A DNA stretch of 64,000 nt from Phyllosticta citribraziliensis (GCF_038025025.1 NW_027117339.1:806001-870000); one strand, 5' to 3'; counted from the first letter of the stretch, positions 1 to 64,000 are shown. Translations and numbers: made by a program. The notes: generated from the sequence alone by a model not told the origin.

Positions 1-3000
1 ACAATGATCGACTGGCTAAGTCTTCGAGAGCGAGCGAAAGAAGCAAAGATCCCCGAAGCACGCCAGTCCCGATTTCTGTTTGAATGGGTACGCGGCACAA
101 CAGTCGTTTTTTGCGAACGCGCTTTACGAATTTTGGTGTGGCCGGTGAGCTGTTGCGTGTCACATCAAGAACAGAGAGGGGCCTTTTAAACGCAAAGATC
201 AGAAAGAGACATGGGCCGTGGTCACGACACCACTGACCGCAGCAGAGCCCCCGTGGACGATGTGCAGAGTGTGGTACGTCATGCCCTCTGTCTGCCCTTC
301 TCTTGTGAATATCACGCATTGACAGTCCAGGGAAGTGTCGCTGTGCAGCATTGTCATATCTTTCTGTTGATGAGCTAACAAACCAGGAGTTGGAGTCGAG
401 GTCGGGGTAAAGGATGGGGTGTCGCACGCGCAAGACAAGACAAGACAAAGTCTTGGATCGAAATTTGAGAGTTCCGCAGCAAGAACAGAGTAGGCCACAG
501 GTCGTCTTTCGTACTCTGTCCAGAGAGTTGCTGCTGGCTGTGGATGAGGGTAAGGAGGCGGATGAGAGGGGCGGTTTTTACATGCGACGGCCAGGCTCTG
601 GAACGCATGCGGGTGATGTCATGGGGTCATGGGGGCAGTGTGGGTTGCCTTTCTCTCTTCTCTCGCCTCGCATTTACTGACTGACTGATTAACTGCAGAA
701 CCAAGCCAACGGTCCACGCCAACAGTCCGCTTCTCTTCCCCTACATCCATCATGACATGATGCCCATCATTGTTGTACCGCAGTGCTGAACAGCATCTCT
801 ATAAGCTGTCATTTCCTCAAGAAACCCGTCACACATGCCGTGAGCAGAACCAAAAAATTGAGTTGTCGAACAGAAGGCAAAAGCAGACGGTGAGGCTCTG
901 GGTACTTGTAGGAGGCTGAGAGTGGGCGATGGCTGCTGTCTTGCGGTCCATTGTCGCGCTCTGCGAGTTGCAGGATGGGTCAGTGGAGGAGGAGAGGGAG
1001 GGGGGTTTTAATACCTCGTTTTTGCTTGGAGTCACAGGGCGAGAAGAGCTTGGATAAGGCTCCAGATTGTGATTTGCATGCGTTGGAGGCTTCACTGAAG
1101 AGCTGCTGCCATGTGAAGTGTCCAGTTATGCGGAGGAGAGAATGATGCCGGGCCGCAGATTCAACATCTGACCGGCCCGCGTCGTGAGTATAAATCTCTT
1201 CCCTTCTGCATCTACTGCAAGCTCAGCGCAAAGAGACCAACCACGAAACGTTCTACTTCATTCTAACCAGATCATTTCCACTTCCCGCCCTTTCTCGCAC
1301 ACTGCTGAAAGATCTCCAAACATCACTAACGGCCCATGACGCTGAGCAGCATGTAGTCACCTCAACGCTGACCACCATCCACTCAGCTCGACGTCCACTC
1401 TCCACTCTCTAATCTCTAACCTTCACTTTCGCCGAACCCAATTCTGCCCCCATTCAAACATAACCGCCACAACCGCAGCCACCTCGCCACACATCCCCTC
1501 TCAGCCCCCACACCTCCGCGCCGCCGCCATTTACCACGAGACACGCACCTATCTCCGACGCACAGTCTCTCTGACCGGTCCCACACACCATAATCTCCCA
1601 TCTCCAGCGTCCAACTCATCAATTAGCGACAAGCGGCCCCCACCATGGCTTCTGGCGTGTGGCGTGTGGCGTTTGGTGTATGCGCCCTGCGCCGCACGCT
1701 ACGCCATCTTGTTTGATTGTCGTGGAACCGTGGCGCGGTTGCCGCGGTTGCCGCGTGTGGGACATGCGGTGCGGCGCGGCGGCGCGGATGTTTTGTGAGT
1801 GCGTTTCTGAGTGAGACCACGGACGATGGCTGTCGTTGATTTGATTGTGCTGACAGACTTGTGGCCCTTGCGTTAAGCTGAGTGGTGAATTCGGCAAGGG
1901 GGAGAAAAGGGGGAAACGTGTTTGGCGTCGGCAAGTCATTCCGGCATCTTTGCCACGCTTGAAGGTACTGTGCTACGACACTGTCTACCATCGTTGTCTC
2001 GGTATGTTGGCTCTCACTATTATTCAAACAGAAGGCCGCCACATCATGCCATTAACACACTAGCAACAGCAAAGAAGTAACTTTGTACAGGAAAAGGGCA
2101 CGAGGCCAGTTCCCAGGTTGAAGGCTTCATGGCCGTCGGGAGCGAACCTGGAAACACGGCTGTTGGTAATGGATAATTTTTGGTGTGAAGAGAAACGAAT
2201 TTATGTGTCCGAAGAGGAGCACGAGACAGGCCTGGCGTCTCACATGTCGAGAGGACTCATGGAAGAGCGATCACGGAGACGGTGGGCGGACCCCTGACGG
2301 CACGCTGCTGACCCTTCTAGAAATGACAGTTACGGTAATGTAGCAAGAGTGTGCCACAAACTAAGGCAGAGCCAGTACTTCAGTTTCCAACGACGGCACC
2401 CCAAGAGTCAGCGACACTGCCAGTCCTTCCGTGGGTAATGGCTTCAGAGGTTGTTTATATACTAGATCCAGGGACTCGAGGGCACGTTGGGAGTGGATCG
2501 CGAGCCGCAATCAGGAGGTTATACCCCTGAAACAAGCTGAGCCTGTTCAAGCATGTGTTACTTGTGAGAGCAGTTCATATCACGACTGCCTACGGTTCGC
2601 CGCACTGTTCAACGTGGCTGGATATAAAGTGCGGAACTCTCCCTCTTCAATAGAAACTCTACAGGCTTTGTCAACATGGCTTTAATCTTCTTGGTCGCCC
2701 GGTAGGCCGAGAAGTGTCTGCGTCATTCTGGAGTGGTGTTGTTGCGCACGACCAGTGTCAGACGATGGCAGAGAATAGCAGAAATAAAGGTGGTGGATAT
2801 ACTTTGATAGAGGGTAACTCATGACACAAGCAGCAGACTAAGTCGAGATGCAGAAGAGGGAGAAATGTAGGGTACGAAGGTAATGTAGTCTTCTTACTGT
2901 GGGGTAAGAATAGATCCCCAGTCGACAAAGAAGGGACAGGGGTAGATTGGGAGCAAAATATATACTCAAATTCTCAATCCAAGAGCCCGCAACTCAAAGT

Positions 3001-6000
3001 CCGATTGGCAGGCGACCGAAGTTGAGGCGCTTGTGACAGCCGCTCTGGCCGCCGCGTACGAGGTATAAAATCAGGGGCTGTTCGACAACCTCTCATTCTT
3101 TATTCGAAGTAAGGTCAGCTCATTCCACTGACAAATAATGCACCACTGCTCTTTGCCTTTCGACGTACTTCCTTCCATTGGCCGCCTTGTCACGGTTAAC
3201 ACCAAAGTGAAGAAGTTTATGTAACACCCAGCAGCTTCTCTACAAAGCAAAGCCCAACATCATCAGGTAACAAAATTGACAGTCGGCATACGCTGCGAAC
3301 GAACCTTCCCGCTGCTTCTTCAAATGCCGCAACGAAAGTCCGTCGTTCTCTGATTAAAGCCATAGGCGCTGGTGCAGAACACAAGAGAAACAAGTAGATC
3401 ATCACTCAGAAATCATCACCAAGTCTCACAGCCGTCCGTCGAATGCTCCATGCTGACTGCCGGGAGGGACTGCGGAGAGTGAACGGCACATGTGAAGACC
3501 GCCGCTTTGACCACTTCGGCGAATGTATAAAGCGGCGGGTCTTCGACTGCGATGCCTTTCGTACATCTCAGCGGTCGGTTGGTCAAAGTGTTCGACAAGA
3601 TTATCGCACAAGAATTTACTGCTTTCCACGGTCTCCGAATCAAAAGACTGGTTTTCTTTGCTTCGTGTCTTGTTTGTTTTGGATTTTCTGGCATAAAGGC
3701 TCAGTCTGCGCGAAGAAATTTGTTTGAAGACGAGGATCTACGTCGTGTGAACGCGGCGAAGAATACCACCATCATCAGTCGATATTGAATATGACTGGCA
3801 TCCGCGCGCTTTGCGAGTGATAAGGTCGTCGACCTGCCAAAGAAATTCGCAAAGTCGACGCTACCAGGGAGAAGCAGCCACAGGGCCCCAGTCGCCCATA
3901 AGCTGGTGCCATTTTCACCCTTCCACGGTGCAGACTGTGCTTGAGAAACAGATCGAACAGCGAGAGGACCGCCAGAATTTATACACTCAGCCCCAATTAT
4001 AGGAGCCACATGTCACTGGCCCTCCAGACTGCGCATGCCATTACATGTGCAGATCAAGGCACCTATGACGATACTGGACCCTCTGACTTGTGATTCTTCC
4101 ACGACGCCAGTGCGCTGGCGATTGTAAATCTGTAAAGCCTGATCCGAATCCAGGACGATCGTTGTTTGTCAATGGACTCAGTGTCTTTCTGCAGCAAGAC
4201 AGACGCAGCAGAATCTGCGTCCGACATGGACAGCGACTGTTCTTCTGTTGCGCTCCGGCTGCACTTAAACTGCACTTTGTTGGCTGTCGACAGTCAGAAA
4301 CTAACCGTGCACTCCCAAACCCTCTAACCACCATAACACCACAATGCCACAATGCCACATCCCATCATTAAGCCACGACACTGCCAGCCAGTCCACCACA
4401 AAGACAAGAGCACTTTACCAGAAAGAGATAGAGCGCCGTGCCCACGCGCTCGCCAATACCAAAAAAATAAGAACAGGGCGAACGACCTTCCCCATCCACC
4501 TAGCCGCATAAACGGTCAGATACATGTACTTATGTATGCATGTACATGGCCCATCAGATAACAACCTAGAGCACAGCACCTAGCCCCAAACGAACCAAGA
4601 ATCAATGCGGCAAACCACCCACGCATCCATCTGCCGAACAACCTAATCATGAATGGAGAAGAGAAGCCAATATTCTCACGCCGCCTGCCTGCCTATCTGC
4701 CACGCCACACGCTCGCCGCAACACCGACGCTGCGAACAAACTCGCCACTTGCACGCCGCCCTGCGCTGTCCGTCATCCGCATCCATGCGCGCGGTCTGTG
4801 CCATACCGGACGTATCCACTCCGGGCACCCACCCACTCCCCGCACCGCACGTGGCTGACCGGCTGCTTCTCTGATCAATGGGGCAGGGGGCTTGTGTGGT
4901 CTGGTTTGGTCTGGCGTGCAGCTCTGCATGATGATGAAAATGAGCTAGGTACCTTAGGTAGGTAGGTAGGCTTGCGGGATGTCTGCCGAATGACGTGACG
5001 TGGCTGGCGGAGGAGGGAGGCACAGAATCAGATGGATTGGGACAGCGCTTGAGTGAGCGAGCAGGCCGCCGGCAGACAGACAGACAGGGACGCAGGTTCG
5101 GACAATTTCATGTACCAATCAACTTTCATATTCTCATAAAGTCGTTTTTCTTGCTTGCTTCAGGAGTGAATCGCTCGCTTGCTCCTCTTGCGACGACGAA
5201 AACGCTAACAAAGCAGCAACGGCAACAGCAAAAGCAGAAAGGGCAGCGATGATGCTCGAAAGATCTGTGGGAATGGCAACAGAAATCGCGGAGATGGTGG
5301 TGATGATGCCACACCCGCGCCGTGCCATCAGAGCGCTGGACTCGGACGATGTGAAAGGCATGCCAGCGCCGCGCTACGTACGTACATGCAGACAGAGACA
5401 GACAGCAAGACAAACGAAAGGAAGGAGGGGGGCAAGAAGGAAAATCGGGAAGGGGGAAGGGTAAAATCGAGAAAGCCGAAGCGGACCAAGACTCTCTCAG
5501 TCGAAGGAGAGTCAAAGACAAGAGGAGACTCGTCGCGCCAGATCACACAAACTCAGGTCAATGTCAGGCTGCCGCCAATGCACCCTGGTGGTTTGAGAAT
5601 ACGCGGTGCTGCGCCACGCTGCGACGTCGAGGCTTCGTGTGGAGAGTGGTGGCTCGTACAAGGTCCGAGTCAGGCGCCGAAAGGCATTGCAGCTGTTCCA
5701 GAGAACGGTATCTTCTTCCACCAAGTCCGCTTTTTACACGTTGATGTCGTGACGGTCGTATTGGCTACGAGGCAGAAATGGTTCAACTCGTGCCTGCATG
5801 CCCCATCCCCCATCGGGTCGGCCGTTAGATATTCGTCATCAAAGTCTGACATGTGTCGGACTTTTTTCTTTTGTTCGTTCGTCGGGGTATACAACACTCA
5901 GATGCTTATGTATATAGGTTTTCGGGCAATGGGGTCGACTTTCGAGGACGAGAGACGAGCCTCACTGGCATCGAAAGCTAGAGGAGCAAATTTCGAAGCA

Positions 6001-6638
6001 GCATAAGCCAAACGCGAGCAAATAGGATGCCGCAAGCCGAGTCGTAAAATTTGAAACCGTTGGTCCAGGCCTTACTCCGTGGGAGTAGCGCCATGCCAAT
6101 GCCCGCATGGTGGGCACCCAGGACCGATGCCCGGAGTAATGCTGGCGCCTGGGGGGCTTGGGTTGGTGAATTTCGTTAACCTCGGCTGTGCTCATCTCGG
6201 AACTGCGCACAATTGTGGAGTCCGGGAAAAGCCGCTTTACAAAGCGTGGAGCCTTTGTGATTCTCTTGCATTGGTTTGGTCGATATTGGCTCAACGTTTG
6301 ACAGCGGTTCCTCTGTTGCCAATTTCGATGTTCTCTCTGCGGCGACGGGACGGCACGCCAGTGGCGGCCGGAAGGCGCTCCGCGCGGGACCCGGAAAATT
6401 CTCTGACGTGGTCGAGGCCACAATGTCGATCCTACTGTTGGAAGCGAAGCGGTCGACGGTCGAAAAGATTCGCGTAAGACTTGCGGCAAGCGGCGCTATC
6501 ATGACGATGAGAAACACGCGTACAGACAAAAACAGACAGAGTAGCTTCGTCTATTCGTGAGAAATGAAAGCCAAGCCGAATGGAATCGAAAATGCCACAA
6601 GTGGAGCAGTCGGAGAAAGATGGGGCAGAACGAGCTCA

Positions 6639-9600
6639 TCAGTTCTGATCGAGCAGGGTCGTCAAGAAGCGGCCCACAATACGGGCTGTGAAGTTGCCCT
6701 GCCGGTCAGAGGGCACCTTTTGTTGCTGGACGAGGTATGTGTCTATTTGGAACAGTGCCGGTCAGCACGTGACTTGATGTGAGATCGTCGTCCCGGTCAA
6801 GCTAGTCCCCTTTGGACAATTGAGGAGTCGACTGGAACGAAGACGAGGGTTGGATGAGATGAACTTACAGTTGTCGCCGACGAGTTTCTTGACGCCCTCG
6901 GCAAAGACGGACGCGTTACGATCCAACTTGTTTGCCCACCAGCTACTGTCTCTGTGCACGATGGGATTCTCTCCTTTGGAGCTCCGTCGCATAAACAGTG
7001 CCGTGACAAAGGAGAACTTGACATCGATTGCTTCGCATGTCCGTCCAGCGACCTTTTCAGCATCCCGTAGGCTCCAGCCCTCGGCAGCTACCTTGTAGTC
7101 TGCGAGCAAGTGCACAGTCTTCTGCGTGTCCTCGTGGACCATGGCCAAGCCGAGCATAGCAGCAAACGCTGCTACCCACTTTGCAGGCGGCCATTGCTTC
7201 GACTTTTTGAGCATTTGCTGCAGCTTCTTGTACACATCGCTCATGTACTGGGTATGCAACTGGCAGAAGAGGTACTTGAGCTGACGGTTGACGACTCGAG
7301 GGGAACAAAACGTGCCGTACTCGACGGCAGGCCGGGCGTGACGTAATGTGGGGAGAACAGTGGCGCGATTGGCCTCTTCGAGAACAAGCGTGTGGCCCAT
7401 GATGTACGTCACGACAATCAGGCGACGCACGTCGTGGAGAATGTCCTTCTGTATGCTGTTAGAATCAAGAAGGTGGCGCAAAGGGAATCACTGACCTCAT
7501 CTTTCGCCTCTGGCTTGAGATTCCGAAGCAACTCGAGTAGCCGCAGGTTGAAATCGTACCCATCATCTGAGCAGTACATTTGGGCAAATGCTGGAAAGTA
7601 GTTTTGAATAATGTCGTCAATGTACTTTGTGTATCGGTCCTTGTCTCCGTTTTCAATCTGTACCATGCCCAGGGGCGGCGACGGGCGCTCGCTTCGTAAT
7701 GGCATGCCCGTCTTGCTGTTTTTGAAGTACTGAAACTGCCGTTGGGGCTCGATGGTCTTGGGCACAAACTCGTACGCTTCACAGGGCATGGCTGGCAGCC
7801 CCCGCCCAGGAATGAGCCGCAGGCGGATACGCACATCTGTCCATCCCGTCGTGTGCTGGCGCACAAAATCTTTGAGCGCCTGTTGAGTGTGTATGCTGGT
7901 CATGATCGCTGCTGGAACCTGTCAGCTATGTACCCTAACCGCGGCTTGCTTTTCTTACAAGGTAAAAAGTACTCGACCAACTCCCAAAGAGGAGTTCGAT
8001 CGCAGGCGAGTTGAGGATGCGGGCCATTGGCCTTGTTGCACCGCTTGGCGCAACGCGGACACGGATCGCCTTCGCCGCACTGCGAGTCTGTCAGAATCGA
8101 GCCCGTCGTCACACGCGCGCTACACTCACCTTGTCTCTTTGAAACGCGCAAGACCAACAGGCCTTGATGTCGCGCATCGTGTTGGCATCCCTTCTCTTCT
8201 CGGGTGCAAGGTGGGAGCCGAGCTGTCTGCCGCCACTTCGGTTTGCAGGACTCGAGTTGACGACAGTGTCGATTGGTTGATAGTACCCGGGACTGTCGCA
8301 CGATTTTGGCGCTATTGCCGGTGGACTGTCCATGGCAAAAAGATTGGGAAAATTGGACATTTGCGCAGAGTTGAGGAGCGCGGTCTCCGACGCAGGATCC
8401 ATAAACGCAGCGTTGAGAGGCGCGGGTGGAAACTGCGCCGCTGCAGGGGGCATGTTGAAGGCCGTGGTGCCTGGCATGTAATTGTACTGGAGTTGCGATG
8501 GAGCTTGCATGCTTTGTAGCGTCGAGTCCATGAACAGAGAAGGGTCGGCAATCGAGTTTTGGACATGGCCAAAATGATTGGCGCCACCATGAATCGCGAA
8601 AGAAAGTTCCTGGCTTGCCGAGTGCGGACCAGAGACGTATTGCTCCATGGGGCTACCCGAGGTGACAGAGGAGGTCGGGTCCGGGGAAAGCGAGTGCGCC
8701 GTAGATGATATGCTGCTGCGGAGCTGATCCTGCGTCACGGGTGCTTGGGTGGTGGGCGTCTGGCAGAAGCTGGGGCCAAACATCAAGGCATCTGACTTGG
8801 CGTCCCAGCTCATCGAGTCCCGAGGGAAAGCGGTCGACCACGGCTGTTCCTGGCCTTGAGCTTGCAGCATCGACAGCACCTCTTCGTCGGATGGATAGGA
8901 TGAGTGAGGAAATCCGGTCATGCTGCTGTTGGTTTGCGGGGTGATGGACGCTAGTTGTACAGAGGGCTCTGAGCTGGACTGCGACACGGTCGAGTGGGTG
9001 CCTAGATGTGTTCATGTCAACGCGGGCAAGCGGGAGCGACGGAACAAAGGTTACCTTGTCGCAGTGGGAGATTTGCAAAGTCCTGCCCGGCAAAGGCGAG
9101 GTTGGCACGCGGGATCGGCGCGCTATTCTCGGGTTGGGTGGGGAAGTAGTTTGCGCCAAAGGTGCTGCGAGGATTTTCAACAGGACTGTCGAGCGAGATT
9201 ACGCTGCTTTGACGGGGCACAATCTCCCAACTTTCATCCATGATTTGACTGCCGTGGCTTTGGTGGTTGGAGTGGGGCCAGGCATTGTTGGACGTCATGT
9301 CGAGGTGGTGGTCCACCGAGGGGTTCATCTCCGGCGGCGTCTGGACTTGATCCGAGGCGGGCGAGTTTGACGCGGTATCCGTCTGGATGGGCGGAACGTC
9401 GGTTTCCATCTGGACGGGGGCAGCGAAGGCGCCATGATGGAAATTCGAGGTCGCGGTCGAGTAGGGAATGGGGAGGCCGACGAGGGGAGGGGGGGAGTAG
9501 CCAGACAGGAGCGAGCCTGGGGATTTTGACCAGCTGCGATCGCTTCCTGAAAAGGGGGGAAAGACGGTTTGCACTACGTCGTCGTTGTCGACCCAGCCGT

Positions 9601-9667
9601 CGGGCGACATGGGACCAAAGAAGCCTTCGTTGGCCGTGTCATGCCATGGGGTAGAGGTGGTGGTCAT
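6639..9667 (-). CDS. Zn2Cys6 (fungal zinc binuclear cluster) transcription factor with long disordered N-terminus; 6 exons
   Basis: ORFs 9017-9667, 8109-8987, 7900-8301, 7418-7903 and 6762-7481 join through GT-AG introns (e.g. 9054-9002, 8129-8080). Splicing rebuilds CWSCAFQRDKCGEGDPCPRCAKRC...LAC. The last exon reads YTYLVQQQKVPSDRQGNFTARIVGRFLTTLLDQN*, stop at 6639-6641. Confidence 0.8.
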
Positions 9668-11331
9668 TGTTTTCCTGGGTACAACTGAAGAGGGAGTCCC
9701 TAGGGGCGGCGGCGTCGTCTTGTTAGGAGAGGCCCATCACCAGAGGCGCCGGCAGCACTTTTTGAGCCTTGTCCAGGTCGACGCAAGGTGGAGGTGGCTG
9801 GCCTGGGAATGCCAAAGGGTCACGGTGGAAGGGGATGTGGGCAGATGGACAACCCTGCGGAGGATCTTCGAGCGATGGACCGGGTGAAATGAGTTGCAGC
9901 GTCAGTGCAGAGCTGACTGGCAGGGTGAGGCTCTATGGTTGTGGGCGGAAAAGAAGAGACGATGCGTGATGCTGGGCCCCGCAGTTGGCGTGACGCGGGC
10001 TCACCAAACGGGCTGACCGGTAGGCTGACGGACAGGGACAGGCTCAAGGCACTTGGCCGCTTACTGCGATGGGATGTGTGTCTGTGGAAAGACGAGATGG
10101 AGACGAGAGAGAGAGAGAGAAGATTGAGACGGGCGCCAACGGAAGAGACGAGAGATGGAGGGCAGGTCTGGCCTGGCCATGTGCTTCCCCGCCCCGGCGA
10201 CCTGAGGTGTGAGAGGGCCGTGAAACTCACCGCTTGCGACTCGGGATTTGTAGGTAGGGTAGGTATGCATGTCGCTCTCTCGCTCACGTTTCTTCTGCGG
10301 CCACGGCAAATCACACGGCGCCAGCAACACTTGACCGTTTGATCCACGGCCGTCATCCCGGCTCCGTGGCTGCGTCCCGTGCCGCGCGCTGGACACATGG
10401 ATCCCTTTGAAAACATATTCCTTGGGGTGGCATTCCACTCGCACGCTGGCGGAGCTGAGTAAGAGTCCATGTCCGGTCGGTCCTGATTGCCAGGCAGTGG
10501 TCAGAGTGGGCCGAGTGGTGGCCTCGCCCTCTGGCCTGCATTTCCAGGCCGCTTTTGAAACGGCGCAGCGCAGCGCACCTCTCGCTCTCAGAAGAAGCCT
10601 GATCCAATGGCCTGCCTGTCGCAGTATCGCGTCCACGCCGTCGCCAGTTCATCGCCGCGCGCCGCTTCGCATTCCATCGCTTTTGCTCGGGCTTGTCTCT
10701 GGATTGAAGAAACGCTGCAGGCGACCAACGGCACGCGCAACCGGTCAATTGTGGAGGTGGCCACGCTCCAAAAATCCAGAAGAATCCGTCAACGAAGCGT
10801 CCACGTTAGTGTTACTCCCCGGCCGTGTGTAATCTGTCGTGTCGTGTCGTGTCGCGTCGAGGCACAGTACAGCCATTCGAAAGCGGCGCCCGGCGGCCAG
10901 CTGCAGTCCTGCCGCGTGCTGTCTGTCAGTCAGTCAGTCCGTCCATCAGTCGGTCCAACGGCGACAGGGACGTTGTTCCAGACCTTGAGGTTACGGTAGG
11001 TTAGAGAAACCTAAGCATCCCCAGGCACGTGATGCTCCGGGTTCCAGTTGGGCGGCGGCCGGGCGGTTTCATCTTGGCCATGACGTCATTGTCGTCAGAC
11101 GAGACGAAGGAACGAGGCAGGCCATCGCGAAAAGTAGTTTTGCTGCCAAGTCAAGGAAGTCACCTCAACCGCCAATTCTTGTTTACGCTGTTTCCCGTGG
11201 TCCAAACTCACGTCCATGCTGCATTTCATATTTTGACGACAGTTTCCTTTGCTGCTGCGTGACCGTTGCTTTCTTGCTACCTACCGTCGCGTCTCCCGTT
11301 TTCCTTTTCCCCGTAGAAGCTTCCCTTCGTA

Positions 11332-14300
11332 ATGACCGCTCGCGACGACACGCACACGACTCGACGCGACTTTACACCCCGCTATTCGCCGCACCACCCA
11401 ATTCCAACAATCTCGAAGTACAGGGAGGAAAAGGCACAGCGTGGAGAAGCTCACAGCGCCCTCGCCGCCGATTCCGAGGAACCCTCCTGGGCCGAGAAGA
11501 CGGCCACTACCGCCAAAAATTACTGGACTGGCGAGAGCTCCCAGTCAGCCAAAGACGCCGACGACGGCTCCCGGCAACATTATCAGAGCCGAAACAAGAA
11601 CCATCCGCAACACAGAGACGACCCCGATGCACACGACGACGACGACGACGATCACGACGAATCCACCAACACACTGCATAATTATGACGGGAGCGAAAGC
11701 GGTGATGAAGAGGAGGACCATGGCGGTGAGCTCACCGAGGACACGTCAGAGTCCATGGTCTCTGGCCGCACTCCCAAGGAAAAACGGAAGAAGATGAAGC
11801 GGAGAACAGAGGATCCTACCGAGCGCACTGTCACGGACCCGGTGACGCATTTGCCTATTACCATTCATGACTTTACCAACAAAGATTTGAAAAACGTTCC
11901 CGAAAACGAGGATCCACCCAATTCCACCAAGCGCTGTTCGACCGGGGCTGGGGCCAAGGAGAAGGACCACGACCAGCTGCAGGCCGAAGCCGATGAATCT
12001 GAACAATACCACTCCGGCATAGAAGCCATGTTTCCGCCCCCAAGCTTCGAGAACACGCGCAATGAGTTGACCAAGATCTACCAAAATGCAACCACAATTG
12101 TGCTGGGTCTGGTAGTGGGGATGCTCCTTGTGGCCCTCACAGCTGCTCGAGTTTCATCTGTAAATCACCAATTTGCCATCTCGACAGCTCTCATCTTCAT
12201 TTTCGGAACAGGCGTGCTCGCCATCTTAGGAATGCGCTCTTGGATTGAGAACAAAGTAGACGCCGTCTGGAATACCGAAGTGTGGGAAGCCGAGAGACAA
12301 AACGGCAAGGCTTTGGCAAAGTCTGAGACTCCAGAGTCCACCCAATGGCTCAACTCGCTGCTGGCAGCAATATGGCCACTGGTCAACCCTGATCTTTTCA
12401 CCAGTCTGGCAGACACCCTGGAGGTAAGCAAGGCATGAGGGGCTCACAGTCTTAGCTCAAACATCATTTCTTCACAATATCCTTTCTACACAGCACGCTC
12501 AAAGACTACGGTCGTTGAAAGGTCAGTACCCTGGTTATCTTGCTAATTCTTGCTAGGATGTCATGCAAGCGTCTCTTCCAAAACTCGTTCGCATGGTGAG
12601 CGTGGAGGATCTTGGTCAAGGAAGTGAAGCCATCCGGATCCTAGGCGTTCGTTGGCTGCCAACCGGAGCTGCAGCCATGTCGGTTTCAAACAAAGGCAAG
12701 CTCAAAAGGGATGCAGATCCCAAGAATAGCGACAGAACCGTTCCTGGCCAGGGTGAAGTACAGAACAACACCGAAGGCAAGGACCAGGCCGACAAGGAGC
12801 AAGACCCAGCAAATTCTCAGGAAAATGAAAACATTGCTGAAGGAATGGAAGCTGAGGAAGGCATGCTTGTCACCGTTATCACTGAAACCAGGATCGGTAG
12901 CTGACAGTGTGCTACAGGTGATTTTGTCAATTTAGAGGTAGCCTTTGCTTACAGATCCCGCACTGTCAATAAGGGCATCAAAGACCGAGCTAAGAATGCC
13001 CATCTGTACCTTGCTTTTTACCTCCCCGGCAATATCAAGTTTCGTAAGTTATCCGATCGATCAACTCGGCAAAGCTGACAAGCCAAAGCGGTATGGGTCG
13101 AACTCGAGGGTTTCGTCGGCACAGTTCGCGCCCGTCTCCAACTCACGCCTGACCCTCCTTTCTTCAGTCTCTGCACCCTAACCTTCCTCGGTCAGCCCAA
13201 GGTCGACGTCTCATGCGTTCCTCTCACAAGACGTGGACTTGACATCATGGACATTCCCCTCATATCCAACTTTGTTCAATCGGCGGTCGACGCCGCCATG
13301 GCTGAATATGTCGCGCCCAAATCGCTTACTCTGGACCTCAAAGACATGCTGATGGGCGACGACTTCAAGAAGGACACGTCCGCGCGCGGAGTAATTGTGG
13401 TCCATATCAAGCGCGCTTTCGGCATCAAAGAGGGCGACTTTGACTTTCTATGGAAAAAGGGCAGCACCGACGGATACATTTCCATCGGCTGGGCCAAATT
13501 CAACAAGCCTCTCTGGAGTACTCGCATCATCGAAGCGGACATGGAGCCCTGTTGGGACGAGACAAGCTTTGTTCTCGTTACACCTGACGAGCTCAATGTC
13601 GACGAGCGACTGCGAGTACAGCTCTGGGACTCTGACCGAACGACCGCCGACGACGACCTCGGTCGCATCGAAGTTGACATTAAGCAGCTGATGCGTGATC
13701 CCCGGAGCAATGGCAAAATGATGGATCGATTGGACGGCTTCCGAGCACTCGAGGCTGGCAAGCGCATGCCTGGAAAACTGGAATGGAGCGTTGGATATTT
13801 TTCCAAAACCCGGATTCTGGATTCGCAGCTGGCAGAGCAGACTGCTGACCCAACAATTCGCACGCTTGGAGATCTCAGGAAGCAGGTTGATGATGAAAGC
13901 GAGAAGAAACTGCGTGAGGCCAAAAGGGATGAGAGTCTGGAACTTGAGCAGCAGAAAGCTCAAACTCTGAAGGTAAGATTCCACCTTGGTGTCAATGTGT
14001 GAGATACTAATCCTGCTTAGGAGCGACAAGACCAACTCATTGTCGCCTCGCGGCCGCCGTCCGAATATCCTTCTGGAATCTTGAGCGTAACAATTCATCA
14101 GATAACCGGTTTGGAGCTCGAACGTCTGAACAAACCACCCAACGATTCCAACGACATTGAGGAAGAAGAAAATGGCGAAGATTTGCCATCATCTTACTGC
14201 ACCATTATCATGAACCACCGCAAGGTTTATCGCACGCGGACCAAACCGAAAAACGCGCAGCCTTTTTTCAATGCAGGTTGCGAACGCTTCATTGGCGACT

Positions 14301-15775
14301 GGCGAGAGACTGACATTCACATTTCGGTACGAGATGCCCGTGTCCACGAGGACGATCCACTGCTGGGTGTCATCTACCTGCCTTTGAGCAAAGTCCTCGC
14401 AAAACGAAGCCAAATCAACGCCTTCTTTCCTCTCGCTGGCGGGATAGGGTATGGCAGAGCACGCATATCCATGGTGTTTCGTGCTATCAAGCTGCAAGCG
14501 CCACGTCCAGCATTGGGTTGGGACTATGGAACGCTCCTGGTGGCGCCCCAAACTGTCTCTACTCACCTCCCCGAAGATTACAAACACCATCGGTTGAAAC
14601 TGCGCGTCCCATTCGGAAGCAGCAAAATGCATCCAACTTCTAGTCCCATCGAAGCGCCAGATTCTGAATTTGCCGCCTCGTCACAACCGAAAGCATCCAT
14701 TCCAACTGACAACTCGCACGACCCCCTGACGTTCAGAACCCACGGCAGCAGACCTCTCTCTCTACCTGTTGCTCGCCGCCACCGCACTCCTCTCACGATC
14801 ACTCTTCGTCCCCGCTCGACCCATCTTCACTCACTCTCGCACGCCCTCAGTTCATCGTCCAAGGCAGAAAACTTTGTCTTTGGCGTCACATATCTGAAGG
14901 ATATTGCCGACAATGAAGACGCCGACGTGCGGATCGGCGTCTACGGCGGGCGGGACGCAGAAAAAGTCTACGAGCGCGTCAAAAAGAATGTCTGCGACAT
15001 TGACGAGATGCTGCGCACAGGACGTGTCAGCGGCGACGGCATCGAAAAAGAAGCAGAAGACGAAAGCGGCAATGACGGCAAATCCGGCGAAGACGATGGG
15101 GGCCGAGTCCCGCGTCTCACGAAGATGGGCGAGATTGTCTTGACGCTGCGCTTCGTTCCGGGCCTCAGCCGCGCGCACCGCAGCCTCGCCAGGCGCGACG
15201 TTGACGTCGCACACGTCATGCAGGTGCTGGAGGCGGTGGATGATTGCGACGGTGCGACGGTCGAGGCGGTGCAGGGTAACGTAGGAGCGGGCATCGCGAC
15301 ACCGAGTACCACTACGATGAACAGCAGAAGCAGCTCTGAGACCAGCGCCGGCGACGAAGATGACAGTCGAGGCTTGAGCAGAGGCGAACAAGTTGGATTG
15401 TCGGACGGTAAGCGGGACGCCGCTTCGGACGACGATCTCGATCTTGATAGCCTTACGCCCACAGCGCTCTCCGCCGAGAAAGGTGTCGCCTTCAACGACG
15501 CGCCCTCGCTCGTCCGCTCCGACTCCTCCTACAGCACAGGCTCAACATCGTCCTCGACGAACCTCAGCACCGATGGCCACCGCGGTCTCGGCGCCGCCGC
15601 CAAAGAGTACAAGCGCACGCGCAATAGCCAGCACCGGCGGCATAGAGGCCTTATGCAGTGGAAGGGCCCGCGCACCGTCAAGTGGTTGGGACATAAAGTT
15701 GAACATGGCGGGATGAAGGTCAAGGGCGCGCTAGGACGGAGGGAAAAGGGCAGGGGGATCGAGAGTGAGGCGTGA
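11332..15775 (+). CDS. Mug190-like / tricalbin-related membrane protein (TM hairpin, SMP domain, C2 domains)
   Basis: ORFs 11332-12438, 12563-12904, 13247-14002 and 14081-15775 join through introns. Motifs: PESTQWLNSLLAAIWPLVNPDLF, DVMQASLPKLVRMVSVEDLGQG, and C2-type QLWDSDRTTADDDLGRIEVD and VRDARVHEDDPLLG. Confidence 0.85.
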
Positions 15776-18700
15776 GATTCCGGCGTGTAAAGAATATTTT
15801 CTGCACGTATGGTGTGTAGTGTCTATACAGCTGTGCGGCCCACCGGTACTTACTTCCCACTCCTTGAGGGCAGATACCCAAACACTCCGTATCGACGAAC
15901 TTTGGCACAACATCATCATGCCACGACACACCGACCCATCTCGAAAATCGAGACACCGCCACGACCGCTCCAACCGACAAACGCTTATCACCAACTCAAA
16001 ACACCATCGCCCATCAAGATTATTACCCTATCTGGCCTCCATCGCCGCCAGCGACGCCCTTGACCGATGCCACCACCGTGTCGTCATGCGCCATCTCATT
16101 TCCCCCACAACTCTCGAACCCTCGCCATGTCCCAAGAGGGTAGCAACAGCCGCCGCAGCGACGAATGTCTGCGTCCCCGGTCCAAATCATGAACCTTATA
16201 CAGTATGGCGTCTGCCGCCACTCCCGCGCCATTGCGGCAAAAGAGCTGCAGTGGTTCCTGACAAGGCTGCTGCGGGTTGAAGATACACCGAAAGAACGCA
16301 CACGAACCTGCCCTGGGCGTTTTCTGGAAAGCTTTCAAGCTCCCGCGCAAAGCCGCCGTCTGGCCGTCCATCCCGCTCGGTACCCGCGCCGGACCCGGAC
16401 TGTTTCCGTCTCCGGCTGTCCCCTGGCATCCACTTATACCCCTGGAGTTCTGAGCAAGCAAGGGAAGTCGTGAAGTCTGTCGCGGGCAGCCACACAGTCA
16501 GTCAATCACATCACCTGCAGCCCTGTCTGTTCTGCCCAGCCCTAAAGCGGCAGCGGCAGCGGCAACGGCAGCACGACTCAAGGAACACGCCACCGCAATT
16601 CAAACAAGCTTTTTCCTCGCCCGTTCCCGGCAAGTAACGACGTTTGCGAAGTACGAAAAGAAGAAGAAGAAGAAAAAAAAGGGGGGGTTTCCTTGGGAAA
16701 ATGCCAAAAATAACGATGCCTAGGCGCCTAGACGCCTTGTCGCCTGCCTACCTAGGTACCTACAGTAAGGAAGCTACAGAACACATTCAGTCAGCATACA
16801 TACCTCCTCGCTTCCTTTGGTTTGACTTTGGTGCCTGAGCCTGGCTGAGTCCGCACCCCATATCCTGGGCGAGATTATTACGTCGTACCGGCGGACTGGA
16901 GTGAGACAAGAATAGTAGGTGCCTCAGTCTCGATGATGATGATGACGACGCCGCTCGTGCTCGCGCCTGGATTGTCTGCCTGGATCGCAGAGTCAGGAAC
17001 TCGCAGGATAGGCGAAAAGAGTAAGGACAGGCGCCACGACGTTGCAGAGTGAAGTCACTGCGTGTCCAGACCTGCTTCGAGTGGCGATAGGAAAGGCTTA
17101 TGCATCTGGATCAATGTACGATGATGAAGAGATGTCGCCGCCGCAACCAAGCAGTCGATCAACCAACCTGGACCAGGCAGTAGAATACGAGTGCGAGGCC
17201 GAGTACCTACGCAACGACAGGATTCGATGCCAGCAGGGCAGGTGATAGGCAAGACCAGGCACGCGTCCATGTAGACGCTCAAAAAATATGCGTCAGGCAG
17301 GCCACCACCACACCACAGTGGCGGGCACGCCATCCTGACAAACCGAGACTGCTTCGGGGTGCGCGTGTCTTGTCAGCATGCGCGAAGGCAAAAGGGCAAG
17401 CTTGCGAATGTGAGCGTGACGTGCAGGCATACATGCATGCATGTGCCGTGAGCAGAGAGTTGACGCGAGTCTGTTTGCGATCTTGGCTCGTCGTGTGTAT
17501 GGCTGGAGACGTGCATGGGGCCAGCCTTGTTTGCCCCCCAGCTTGTGGGGTGGTGGTGATGTGCAGGTGAGGAACGAGACGTGATGATGCTTTGGTGGTG
17601 GAAACGTTTGGAGTGGTGCGCAGCTGGATGACGTGTCGGGCTGGCGAAGACTTGAGGGTGGATGGGACAAGAGCTTGGGATTCATCATCGCTTCCACTGT
17701 GTTCGCATCGCTGGTGATCCTGGGCCACTTTGACTTCCTTCAATCCAGGTGAGCACATTTCCGAATCAGACTTCGGACCAGGCACGCACGTCTTTCGTCC
17801 TGCTACGGCTCTCACCTCGGCCGGCTCTTTCTGACGCCAGGACCAGTCTAGTCCAGTCCCGTCATGTCTGCGCACGCGTTTCGTTCTGTCACTTAGTCTC
17901 GGCATGGTCAGACGACGGCCTTGTCGCTCATCACTCCATCAACAGAGAGCAAGCCATGTTTCTGGGCCAGTCTAGAAGCAACAACAGACACCGGATACTA
18001 ACTGCTCGGGTTCGGGCACAGGCTAGAACGGAGCGAGAAAGAAAGTAATCGGAACGACCAGATTGCGAGGAGCGACGCTGCTAGCCGCAAATCCTCGACA
18101 CGCGGTCGTCGCACCTGTCGGGTCGAGGTTGAAGGGGACTTCTGGAAGGCTGTGTGGAAGACGGGCGGCTAAAGACGTGTTGCGCATAATTCGTGCTCGT
18201 GTTGTTCTTGAATCCACGTGGCTGTAGCGTGCGGGAGGAACTTGGTCTGCATTTGCTTCTGTACATCTCGCTTGGTGTTGATACTTCTGTTCTTCTCATC
18301 TCGTTTGCTTTTTTTGGGCTCGTACAGAGCTCCAACCGGATAATCTGATCGATATGCTTCTGTTTTCTGCCTGGCCTGGCAGGACGCGCACCTCGATCCA
18401 AGATGCTGAGAGTCGGCATCTTCAACACGTCTGGTCCCTCCCAAACCGCGTGCAGACACGAGCCGCGGTGTCCAGGGATAGTGCTGACTGTCAAACCGCG
18501 AGCGCGTGGTCCGCTGTCACCAAGTACCCAGCAGGTATTGACCAAGAGCCACGATGATTGAGTAGGTTTGAGAGGTAAAGAGAAAGAGGTGGAATTATTG
18601 CGGACAAGGTTGACGCCAGGCAGATATTAGCTGTGGCAGGCATCAGGCGCTGAGGGGGGGATGGATGGCCCCAGGCGTGTAATTCCGGACTCGCGGCTAT

Positions 18701-19364
18701 CTTGTTTGGGACGGCGCGGCCCGAGCTAACCCGAAGTGGCAGGTATGCGGTTGGGAGACCAAGCCTAGTGAGACGAGAGACCATCGTGAGGATGGTTTGA
18801 ACTGCGCTGATCATCGATGTTTTTGAAAGAAGACTTTCTCAGGATAACCTCAACCTGTTTCCATACCGTATCGACAGTAAGAAAAGACAATCTTCATTAC
18901 TCTATCCGCCATCCGCTGCATCTCTACTCGCCACCTAGGTCCGCCGAGCCTTTTCGCGTCCTGCTTCACACCACTCGGAGCGCAATTATGCATGCCAACA
19001 ACTCCTGGGCCCAAAAAAACGACGCCTTCGTTTCAGGAACGCGCTTCTTTTTGGGTGCCAAATTCCGAACGCAGGAAACGTGCGGAACACTGTGCTCCGT
19101 ATTGTTTGGCCCCGGAACCGTCCGGCTAAGGCAGTGCACGATAGCTTAACACTGTTAGGCTCGGGATTCGCGAAGCGAGGATGCCAGGCGTAGGGCAACG
19201 AGGCTCTGGCGGACGCGGACCCTGGGGATCGAATTTCGATAGGGGCTGTGAGGCTCGACGGCGGAGTGGAGGTGAGGGTATTTAGAACGCGGTGGCGCCA
19301 TCTCTTTCACTACAAGTCCTTTACTTTCCGAACAAGACTCTTTCGCAAGCCAACAACAACGACA

Positions 19365-20178
19365 ATGCGAACGGTAACTTTTCTTGTTTACGCGCTGTTT
19401 GCGCTCTTTGCGGCTGCCAACGAATACAGCGATGACGACTACGGCAAGGACGTGAATAAGTACTATCCACAAGATCAACCGGTGGGAACATATAAAGACG
19501 GTGTCTTCATCATTTCCTCAAAGGTAGGTTTTAATGATTCCTTGGTTTATTGGAATTCGAACGGAGCAGTGATGAAGATCTCGAACCACGCTAACGACTC
19601 AAAAGTGTACAAGGAGCTGCGCTTCGGATTGCAAAGACGCAAAGATCCTCGAAGACAAAGCTGGTGTTGGCTCTCGTTTCGCAGAACGTCTGGCCAAGGT
19701 CCTCGTCGGTGAATGCACCCACAGTGATACCTCCAAGGGTTGCGGCTGTCGTGTAAGTTCCCATTTGTCCTACTCCTGCGAATACCATCACTGACTCTTG
19801 CAGGTTCCGGATGACGATTCTTGCGCCAAGGTCTACACTTGCGCCGAAGTCGAGGAGGACCCAAGTAGCGGCAGTAGCAGCAGCAAAAACCACGCCAAGT
19901 GCCGGCCAAAGCCCGTCCTCTCGCCCTCGGACTACGACCGCCCGTGCAAATGCCCGAAGACTTGCGAAGCCAGCGTGGAGCCTGGCCGGACTAGACTTCT
20001 TGTGCCAGACCGTACCCGTTTAAGCAATCCAAATGACATCGTGTCGTTTCGCACACGGCTTATGCAGAAGGAGGGTATTCAGCCGGGCCAGACAGACCCC
20101 AACGCCGCGCAATTGGACCGCACGCGGCTCATGTCGGTTGACGAGTGCCAGGACAAGGACAAGCAGAACTGTGGTTGA
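19365..20178 (+). CDS. Small secreted cysteine-rich protein (about 226 aa, 14 Cys), candidate effector
   Basis: ATG 19365 starts a signal peptide MRTVTFLVYALFALFAAA. Introns 19524-19605 (GTAGGT..CTAAC..AAG) and 19753-19803 (GTAAGT..CTGAC..CAG) keep the frame open to the stop at 20178. Confidence 0.75.
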
Positions 20179-21227
20179 GGGACAGCTGGGACGTGGAGGG
20201 AGATGGTTTTGCAGAGGTCATGAATATGGCGGGGCTCTTCTTGATCGGTGTTTTGGTGGCGCCATGGTTGGCGGCAGCCAGGAAAACACCTGGCACCAAC
20301 GTCTGGAGGGTTGAGGAACATGGTTGGTTTCTGCTATCAAGTTTCGCCATTTGGTCAATCCTTAACGATAATGATCAATTCGACCCGTACTTTTGACCTT
20401 TTTGTCTGGATGATGAGACGGAGTTATCTGTACGCACAGTGACTGTATCAATGATGGGTGTCCTTGGAAACACTATCCTACCGTGAGCTACTTATCGTCG
20501 GAGTTTGATGCAACGCCATAGCTCGCCGTTGCCGGTGTGCAGCATATTGGACAACAAGACTTAGTCCACTGCTCAGGCCATTGCGACTTCGCGCAGTCCG
20601 GCTGTTGAATCAGCTGCCACTCCCACAGATGGCTTGGCAGCTGAAGCAGGCGTAGCAGTCTTGCGTCCTCACTCCTTCGTCACCTGTCAATCGCTCCAAT
20701 CTTCGCCACAATGTGCTGATACTCGAAATAGTCGGTTTCCAGTCCTGGCAGCGTTGCTACGCGAACATCAAACAAGGAGCATCCATCTTGTAACAAACAG
20801 AAGCCACAAAAATAGAAGTCTGTCGGACGCTGAAACTATGAGGGCCGATTGCAAGGTGTGATTAAAATAAATTCTCCGCATAAGGTTCAATGACGCCGTT
20901 GAAAAGTCAAATCTTTGGCCAGTTCGGACCCCGGTTTTGGAACGGCGGAGCCTCAGGCAACAGGGTCCAATCTCGTAAAATACGAGCCGTTAGGACGTTT
21001 TTTTGGGGTGTGTTGCGACGCGCTGCTTCGCTGACTTTGGCGACAATGTCCGAGACCAGGGAACTGGATTCGTACGCAGAATGACGGCACGAGTGCGCGG
21101 ACACGATTACTCGCCATCCCATTCTATCCATCGATCAGCACGAACTTTAGCTCCTTCTTCCAATCTATGTCGGAGACGGACGTCCGAGAGCCTTTACAAC
21201 CCGTTGACGAGCTGAGACAGGTAGAAT

Positions 21228-22301
21228 CTACGATCTCTCAATCAGCTCCAGATACTGGCCAACGACATCTCGGACAACGGAATCCATCCCCTTGAACTCG
21301 ATCCCAAAGGCTCTCCGCGCCTTGTTAGGCAAAAACCTCACTTTCTTCGTCTTGCACTGCCCGTGGCACGTGAGTAATCCCTCGTCAACCTCTTTCGGGA
21401 AAAGCCTTCTCGTCCACATCGGAACATCATTCCAGACCGGATCCATGCTCAGCAAAAATGTCTCGCCGCCGGGAATCTTGGTCCGATCCAGCGCCATGAG
21501 ATGGCAGTCTACCACATCGTCGACGTGCACGCCGGATGAGATCTCAGCATCGGAGAGCAGTGGCGCCGCACCCATGCGCTTCTTGGGCACGACCATTCCA
21601 AGAACCAGCGCGTTGCTTTTGCTTAGCAAGTCTTCGACACTTGTCGCTGCCTCGTGCCGCCCAAAGACATACGTAGGCGCCACATTCACCAGGTCGAATT
21701 CGAGACATTCAGCGCCGCCATGCTCCTCCATCCACCGCTTGCTCCTCTGGAATGCCGCCGTCTTGCTGCCCACGTAGGCCGTCATGACATCCGGAATTGG
21801 TTGCCCCAGATCGGCATAGACGTCGTCGTTGGCGTCTTCTTCTGTCTTGTTCAATGTCGTTTCTTGATCCGCTCCGAGAAGTTCGCTGGGCGACACGAAG
21901 GCGGCGGCCGATGAGGTGCAGACGACGCGCTTGACGGAGCCGCTGTTTTTGGCAGCGGAGAGTATGTTGAGCGTGAAGTTGACGGCTGGCTTTACGACGG
22001 CGTCGTACAGCTGCTCTGGTTCTATCGGCTGGAATGGCAGCGGTGACGCGACGTGTATGATGTACTCAGCACCCGTGGCCGCCGCATCAAGAGCACCGGG
22101 AGCTTGTGGATCCGGAACCACACAGAAAGAGAATTGCGACGACTTGTTGAGAGAGAAGAGGGCTGACGAGGTCCGTAGCCGTTCCGCTTCGTTTTCGCTG
22201 TACACTATGATGCGGACATGGTGGCCGGTTTTGAGGGCTTTGAGTAGGATTGCGAAGCCGACAAACCCTGTGGCTCCCGTGAGAAGAATCGTCCCTGACA
22301 T
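21228..22301 (-). CDS. NAD(P)-dependent epimerase/dehydratase (aldehyde reductase II / Gre2-like extended SDR)
   Basis: Single 357-aa ORF with TGATGFVG Rossmann motif, IIHVASP, VVCTSS and catalytic YVGSK. Confidence 0.9.
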   Translation of the reverse strand: MSGTILLTGATGFVGFAILLKALKTGHHVRIIVYSENEAERLRTSSALFSLNKSSQFSFCVVPDPQAPGALDAAATGAEYIIHVASPLPFQPIEPEQLYDAVVKPAVNFTLNILSAAKNSGSVKRVVCTSSAAAFVSPSELLGADQETTLNKTEEDANDDVYADLGQPIPDVMTAYVGSKTAAFQRSKRWMEEHGGAECLEFDLVNVAPTYVFGRHEAATSVEDLLSKSNALVLGMVVPKKRMGAAPLLSDAEISSGVHVDDVVDCHLMALDRTKIPGGETFLLSMDPVWNDVPMWTRRLFPKEVDEGLLTCHGQCKTKKVRFLPNKARRAFGIEFKGMDSVVRDVVGQYLELIERS

Positions 22302-22859
22302 GGTGAGCTCGTGGGGAGGAAGACGGGAAAGGGGCCAGGCGCTTGTTTAAAGCGTCTGCGAGTAGGTGGGGCCAACTGGGTCCATTCCAATATTGGCAAT
22401 TGCTTCGCCAATTCGAGATGGCGTAGATCAATGACAGTTGTGGTGGCAGCGGTAGCTCTTCACTGTGCCGCTTTGACGTGTACTTCATAGCGCGATCGTG
22501 TCCTGTCTCGAAGCCACAAGCATTTCACCAACCAAGAGTTGATCAGGGGAAAAGTCCAAGGTCCTCAAGCCTCGTTTCTTTGCTGATCGCCAACCATCAA
22601 AATATCTGAGGTGCAGACAGACCTGCAAAGCCAGAGGAGCTGAACTAGGATCCGAGATGCAAATGAACACACGGCCCTTCTGCGGCCAAACTCAAGTTCC
22701 TTTGATTGGTCTAGAACAGACCAAAACAAAGCACTTTGGTGCAGTTCAAAAACACTCAAAAGACAAGCAAACGGAAGTGTTTGTAGACCAGCGACGTATG
22801 GAGCAGATTCGAGTGGTCGAGCAGTTCCTGGCCAAAGACCTTTCAGGCAGTTTCACGCC

Positions 22860-23925
22860 CTACTCAAGACGCTTTTCACTCCATAACATCTTCTGCGCAT
22901 CAGCTCCAAGAGCCAACTCCATCCGCTCATCACAAAAAGGGAGCGGGTCTCTCCAATACCACCTCTCGCCGCTGCATTCGACCGCCCTCCCGAACATCTC
23001 GCCCACCTTGACTTCCTTCCCAATCGAATCGACAACTGGCCTTTCCAGGTCGGTGCCGCAGTCGACAATCCGAAGCACGGCGTTGGCGACGCACGAGACG
23101 GGCGTCCACGTCTCGGGTCTGATGTCAACCTGGTCCCATTCTTTGGCTGAGAGGAGCGATGTCGGTACCACGCCAGGGCACATTGCGTTGACGCGGATGT
23201 TGTGGGAGGCGTGCAGACGGGGTGCGATGGAGCGCGCGAGACCGAGGACGCCATCTAGCAAAGAATCGTGTTCTAGCGAGATTTTTGAGTAGCAGAGTTG
23301 TGCTCTCTCAGGGGGTTCTTCAAGGGGTCAAAGACAGACTCGACTTACGCTTCGCAGACGTATACACTGGCGCCAAAGCGCTAGGATAAATGCCAGCAGC
23401 ACTACTCGTGAGCACCAAGTCACCACCCTCTTGCTTCCTAATCATATAGTGGGCTGCCAGAAAGACGGTATACAAGACGCTCTTCAAATTAACGTCCAGC
23501 ACTTTCATAGCGCCTTCGGGAAAGGAAGGGGGCGGTGCATCTCCTTCTCCCTCAGCATCCATTTGCTTCGTGGCCGCATCTATGAAGTTGAGGCGCTCGA
23601 CGATGCCTGCGTTGCCGAAGACGAAGTCAAGACGCCCCTCAGAAGCGAAGATGGCGGCAAACACTATGGACAGTGCGCTGTAGTCTGAGACGTCGGCATG
23701 GTGGAATTTTGCGCATGGCAGGGAAGCTGCGGCTGCAGCGCCGGCTGATGGGTTCATGTCGACGATGTGGATATGCCAGGGTGGTGTGGTGCGTTCGGAG
23801 AGGAGAGTAGCGACGGCGAGGCCAATTCCGCTGGCTGGTTAGATTTACAAGTGTGAGCAAGATGTATGTCCTAGTAGAGGAGGACTGAACAAACCTCCAC
23901 CGGTGATGAGAGCGACTTTCGCCAT
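22860..23925 (-). CDS. Short-chain dehydrogenase/reductase (15-hydroxyprostaglandin dehydrogenase-like)
   Basis: Spliced MAKVALITGG|ASGIG, plus GRLDFVFGNAGI, catalytic YTSAK and NIRVNAMCPG. Two introns. Confidence 0.85.
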
Positions 23926-25157
23926 GCTTGACTGGGAGGTTCGATTGGAAAAGTGTTTGGCAACTGAGTTGGGCAATTTTTCTGTTCTTTGGCCGTATCT
24001 CCATTTTAACTTACATTTAAATAATGTCCAAAGCGTCCGACACATCCCCAGTCATCTGCTTTCAGAAGCCCTAAATGATGTCAGGATAAGCAGCCACGCA
24101 GCTAGAAGCAAAAAATCGCATCTTGGGGTTTGCAAGAAAAGCCAAGACCACGGCTGCGGCGAAACATGGAGGTGAATAAAATGCGGTGCAACTCACTGGT
24201 CTCAAACCAGCCTTGGGGTACACAGACGACCCATTTTTCGGCAGCCTTCCAATCAAAAGCAATACCCGTTTGGAAATTTGGGTGAAGAGAAGCCAAGGCT
24301 GTGGTTATCTGCACTTCAGCTGGACTGTTCTGCCCCCTACACTTCAGAAAAAGCAGAAGTATCAAGTATGGGGAACTTCGACCGGCGAGACGATCTCCGG
24401 TGTACCGCAGGGTTGTGATACGGTTTGTACAGCTTTCAGTCAGCCTGATGGGCCCACTGCCCCGCTTTATGTCGATGCGAATGCCACGGCAGGCAGGCAC
24501 CATGTCCTATTCTTCTAGTCAGCGAGTCTTTGATGGAGGATGTACGATATCAGACTACACCTTGGATTCGGACACTTTGGCATTGCAGCAGCAAGAAGCC
24601 GTCATGTTGAATTGGTTGCAATCTGAGTTTAGCATTTAGATCTACGAGGGATAGTTGTCAGTAGAGGATCATTGCCGATACAAAATCATTCATCCAGCAA
24701 GTCGACTCAGTATAGGTCACTGCAATCTTTTTGGACAACAGGTCTCAGTCTCGTGGAACAGACAACTTGGTATAATGTGTGTGATCGATCCAAGGAAAAA
24801 GAACCAAAATTGATAAACAACGCTTTCTTCTCGCGATGAGCGAGAGCCTCGCCTGTCATCGCGGCCGTCCGGTGTCTTACAATCGTTGATGGTTTGCTTC
24901 TCATAACAACTCAACACCGCGGCCGGTGAACCAAAGGAAGAAGGCATCGCATCACAGCCCCCTCGCTACGCCAAAACGCCAGCACCCTTCCGCCTCCCTT
25001 CTTTTTTCTGCCCCGCCGGGTGATATCTTTTCCTCTCCAAGGCGTGTCTTCTCACCAATGGCTAGGCTTCTCATCAGCTGTGCGTGCAATGACGTGTATC
25101 ATTAGACATACACGCAGCTTGTCAATCCAAACGTCGATCGGAGAAGCCGAAAAAGAT

Positions 25158-27750
25158 TTAGAAATCTTCGTCCATATCTTGATCCTCAGCCTCAATGAAG
25201 ACAAGCCTCGTGCCTTCGCCAGCCGTTTGCCAGACCTACTTCTTGTTAGTCGTTGTCTCGACAAATGAATGACGGATCAGCAGATATTGGATGAACTTAC
25301 ATCAATCAAGGCATACTCATCAATCGCCTCCTCGAATTGGTCCGCGGTAAAGCCCTTGGCGAGGACACGCTCGCGGACGCGGCGCAAGTCGAGCTCACCG
25401 GAGCCGTCGGCTGCCATGGCAGCGCCACTCTCCTTCATTCCGCGGATGAGGTGGTAGATCTTGCTGCTGGGACTCTGGTCCGTGCCCTTGTTACGGTCGT
25501 CCGCGTACAAGCTAGCCTTGCTGACTTCAATGAGGCGGAGGGCCTCGTCGACGTCTTCGACAATGACGTGCTCGGCGAAACGAAGGCGGGCAAGTGCTTG
25601 TGCCAGACGCAGCACGCCGAGAAGTGTACGAGGCGAAGTGTGCGTGAATGCGCGGCGCTGCGACTCGTCCCTGACTTGTTGCTGCCGCATCCGAACGTAG
25701 GCCGCCACCAAATAGTCATTGACTTCCTTGGGAACCGTGGGCCGGTACGATCGTGCGCGAGCAATCCATTGCCGCACCTCGTGAGGCGTGAAAACGGGCC
25801 CATTTCCGTTGTCTGCCGTTTCCGGGTGTTTGTTGTGGATGTGGACGTGCGTGACGTGGCGGGCAAGTTCTTCGTCGGCGTCGCGCGATGGCGTATCCAA
25901 AATCAGGAACAAGACATCGAAACGCGAGAGAAGAGCCGCGGGAAGGTTTATGTTTTCGACGGGGGAGATGCGCGGGTTGTAACGGCCGTAGAGAGGGTTG
26001 GCGGCTGCCAGAATCGAGGTGCGGGCATTAAGTGTTGTGGTGATGCCAGCTTTGCTGATTGAAATGGTCTGTTGCTCCATGACTTCGTGGATTGCAGTGC
26101 GGTCCGAGTCGTCCATCTTGTCAAATTCATCAATGCAGCACATGCCGTTGTCGGCAAGAACAAGAGCTCCGCCTTCGAGGACCATCTCATCGGTGACCGG
26201 GTCACGCATCACTGCTGCAGTCAGACCAACACCACTCGAACCACGGCCAGTGGTGTAGACGCCACGAGGAGCGACCTTAGTGATGTACTTGAGAAGCTGA
26301 GATTTGGCAACACCGGGATCACCCATCAGACAAACGTTGATGTCGCCGCGGATGCGCATGCCGTCACCCATTTCCTTTGTAACACCGCCAATGAGCTGCA
26401 GCAGTAGCGCCTTCTTTACGTCCAAGTGACCAAAAATCTCGGGGGCGATGGATCGGGAAAGGAATTCGTAGAGCTGGCCAGATCTCTCCAGCTCATTCAT
26501 GCGGCGGAGAGTGGGAGCAGCCAGGATAATGTCGTCGTAGGCCTTCTTGTGCTGAGTCACATGTTGAGCCTCAAGATATGTGTCGGTGAGCAAGCCAGCC
26601 TTGATCGCTTTGAAGCCAGTGTACGGGGTCGGGAGGAAGATTCCAGCAATGTCAACCACGTCGCCTGGATTGATTTGCCGCGTGAGCGCACCGTGACAGT
26701 AAATAGTCAGCTGTCTGGGGATGTGCCCGACGGGAACCTGGTCTGCCATTTCCTGGATTTTGACTTCTTGGAACGGCAGGAACTTGCATGCGCGAGTGGA
26801 GAGGAAAAGTTGGCCCTTGGACTTGTTGTCTTTGCATTCTTTTGACGGGCAGTCGACAAGAGGCGTGTACTGCTTTGCGGAAATTGGCTGGAAGATTTCG
26901 AACCCGCAGCGATCGCAAGAATAGGCGTTGACCTTGATGGATGGCTTGACGTCTGAAACCCTAGTAGTAATTCCTCGTACGGTAATCAGATTGCCGAGAT
27001 GCTCGCCCCGAACTTGTCTTACAGCAAGCGCCTTTGAGTCGCGTTCGCTGCTTGATCCTGAGGGAGTGGTAGGCTTGAAGTTGAGGGTATATCTCCTGGT
27101 AAGCTCCGGAGGGAAAATGGATTCTGGGTCAGTGGGGTTTCCATCTGCTTCCGCGTCTTCCAGTATTCTTTCGTTACGCCTGGAACGCTGCGTCATGATA
27201 ATATCCAGAACGTCGTCTTTATAAGTAGGTTGAGAGGTAGGCTCAGGCATGACCTTGTCGACTGCCTTTGAAAGAATCTCAATGTAGCGGTTCGCGTTTC
27301 TCTGCACAGACTCCACCAATTTCAGGTCCGGGGTGTCTTCGCCGAGGCCCTTTTCATACTGCAAGCACGATTAGAATGACGCCCAGAGCCTTGTGGATTG
27401 TTTGCGCACCTCATCCAAATCGTCCAGGTCTATCAATATGCTGTTGCGGGTTCGATTGGCCACCTCTTGCAGCATTTGCATGTATTTGACCTTGGGGCTG
27501 CGGTTGCGACGACTTCTTTGCGCTCCCTCGCCGTCATCATCGTCCATAAAGTCGTAGTCCTCGTCTTCGCCGTCAATCTGCAGGTCTTCGAGCGCATCCG
27601 TCGCCTCGGTCGACGATGACTTGTAGGAGCGGAGGAAATCTTCGAAGGCGGCTGCGGTTGCTGTCAGTCGGGTTTGTTTTGATGGTTGTTTGCGTACGCA
27701 CCTTGCTGATCGCCATAGTCGACGACCTTCTTGTATGTGAGGAGCGCCAT
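25158..27750 (-). CDS. MCM7: DNA replication licensing factor MCM7
   Basis: Walker A GDPGVAKS, Walker [10 protein letters not shown], Arg finger SRFD and Zn finger CDRC..CPSKEC. First exon [16 protein letters not shown]; last exon [25 protein letters not shown]. Confidence 0.95.
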
Positions 27751-27904
27751 GGCCCTTGAGTGTGGAAGAGAAGGCGAAGGGACAGGGGAGGTCGGGTGGG
27801 GCTGCTGTGGTGGTTGTGGTCGCGACGCGGAGGCAGAGGATGGAGGTGTTGCGGCTTGAGCGCTTCTTTGCGCACGAACAGCGAACACCAAAGCGAGCTA
27901 GGGT

Positions 27905-27941
27905 ACGCGCGGCGCGTCAAGTCGCGTCGCGAAAAGCGCGT
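27905..27941. promoter_or_regulatory. Cluster of MCB/SCB-like CGCG elements in the MCM7 / CSA bidirectional promoter
   Basis: ACGCG, CGCGT, CGCGT, CGCGAAA and CGCGT fall within about 37 bp of the ~300-bp divergent intergenic gap. Confidence 0.5.
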
Positions 27942-28048
27942 AATTTGCTTCCTGGCTCACCGTAATTTCGGCCGCCCTCCACACCCACTTGCGCAACTGC
28001 GTCATCTCTTCCCTCGACTCGGTCCCGCCTGTGCTCCTCGTTCAATGC

Positions 28049-29448
28049 ATGAATAGCCTTCTTCTACAACGCGAGCTGGGCGATCTCGCGCCTCAAGCCT
28101 TCCAACGGCTCGAGACGACCCGCCTGCTCCACTCATTCGAGTCCACCAACATCAAATTCGATGGAACCTCGCGCGCTTCCGATGCCGAAAACGACGTAGT
28201 GGCCCACAGCGCCGGCGTCAACTCGATCGCAATCGATGGACATGCGGGGAACTAGTGAGCAGGAAGAGCACTTGATCTCAGCGCCAGACTGACCGCAGCC
28301 GAAGCCTTGTCTCTGGAGGGGCAGACTCTTCCATTTCTCTATGGAATCTCGAGGACCGCTGCGAATCCGGCAGCACCAGACTTGTCCCAAATGACACCCT
28401 GCGCAAGACCTCCAAAGCCCATCGCCTCGGAATCACCCATGTCTCGTGGCACAACAGTGAGCCCGGCGCCGTGCTGGCCTCCTCATATGACCACTCTCTC
28501 AAATTATACCATACCGAACCGCTGCGGTCCGTGACTACAATTGAGCTGGACCAGGTCGTATACTCGCACTCCATGTCTCCACTCGAACGCCAGAGACTTG
28601 TAGCCATTGCCTCGCATCAGCAAATGGTTCGTTTGGCAGACTTGAGGACTGGTTTCGCAATCCATGGCCTCCCCGGTCATACCGGCTCCGTGCTGTCGAC
28701 TGCGTGGAGCCCAAAACAAGAGCACATTCTGGCGAGTAGCGGCACTGATGGGACCGTACGTCTGTGGGATATTCGCCGTGCTTCTGGCTGTTTGGGAGTT
28801 CTTGACATGGACGACTCGCTGGGCGTTCTCGGCGAAGATGGGCTAGGCAGCGGCGCACGGCATAGGCACGTCGGACGCGCTCACTCCGAAGCTGCAAACG
28901 GGGTAGTCTGGAGCGAAGACGGGCGACACCTGGTGAGCACAGGACACGACGAGCGAGTGCGAGTCTGGGACGTGATCACCGGCGCCAACACTCTGGTCAA
29001 CTTTGGCCCAACAATCAAAAACCAGTCGGCGTCGCAGGTGCTGCCATTGATTTCGCCCGACATCTTCACGGCACCGGGGAAGCAATTGCTCTTCTACCCA
29101 AGTGACAAGGAAATTCTCATCTTTCAACTGTTTGACGGTAAGTTGCTGAGGCGACTGAAAACACCGCACATTAGCACTGGCACGGTCGGTGGCTCCAGCC
29201 GAGGACGCAATCTACAAAACAAGACCAAATCTCTGGCGTGGAGGCCTCACGAAGTGGAGCTCTACTCGGCTCACACAGACGGTACCATTCGCTTCTGGGC
29301 ACCACGCACGATCGAAGATGAATTGGTCAAGGAGGAGGAGCGCGAAGAGGCTGAGCACGAGGAGGCGGTTCGCAAACGGAAGAGGGATGCTTTGGAGGAG
29401 ATTTATCAGGACTTTACGAGCAAGCGGCATATGACTTATGTGGAATGA
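28049..29448 (+). CDS. WD40 DNA excision repair protein, CSA/ERCC8 (Rad28/Ckn1) homolog
   Basis: MNSLLLQRELG..AHSAGVNSIAID, one intron, VRLADLRTGFAIHGLPGHTGSVLSTAWSP, DGTVRLWDIRRA, and C-terminal KRKRDALEEIY. Confidence 0.85.
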
Positions 29449-29812
29449 TCAATTTGGACGTCGTTTGACAGTCACCTGTTTTTCTGCTGCCACTCCAGAC
29501 GTGATGATGAGCTCGGAAATGGCAAGGGACAACAGCAGTGACTGCGTCTCCAGCTCACGTCAGCAAAAGTTCTTCATTTTCAATACTCGGTGGACTCGAA
29601 AGAAGAGCCAAAGTGGACCTTCCTCGCAGTCAATCTCAAGTAAGGTAAGCTCAAACCAGATCACTTCGCCACAGGACAAACTTTCGAAACGAGTTTTTTG
29701 ATTCTATCTAACAAAGAGTTAAAGGGGGTATCAAGGTACATGCGTCATATGTTATCCAGTCCATAAATATCAATATCGAACAGATCATCTTCTTATGAGG
29801 AGTAGGCTTCTG

Positions 29813-31640
29813 TCAGGTCTCAGCAGGATCCCACCGTCCGGTCCTGAATCCGAATTGATCCGCGCGGTATCCCGGTGGATATTCGTCGTCCCCAAGGTTG
29901 GCAGCGAACTCTCTGGTGAGCTGGGCTATAACTTCTGCGTCGGAATTGGCCTCCGCAAAAACAGCTTCGAACGCGGGTAGTCTGGGAGCGTGTCGGTAGG
30001 CTCGATATTGAGAGTGGCAGCTCCAGTGTGAGTTCCTGAAACAGTTCCTTGGTGACGACCGCACACCACTGCAGTGGTGTCGAGAGGGCTGTCGCCTCCG
30101 TGCACTCTGTGAAATCGGCTCGGGGTCTTCGGAGGACGTGCTTGGAGGAGTCGGGAGGGCGTGGACAATCGATTGCGTGTGATTTTGCAGTGGCAAGTCG
30201 ACCTGCTCAAATCAATCATTAGTTTCTAAATCTCCCGTCTGGTTGAAGTTTTCGCATACCTCATTTTGAAGGGGTGGTGTTTGACGATACCCAGATCATT
30301 GAGGTGACTATGATCACTGCCGCGACGTTGAATCGCCGGCCGTCCTCTGACGCGGCGATATCATTGGACAGGTCCTCCCAGCGGATAAAGATCAGGCCAG
30401 GTAGCTCTACCTTGATGAAAGTCTTCAAATCCTGGCTTTGGGGGATCCAGGAGCTCGGACGCGGTTGCTCAGGAAGCGAGTCCTCAGGCTCAACCTTGAG
30501 AGAGGCATCTTCGGTAGCGTTCGGACGCGGTTGAGGTCCGATCCGGAGGTGAGGTACGGGTTGACAGAGAGCAGGCACTGTTTTATATCCTCAGGTGCCT
30601 CAGTCCTGTCCAAATAGGCAAGCATTCGGCGTCCTTGGACTTCCAGGATGCTTTCCCAATGATGAGTTTCTGGATCGTCCTGACCACGAGCACGCGCCTT
30701 TGCCCCTATAGTGGGATTCCAGAGCCCAGGCACCCACGTACTAGAGTCCCGGGGATCTTGGGGAGTAGGATCTTGGCGAAAGTCGCTTGTGGCAACTGTG
30801 GCCAGCCACAAGCCCACATCCTCATGCGTCGACGGCCAGTTGACGTTTTCCGGGTGAAACGTGTCGACATTCGACTCGAGGAGCGGAGAGGGCAGGCGGT
30901 TCAGGAGTCGGGACGTAGAAGTTCCGTCGCGCTTTGTTCTTGTAGCGCTTCCTGGGTGGCTTCTGGTCTTCGGACCCTTGGGAACGTCGGAGTCGCATCC
31001 ATCGGAGTCGGAGGGCGTTTGCTGCTGGACGGCAGCATGGGAGGCTCAAGCTACTTTGGCAGCTTCAGCTTGAGCCTCTCTCCTCCTCCTCCTCCTCCTC
31101 CTCCTCCTCTTTTTCTGCCTCTCCCCGAAGTGCCGCATTCTCCTGAGCCTCCGCCTGAATCTGAGCCTGCGCCTGCCTGGCTTCAGCCTCAGCTCTGCGT
31201 TGGGCCTCGAAATCCTGGAGCATTGCGTGTACAAGCTCCTAGGACTCGGCTCTTGCCTCTGCTTCCTCTCCTGGTCTCAAATTAGCAGAGTTCAAAGACA
31301 TCGCACAACGGAGACAAGACTCACCATTCCCCCAAAGGATAAAAGCAGCATCGAACCAGCCGCCCCCGACCCGTGTCCAACGGCAGGCCGTCCCGCAACT
31401 TTTTGAACAATGTGGAAGGAGGCGGCTGGTTGTTGATTGAAAGTGTCCCCAAAGCTCTTTTTATGGCCGTCTTGCTTTCTTGCCACGGGAGAACATCAAG
31501 GCAGGCCTGGCCCCCTACCTACAGTTCCACGTTGTCCGCATCGACAAGGGAGCAAATGAGTATTGAACCCACTAGGCGCTTGCGGCTCAAGGTAGTTCAC
31601 TTCCGTGCCCAATAGCATCGTCATGGCCGCGGACATGATC
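29813..31640 (-). pseudogene. Probable disrupted gene of unknown family
   Basis: Protein-like segments in shifting frames (ELVHAMLQDFEAQRRAEAE.., QKPPRKRYKNKARRNFY.., WIPQSQDLKTFIKVELPGLIFIRWEDL.., FEAVFAEANSDAEVIAQLTREF..). Canonical introns near 31270-31325 and 30203-30259, but in-frame TAG/TGA stops and frameshifts. Boundaries approximate. Confidence 0.45.
31081..31109. repeat. (TCC)n / (GAG)n trinucleotide microsatellite
   Basis: About 9 tandem TCC units, lying at a frameshift point of the relic gene. Confidence 0.8.
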
Positions 31641-33190
31641 CTGGGGGTCAATTTCAAGGAGCATGATTTATAGCTTCCGATTCCCTTCTTTGGTTACGTA
31701 CCTGTGTGATCGTCAATCTTGCTCCCGTTCAAGCGCACCGCCAGAGCAACGGACATAATTCCGTCTGTCGCGGTGGAGTCTCCTGTATCGGTGAAACAGC
31801 AGCCATTCTGGTGACACCCGTGTCCTTGGGTGCAAACAGTATTGACTGCAGGGGAGGGCGAGAATGAGGAGATGAGATTGGTGTTGAGAGGATGTGACTT
31901 GTCATTGTGGGTCACGGATGACTGGAGTCTCCGCCAGCAAAAAGCAATCACGGCAGGTGTCCTTGTCGTTTGTCTGTGCCTTGCGCGGCTATGTAGATAC
32001 GCGGAATCGTCGACCTCGGACGTGGTCGCTGCTTGCAGGCGATCAAAGACGAGTAAGACGACAGCATTCTGTGAAAAAACAGAGATTTAATTTGGTGGCC
32101 AACTTGAGCTGAAGGGGCTGCAAAGGGCAAACTATCTACCATCTCGATCATGTTGTTCAGATAATTACAGTTTTCGCATCAAGCCCACCCATCACCACGT
32201 AGGGTCTGTGGGTGGTGCATCAGTGCTTGACTCTATTGTATATATCATCATGTGAACATGAAACGAGAATTGAATCTGGCTCATTCGACCGAGCTCACCC
32301 AGCTACGAAGCTGAGTGACAGCGACCTGCAGACCCGTAAAAGAGGTGGAACTCCTCGCACCAAGAATAAGCCCCATCGAGTTACCCCTTCTCCGGAGAGA
32401 AAGAGGCAATCGCATGTCTGTCGACTCGACGAAAAGTACCCAACACTGCTGCTGGCAAACCAGCGACCTTGCGATGCCGCCGCGGTATCCCCACATCTCC
32501 CCGTCAACCAACACTCACTGTCAACCAGAGCCTTGCGCCACTCGGACTCGTATCATCGTCCAGAGTGAGTGACCTGGGGACACTGGCGGCCAGAGAGGTG
32601 ACAAACGGGTGCAGACGGTGCGAGGCGCGGAGGATGGCGAGGAGCAGCGAAAGGACCGCTTTGTTGCTTTTATGGCGGCGCGTTGACGCGAAGTCCCTCA
32701 CGAGGAGGGGTGTCCGGGGACTTTCTCCCAAAGCATTGTGTCGGAATGAGAGCACTGCGAGAGCGTCTCTGTGTGTGAGCTTCGACTGCGATTCTTTGGG
32801 CGAGGAGTTGGAGAGAAAAGGACGAGGCCGAAGCGACGCGCAGACCTAGGTAACAAAATTTACCGCCGGAGGGGGTCAATGTTTCGCCGACGCGCTGTGA
32901 TCGGCGTTGGACGTCCGGGTCTTGGCGTGAAGCTCCGGGACTTGCCTACTCAACTGCCTGCTCTGCCTAAGGTACCGTCCAGCATACTCTCTGCCTACCG
33001 CTACCTACGACGAGACGCGTTGAAAAGGCCTGCGCGGCCACGTTTGAGAGTCGACCTTCCACTCACCTCGGAATCAACGCGTTCCCTCACTATTACCGTC
33101 GCGTCACCGACCGCGACCCCGCCAATTTCTTTCCCTCGAGCTCCCGTCCATCGTCGTCACCAACTCGCCGCATAATTCCACCCCACCACC

Positions 33191-34398
33191 ATGGCGCTCT
33201 TCGGTTCAGCATCCACTGCATCCGCTTCGGCGAACCCAACCCAAGGCGACATCTCCAAGGATGTGCAAGTCAGCGCTGGTACTGGCGGGCCCTCGGACTC
33301 GATCAGCCAAGTCGCCTTTTCCCCAGCAGCAGACATTCTCGCGGCCTCTTCTTGGGATGGCGGTGTTTACACCTGGCAGATCAACGCGCAGGGTCAGAGT
33401 GTCGCAGGTCCCGCCTTGAAATTTGATGCTCCAGCTCTTGCTTGTACCTGGATGCCGGTAAGTTGCAAGTCCTGGCGCATACACATATCTCTCTTGGTGC
33501 TTGTCTAACAGCGCAACAGGATGGCTCAAGCGTAATCGGTGCCGCTTGCGACAAAACCGCAAAGAGACTGGACCTCGGATCGAGCCAGACTGTCCAAGTT
33601 GCCGCGCACGACCAGCCCATCAAATGCGCCAAAATGGCCAATGTCAATGGCACCCCGATTCTCGTCACCGGCTCTTGGGACAAGACGATCAAGTACTGGG
33701 ACCTGAGGGCGAGCAACAGTACCCCAGCAGGATCCGTCACTTGTCAAGAACGTGTCTACACCATGGACGTGAGGGACAAGCTCTTGGTTGTTGGAACCGC
33801 AGACCGCTACATCGACATTATCAGCCTCGACAACCCCAATCAATTCTACAAGACGATGCAGAGCCCACTCAAGTGGCAGACCCGTGTTGTTAGTTGCTTC
33901 ACGGATGCGTCTGGTTTTGCCGTCGGTAGCATCGAGGGTAGATGCGCCATCAACTATGTTGAGGAGAAGGACACCTCGTAAGTCTCGCCGAACATGCGAT
34001 GCACATTGACGCGCTGCTAATCATCCTGTAGGTCCAACTTCTCCTTCAAGTGCCACCGTGTAACCGAGAGCACCTCCCGCGACATCTGCAAGGTCTACTC
34101 GGTCAACGACATTTCGTTCCACCCGGTCCACGGCACATTCAGCACCGCTGGATCCGACGGCACCTTCCACTTTTGGGACAAGGACGCCAAGCACCGTCTC
34201 AAAGGCTACCCGGAAGTCGGCGGCCCCATCACGTCGACGGCGTTCAACAGCAGCGGGAGCATTTTCGCGTACGCCATCTCGTACGACTGGAGCAAGGGCT
34301 ACGCGCACAACAACCAGAACATTTCGCAAAAGATCATGCTCCACCCGGTCCAACCAGATGAATGCAAACCTCGCGCCGGCGGCAAGAACAAGAGATAG
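33191..34398 (+). CDS. RAE1: Poly(A)+ RNA export WD40 nucleoporin Gle2/Rae1
   Basis: ILVTGSWDKTIKYWDLR, SPLKWQTRVVSCF, GSIEGRCAI, NFSFKCHR, FWDKDAKHRLKGYP and YDWSKG. Two introns. Confidence 0.95.
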
Positions 34399-35678
34399 GC
34401 AACGCAAGTGAAGAACGACCAAGGCGTGACGGCCTTGCCGAGCTACACGTAGGCAGCCAGACGGGAGGGAGCTCTTTTCTGGACTGACCTCTTTTTTCTT
34501 TTTCAACCCCTTTCTCCTCCTACTAGCAAGTGGCGGCCCGCCCCGTTGGATCGAGTCACGCAGTGGGGAGGGCCATTGGGGATTTCGATTGTGTGGAATA
34601 TACTCTCAGCGCGCTGCTGCATTACCGGTGTTCGAGGAGTCAGTCGGACGGAAACGGGACAAATGCTGGAATTTTCTTCTTATTGACGTAGGGGGAATCG
34701 AAAAAAGTTGGACGCGGCGGAATCATGATGGATCATGGGTTGGCTGAAAAACGTGCCCATGTAGGGAGGGCGGACTGCGGAGGCCTGCAGGCCAAAGCAA
34801 GGCTAGGCACATGTACAACTCGTCTTGTGCTTGGGTTTCAGCAACAGTAGGATGGGAGAAGAGTGACGCGCTACCTGATTTAGGTACTTGTCTGCCGAGT
34901 AATCTACACTGATCCACCACACCCTGACAGATTAGAATGCGTCACGGACATCGCTGCTTGCTCTTGTCAACAACATACAACATGACACATGGAAAAGAAG
35001 ATGAAGCACGTCGACCAACGACACTACCGCATCTACCATCACCTACAAGCGCTACGGGCGGTATCTCAAGCTAACCGCTTCAGAAAAGCCAAACTATCAG
35101 TATATGTGTCGAAAGAGTGGCCGCTTCTCCAAGAGAACTTAGGGGATACAAGGGGGTTGGGCCTTTGGTGTGATGGTTGCTGTGGTTCTCGTGGATTATA
35201 TTCTGGTGTTCCTGGTAATCCATGTACTCGGCTGGCCAGGCAAACAGTGCATCGGTTCAATCCTCGCCGTTCTCTTTTGCCTCTTTTTGGCTTTTTGTTT
35301 CTTTTTGCGTCGTTTCTGCCGTTGGTACATGCCACGCGGAATAGTGGGGTGCGTGAATTGGGTGTGTGGCTTTGACACTTGGAAAGTTCGTGGAGGGCGG
35401 TTGCGTGCGTCTACGGTTGTTGTTGTTGTTTGGTTTTGCTACGTAAATCGGAGGAAGATGCGTCCCCTTCTCTTTTCTTTGGCCTCACGTCCGCTGGCCA
35501 TGCTCGTTTATCGCCGTTGAACACCTCCGCCCTCCTCCATCCTCTCCTCCACACGGCGCACACTCTCCCTTGCCCTCCCCTTACCATCCTCGCTCAATCC
35601 CCCCAGACCCCACCAACACCTTTCCCTCGTCCTCCTTTCTGCCGTGCCGCGACCCATATCCCCTGTTTTAACACCCAG

Positions 35679-36907
35679 CTAGACATCACACAGCAAGTCA
35701 AACATGGGAAACTGCGGATCCGGCCCCAAATTAATCAGCTGCGTGCCCGTAGGCCCCGCACCAGGCGGCGGCGGCGGCAACGGCATCATTCCCATCCCCG
35801 GCGGTCCCGGTGGCTGCTGCCCTGGCATCGGCAACGGCGGCGCAGGCGGCGGCGGAGGTCTGTTGCCATCGGGAGGCGGCGGAGGCGGAGGCGGAGGCAC
35901 ACCGGCGACCGTCATGGTTGCGCCGTTGCTCGTCACGAGCGACAGGGTGCTCGACGTCGTCGTGGCGTTGACGGTCGGTGCGGCGGACAGCGATGTGCTG
36001 GTCGATGTGGTGCTGGTCGTGCTGGTTTGGTCCGGAAAGGCGGTGACGCTGGCGGATTTGGATTGGAAAGACAGACAGCGCGTGCGCTGCGCTTCGCACT
36101 TGTCGATTGTCAGTTCGACCTTTTGCGGGTCGTCGCCGGGGGGTTTGGGTTGGGTCTGGGTTCCAGTCCGGTTGTTGTTGTTGTTGGGATTGTTGGCGTC
36201 GTTGGTGTTGGCGTTTTGGTTGCTTTGCGGGTCGGGCTGTGGGTTGCTGTTGGCTTTGGTGGTGCAGTCGTTGGCTTGTACTTCGCAGGTGCGCTCGGCG
36301 GCTTCGATGAAGGTTGGCTGTTTTGCGGTTAGTTACCTTAGTTTTGTAAAAAGGGAGTTCGTTGTCAGGTCGTTATTGGGTAAGTGAACGAAACGGACAT
36401 CGAGATAGAACATCCGATACTTCCACACAAGATGAAAAGATCAGAAGAGAATCAACTTACGAAAGTATTTCCATCCGCCTTGTACCGCCTCTGCGCATCA
36501 TTACTCTCCGTAATCGGCCCCGCGGCGATGCCTCCCAACGCCTCGGTGAAGCTCTGCAAGTTCTGATTACCAACTACGGCATCGAGAATGGCAGGATCGG
36601 GAGGCCCATCAGGACGAGGTGGTGGTGGCGGTCCTGGCGGAGGCCCATGATCATCCTCACCAGGACCTGGACCTGGAGGGTGCGGGTGATCATCATCGCC
36701 TGGAGGAGGAGGCGGCCCTCCTGGTGGGTCATCCAGTCTGGGCCAAAGGAGATGGTTCAGTGTACGTGGATTCAGTGGATGCAGGGCGGCGTCAACTAGG
36801 TCTTTGATGTTGTTGTTGCTGCTGCCTGTAGCGGCGACGCATGCCGGCGACGGAATTGTTGCTAGTAGCAAGAGTAACAGAGACGGCAGAGATTCAGGGG
36901 GCCGCAT
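35679..36907 (-). CDS. Secreted Pro/His/Thr-rich protein (about 361 aa) with a 4-Cys fungal extracellular domain
   Basis: Signal peptide; intron 36460-36318. Core NLQSFTEALGGIAAGPITESNDAQRRYKADGNTF|PTFIEAAERTCEVQANDC...CEAQRTRC, then a Thr-rich stalk, polyproline tail and FDLLCDV*. Confidence 0.75.
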
Positions 36908-37827
36908 GTTGCTGGTTCATCTCAGTCCTGTCGACTACTTCTCATGATACTGTGATTCCTTCCTGTGCCCGAATAGCTTAATGCAGGCGAAGTGTCGGTT
37001 TGCTTTTTCGCCCCGATGTACTGGTACGATGAGAGAAGCAGGGTCCTGCAGGTCCGGGGTCAAGCTTCAGCGAAACAAGGTTGGGCGGGAGCGCTAGGAT
37101 GGCTCGTTGGGTCAGGCCGGTCGGCACTTCGATGTGGACAGTTTACACGCTTACCCGTTGGTGAGAGGAACGAGAGAAAGCAACGGTGTCGACTGCTGCT
37201 GACAGGAAAGGTGAGATGGAGTTTGTCGATGCTCGAGCGTGCAAGAAGTAGGGCGGTTGATCGAGGCGTCGCAGACGCTGTGCGGGACGCGGCTGAAACA
37301 GACTTTTGGCTGCTCAGCCGCGCGAGCATTGTCCTGCTTCGCCTTGAACCGCGCGAATGAGACAAATGTGATGCGTAAAAGGACAGGACGAGCTAGGCGC
37401 GGCACGTAGTTTCAACGTTGGGGCTGACGGGGTTTATACAGTAGAAATATACAAATTCTGATGCTGTAGTGGAATCCCATGCTCCAATTTTGTCCTGACG
37501 ACTGAACAAAGATCCTCCTGGCCAAGCCAGTCCAAAGAGACAAGAAAAGGGTATTCGAAATCCAAACCGACCTCAAACGCGGCAGGGTCCAAATGCCCAT
37601 TGAGCCATGCAATCCAAAGCACAGATGCTCAAATCATATGCACCAATCGTAAAATGAAACCGACCAGCGACCATTCAGAGGGCCAGGAAGGCATTATTAG
37701 TCGTTGCGCTGCAGTAGAGCGCATAAAGAAGGCAAAAACACCGACCGACTCCGCGAAAATGCTCGACGCTCCGGCGCAATCATGATGCTCGTGATGATCA
37801 AAAAGACGACGACGATGCCGGGAAAAC

Positions 37828-38727
37828 TCAAAAGTTTGCGGCGGCGTTGACCCGTCCGTTGGAGGTGTGGTGCGACTCGAGGTTGCGGGAGAACATGTCG
37901 TTGCCGCCTTGGCTATAGCGCTTCTCGGTGTTGAGCGGCTGATGTGCGTTGCCGCCGACGAGATCGTCGTCTTCCTCGGGAACGTTCTTCTTGCGGCCCC
38001 AGATTCTCCACGCAACGACGGCAAGGCCACCGACGACGATGGCACCACCAATGCCACCAACGACACCGGCGATAATCTTCTTGGTGTTGCTGCTCATGCC
38101 GGAGCTGCCAGAGCTTTCGCCATTGTTCAAGCTCGGGGTCTGCGTGTACGTGGCGAAGCCGGTGGTCGTCACTTGGACACGGCTGCCCGTGCTCACCATG
38201 CTCGTGGTCACGCCGTTGGTTACCGTGACGACAGTGGTGGTGTATGGCGCAGTGGTGCTTGCAACCAAGGCCGAGGTGACGGTAGTCCTGGAAGTGTTGG
38301 AAGTGGAAGTGCGTGTTGACGACGTTTGGGAACCCGAGGCGGACTGGCCCGAAGTGTTTTGGGTGGTCTGGCCTTCACTAGTCTGGGCCGTAGTGGTAGG
38401 TGCGGCATTTTCCGTGGTGGTTGTGGCCGCGGTGTTTTGCTGGGTGGTGGTGGTGGTCGGGGCTTGGGAGGTTTGCTGGGTGGTAGTAGTCGGGCGAGCA
38501 GATGTCGACGACGTGGGCTGCTGCGAGGTCGAAGATGGTGATGTTGCGGTGGTGGTGGCAGCCGTGGCCGAGGAAGCCTGAGGGGTCGAGGGCGAGTTTT
38601 GGCGACGGATGATGGGCATTTCCTGTGCTGGAAGGTCCTCCTCGCCGTCGACAGGGTAAGGATAGTTGGCCGAAACGACGGCGAAGAGGAAAAAGAGGGC
38701 CAGGAAGAGGGACGAAAGGCTCTTCAT
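37828..38727 (-). CDS. Mid2-like type I membrane cell-wall sensor / mucin
   Basis: Signal peptide MKSLSSLFLALFFLFAVVSA, Ser/Thr-rich ectodomain, and TM IIAGVVGGIGGAIVVGGLAVVAW followed by RIWGRKK. Confidence 0.85.
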   Translation of the reverse strand: MKSLSSLFLALFFLFAVVSANYPYPVDGEEDLPAQEMPIIRRQNSPSTPQASSATAATTTATSPSSTSQQPTSSTSARPTTTTQQTSQAPTTTTTQQNTAATTTTENAAPTTTAQTSEGQTTQNTSGQSASGSQTSSTRTSTSNTSRTTVTSALVASTTAPYTTTVVTVTNGVTTSMVSTGSRVQVTTTGFATYTQTPSLNNGESSGSSGMSSNTKKIIAGVVGGIGGAIVVGGLAVVAWRIWGRKKNVPEEDDDLVGGNAHQPLNTEKRYSQGGNDMFSRNLESHHTSNGRVNAAANF

Positions 38728-39358
38728 GGTGACGGTGTTGAGAGATGGAGCGGGGAGAGCGAGAGGAGGAGGAGGACGAGAGCAGACAGGGAGGTTGCTT
38801 TGTATTGGAGAAAGGGACTTGTGGGATTGTGGCTGCTGGAGGCGCAAGACGGGAGCCCTGATTCCGCGGCACACGGGTGGCAGGGAGCAGCGATGTACGG
38901 GAGGGCGAGACAGTAAGGTAAAGGTAGCGAGCGGACAAGCTCTGACGGGAGAGCGGGAAGCTGGAACGAGCGAGGTGGTGAGAACAAGAGAAGAGAAGAG
39001 AAGAGAAGAGCAGAGCAGAAGATGGTCGAAGGGAAGAAGACTTTCAGATGACAGCGGCAGTCGCTCGGATGCGACGCCATGCAGCGCTATGCTATGCTAT
39101 GCTATGCCTGGCCTGGCTTGTGCAGTGCGTGTTAAAGATAGCCTGCCTGCCTGCCTGCCTGGGTGGGCTGTCCGCCAAGCGCCCCGGCCAAGGCTCACTG
39201 TTGCATCGGACCAAGTCTCCCGTCCCGTTCTGCGCCGCACGTCATTGCAAATTCTATCCTCTTTACTCGCTGCAGCTTTTCATCCGCTACTCGTGTGCTT
39301 CGCATCGCATCGCGTGCTGCTCAAGCCCTCGCTGCCTTGCTGGACCCGCGACGACGCC

Positions 39359-40396
39359 ATGTCTGCCCTCCAGGTCCCTCTCACCCTCTCAGAGGCTCTG
39401 AGCGGCATCACCGGCTCCATCTCTTTGGCTGCCTGGATATTTCTGCTGGTACGTAACCCCATGCCCATCTCGGCAGCTGATCGCCCGTCTACTGCGACCT
39501 CTGACACTCGACCACACAGGTCCCGCAGCTTGTCGAAAACTATAAACAAGCCTCTGCCGACGGCATCTCGCTGACCTTCCTCGCCGTCTGGTTCATTGGC
39601 GACATCACCAACCTCGCCGGCGCCCTCTGGGCCCAGCTCGTCCCTACCGTCATCGCCCTCGCCATCTACTTTTGCTTTGCCGACCTGATTCTCATCTCGC
39701 AATGCGTCTACTACAACTTTCGCAACGCCCGCCGCCAGTCCAAGCACTCCGAGGCCGCTGTCGAGCCCGCACAGCAGCCGCTGCTCGGCCGCCGTGACAG
39801 CGAAAACCTCGGCCTTCCCGGCTCTCGTCGCCGCTCCAGCACGGCCTCCCGAAGGCACCGCGACGGCCTGGACCGCCCTGATGGCCCCTCGGACCACGAC
39901 GAACCCGCCGCCTCCGAGTGGAAGAAGAACACGCTCAGCATCTTGGCCATTTGCCTCGCGGGAGCTGCTGGTTGGGCCGTGGCCTGGGCCACGGGCGTCT
40001 GGAGGCCAGTTCCGCTAGACCAGGACGCTAGCAGCGGCGAAATGGCCCTTGGTGCTCAAATTCTCGGCTACATCAGCGCCGTCTGCTACCTCGGCGCCAG
40101 ACTGCCCCAGATTTACAAGAATTGGCGCGAAAAGTCTTGCGAGGGCTTGTCGCTCCTCTTCTTCCTGCTCTCTTTGTTGGGCAACTTGACCTATGGCATG
40201 GGTGTAAGGCTTGTTCGTCGGTGCGCCCTCTTTATCTCGCTGACCGCCACAGATTCTCTTTCACTCGGTCGAAAAGGAATACTTTTTGAAAAACCTGCCA
40301 TGGCTCATTGGATCGCTTGGAACCATGGTCGAAGATGTCGCCATCTTCTTCCAGTTCCGCATCTATGGCGACAAGTCAAAGTCGGCTGCCGTGTAA
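39359..40396 (+). CDS. PQ-loop vacuolar basic amino-acid transporter (Ypq family)
   Basis: Two PQ motifs (LL|VPQLVENY..SADGISL and ARLPQIYKNWREKSCEGLSLLFF) and NLPWLIGSLGT. Two introns. Confidence 0.9.
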
Positions 40397-40905
40397 ACAA
40401 AGAATTTCTTCGCCCTGTACAAAAGGGAATCTTTACTAGACTCGACAAGGTAAGACGGCGGAGCGGCAACGCCCGCACACATGGCATGATACCCGGTCGG
40501 CGGTGCGCGTCAATGGCTCGTGTTAATGGCAAACGAAGGCTGGAATGTTATGAATACTGTAAAGTGATACGACCTGTTAATCCTGTACACTGTTCTTGGC
40601 AACCTGTTGATCATCGTTCTGTTCCTATTCTAGTGTCGTCTCAACCAAGCCTCGTGGGGATCAATGCTAATCAGTATCCCGAATTCCGGAACTCTGCTGC
40701 CATGAAAAGAATGTTCCCCCGCCGCAAAACGACTGCGTGGATTTCTGGCTAGTCTGTTCCGGGTCTCGAACGAGCAAGAGCCGGCACATGGTCCCAAGTC
40801 TCGTGCCAGCTAACCGACAAAGTCCTCAAATCATGGTCAAGGCGCGTCTCGGCTGGAGCGGCAACCATCGGCGTCGCCCTGTCTCAAAGTCCTTCGTTCA
40901 CAGAC

Positions 40906-41340
40906 TCAGTCTCCATCAACACCAACACGGCGCGCACGAGGCAGTTGGCTTGACTCACTGGCCGCCATGTTTAGCCTCTCTTCATCGCTCTCGCGGAACC
41001 AGTGCCTCACCGCCTTGGTTTTGAAGCACGAGTCGCTGACAACCAAGTGCGCCGCGCCGCCGCTCTTGGTGCACCGTCGCAAGTCAGACAACACGAGGGT
41101 CGGACGAGTCAGGTATTCGATGCTGAGGTCACACGTCACGGCATCGAGCAACTCGTCGCGCTCGTGCGGCACGTCATGCAACAATGGCTCTCTGGTCAAA
41201 TCGCGACGACACAGTCATGGCGCGGAGACAGGCAAGGCGAGTTGTAGTCCAGTGACGGGGATGCGGACGCGAGGGCGAATCATTGCCAGTCGCGCAGGTC
41301 ACCCAGTTGGTGGCGAGATTGAAGGAGCGACGCGCCGCTG
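40906..41340 (-). pseudogene. Degenerate remnant of a class I SAM-dependent methyltransferase
   Basis: RDLTREPLL..LDAVTCDLSIEYLTRPTLVLSDLRRCTKSGGAAHLVVSDSCFKTKAVRHWFRESDEERL resembles the recalled pattern VSIDYLTxP..VSNRCFPTKA..W...EER. The upstream part is broken by a stop and frameshift. Confidence 0.5.
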
Positions 41341-42887
41341 CATCGCAGCTGTTAGCAAGAAACGCGCTGCTGCAGATCCAGGCGCAGTGCAATGTTCGCA
41401 GAAAAGTGAAGGAGAAGAGCAGTGCGTAGAGCAGCAGCATCTGCAGCTTAAGCTTTCCATCCCGACCGTTGTCTATCGCCGTCACCCATGACACGACGTC
41501 CGCGAGGCTATACCCGGCGCCGCCATCCCAGCTAGCTGAGCTCGGCCTCTCAGGAACAAGCTCAACTCACTCAAACCCCCACTGCGCCATGCAATTTCTC
41601 GCCGTTTCGTGGCATCTCTGCCCTCATTTCTCTTTCTCCTTGACTTCCATGCATGCAGGTCAAACATTGTCCATGTTTCGACCGACCGTTTCGATCCTCG
41701 AGTTTGGCTCTTGCAGATCACTGCAGCCACCCCCAACCGACCAGCTTCCCAGCCAACCAGTCCGCCCCGCTGCTTGTGCAGCACTCTACTGACACGCGGC
41801 GAGGCGCCCTTCCCCTTTATGCATATGCATGCCGGGCGCGCTCGACGTGTCCGATCGAACGGTCGCGACTTCTGCGTCTCCTCTGCAAAAGGCGGGCCTG
41901 CATGCGCCAGAACATGTGTGCTGCAGGTCGGTAGGTCGGTACTTGGCGAGTTAATACTCCGGAGGCGCAACTTGTTTCTATGTATAAACTGTGCATTTGC
42001 TCTTTGATTTATGCCAAGTCGACGAGTTGGTCTGGTTTGGCATGTTTTCACTCTCATAGTTTTCAGAGGATGATGGAGTGCCTTGTTCGTCCTCCTCCGG
42101 CTTTTTCGTTGCTCTTCTTCAGTGTGGTACGCGTCTCTGTCATACCGAGAGACACCGTCCTGCTGCTTCTAGCCGCTGCGCATCAATTCCAAATACCTTT
42201 CCATCTCGCTGCCGTCAGTCTCCCAACATCAGTCGACAAAAACCCCATCAAGCAGCCTCTCCAACGTCAGCAGGCAAGCAGGCCAGTCCGCTAGTGACCG
42301 AACGCCATCACCAGTCACCACCACAGCCCGCCAAGCCATCAGCCTCCCTCCCGTACAGATCCCACTCGTGCTACCCCAACTTCCCCAATGCGGGAAGTGC
42401 TCCAGCATTCGGCTCGCTCCCGCTCCGGGCGACGGCCCTGTCTGTCGGGTGCGGCGGTGGGTTTATATCCGTTGCCACGGTGGTGGCGGCGATCCCGTTG
42501 TAGTATGTGTTGCTGTGTTGCTGTCGCTGCTGTTGTGGGACGGTGATACCGCTCATTTGCGCCCTGATGACCGGACGGTAGACCGCTTTCTCTGAGAGTC
42601 GGTGTCAGAGGTTGTGGTGCACAGAACGGCGATGTGGTAGCCACGGTGGGCGTCGAAAGAGATGGGACCTTTTGGCATTGCGAGTGGTTGCGCTTATGAA
42701 GCAGCCGTTCAAAACTGCAGCAACACACGCGGAGTCTCATTTCTTTCGACTGCCACTGTGTGCTATGTAGGCCCCACTTCTGTTCGGCATGTTCCCCTAG
42801 AATCACTTGGGTTGTGCGGTGTTCCCGTTGAGCAATAGTAGAAGATGCATCTCTGCTGTTTAGAGATGACTAACGTGCCATTTGCCA

Positions 42888-45800
42888 TTAGTAAATGTAT
42901 TGGTAGAGATAGAGAACGTTGACAAATAGTGAGAGGCAAATTGCTCCAACGTTCCATGCTTCCTGCTTTTCGTCCTGGAGGGTTTTCTGCTTTTCTTCCA
43001 GCTTGTCTTCCAGCTTGTCCTCTTCTTCCTTTTCTTCTTTGCCCACCTGGTTCTCTTCCCGCTTACCTTCCTCTTGGTCTCCCTGTCTTCCCATCTGTTT
43101 TGGTCGTTGCTCGTCCTCCTGCCTGTCTTCTTTTTCGTGATTCGATGTTTCGCCTTCTTTCTTTTCTTGTTTGTGGTTCTGCTCGTCTTCCTGCTCCCCG
43201 TCCGGCCTTCTTTCCTGCCGCTCCTTCAGCCGCTCCTCCTGATCGTGCTCTTCTTTCTGCCTCCACTTCTGTCCCTCGTCCACGTCATCATTCTGATCCT
43301 CCACGGTTCCGTCCCTCACTTTCGCCATATCATCCTTTCCATTTGGCAGCCTGAGAAACGCAATCGCCTCTTCATACCGAGAGAATCCACTCCTTTCGGT
43401 GATTCCCGGCATCGAATGCGCCAAACTCTCCAACACAGCCAAAGTATTTGGTCTCAACTTCCCAGAGCACAGCTGCTTGTTGAGAAGGTATATGATGGTC
43501 GTCGCGATCCGCGCGAGTTCAACCTCGCGGTCCTGGCCGTAAGCTCCCTTGCGACCGTATTGAATGCCTTGGTGGACCAGGCTGGAGAGTGCTTGCTGGT
43601 TCTCGGGTGGGATGCTTTCAAACCAGTCCAGGATCACCAGAGCCAAGGTGGCTGCGCGGTCCGGGTCGTGTTTTTCGGCCGTGTGGATCAGCCGGATTAC
43701 GGCTTCGGTGATGGCCTCGACGTGCTCGCCCCCAACGTCCTCTCGCGTCAGGTTGGTTGCGATCTGTTCCATCGGATCTCCCCACTCCGTGGCAGGCGTT
43801 TCAAGCATCATCTTTTGAACTGGTTCGGGTGCGGCCTGGAAAGTTGGTCGCTCCAGGGCCCATTTGAAAGCGGAAACGACTTGGGGGAGGAAGCTGTATG
43901 CAACCTCGCCAATTCCCTGCTTGACGGCTGCCCGGAGTAGTCCAATGCCCCCGACTGCCAGGCCCAGAGCTTCCACGTGCATCTCTTCCGAAACACACTT
44001 CTTGTATTCCTCCAGCCCGTCTTGGACCAAGTCGGTAATGACGTCTCCCATCTTGTAGTCGATCGCCAACTTCCACTGTCTCACCCACTCGTCGACGAGC
44101 TTGTCCATCAGGCCCTTCTGCCGGCTCAAGGCCGCTTCCCTCAAGAGCTGGAAGCCTCCTTGCGCGTACGTCTCGGCGTTTTTCTGGTCGCGCGCCTGCG
44201 CTGCCCTTGAAAACCACTCTGCGAACATGCTGACGAATTTCGACACGATTTCCTCCCCCTCTGTGCCAATATCATCGACAGCAACGACAGCCGGGACCCA
44301 GAGTTTGGCCAGGATGTCCGACAGGCGTTTGTATTGCGCGCCGCGTCTGATGGATGTCATCAGAAGCTCCACACCCACTCGAGCCAGACCTTCGGCCTTC
44401 TTGATCCTCTTCTTTTGCGTGTACTTTGGATTTATAAGGTGGCCCTTGAGTTCTTCGGTACGCGCGATCAATACCTTTTGAAGCATCTCCTCGCGTGACA
44501 TCACAATGAAGTTGTTCAACGCTTCGACCCACGAGTTGGCCAGGAGATTTATCACCTGAAGCTCATCGCACGTGCGGATGTGATTGGAGTCTGCGTGTTC
44601 CAGATTTGCGTGCACCGAGTCCACATGCTGCCAGATTGCGTTCTCCAAGATCTTGACCGCAGCCCGTGTCAGTTGGTTCAAAACCTCGCGGTAGTGTCCC
44701 TCCAAATCGTCTCGTCCCAGGGACGACCTCCTTGGTGTGCTTTCGGCAGTCGGGCTTCTCCGCGTAATTTTGACGACGAATGAACCCCGGTTTGATGCAA
44801 GGCTGGGTCTGGGTCTGTATTGTCTTTGCGCCGTGGCGAGGCTGGATATCGACAGCCTTGGCCTCGTGTCAGCATCGGGAGCAGTTAGGCGTCGCTGCTC
44901 GGCGGCAGCTTTGGATGGAGTTGGTTTTGGTCCGGTTTCACGCCCCGTCGTATTACCTTCAGGTCCGCTTCCACGTCCCTGGGTTGACGCCTTTTGTACC
45001 GGGTATGATTGGAAATCTGTTGGATCTTGCCACTCGGCAGATTCGGACACCGGGCTTAACGGAACAGTAAAGTCTGGCGCCTTTTGGTTATGCGGAACTG
45101 AAGGTCCGGGGGCATCTTCTTTTCCTCCGGAAGGGTCTTTGCGGCGAATTTTGTGGATCAGACGTCGAAACATCTTCCTGCATCGCTTTCCCCTTCCCAC
45201 AAACAGCTGACGCTTGTTATTGGGACTCGGGGGCTCGCTTCGAGGCTCAAGTTGAGTTACCTCAGATGCAGCAAGGGGCTCGAATGCTTCTTGCGATTTT
45301 CTCCTCATGGAGAGTGCATCTTGGAAGTATTCATCTGGCGCGTCTCTCTCTTCTTCCCCTTCTTCCTCCACAGTCTCCAGTTCTGCTTTTGCGTTCTCCG
45401 TCGTGGCCAGAATAACGACAAATTCGAAAATCTCCTTGCACACCAAGGTCATCGCTTCAAGGATTGGAGTCTTCCCGCTTTTCATCCAAAACTCGAAGAA
45501 TCCCTCCGCGAAACGGATGATGCGCTTGATGACAGCCATGTTGCATTCTGACACGGCGCTCTCAAACAAGTTCCGGTTGACGGTGATGATGGTAAATTCC
45601 TGTTTGCCCTCGAGCGGGGTCACCGTGTTGTACTGCGCAGCTCTTGGATCTCGTTCTTGCAGAAACTTCATGATCTGCTTGTAGCCACCTTCCTCTGCCG
45701 CCTGATGGGCAGTCCCCATTGGGCCCTCGGCCGAGCTTATCGAAGCACCTCTTTGGCACAACAGCTCAACCAGAGACAGATGTCCATTCGAAGCGGCTGC

Positions 45801-48636
45801 GCGCAGAGCAGGTCCGTACCTTCCGGTGCCGTTGTTGACATCTAAGCCATGGTCGATCAATGTCTCGATTATCTTCTCGAACGGAGCCGGGTCCATGGTT
45901 ACGCTGCAACCAGTAGCCGCGGCTGTGAGGACGCTTCCGTAAGTTTCGTTTGTGGCGTGAATGTTGAGCCTGTTTCTCGTTTTCCCTTCTTTCTCCCCCC
46001 TTTTTCGGTCCTTTTTTGTTGTTTCCTTCTTCTCGCTAATCTTCTCTCCGAGGAGGAGCTCAACAACGCTCAAATGACCGTGGAATGCCGCAGCATGGAG
46101 GGATGTACCGAACGGACCTTTTGACTCCTCGATTGGCTTCGTCTGCGTCTTGTACTTTGTGAGGATAGACTTGACGCAACGGTCACAGCCAATCAGAGAC
46201 ACAGCCTGTAGAGCGGTGCCGAAGAAACTTTGCACCTCAACGTCCGCCCCAGCCTCCAAAAGCTCTGATACGACGTCCTCATGGTGCTCTCTGCAAGCAG
46301 CAATCAGGGCTGTTTCTCGTTCGTTGCTTTTGCGGTCAAGATCGGCACCCCTCTGAATGAGCAGCCGTACCAGATGCAGTCTTCCGTGGTGAGAAGCATA
46401 ATGGAGAGGAGTGCGACCTTCGTTGTCGTGTGCGTTCGGATCTTTCAGATGCTTCAACAGTGCTTTGACCATATGCGCAGCCTCGCTGTCTTTCTTGTCC
46501 TGTTCAGTCCGGTTTCGGATAGCCCAGTGGAAGACTGTCGACCCCTCGTCATCCCGCTTCTTCAGGTCTAGCAAGCGTTTCTTAACAAAGTAGTCAAGAA
46601 ATTCGTGGAGCGAGAAGTAGCTGATTATGTGCTCCAGATGGATTCCAGGGGGCAGTGATTTACCCAGTGTCATCAAATAGACTTGGAACGACAACTGCAA
46701 ATTCTGGTTCTTCTTAGACCTCCTCTTCTGCTTGGCCCTGGACGTCTCGAAAAGCTTCTTGAAGCACTTCAAGAGACTTGCATGAGTTTCCTTGATGGTC
46801 CCTCTCGCTGTAGCGTCGAAGCTTTTCATTGTGCTGGAAGCCCAATTACACGACGCAAACTCCAGAAATGGATGTTTGAGAAGGAGAGGCTCAAGACTGC
46901 TATAATCGTACCATTTTGCATTGTCGCATGGCCCCACTGTGAAGTCTGGAGAGCAAAGATGAACAAGGCAGAGTTCGGCGATCAGTTTGTGAGTGTCGGC
47001 TGACTTGTGTCGTGTGAAGAAGTCGAAGGCGCTCCGGTGACAGAATCGAACGCTCCCAAGCTTGTTATTTATGTCAATCAGACTGTTACATGACTGGATG
47101 ATCTTGGTTGGGTCCTTGTAAAGTTCATGTCTGAAGTCTTTGTTGGGTCTTCCGGTTGTGGTGTCGAGCGAGAGCGCCTCGAGCAAGACTTTTAATGGCA
47201 TTGATCCGGTCGTATGTGCAAGCAGCGCCATGGTCCTGGTTGTAATTTGTCGCTCCTTTAGATCTCTATCGGGTGACTCAAAGTCTTTGACGTAAAATTC
47301 ATATATCCGGTCCATCTCCTTGGGCGGGGTAAGTTCTGTGAGAGCAGGTCTGACGGCGGATTTGTAATGCATATTGCAGAATCGTACGGTTTGCAGCTTC
47401 GCCCACAAAAATCTAACCAACGAGACGAAAGTCAGTTGTGAACATATTTGGATTGTGTGATTGAACTTACATTCCATCCGCTTGGTTTTCCAAAGCATCC
47501 CGAACTTTAGCTTTGAGTCTTCTATCCTGCTGGAAGAGATCCGAGTCTAGATATTTCTCCAAGTAAAGATGAATGTCTTTGGCATTATCATCATGCTTGA
47601 CTCGAATCGGTTTCAATCCGTGTGGCTTGAGCTTTTCATAGTTAAAGCTTTCCCGTGAGCTGATTGCGACGGCAAGATGGCATTTGTTCGCGCTCTTTTG
47701 ATGCTCCCGGAAGAGCGCATCGAGCCCGTTCACAAAGTGGCGCTGATCGTCCTTGTCGAGCTGGTCCAGCGCATCAACGACGATGAAAACATCGCGCTCA
47801 GCTCTGGCCAGGCAGCGGTTCAGATCAGCTTGGGTCTTCTCGTCATCCGAATTTGCGCATTCATCGACCGATCTCGTCTCATTCTTTCTCATTAATTGCT
47901 CCTCAAACACCTTCAGCATGGATCTGTACTGCTTGTCGTTTTCGTAGCTGACGTAAAAGTATAGTAGGCTCGTGTTTTGGGGCTGACGTTCGTTGCGAAT
48001 ATGCTCAATGACGCGGGACCTGAAGAAAGCAGGTATTAGTATGAATTGTAATTTTATGATGAATCAATTGCAGATGGTGAATGAATGCTCCCTCTAGGTC
48101 TCTTGCAGTGTGAACGTGCACCCTCGATAATACCTCAAATCTCAGACTCCTCGATTCCCGCTGCAGTGCCAGTCAAACGTCTTGCTGTTGTGCAGCGCGA
48201 ATCTGTCATCCAAGGGGCTCAAAAGAACCGGGTGAACTCACATCAATGTTGTTTTTCCGCATCCCGCTGTGCGCTGGTCAATACAAAGCAACGCATTGAA
48301 CTCAATCTCGAATACTTACGGAGCCCATCGATCCACAGGACCGAGTGTTGGTTCTCCATTTTGGCCCATGCTGTGATGTCATTCTCTTTCTCCAACCATC
48401 CAGTCGTGCCAGCAGTAGACCAGCCAGCTTTGGCTGCTTGGTGGTCTTCTTCGGTCTTTTGCTTAAGTGTCTTTTCCAGAGCACTAGTGCCATTCACAGC
48501 TGCCTTTGCATGAGTATTTGGAGACTTCCATCGAGAGATTGGACTCACTGGTCAAGTAAATATCGCCATTGTTGACCCCGTTCGCGATACCAAATATTTC
48601 ACTTTGAGATACCGCTAGAGCTTCTTGTCCAGACAT
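42888..48636 (-). CDS. Fungal NLR (about 1788 aa): N-terminal amyloid-like motif, NACHT, ankyrin repeats, long C-terminal extension
   Basis: Exons 48636-48549, 48499-48320, 48266-48242, 48019-47471 and 47412-42888; all introns GT-AG, frame conserved. Walker A LWIDGLPGCGKTT, LLYFY, Walker B VFIVVDALDQ, AISSR, DGIFLWAKL, VRFCHRSAFDFF, HPFLEFASCNW, and about 8 ankyrin repeats (e.g. GRTPLHYASHHGRLHLVRLLIQRGAD). Confidence 0.9.
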
Positions 48637-49626
48637 TGCGACCGTCGGAACGTAGCACCTCTCTCAAGCTACGGGTTCTCGTTGTCGGCGGTTCCAAAAT
48701 CAGTTGCTGGGGGGAAAATTCCTGCCAGTCTATGTCAATCGTGCTGGGTTGAGCTCAATAATCAAAACCCACATCAGACAAAAGCAAACAAAGTCTGCGG
48801 TCGGACTGATCGAAGAGGTAATGCAGATCCCGAAACTAGGTGAAAAGTCCCAGCACATATCCAGTGCATATCTCTTGACACAAAACTGACCATGAAGCTC
48901 CTGGTGGTCTACTCTCGAGCTTCAGTCTGTCGCTCTTGAGAAGACGGTAGGATTCACTCTTGCAATGTCCAAGCCTGTCCTATCATGATCATCGTGATCA
49001 CTGTCTTGACGGACACCACAAGCAGAACTCGAATCTGAGAGCATGCTCCTGACCCCGCATCGATGACCCGATTTTCGTGCTTTTTTGACCAAGGGAATGG
49101 TTCGGAGCTTCTTCCAGCCCTTGCAAAGCAAGAGGAGCCAAACTTTGTCTTGATCGAATGGCGGAAGGAACCGCCGGTTGAAGATTGCCTGTGGCCCCAG
49201 TGTGCTCTGCTTGTCTCAATTTGACCCACCAATTATAAATGAAAACCAATCAGCCATTCACACATGACGAGGGCCCCTCGTGGGTCTCACGATCCCCCCG
49301 GACCATCTGGTGAGGAGATAGACGAATTGCACGGCCCAGCTGTTCGGTCGATATGCCCTTTTGATACGTTTCGCCATATATTGATTGCGCGGTCAGTGTG
49401 AATGCTCCAGCGACGTGCTCATTTCTGGTTTAGCTTCTTGCGCGACTTGGGTAGCTCGTTATCACAAAGAAAATCGTACACATGTAGTCGCAAAGTGGAA
49501 TTTTGTGTCGTGGGACTTCGAATGTCCGGGAAAGTATCTCCGAGAGTCAGAAAAAATAGCGCTGCATAATCTCCCCGCCAGTTCCAGCACTCCCAAAAGG
49601 GGGTCGTAGCCAATGTATGTCCATGT

Positions 49627-50406
49627 CTAATTCCAAGTGTTGTTGGTAGTGTTGCCATTGCCGTTGCTGACACCCTTGACATCGCCGTGGTGGATTCCCG
49701 TCGCGATACCAGTGACATGTGACATGGTGATGGTGTACGAATCGCCGCCAGACTTCTTCTCAAGCTCATCCTGGACGGCTTTTTGCAGCCAGGGGTCGGT
49801 GTCCTGAACGACGTCCTTGAGAGACTTCAGGTTGGTCTTGCCAATGTCCTTGCACTCTTCGGTGCTGAGTGCCACTAGTTTCTTGTGTTCCTCCGGCGGG
49901 AAGACGGTCTCCAGTTGAGCGACGTGCTCCGAGATGTCTTTGATGAACTCTTCGAATTGCTCCTTCTTGTAGAACGCCCACTTGAGGCCGTTGTAAGCCT
50001 TAGCTGCCTCGATCTTGCGCTTGTGGAGAAATTGATGCAACTTTGACCGTATCTTTTGCAAGTCTCGCGGTATTGAGTTGGGGTCGAGTATCTGGTCGCT
50101 GCCCTTCATCTTTTCCTCTATGTCCTTGGCCTCACGTTGTGCGCTATAAAGAAGGTCTTCAATGTCGCTGAGGATGCTCTTTGCTTTGGACGATGGACTG
50201 TCCGCGACATCTTCTCCCTTGCCTTCAACCGTGAGGATCTCGTTAACCACAGCGACTTGCCCCCATCGAGACAGCCGGACCTGAATGATGTCGAGTTTGA
50301 GCTGATACGATCCGAATTGCTTTTCGAACTGTCGTGCGAGCTGAATATTTTTGAAGGTGTCGATTGCGAAGTTGAAAAGGCCAATGGCACTATTGGCGGC
50401 GTCCAT
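49627..50406 (-). CDS. HET-S-like HeLo-domain cell-death effector with a C-terminal Gly/Asn/Thr-rich prion-like tail
   Basis: GLFNFAIDTFKNIQLARQFEKQFGSYQLKLDIIQVRLSRWG aligns by eye with HET-s GLFNNCVDCFEYVQLGRPFGRDYERCQLRLDIAKARLSRWG. Also LKWAFYKKEQFEEFIKDI..LETVFP and DPWL, then tail GGDSYTITMSHVTGIATGIHHGDVKGVSNGNGNTTNNTWN. ATG 50406 has ACC-ATG-G context; alternative ATG at 50439. Confidence 0.92.
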   Translation of the reverse strand: MDAANSAIGLFNFAIDTFKNIQLARQFEKQFGSYQLKLDIIQVRLSRWGQVAVVNEILTVEGKGEDVADSPSSKAKSILSDIEDLLYSAQREAKDIEEKMKGSDQILDPNSIPRDLQKIRSKLHQFLHKRKIEAAKAYNGLKWAFYKKEQFEEFIKDISEHVAQLETVFPPEEHKKLVALSTEECKDIGKTNLKSLKDVVQDTDPWLQKAVQDELEKKSGGDSYTITMSHVTGIATGIHHGDVKGVSNGNGNTTNNTWN

Positions 50407-52304
50407 GGTGTCGAGTGGAGATAGGTGAGAAAGGTGCATATCCAACTCGGTCTACAGGAGTCTTCCTTCTTAAACATGAATCTATCCTTTCCCACTTGGA
50501 CCCAGTGACTCAACAATTGATGCTTTTTCTCCACCCCATCATTGTTGTCACGCACCTGGTGGGGTGGAGGGGCATGTGAGCAACATGAGGGTCTTCTTGA
50601 AAGACTTGTCTCCTCGGCTGAAAGGGCGGAACGCGGTGAGGATTAGTACAGACAAAAGTATCCGGAACAGGACAGGGAGCATCCAAGGCATTCTACGTGA
50701 TTGGTGTAGAAGAGACGGACAGAAAATCCGGGCGAATCAAAAAAAGTTCTAGACGAGTGTGGGGATGCATTCAGATTCCACCCTAGCACATGATTGGTGA
50801 CTTTGTTTGGGTTGCATAAGATCAGAAGGGATATCTTCGCGGTCCATGGATTAGTCCGGACCCTGCAGCGAAGAGATGGAATTTTGAGATGAGTTGTCTG
50901 GGGCCGTGCATTACGTGACGAATCCTCTGAAGCCAGCACGCTGTCTGCTTCAACCAGATCAGGTAGTATCGTGGCCTCCATAACTCAGGCGGCATGGTGT
51001 GCGACATATTCGTTTTACTGTTCTTGATGGTGGTTGGTGTGCAAGGTGCAAACATGCCTGGTGTTGATGTCCAGAGACACCATATTGTCTGCGTTCGCCG
51101 CTTGATCGCTCTCAGCAAAGTCTGTGCCCTGTTCATCTTGTGCACTGGCACACTCATACGGACGGAGCTCCGGCTTAGATTTGTTGGCATAGCTGATGCC
51201 GAGGTACCGGTAAGCCCGTTTTTGAGGGTTCAAATTTTTATGTGGGGAACAGCGGGCCGCCAGCTTGGTCCAAGTAGATGCGAGCACGTACTGGGCCTGG
51301 ACTGATTGAGTAGCGCTGTATTTCGTGTTGCAATCAATACTGTCCGTAAAGCGGAAATAGGCGAGCCGGATTCGATTCGGGGATGCTGGGGGAAGAGTGA
51401 GACCCTCATAATCTTGCAGCTGCCGCTCGTGTCGTGATTTGTGCTGTTGTTCTTTGTTGCGGCGGCTTGCACAAGCGCTCCAGCGGATTCGAATGTTGGG
51501 GAGGCCTCGAAACCGCTCTGACTCTGCCACTCAAGTTGCGCATAGATATCGGCGAAGAGAGGGATCTGAATCGCGGAGCAGTTCAACATGGCGTTTCCAT
51601 CCAAAAGAGCGCGGGACTAGATATTTCTGAGGGCTGAAGGAAGCAAACGAAGCACCTTGCTGAAAAAGCCATGGGAAGCGGCACACCAATCTCAGTGATC
51701 AGGATTGAGGTATTGTAGTTGTCCGCGCAGTGAGTTCGAGCGGTCGAATTTTTGGTGTGTAAGATCAGATCTTGGTTGGGTGCAAGGACAAGGCTGTGCT
51801 CCTGGTGGTGACCGGGGAGGTGCGTGATGCCTAAACATCTTTCCAAATCGGGAATGGCGCGGGCGCTGCTCAAGACTTGCCGCAGCACGCTTCATATCGT
51901 CCATCTCCCAGTCTCCAGAATTCTTGGTACCCGCGGAAAAAGTGAAGACTCAAGTTGCCACAGCAAAACGCGAGATCACAGCGAGACCAGACAAACTGAC
52001 GGATAAGCATACCTTCTTCCAGAAACAAACACATCGCTCCCTGGAATAAACGAGAAGACTCAAGCACTTGGATGTCTGCCCCCGAGCTTCTCACACGCAG
52101 GTAGATTTGCGCAGACTTTCGCGTGCCGCATATCCCTAATGAAGTAGGCCATCGAAGGAGTAAAAGGGGACAAGAGTAAGGAAAGAGGAACTCAGGACGT
52201 AAGCGCCGTACAAAATGCTCTCATAAACCTGATCTATCCGTATGACACCGCTCCTGCTCATCTACTTTTCCCAATCCAGTAAGCAGAACAGAGTTCGAGT
52301 CTAT

Positions 52305-53648
52305 CTACTGCGGCGCAATGTTCTCTTCTTGAATGACGACACCCCACTCGTGGTTCTCCTTTCCGTACATGATGTTCTTCAACCAAGTCTTGATCGTCTT
52401 GGCGTACTTGCCAGAGTCTCCAGCTGCCAAAGGGATGTCGATGTCCCTGCCACGGAAGTGGATGAGGCTGACGGGGGCAATGAAGAACGCCGTACCCGCA
52501 GCGAACGCCTCGAGGAGCCTGCCGTCGTCGACAGCCTCCAGAATATCGGCCATGGTGAACTTGCGCTCGATGACCTCGATCGGCTCCAGCTGTTCGTCTT
52601 GGGGGACATCGGAACCGCTCCAGCCGTTGGGAAGGCGGGTGCGTGCAAGCTCCAGCACCGAGCGCCTCGTCACACCGTCCAAGATGATCTTCTCATCCAG
52701 CGGTGCCGTGATCAGCTGCAGCTTGCCTTCCTTGGTCCTCCAGACGACGAAGAAGTTGCTAGCTCCGGCCTCTGTGACATCCGCCTCCTTGCCCAACAAC
52801 CACAAAACTTGGTCGTAACCCATAGAACGAGCCTCTCCCTGAGCAATAAGACTTGGTCCGTAGTTGGCGCCCAGCTTAGCACTGCCGAAGCCGCCCGGCC
52901 ACGCACGGATGCTGTCTTCTCTTGATGCCAGGAGCTTCAGTCCGGGCTTCTTGATTTCGACGGCGCCGGGAATGGACACATCCAGGTTAGGGAAGAAGCA
53001 AAGGATGACAAAGAGCAAGGCTTTCTTCGGCACATTGACACCCAGAGCCTCGTCGTCGGCAATCATGGTCGGGCGAACGTAGAGAAACTGGCCCTCGCGG
53101 CCCTTGGGCAGCCATTTGGGTCCATCGACGGCGCACAGCTTGGCGACGAGTTTCTCGACCTCCGAAGGCTCAAAGGCTGGCAGCGCAATGCGCTGAGCAG
53201 AAGTGAGAAAGCGCGCGGTGTTGCGATCCGGGCGGAAAAGTCGCAGGCGTCCGTCCCAGCCGCGGTACAGCTTCATCCCTTCGAAGCATTCAGTCGCGTA
53301 GTGCAAGCACGAAGCCGTCGGCATCAGAGTGAAAGGTCCATACGGCTTGAGCTCCGGCGTGTGCCAACCGCGCTCTGCGTCCCACGAGGCGGTAATCATG
53401 TGATCGGTGCATGTTTTTTGCGCAAAGACTTCGGGCGCGTTGGGCTCCGGGACTGGACGTGGGTTGCTGGTCAAGGTGGTGATGACTTTGGAGGCATCGA
53501 GGCCGGCGAGAGGCGATGCGCCGTTGCCGTTTGTACTGCTGCCGTTTTTCATGGTGGTGTTGCTGGCGGTGTTGGAGTTGGTTGCGGCGTGCGCGATGCC
53601 GGCGTCGGTCAGGCTGGAGGCCGTGGGGAGCGCCTGAGGAGGTGACAT
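52305..53648 (-). CDS. Branched-chain amino acid aminotransferase (class IV PLP enzyme)
   Basis: CLHYATECFEGMKLY, LRLFRPDRN, PLP-lysine AKLGANYGPS, EAGASNFF, ILDGVTRRS and EAFAAGTA. Intronless. Confidence 0.93.
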   Translation of the reverse strand: MSPPQALPTASSLTDAGIAHAATNSNTASNTTMKNGSSTNGNGASPLAGLDASKVITTLTSNPRPVPEPNAPEVFAQKTCTDHMITASWDAERGWHTPELKPYGPFTLMPTASCLHYATECFEGMKLYRGWDGRLRLFRPDRNTARFLTSAQRIALPAFEPSEVEKLVAKLCAVDGPKWLPKGREGQFLYVRPTMIADDEALGVNVPKKALLFVILCFFPNLDVSIPGAVEIKKPGLKLLASREDSIRAWPGGFGSAKLGANYGPSLIAQGEARSMGYDQVLWLLGKEADVTEAGASNFFVVWRTKEGKLQLITAPLDEKIILDGVTRRSVLELARTRLPNGWSGSDVPQDEQLEPIEVIERKFTMADILEAVDDGRLLEAFAAGTAFFIAPVSLIHFRGRDIDIPLAAGDSGKYAKTIKTWLKNIMYGKENHEWGVVIQEENIAPQ

Positions 53649-53917
53649 GACGTTGATTTGCAAGGCGGTAACAGGCGAGTCGATGTGGGTATGTGCGTTC
53701 ACTTCGGCGGTATCGGGACGTGGAAGAACGAGAGGTGTTGAGATGTTGGACTATCTTTGGTAGCGAGCAGCAAAGGCAGGGATAGACGAGAGAGACGTCA
53801 ATGGTCTCTTGGAATGCTGGAGACTGGAACGCGAGTCGATCCAAACAGCCAAAAAGAAGACGATGGCTCTCTTTAAGCAAGACGACGAGGGACCTCCGAT
53901 GGAAGGCGGGTACCTTG

Positions 53918-54055
53918 TGACTCTTATCAAGCGGAATCAGCACTGGCACGACGTGCGGATGTACAGGGCCGACGTAGGCCAGATTTTTAGAGTTCCCACC
54001 CAGGGGCTCGCGCCGCACCGCAAAACACCAAGGTGGAGCGTAATCCGTCCGTCGG
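53918..54055. promoter_or_regulatory. Candidate CpcA/Gcn4 site (TGACTCT, 53918-53924) and LeuB/Leu3-type CCG-N5-CGG site (54045-54055) upstream of the BAT gene
   Basis: The motifs lie about 270 and 400 bp upstream of the ATG and fit the pathway, but they are short and could occur by chance. Confidence 0.3.
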
Positions 54056-55196
54056 TCGTCGGTTACCGGAAAGACTAGGTTACCTGGCGACTTTTTCTGG
54101 TGATTCGGGCCATTGGGCCCTCTTCTGCGCTCGCCTTTCATCCTTTGTCGACCTCGCTCCCATTGTCTGTACGAGCCACGATATCAATCATGGGGTGTGG
54201 ATCGACGTCCGCGGCCAAGGGCATACGCGGCTCTGGGGAGGCATGAGCTTGTCAATCGCGGAGAAAGGGCGTGAAGGGCGGGTGGATGTCTTCTGGTGTG
54301 TCACAAGCGGGAGCTTTTTTTCGGGTTCAAGGTTCGGTTCGCTGGCAATGCCGTAAGTAGCCGAGCGATGCAACGACCTCCCTTCCTCTTCTCCCTCGTT
54401 GATACTGGTATGCAGAGCAATCGTGCCCAACTGACAATCGATCAGAAAGTTGGAGCCGGTGGCCGACAAGACGGCGCGGCGCTGACGTTGCGGCTCAAGG
54501 GCCCGCTGTCTGGGGTCGACCGCTAAGCTTGACGACAGGAGCTTATGTTGCCAAAGCCTTCCTTTTCGGACATGCCAGTGTAAGCCCAAGCAGTCTTTCC
54601 CAGTCATTGGTCAATTCCTCGACGCTGTAGACTCTGTACCTTGGAGAATGTGCTACTTTTCCAGGAGACGGGTAGTATTTTGCACAATTGGCTCAGCTTG
54701 GTTCCACACTGTTGCGGTACTAGCAAAGCGACACAAAGCTACAAGTACTTGGCGAATCGGTTCATAAAAGATCAAGTGACGAGCTTAGACAGAAGACTTG
54801 AAAGTCGTGAGCGAGACGCACATCTGTTGCGACAGGTAAGGTGAGTGCCCATGTGGGCAGGTGGATGCTGAGGCACTTGCCAGCGCAGAAAGAAACCACA
54901 GTCAGCTTTAGTTTTAAGAAGACTTCGACATGCCAATAAGAGATAGATACCACAAGACAGGAACTGGCCTCCTAGGAAAATGTACTCCCACAGTTGTGGC
55001 GCATGTCAGCCTGTGATTGGCCAGAGCTTGTTTGGTAAGCGAGCTTAGGCCTCTCAACTTTGACGATGGACATGTGTACGCACCCAAACCACAACACCTG
55101 AAACCTCCGCCCAAGGCTCTCGGCTGATTCGCTCAGAGCTTGTACCTGCCTGACAACCTCTTCTCCATCCCTGTCCCATCGACTCGAGCTAGCAAG

Positions 55197-56223
55197 ATGG
55201 ATATTCGCGTCATCAGAGCGTCGGACATTCCCCACGTCCAGACGGCCAACATCACGAATCTGCCTGAGAACTACTTTTGCAAGTACTACCTCTACCACGC
55301 GCAATCATGGCCGCAGCTCTCGTACGTCGCTGTCGATGTAAGTAATGGTTATCTCTACGTCCATAAAGTCTGCAGTTTCATTCTCTTCCAATTTTCTCCT
55401 TGTCAAAACAAGTCGATTGCATTCTCTTCAAGACGTCACCATTTTGAGCACATGGCATATCATTTCTTCTGTCATTACGATAGCATAGCCAAGAAGCATC
55501 TTTCCTTGGATTCCTCAGCCTCTTTCGTTGGCCTCCTTGAAAACGTAAGCACGTGCTCACGCTATCCAAGGTCTCACGTCCTCCCAAGTCGCCCTACGAT
55601 CCCCCCAAGATTGTCGGCTACGTGCTCGCCAAGATGGAAGAGGATCCGGCCGACGGAATCCAGCACGGTCACATCACTAGCTTGAGTGTCATGCGCACAC
55701 ATCGTCGGCTAGGATTGGCAGAGAAGCTGATGAGGCAGAGCCGTAAGTGATTCCCCAACCTTTTCCAACACACATTCAACCCCACATTTAATGTGCTTTG
55801 TGGCTGGATCCTCTGCCTTCCATTGAATGCTCTACGCGATACTAACCTCAAACAGAGCGCGCCATGGCCGAGACCTTTGGCGCTCACTACGTGTCGCTCC
55901 ACGTGCGCGTCAGCAACATGGCGGCGCTGAAGCTGTACCGCGACACGCTGGGCTTCGAGGTGGAAAAGACCGAGTCCAAGTACTACGCCGACGGCGAGGA
56001 CGCCTTCAGCATGCGCATGGACCTGTCGGGCCTGCGGCAGTCCATGATCGACGAGGACGCCAGCGACGAGGACGAGGGCGAGCCCGTGGGCAGCATGGGC
56101 AAGAAGGACGGCGGGGCCGCCAAATCCGAGGCCGATGCCAAGGAGAAGAAGCGCAAGGTCAAGGTGGGCAGGTCGCTGGGCGTGGGCGAGTTGGTGGAGA
56201 AGAATGAGTCGCAAAAGGCTTAA
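55197..56223 (+). CDS. ARD1: N-terminal acetyltransferase A catalytic subunit
   Basis: [62 protein letters not shown] and YYADGEDA. Two introns. Confidence 0.95.
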
Positions 56224-56422
56224 AAAAGTGACGTCTTTCATGTGCGTCAAAAAGTCATCTTCATTGATTGGCGTCTAGCGGGGTATCTCTTCAAGTCCCT
56301 TGTACCTGACCCTCGTGGTACTCGTCTAGAATCGTAGATGCCGAAATTTCCCAACGCCGCCCGCTATGCAAAGCAACCCATGAATGTCGCGCCCGACGTG
56401 TCCGCCCACCAAAGCAAATCTT

Positions 56423-57037
56423 TTAGTCCTCCGAATGTTGTTCACCGTAGGGCGTCCTCAGCGCTGGTATCGGTTTTGTCGCCAGGTACAAGTTCATGAC
56501 GGGGACGTTCCTGACCTTTTTCTGGTCCCGCTGTCCTGGAAGCGGCTCAAAAGCGTCATCCTCTGCATCTGAGCTCTCGTCTTGTTCCGCGTCCTGTGAC
56601 GCGTCGCTACCGCCTTGCTTTGAAGGTTTGCGGTTGTCCTTTGAACCGAGCTCCACGAGAAGGCCTTTGACGCCGACATAAGACCACCATGACCGTCGCT
56701 CATGCTCCAGCTCACGCTTGGCGATTTCAGCGACGCTGATCAACTTGTTTGCGGCCGGGGCGCGGGCTTGGAGTAGGACGACGACATTGTCTGCTTCAGG
56801 ACTCGGATTGGAGGACAGGGCGGTCAGGACGGCGCGGACTTTGGCTTGGATCTTGGATGACGCGACTACGTGGATCGTGTGCGAGGCATGGTATTCTGGG
56901 GCGGCGGCCTCGGGCGGAGCAGCGGAAGGCTTCAGTTGGACATGTGTGGATGGATTGGGTTCGGCGCGCGGGCGCTTGGATGTGGCGGACGAGGCGGTGG
57001 GACTGGAGGGGTGGTGGCGCTTGTTCTTCTGAGGCAT
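56423..57037 (-). CDS. Alba-like DNA/RNA-binding domain protein
   Basis: IHVVASSKIQAKVRAVL..VVLLQARAPAANKLISVAEIAKRE..KVRNVPVMNLYLA..LRTPYGEQ. Confidence 0.7.
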   Translation of the reverse strand: MPQKNKRHHPSSPTASSATSKRPRAEPNPSTHVQLKPSAAPPEAAAPEYHASHTIHVVASSKIQAKVRAVLTALSSNPSPEADNVVVLLQARAPAANKLISVAEIAKRELEHERRSWWSYVGVKGLLVELGSKDNRKPSKQGGSDASQDAEQDESSDAEDDAFEPLPGQRDQKKVRNVPVMNLYLATKPIPALRTPYGEQHSED

Positions 57038-57673
57038 TTCGAATTCTGCCCTGGGGTTGAGGTTTCGGTGGTGTGATGTGCCAGGCAGGCGGGAGAGCGG
57101 CGGGTTGAGCGGCGGGGCTATGACGGAGCACGGGCAGGCAGGAATTGGTCGAATGTGTTTTGTTTCTTTTGCGCTGGCTGGCAATTTCAGTCCAGCTTCG
57201 CTTTCATTTCTCAGCTCCAGACAGGACCATTCCCCGCCGGCGCTTGAAAAAATTCCGGCGCTCGCTCGCGTCTCAACGTCTTCAGGACGCGTTGGTTATT
57301 TCCGCGTTGGTGGTCGCTCGGGCAGGACCGGCGATCCAACGAACGAGCATCAAGTCAAAAGTCATCACACCACCAGGAGCACAACCGGGGAACTGCGCTC
57401 GACGCGACCAAAAACTCACCTGAGACGAACAACGGGCAGGCTCAACATCCCGCTATATAGCCCCCTCGTGGCAGCCATGGCTGCTCCAAATCATCTTTCC
57501 CCTCTCGCGCGCTCGGTGCCTGACTCTACGCATTGAGCATCCCTGAAGTCAATTTGAGACAGCATCCCGTAACGAGGCACCCACTTGTCTCTGGCACGCT
57601 CCATTACGCGCAGAGTTCGTTTAAACTACACCTCCTTCGTTCGCAAGCTCGGAGACTACCTCCACAAGTCACC

Positions 57674-58673
57674 ATGCCTTCGTCGAGTTCGATACCGTCC
57701 AGCCATCGGCCGCAGCAACATGTCGACCGCAAGGAGCTGTACACGAATCTCGAGGCCCGTATACAGTACCTCCACTCCTTCCTCGACTTCAGTTCCAGTG
57801 CGTTGTTTCTTCGGGCCGTTCCGTCCCCCAACTTGTTCGGATCGCGCTGTCGCGTTGCTTCCTAGCCTTCCGCAACCGACTCAACTAACAGTCATCGCAG
57901 GCGATATTGAGGCCTTGGTAGCCGGCGCCAAGTACATCAAAGCCCTCATCCCTGCTGTCGTCAACATTGTCTACAAGAAGCTCCTCCAGTATGACATTAC
58001 GGCGCGCAGCTTCACCACCCGGAGCACGAGTTACGAGGGCCCTCTGGACGACCTTCCCTCAGAAGACAGCCCGGTCATATTGCACAGAAAGTACTTTCTT
58101 CGGGGCTACTTGCACAAGCTGTGCTCGGATCCCACCAAGATGGAGTTTTGGGAGTACTTGGACAAGGTCGGGTAAGTGGGACTTTGGACCCCCTGAAAAG
58201 GCAGCACGCTGACCACCTCGCACAGCATGATGCATGTCGGCCGCGGCCGCGAGCATCCCCTGCACGTCGAATACCTGCACATTGGCGCTTGCCTAGGATT
58301 CGTCCAAGACATTCTCAACGAAGCCATCCTCTCGCACCCGCGCCTGCCCCTGGACCGCAAAATCGCCGTCGTCAAGGCGCTCGGCAAGGTCATTTGGATC
58401 CAGAACGACCTCTTCGCCCGATGGTACGTCCGCGACACGGACGAGTACAACGAGGAGATTGAGCAGGTCGTCATTGAGCGCGAGGGCTTCCTCCACGGCA
58501 AGCGCATCATTCGCGAGGGTGTCGATACCAGCGACGAGGACGAGTACTCGTCGACAAAGGAAGGCCCTCCGCCTGCCGTCTGCCCCTTCAGTGGCATGTC
58601 CAGAAGTAGCCCCGAGGGACTCAAGGCCAACGGCGAGGGCTCGTCGAACGGCGCTGCGAATGGCGGAGCTTGA
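57674..58673 (+). CDS. Protoglobin-type (globin-sensor domain) single-domain globin
   Basis: LYTNLEARIQYLHSFLDF, VYKKLLQYDITARSF, FWEYLDKVG|MMHVGRGR..LHVEYLH and KVIWIQNDLFARWY. Two introns. Confidence 0.88.
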
Positions 58674-59045
58674 GAGTGGTCTTGTTGGAATCGTTTGTTC
58701 GAGGTCTGCTGTTACGATTACCCACGGCGCAGTAACTATGGGATGGCAATTGGTCACGTCTTTCTTTCAGTTCGGCGTTGCGGTGGCAGCTGGCTTACAG
58801 CTAAGCTGCGTTTTAAAGAATATTTTCAACTGCTCGACACGCGTTTTTCCATTTCACTTCTCAAGTCAGACGATTAAAGGAGCGCATCCATTCGTCCGAA
58901 TTCTACCAAATTTTCTCCGTCATTCAAATTGGTTTGAGTACGTTTTCAGACGCCCGAATCAAGTGCGCTACTGAAGCAACTTCGCTCAAAAAGCAGTGAC
59001 CGAATTCGCCCCAATGTGTGATTTGCGGTTGACACACGACCTTTG

Positions 59046-60988
59046 CTACTTCTCCAGCTCCCGAACTCTGACCCGCACGCCTTTGGTACCCAGCTTGGGG
59101 GACGCGATGAAGAAATCGTGGGCGAGTTTGACATCGCTCTCATCCGTCTCAAACAGTTCGAGGTCGTATTTGCGGAAAACAGTTCCAAGACCGAGGTGCA
59201 GCTCCGCCATGGCGAGGCTGGTGCTTGTCAGCAATCTCCACATTCTAAGAACCAAAAACAGAGTAAGGAGTAAGGGTGGGTTTGGGGAAAACTTACGTCA
59301 AGCCCAAACAGTTGCGATCTCCCTTGCCAAACACGACCAAGTACCTATCCAAGGGCTCGCCGTTGTGCAGCGCCTTGCCACGCTGCTTGATTCTCCCATC
59401 GCCTCCTTCATCATCACCAACCTCGCCCGCTTCGTCGTCCTCTTCGATCCAGCGCTCCGGCCAGTACCGCTCGGGATGCTCAAACACGCGCGCATCCATG
59501 CACACGTCAACGCCCGTCATGCTGACCGGCGTGCCCGCCGGGATGACCCACTCGCGGTACCTGATGTCATGTTCATAGACGCGCGGACTGCGGCTGGCGA
59601 CGCCGAGCGAGAAGCGCAGGCCCTCCTTGACGCACGCCGCGAGGTAGGTTCCCCGCTCGAGGGCGCGCAGCGGCGGGATGGCGCTGCTGAGGGGGGCAAA
59701 TGGCGAGCCGATGGGGGCCGCAGAGGGCGAGGGCGGCGGAATGGGGAGATCAGGGACGAGGTAGAAGAGCTCACGGCGCAGCTTGGTGGCGACGCGGCGG
59801 TCGGCCGCGATGTAGTACGTTGCGACTGAGAGACTCCAGCCGGTCGTCTCGCTACCCGCGCCGACTAGGTTGCCGACTTCGGCACCTAGGCGCGCGATGT
59901 TTCTGTCGGCGGGAGAGAGGCGTGGAGTGTGGTAGAGTGCGTTGAAGATGATGGGGTGTTTGGGGTTGCTGGTGTCTTTGGCGTCTGGGCTGTCTTGCAC
60001 GAGGGTTGGGATGTGATCCGCGACGCGCTGGGGAGATGAATGTCAGACATGGCGAAAAGGAAGAGAATACAACACAGACTTGCCTCTCTGTACTCCAGAA
60101 GGCCGCGTTGGCTTGGCTTGATGTACTTGAGCCACTTCAAGGGAAAGAGTTGAAGCACCTGAACGCGTTTGTGTAAGCAGCATTGTCTCGCGTCGATTTA
60201 AGCTCCCAGAGCAGGGACTCGCCTGACATTTTGCAGGAATATGAAGTGGATGAAGAACTGACTGGCCTGACCAGCCGCCAGAATGGCCGAGTGCAAGTTC
60301 ATCTTGCAGTCTTCGGATTTCAGCGAGTCTAGGCACAGGCCCCAGCCATACTGCGTGATGATATCGGCCCCGAGCGCAGACCACACGTCGACCATGTTGA
60401 CGGGCTCGCCCGTCTGCGCGTGCCGCGTCAAGTGTCCGCAGGCCAGCTCCATTTTCTCGTGGATCATGGGCTCGAGGTCGTAGATTGACCGCTTCGAGAA
60501 CCTGCCGCTCGTAAGCCGCGTCCTTCAAGACATGCGGGAGTCATTATTACAGAGGGAGCATGGCTCCTCGTCGGATGCGGTGGAGATCGTTGTCGATCGT
60601 CGAGGGAACGGCTTGCGGAGCTCCTCGACCAGAAAACCGCCCGTTGGTGCCGTTCCAGCGCGTGCTCTTTGCGCCACGCGCGTAGAACTCGTCCCAGAAA
60701 TCCGGATCATTGATGTGCAGTTCTTCTGGATTGATGCGGACGATGGGGCCTGGTACAATAAGTCCTCGAGCATGTGGACCTTGTGCAATGGGAAGATGTA
60801 CCGTATTTCTGGTGAAGCTCGTCGACCTTCCAATTGAATCGACCAACGAAGATCACATCATAGACGAATTCATACCATCGGGTCAAGGCGGCAAGCTTGG
60901 GGCCGGGGAACCGGGCGAGTGGGCTGAAAACAAGACGTTTGACAGCAAGATAGAAAACATAAAGGAGGATCAGATAGATCGTCGTCAT
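59046..60988 (-). CDS. Cytochrome P450 monooxygenase (trichodiene-oxygenase-like type)
   Basis: SPLARFPGPKLAALTRWYEF, GPIVRINPEELHIND, I-helix AGSETT, EGLR, PERW and heme motif FGKGDRNCLG. Five introns. Confidence 0.9.
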
Positions 60989-61692
60989 GACGATGTGTTT
61001 TTGATGGCTCTTGCTTGCAGAGGGTAAGATGGACTCCATGTTCAGGCAGGGTAGGACATCAAAAACTTTGAAGCAAGAGGCGCGAAGCTCAGCTTTTCGT
61101 TGTACAGCCAAGGCGGAGGCGGGTTATCCGTCCGACGCGCGTGAAGTGTCAGTGGGACGCGGCTACGGCGGAGAAGTAAAGTTTCCAAAGACTCAAACAT
61201 GCTTTTGCTCGACCTTGATTGGTTGCACTCCAGAAGAATAGTGAGGGCTGCAGTCCGGCGGGCTCGGACACCAAAATCAGGTAGTTTCTGCTCGTCTCCT
61301 AATGTGTCCGCGGTTCGTTATTCCTCTTCGATCAAAGTTCGACTAGACTTGGAAGCTAATGGTTAGCAAGCACTTGAAACGCAATTTGACAGCACCGGAG
61401 AATCCGAAGAGTTCATTGCCTAGGCATGTATGTGCAAGCCTCCAGAGATCCCCTTTCCCGTTTCTCGACATTGCCTCCCGCCGAAATCCCAGAGCCAATC
61501 CCTTGTCAGACGTTGAAGCGTAACGCGTGAACAAGGCCCACGAGCCATTTCCGAGCCATTTCACGGGGTCGTACTGGTCGAATCTTTTGCCGAGGATGGT
61601 ATAATTGATTTTGAGGTTCCAGCTAACCTGCCGCACTGTGAAAACGCCAGCCGTGGCTACATGCAAATCCCGAAGAGTAAAGGAGAAGGCGC

Positions 61693-62200
61693 TTAGTCGA
61701 AGAGACCAAAGCCCATGTCCTCGTCGGACTCCTCCTTCTCTGTTGAAAAATGTCAGCGGATGCGCGTTTCGATGCGACAAACAAGTGGACGCACCCTCTT
61801 CCTTCTTCTCCTCAGCGGCGGGCGCGGCAGCGTCACCGCCAGCGGGGGCAGCACCACCGGCGGCGGGGGCGGCGGCACCACCACCAGAGCCAACGTTCAG
61901 GAGGAGGTCCTTGACATCCTTGCCCTCAAGAGCCTGCATCCACTGTTAGAATTCCCCGCTTCTTTCGCGTTGTCCCAATTTTTCAAAATGTACCTTGGCG
62001 AACAGCTGCGTCCAGATGGGCTCGACTTCCTGGACCTTGGCGGCGGTGATCAGAGTCTGGAGCTTGTCGGACTGCTCGCAAGTTAGTCTTCAACGTCCCG
62101 CGACGCGGTAGTTTCGCGCTGTGCGACTGACGGTGATCTCAATGCCGTCATCGGCGAGGATGAGAGCGGCGTAGGAGGAGGCAAGCTCGGCGGTCGACAT
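61693..62200 (-). CDS. RPP1: 60S acidic ribosomal protein P1
   Basis: [41 protein letters not shown], Ala-rich hinge and [13 protein letters not shown]. Confidence 0.95.
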
Positions 62201-63274
62201 TTTGAGGGTTGTGGTCGTGGGTTGACGTGAGGCTGTCGAAGGGAAGTTTTAGTCGTCGCTGCGTGAAGGTAAGATGAATTTCGTTGGTGTGGGCGGTCGA
62301 GGCTAGCGCCCGAAACGCGGAGAAACTAATGCCCGCCGTGGGTCGGTTCGGTCCGAAGAAGCCAGTCGCGTCTGCCATCTGCATCTCGCGCTGCTAAACC
62401 ATCAAAAAGCCAGCAGACCCAAATGACAATTCTGAAGGCTACACAAGAGTTTTCCGGCCCCATCTTACATCTCAGACAACAAGACCGCTTGTCTCTTCTC
62501 ATCCTTAATTGTTCCTGTTTCGTTCCAATTTCTCGGTGCTTGCGCCATCATGTCGCAAAGCATCGCCTTCTTGAGAGGGTCTCGCAGTTGCTCCATGTTC
62601 CGATTCTCCAGATTCGCGAAGCTTTGAAGCCGTGATTGTTGCTCGATCCAGTGGAAGCGCTCGAGCCGCCAACATCAGGCCAGGCTACCTACGCTCCATC
62701 CTACCTTACCTTGCCTGGACATGCATGGTGACAATCTCCAGGGAACAATATGTTTGCCAGCACCTGTTGTGATACCATTTCGCCGGGACGTGTGAAAGCT
62801 TTTACCTGCAACAGCCCACACAAGCAGTTCCAGCAATTTATTGACTCACTCACTGGCCTGCAACGGAGGCCGCAAGTTGAAGCCTTAAGAGCAATTTTTG
62901 CAAAACTTTGCCAGACGGCAAATGAGGGCAAGACAGAGCTTTATCTTGAGATTGCTGAAGAAGGATTAAAGACTTCTAGATCAAAGGGATTGGCGAGTAT
63001 TTCAATCCCTGCGTGCACATGAAGATGGTGATGGCAAGGCCACGACTTTCGCACCAACCCATTAACATCGGGAAAACACCGGCTGTGGCTTACCCCACCC
63101 TTCCATCGACGCTGGGCGGTCGCGCCTCTCGAACCATGCACGCTTTGATGATCCGTTACGTCAACCTCCATCGGAAGAGTGACTCGCCTCCAGCCCGCCG
63201 GAGCCTGCAGCAACACGAACTTCGCCGCCGTTTGAACACCCTTCAGATCGCGAGAGAGAATTCGACTCCGCATC

Positions 63275-64000
63275 ATGACTGACTCCCCCGCGGTCCGAGC
63301 ACCGCTGGACCCCAAGGAGCAACCAGTGTTGGATCAGCTGCTCGGCATCCGCACCCAACTCGAACTGCTTCGCGCCGATAAGTCGACATATGTCAAGTCT
63401 GAAGATGTCATCCGCCTCTTCAACACTCTCATCGATCAAGTCGAGGTTCTCAACCAGCTACGCTCAAACAATCGTCTTGAGCAGAACAGAGGTGAGTCCC
63501 TCAACCTCTCCGGCTTGTCTTTCGCTCGTGTCACGAGACCTGAAACACGTCAAAGACGTCTTATCAGACCCTGCATATTTGACGATCGCATCTGAAAGCT
63601 GTCGACTGAGATAATCATGAGCTCACACTAACTTTTGTGTAGTCGACACCGTGCTCGACGACTGCTTCCAGCTTGTGTCTCTAGCTTACATGGCGATTGG
63701 CAAAAACCACGAAGCCCCTGCCGTCTACTCAGCATTGTCAACAGTAAAGGTGAATATGAAGTCACCTAGTAGGTTCATTTGACGCTGATGCAGGACAGCG
63801 TCTTCTCGACCATCTCCATGAAGCAGCCTTCTTCTCTCCCAAAGATCTTGAATCAGTAGGCCATCGACTGGAGGAGTACAAATCTACCGTGGAAAGGGGA
63901 AGGGAAAGCTACAGCCCACAGCTCACCACCCTCCTTGAAGCACGCCTGGAGGGCTGTCAGCACTTGCTCTCCAAGCTGCAGCACAGCCTGGAAAAACTGA
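63275..64000 (+). CDS. DUF2408 / UPF0662 (YPL260W-like) protein, truncated at the window end
   Basis: MTDSPAV..EQPVLDQLLGIRTQLELLRADKSTYVKS, then spliced VDTVLDDCFQLVSLAYMAIGKNHEAPAVYS and RLLDHLHEA. Confidence 0.8.

Follow-up and report, generated by a model that had tools for sequence, protein, structure and literature searches.

A mechanism in which a motif of an NLR templates its partner effector is established for two fungal pairs, NWD2/HET-S and PNT1/HELLP, in the accounts given in PMC7885112, PMC5485727 and PMC3321046. One motif family of this kind, PP, is described as a pseudopalindromic core NxGxQxGxN centred on a conserved Gln (PMC9815663; PMC3321046; PMC7885112), and it was first defined in 2012 on HeLo/STAND pairs, with Arthroderma HeLo proteins (Daskalov et al. 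2012, PMC3321046). The RHIM of RIP1/RIP3 and the bacterial BASS3 motif are reported to be related to PP via a G-phi-Q-phi-G core (PMC7885112, PMC12261475). HRAM effectors carry, as described in PMC4518210, two 21-residue pseudo-repeats (r1 and r2) with a loop between them that form a beta-solenoid, and PUASM is given as FxGxGxQxxGxGxF, placed in that source only on PNP_UDP effectors (PMC9815663).

In the present study we have analysed a 64,000-nt stretch of DNA from Phyllosticta citribraziliensis (the window) in which an NLR gene and a HeLo gene share a short motif. We consider it quite probable that the two genes form a cell-death switch comparable to NWD2/HET-S and PNT1/HELLP, with a shared motif that belongs to a derived, Gln-less and His-bearing subfamily of the PP (RHIM-like) family. 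The locus is like the PP HeLo/STAND pairs and PNT1/HELLP (Podospora anserina and Chaetomium globosum, as described in PMC7885112) in having adjacent effector and NLR genes, a Gly/Asn-rich motif of about 18-20 aa with glycines four apart, and a HeLo or HeLo-like pore-former as effector. Unlike those pairs, it reads GIATGIH in the effector, where the His is conserved, and GIANGVN in the NLR; moreover PNT1 is an NB-ARC-TPR protein whereas the NLR of the window is NACHT-ankyrin. With NWD2/HET-S it has in common the canonical HeLo domain, a neighbouring NACHT NLR that bears a short motif at its N-terminus, and the proposed templating logic; the difference from that system (HRAM1-5) lies in the single motif copy of the HeLo protein and in its residue pattern. 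Mammalian RHIM and BASS3 are likewise short amyloid signalling motifs, to which the window motif is related only through PP, and it lacks the core Gln by which PP is linked to RHIM.

Results

The HeLo effector gene occupies 49627..50406 on the minus strand as a single exon, with the ATG at 50406, the final codon ending at 49630 and the stop at 49629-49627; its translation is a protein of 259 aa (P0001) with the C-terminus ...YTITMSHVTGIATGIHHGDVKGVSNGNGNTTNNTWN. The gene is spanned by contigs from the public runs X1, X3 and X4, and a single X2 contig over 49483-49723, which runs on into 12 T (plus strand) before 49483, points to a likely poly(A) site of the HeLo mRNA at 49483 (minus strand), about 144 nt past the stop. 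Residues 5-194 (49825..50394, minus strand) constitute the HeLo pore-forming domain: P0001 matches Pfam PF14479 (HeLo) at E 5.3e-28 with 98.7 bits against a cut-off of 23.2, it matches the HET-S HeLo structure 2wvn in the PDB at E 8.2e-20, and its AlphaFold2 model is helical (pTM 0.75) and confident for residues 7-217. Profile, structure and predicted fold place the protein among the HeLo proteins, and the canonical HeLo gene claimed by an earlier, sequence-only reading of this DNA is borne out. A search for homologues returned 29 at E <= 1e-3, the top one, from Phyllosticta citrichinensis, being 97% identical, and the invariant HeLo residues of the homologue alignment are retained in P0001. 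The C-terminal 38 residues (222-259; 49630..49743, minus strand; DSYTITMSHVTGIATGIHHGDVKGVSNGNGNTTNNTWN) form a Gly/Asn-rich region of the amyloid signalling type, of which 49678-49731 is the core that matches the NLR. The pLDDT of the AlphaFold2 model is about 50 in this tail versus 85-95 across most of the HeLo domain; the tail is conserved in 28 aligned homologues, and a homologue profile matches it at E 2e-16.

The NLR gene lies downstream on the same minus strand, with 990 nt between the HeLo stop and the NLR ATG. Exon 1 (48549..48636; 88 nt) begins with the ATG at 48636, encodes MSGQEALAVSQSEIFGIANGVNNGDIYLT, with the motif core at 48559-48612, and continues into a GTGAGT donor. Intron 1 (48500..48548; 49 nt, GTGAGT..CAG) is missing from the contigs of X1, X3 and X4, the joint 48499->48549 being found in X1 and X3 and an equivalent one in X4. 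Exon 2 (48320..48499) codes for a linker and the beginning of the P-loop NTPase domain, and it is separated by intron 2 (48267..48319; 53 nt, GTAAGT..CAG; missing from X1 and X3, with an equivalent joint in X4) from the 25-nt exon 3 (48242..48266), which completes the Walker A sequence GLPGCGKT, residues 88-95 of the NLR (48326-48250, split by intron 2). Intron 3 (48020..48241; 222 nt, GTGAGT..CAG) is missing from X1 and X4 contigs, and an X3 contig starting at 48123 retains the part 48123-48241 unspliced. Exon 4 (47471..48019) supplies the remainder of the NACHT-type NTPase domain, as judged from the Pfam match of its region P0002. Intron 4 (47413..47470; 58 nt, GTAAGT..TAG) was placed from contig ends and public models: the start of exon 5 was read at a loose end at 47471 in X1, X3 and X4 contigs, and the public models P0033 and P0034 read the junction of exons 4 and 5 as ...QADGIFLWAK. 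Exon 5 (42888..47412) contains ankyrin repeats, about 900 residues with no Pfam match, a K/E-rich tail and the stop. The repeats begin at about 46475 (residue 313 of P0003) and end approximately, near 45500; the P0003 region matches Ank_2 (E 1.5e-33) and other ankyrin families, beyond which exon 5 has no Pfam match at E <= 1.

After splicing the gene is one NACHT-ankyrin ORF of 1788 aa with zero internal stops and canonical borders at all four introns. The NTPase domain is recognised by PF24883 (NPHP3_N), whose profile positions 2-38 are matched by residues 61-97 of the public-library protein P0045 (E 7.8e-8) and positions 40-164 by P0002 (E 1.7e-8), together with a weak match of P0002 to PF05729 (NACHT; E 0.017). 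A Walker A P-loop NTPase followed by superstructure-forming repeats, the layout found here, is that of a fungal NLR. The 87 residues ahead of Walker A contain no effector domain, and exon 1 is without a Pfam hit, as the same reading had maintained.

That reading had also proposed splicing of exon 1 to the NACHT exons, and the contigs confirm it, since intron-less contigs from three of the four public runs pass from exon 1 straight into the P-loop exons, with GT..AG at the borders. We infer from these joints and from the one poly(A)-like end that the runs are RNA; the X1 contigs are identical to the window and X4 comes from a relative with scattered base differences. P0045, a protein of 97 aa, reads exons 1-3 continuously in frame. 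The two closest public NLR models (P0033 and P0034) are without exons 1-3 and start inside exon 4. A motif-bearing 5' exon of the NLR was likewise left unannotated at the sigma locus het-eN/sesA/sesB of Nectria haematococca, where, according to PMC3321046, it was at first overlooked in annotation via an unnoticed intron.

The 54-nt stretches 48612-48559 and 49731-49678 translate to VSQSEIFGIANGVNNGDI and ITMSHVTGIATGIHHGDV, and all coordinates and sequences of the sequence-only reading proved to be correct. Identity between the two segments amounts to 7 of 18 residues and 29 of 54 nucleotides. At five of the seven shared residues the codon is shared as well (GGT ATC GCG ... GGC GAT), and therefore the DNA strings TGGTATCGCGA and GGCGAT are common to both. 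Aligned without gaps to the final 45 residues of the HeLo protein, exon 1 scores at best 59 (BLOSUM62), and none of 5000 composition-preserving shuffles reaches this value (mean 19.7, sd 3.9). Against the HeLo motif core, the exon-1 ORF was the top non-self match among the window's 2171 six-frame segments (49; runner-up 33). A profile of 25 homologue C-termini, from which P0001 and its two closest orthologues were omitted, found exon 1 in the 116,703 six-frame residues at E 0.0036 (14.6 bits; runner-up E 1.9), a modest match. With the profile of the 18 Gln-less homologues exon 1 is still the first non-self match, yet at E 0.49, and with that of the 6 Gln-type homologues it matches only at E 3.6, neither value being significant. 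The motif profile matches a single domain each in the HeLo tail and in exon 1 of the NLR, in adjacent genes of the same strand, and a profile search of the window found no third (lipase) partner with the motif. The similarity is above chance. It is hardly credible that two low-complexity Gly/Asn-rich segments merely look alike here: both are compositionally biased and the NLR profile score is low, but the shuffles and the position of exon 1 as single best non-self match contradict such an origin, and the segment falls precisely on the N-terminus of the neighbouring NLR and is conserved with synonymous changes only.

In the related organism, none of the five differences listed for the motif codons of exon 1 alters an amino acid, and the sole amino-acid change in the exon, G3R, is outside the motif; P0045 has a motif identical to that of the window NLR, followed by a 60-residue linker with 4 changes. 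In some relatives the system looks eroded, as judged from gene models. In the HeLo proteins of P. citriasiana (P0005 and P0042) Glu replaces an otherwise invariant motif Gly, the P. citricarpa NLR model reads GFTAKVINGD, with the second Gly lost, and has no recognisable NTPase domain, and the P. paracitricarpa HeLo model misses its first ~100 residues. These damaged versions would fit a locus that is an eroding relic, in which the motifs resemble each other through common descent or an earlier gene conversion and signalling has been lost. We regard this as quite improbable for the window: both ORFs are intact, the four NLR introns have canonical borders, both genes are covered by apparently transcript-derived contigs, the invariant HeLo residues are kept, the motif differs from that of the relative by synonymous changes only, and the damage is known from gene models alone.

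Regarding the identity of the motif, the sequence-only reading was right that it is not that of HET-s: the 65 residues past the HeLo domain hold one motif copy and not two repeats, and neither P0001 nor the exon-1 ORF hits PF11558 (HET-s_218-289) at E <= 1. The latter result alone is a weak test, because PF11558, which covers only the canonical subfamily, is reported to match just 38 of 155 HRAM proteins (PMC4518210). PUASM was rejected, its pattern being missing from both segments and the effector being a HeLo protein. The sigma motif, which Pfam sigma-type models cover, was rejected on the lack of any sigma-family Pfam match at E <= 1 and on its different length (25-40 residues) and pattern.

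The layout is that of PP, where a single short motif of about 17-20 aa is C-terminal in an effector and N-terminal in the NLR of the neighbouring gene. The core itself departs from NxGxQxGxN, as the HeLo tail reads V-T-G-I-A-T-G-I-H and keeps 2 of the 5 defining positions, and the NLR reads I-F-G-I-A-N-G-V-N and keeps 3. Both glycines are kept, Gln is replaced by Ala, and a flanking Asn remains only at the last position of the NLR. The PP-like glycine spacing without core Gln noted in the sequence-only reading is upheld by the homologue alignment. A PP/RHIM-like fold cannot be assumed, because the central Gln is absent from both partners. A non-amyloid contact between NLR and HeLo, for instance beta-strand addition in a finite complex, might be suspected from the missing Gln, which is the N/Q ladder position, and from a similarity of only 39%. 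We judge it very improbable, as the Gly/Asn-rich, charge-poor composition, the regular G-x3-G spacing and the predicted disorder fit an amyloid motif. We know of no non-amyloid precedent for a gene architecture of this kind. The homology to PP prion domains, reported to form fibrils and prions (PMC7885112), further argues against it.

This homology is seen among the HeLo relatives. Across 44 HeLo-family sequences the C-terminal position of the motif is constant; G-x3-G-[IVM]-H-x-G is present in 32, the PP core NxGxQxGxN in 8 and neither in 4. The 32 show 13 different triplets between the first two glycines and a fixed G-[IVM]-H-x-G-D. The effector signature is S-H-N-x-G-x3-G-[IVM]-H-x-G-D, to which the NLR signature F-G-I-A-N-G-V-N-N-G-D corresponds with Asn in the place of the conserved His. 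The window HeLo tail aligns collinearly with six distant HeLo homologues that bear NxGxQxGxN, and the profile of these six Gln-type sequences, built from homologues and not a published PP HMM, matches it at E 6.6e-5. In a tree of the HeLo domain only, the Gln and His types separate across one branch (support 96/88). Motifs of intermediate sequence occur, among them those of P0027 (GQTMG) and P0044 (GQTTG). When 1.84 billion proteins were searched with a profile, 15 matched at E <= 1e-3 (11 C-termini of PF14479 HeLo proteins, one NLR orthologue and three unrelated repeat proteins), and searches with the NLR N-terminus returned nothing beyond P0035 and P0045; the pairing of the His-type subfamily with an NLR is known from Phyllosticta only.

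The same mechanism might operate with a His-type motif that stands apart from PP as an amyloid signalling family in its own right, with a different fold and no cross-seeding between the two. The few PP core positions retained, the freely varying triplet against the fixed G-[IVM]-H-x-G-D, the clean split of both types on the tree, the restriction of all 11 genuine effector-side library matches to HeLo where PP is also found on lipases and PNP_UDP, and six accessions (four homologues) that are not in the readable pair tables of a 2022 survey would speak for it. The collinearity with PP-bearing HeLo homologues, which extends to the glycine spacing and to the G-x-S-x-G-x-x-N-x-T-x-N-x-W tail, the match of the Gln-type profile and the intermediates make such a separation unlikely. 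On sequence grounds, the shared motif is best described as a Gln-less, His-bearing variant of the known PP system, new as a variant. Of the "new or divergent" family of the earlier proposal, a divergent one is favoured, on the column-for-column alignment with PP cores of more distant HeLo homologues and on the Gln-type profile match at E 6.6e-5. Its occurrence on a canonical HeLo protein, put forward as distinctive, was overstated: HeLo/STAND pairs are where PP was originally defined (PMC3321046), and its presence on a canonical HeLo protein is therefore nothing out of the ordinary.

Discussion

We propose that the NACHT-ankyrin NLR would sense a ligand via its repeats and oligomerise, and that the clustered N-terminal motifs (residues ~9-26) would then nucleate a cross-beta fold. 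This fold may template the homologous, natively disordered C-terminal tail of the HeLo protein, and the converted tail would free the HeLo N-terminal helix for membrane insertion, leading to cell death. The sequence data themselves establish the gene structure, the transcription and splicing, the domain identities, the conservation of the motif and its similarity beyond chance, and the homology with HeLo proteins that bear PP, and all parts of the sequence-only interpretation that computation could address were upheld. Oligomerisation, amyloid folding, templating and toxicity are carried over in this proposal from the studied systems, and the amyloid folding, cross-seeding and toxicity of the sequence-only reading were worded too strongly for this locus.

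Besides this proposal of a derived PP subfamily, we consider as a tentative possibility that the His-type motif represents a distinct, HeLo-restricted fungal family, in which a His ladder replaces the Gln/Asn ladder of PP/RHIM, the template is asymmetric, with Asn in the NLR and His in the effector, and cross-seeding with canonical PP does not occur. If this were true, effector conversion could be sensitive to pH or to metal ions, independent PP-like pathways would be possible within one fungus, and the RHIM-type core Gln would be dispensable for signalling amyloids.

Gene structure of the NLR and HeLo genes

The NLR is encoded on the minus strand by five exons, which were joined into a single 1788-residue open reading frame without internal stops. 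Exon 1 (88 nt, 48636-48549) starts with the ATG at 48636, finishes at a GTGAGT donor and encodes MSGQEALAVSQSEIFGIANGVNNGDIYLT; it is followed by exon 2 (48499-48320), exon 3 (48266-48242), exon 4 (48019-47471) and exon 5 (47412-42888), and the four introns of 49, 53, 222 and 58 nt all show GT..AG borders. The Walker A sequence GLPGCGKT corresponds to residues 88-95. In Pfam searches exon 4 matched positions 40-164 of the PF24883 profile, a P-loop domain of the NACHT type (NPHP3_N), with an additional weak match to PF05729 (NACHT); exon 5 matched ankyrin repeats (Ank_2, E 1.5e-33), and no Pfam match was found for the approximately 900 residues that follow the repeats. Just 87 residues precede the P-loop and these gave no Pfam match, so the NLR has no effector domain of its own. 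One piece of the NLR is 99% identical to a P. citribraziliensis protein. The C-terminal part (42888-45500) also includes a long Lys/Glu/Asp-rich stretch beyond the Pfam-unmatched region, and the C-terminus is a hydrophobic segment (...WNVGAICLSLFVNVLYLYQYIY) whose sequence looks like a possible tail anchor.

The ATG of the NLR lies 990 nt downstream of the HeLo gene, on the same strand. The latter is a single-exon open reading frame (50406-49630, minus strand, stop codon 49629-49627) whose translation gives P0001, a protein of 259 residues with its best relative, at 97% identity, in P. citrichinensis. This identity and that of the NLR piece place the window in Phyllosticta, a genus of filamentous ascomycetes. 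An AlphaFold2 model of P0001, calculated with 28 homologues as input, is confident at residues 7-217, and pLDDT falls to about 50 at residues 221-259, as would be expected of a natively unfolded C-terminal extension. The sequence of this C-terminal tail is DSYTITMSHVTGIATGIHHGDVKGVSNGNGNTTNNTWN, and neither P. citrichinensis nor the P. paracitricarpa model differs from it in the core. Near the pair, a 481-residue open reading frame (52305-53750, minus strand) was assigned by Pfam to the class IV aminotransferases (Aminotran_4, E 2.6e-19) and is an ordinary housekeeping-type neighbour.

Splicing of the first exon

Contigs of four public sequencing runs (X1-X4), none of which is recorded as RNA and whose RNA label is a guess, were placed on 47400-50500, and solely the stretches that they bridge were taken into account. 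One X1 contig of 9466 nt, with the same sequence as the window, shows the joints 48549/48499, 48320/48266 and 48242/48019, which coincide exactly with the predicted introns 1-3, and goes on into exon 5 with a loose end at 47471. X3 and X4 come from other studies and represent a relative with scattered base differences; contigs of both present joints 1 and 2, and X4 presents joint 3 as well. Intron-less copies with canonical borders are typical of transcript assemblies; if a run were DNA, such a copy would be a processed one, itself requiring splicing. In an X3 contig starting at 48123, introns 1 and 2 are removed and 48123-48241 of intron 3 is kept unspliced; were this 222-nt intron retained, the NLR would end immediately past the P-loop. 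Independently of the contigs, a public protein of 97 residues (P0045) was recovered from a protein library by profile search. It covers exons 1-3 in a single frame and stops precisely where exon 3 does, and its residues 61-97 correspond to positions 2-38 of the PF24883 profile, the portion absent from exon 4.

The joints in the X1, X3 and X4 contigs together with the in-frame P0045 bear out the sequence-only reading, according to which a hidden first exon is spliced to the NACHT exons. Hidden is a fair description, for the closest annotated orthologues, P0033 (1427 aa, P. citribraziliensis) and P0034 (1658 aa, P. citrichinensis), lack exons 1-3, the Walker A sequence and the motif because in both models the initiator Met lies within exon 4. 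The same kind of missed exon was described in 2012 for het-eN (PMC3321046). Once more, automatic annotation has overlooked the exon that carries the motif at the start of such an NLR, and surveys based on annotated N-termini therefore undercount such pairs.

The contigs also cover the whole 990-nt gap between the genes (48637-49626), and in X3 and X4 individual contigs extend over both of them. The X1 contig of the NLR reaches 49225, approximately 590 nt upstream of the ATG, with a 22-nt overlap with the HeLo contig, and a poly(A)-like run closes one X2 contig at 49483, approximately 144 nt past the HeLo stop. The overlap and the poly(A)-like end fit either a long NLR leader over the HeLo 3' end or read-through.

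A motif common to the NLR and the HeLo tail

The 18-residue stretches of exon 1 and of the HeLo tail are identical at 7 residues and, in the DNA, at 29 of 54 nucleotides, with the same codon at five of the seven identical residues. Without gaps, exon 1 aligned to the tail with a best score of 59, compared with 19.7 +/- 3.9 for shuffled sequences, none of 5000 reaching 59. When 2171 six-frame segments of the window (116,703 residues) were scored against the motif core, the exon-1 reading frame ranked first, self-matches aside (49, the next being 33). A profile of 25 homologous tails, from which the protein of the window and its two closest orthologues were left out, detected in the window the HeLo tail (E 2e-16) and exon 1 (E 0.0036), all else staying at E >= 1.9; no third motif-bearing gene was found in the window by this search. 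The shuffles and the profile value place the match above chance. Among the differences listed for the related organism, the five within the motif codons of exon 1 are all synonymous and G3R is the sole residue change in the exon, and P0045 has an identical motif with four changes in the linker.

Some relatives look eroded, judging from gene models only. The P. citricarpa NLR model (P0035) keeps exon 1 with the motif GFTAKVINGD, in which the second Gly is lost, and no NTPase match was found for it in Pfam. The P. paracitricarpa HeLo model (P0006) is missing the first ~100 HeLo residues and keeps the tail, and the P. citriasiana HeLo models (P0005/P0042) have Glu at an otherwise invariant Gly of the tail. 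In these relatives receptor and effector may have decayed together, as is described for nwd2/het-s. That the pair is a relic, that the two segments mediate a non-amyloid contact, or that their likeness is due to chance are readings which jointly take the small remainder of probability left by those discussed below.

Identity of the motif

The alignment of 28 HeLo homologues revealed a conserved tail with the consensus TYxIxQSHNTGxxTGIHxGDVKGxSNGNNNxTxNxW. At the equivalent columns the distant homologues P0026 and P0028-P0032 read NNYGLQMGVNRGxMKGLSFGTGN, which includes NxGxQxGxN, the published core of the PP motif (PMC9815663; PMC3321046). G-I-A-T-G-I-H of the window aligns to G-L-Q-M-G-V-N of these proteins, with PP-like glycine spacing and without the core Gln, as the sequence-only reading had stated; the spacing and the distal tail are common to both types, and in the window the Gln is replaced and the next Asn has become His. 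A profile of six Gln-type tails, those with the PP core, matches the tail of the window at E 6.6e-5. The His-type pattern G-x3-G-[IVM]-H-x-G is present in 32 of 44 HeLo-family sequences, some of them near-duplicates, the PP core in eight and neither in four (P0005, P0042, P0019 and P0027), and the residues between the first glycines form 13 different triplets, MVT, TAT and HTV among them. In an unrooted maximum-likelihood tree of 34 HeLo-domain rows, trimmed of their last 45 residues, a branch with support 96/88 separates the Gln-type rows from all His-type rows and the three odd ones. By the source names of the homologues, the His-type subfamily spans Dothideomycetes, Sordariomycetes and Leotiomycetes, with members in Aplosporella prunicola, Daldinia spp., Hypoxylon crocopeplum, Cladobotryum mycophilum, Trichoderma sp., Ciborinia camelliae and Phyllosticta capitalensis.

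The NLR version of the motif, G-I-A-N-G-V-N-N-G-D, has Asn at the position of the effectors' His, which is why a profile with Gln-type sequences scores it higher. Exon 1 was the best non-self match to a profile of 18 Gln-less tails, at E 0.49 only, and matched the six Gln-type tails at E 3.6. A 30-column profile of NLR exon 1 and 13 His-type tails gave 15 matches in 1.84 billion representative proteins (11 PF14479 HeLo C-termini, P0045 and three unrelated tandem-repeat proteins) at E <= 1e-3, a limit that cannot show short NLR-side matches in other genera. Searches for longer proteins gave three Phyllosticta proteins for P0002, the exon 4 piece of the NLR, and P0035 as the sole match for P0045.

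The sequence-only reading had taken the motif for a possible new or divergent family. Homology to PP-bearing HeLo tails favours divergent over new; that the motif deserves family rank, with an unchanged mechanism, is in our opinion unlikely, the replaced Gln and the His-type pattern being weighed against this homology. The motif is not the HET-s motif, as that reading had also stated: no match to PF11558 was found at E <= 1, and one copy is present versus the two pseudo-repeats of HRAM (PMC4518210). An HRAM reading of the NLR motif, suggested by its F-G...G-D-phi pattern, was dropped on these grounds. The sigma motif was ruled out by its different length and the lack of a Pfam sigma-type match, and PUASM by its pattern FxGxGxQxxGxGxF on PNP_UDP effectors (PMC9815663). 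A metagenome scan with the HeLo alignment returned three distant loci at 27-46% identity, the motif being found in none at E < 0.5. One of these loci (L001) contains a distant HeLo gene (2904-3263, minus strand) with two short, mutually similar segments in its tail, and a facing open reading frame on the opposite strand (3879-4718, plus strand) with a similar segment at its start; by eye it looks like an HRAM-type HeLo/NLR pair.

Discussion

The templating of an effector by an NLR through amyloid folding is a well-studied fungal cell-death pathway, which the PP motif links to mammalian RHIM necroptosis signalling. Architecture, homology and conservation make a mode of action like that of NWD2/HET-S and PNT1/HELLP the most likely one for the locus. 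We propose that ligand-driven oligomerisation of the NLR would nucleate a cross-beta fold in its N-terminal motif, that this fold would template the HeLo tail and that the templated tail would release the pore-forming activity, with putative toxicity as the outcome. The earlier amyloid-signalling reading is accordingly retained in its divergent form, and we consider this mechanism, with the motif as a PP-derived subfamily, to be probable.

The PP motif goes back to a 2012 study, in which it was defined on Arthroderma HeLo/STAND gene pairs and on Goodbye-HeLo and sesB proteins (PMC3321046). PP-type tails were reported in 2015 for 98 of 579 short HeLo-related proteins (PMC4518210), and part 1 of 3 of S5 Table of the 2022 survey includes motif pairs on PF14479 effectors (PMC9815663). 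A PP-type motif on a canonical HeLo domain is therefore not new. For the Gln-less, His-bearing subfamily no description was found in literature searches and in the accessible text of PMC9815663, PMC5485727, PMC4518210, PMC7885112, PMC3321046 and PMC12261475. Seven of the ten supplementary files of PMC9815663 had no match to four motif strings or to two genus names, and eight of the ten had none to six accessions of four homologues. The published PP profiles may already capture His-type tails.

For Phyllosticta, the pair belongs to a known class of immune-type genes and is nothing out of the ordinary. The HeLo subfamily to which its effector belongs is coherent and widespread. Its members lack the defining Gln, but selection still seems to act on the motif, which also seems to be paired with an NLR, a pairing seen in Phyllosticta. 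The subfamily represents a natural test of which residues a PP/RHIM-type fold needs.
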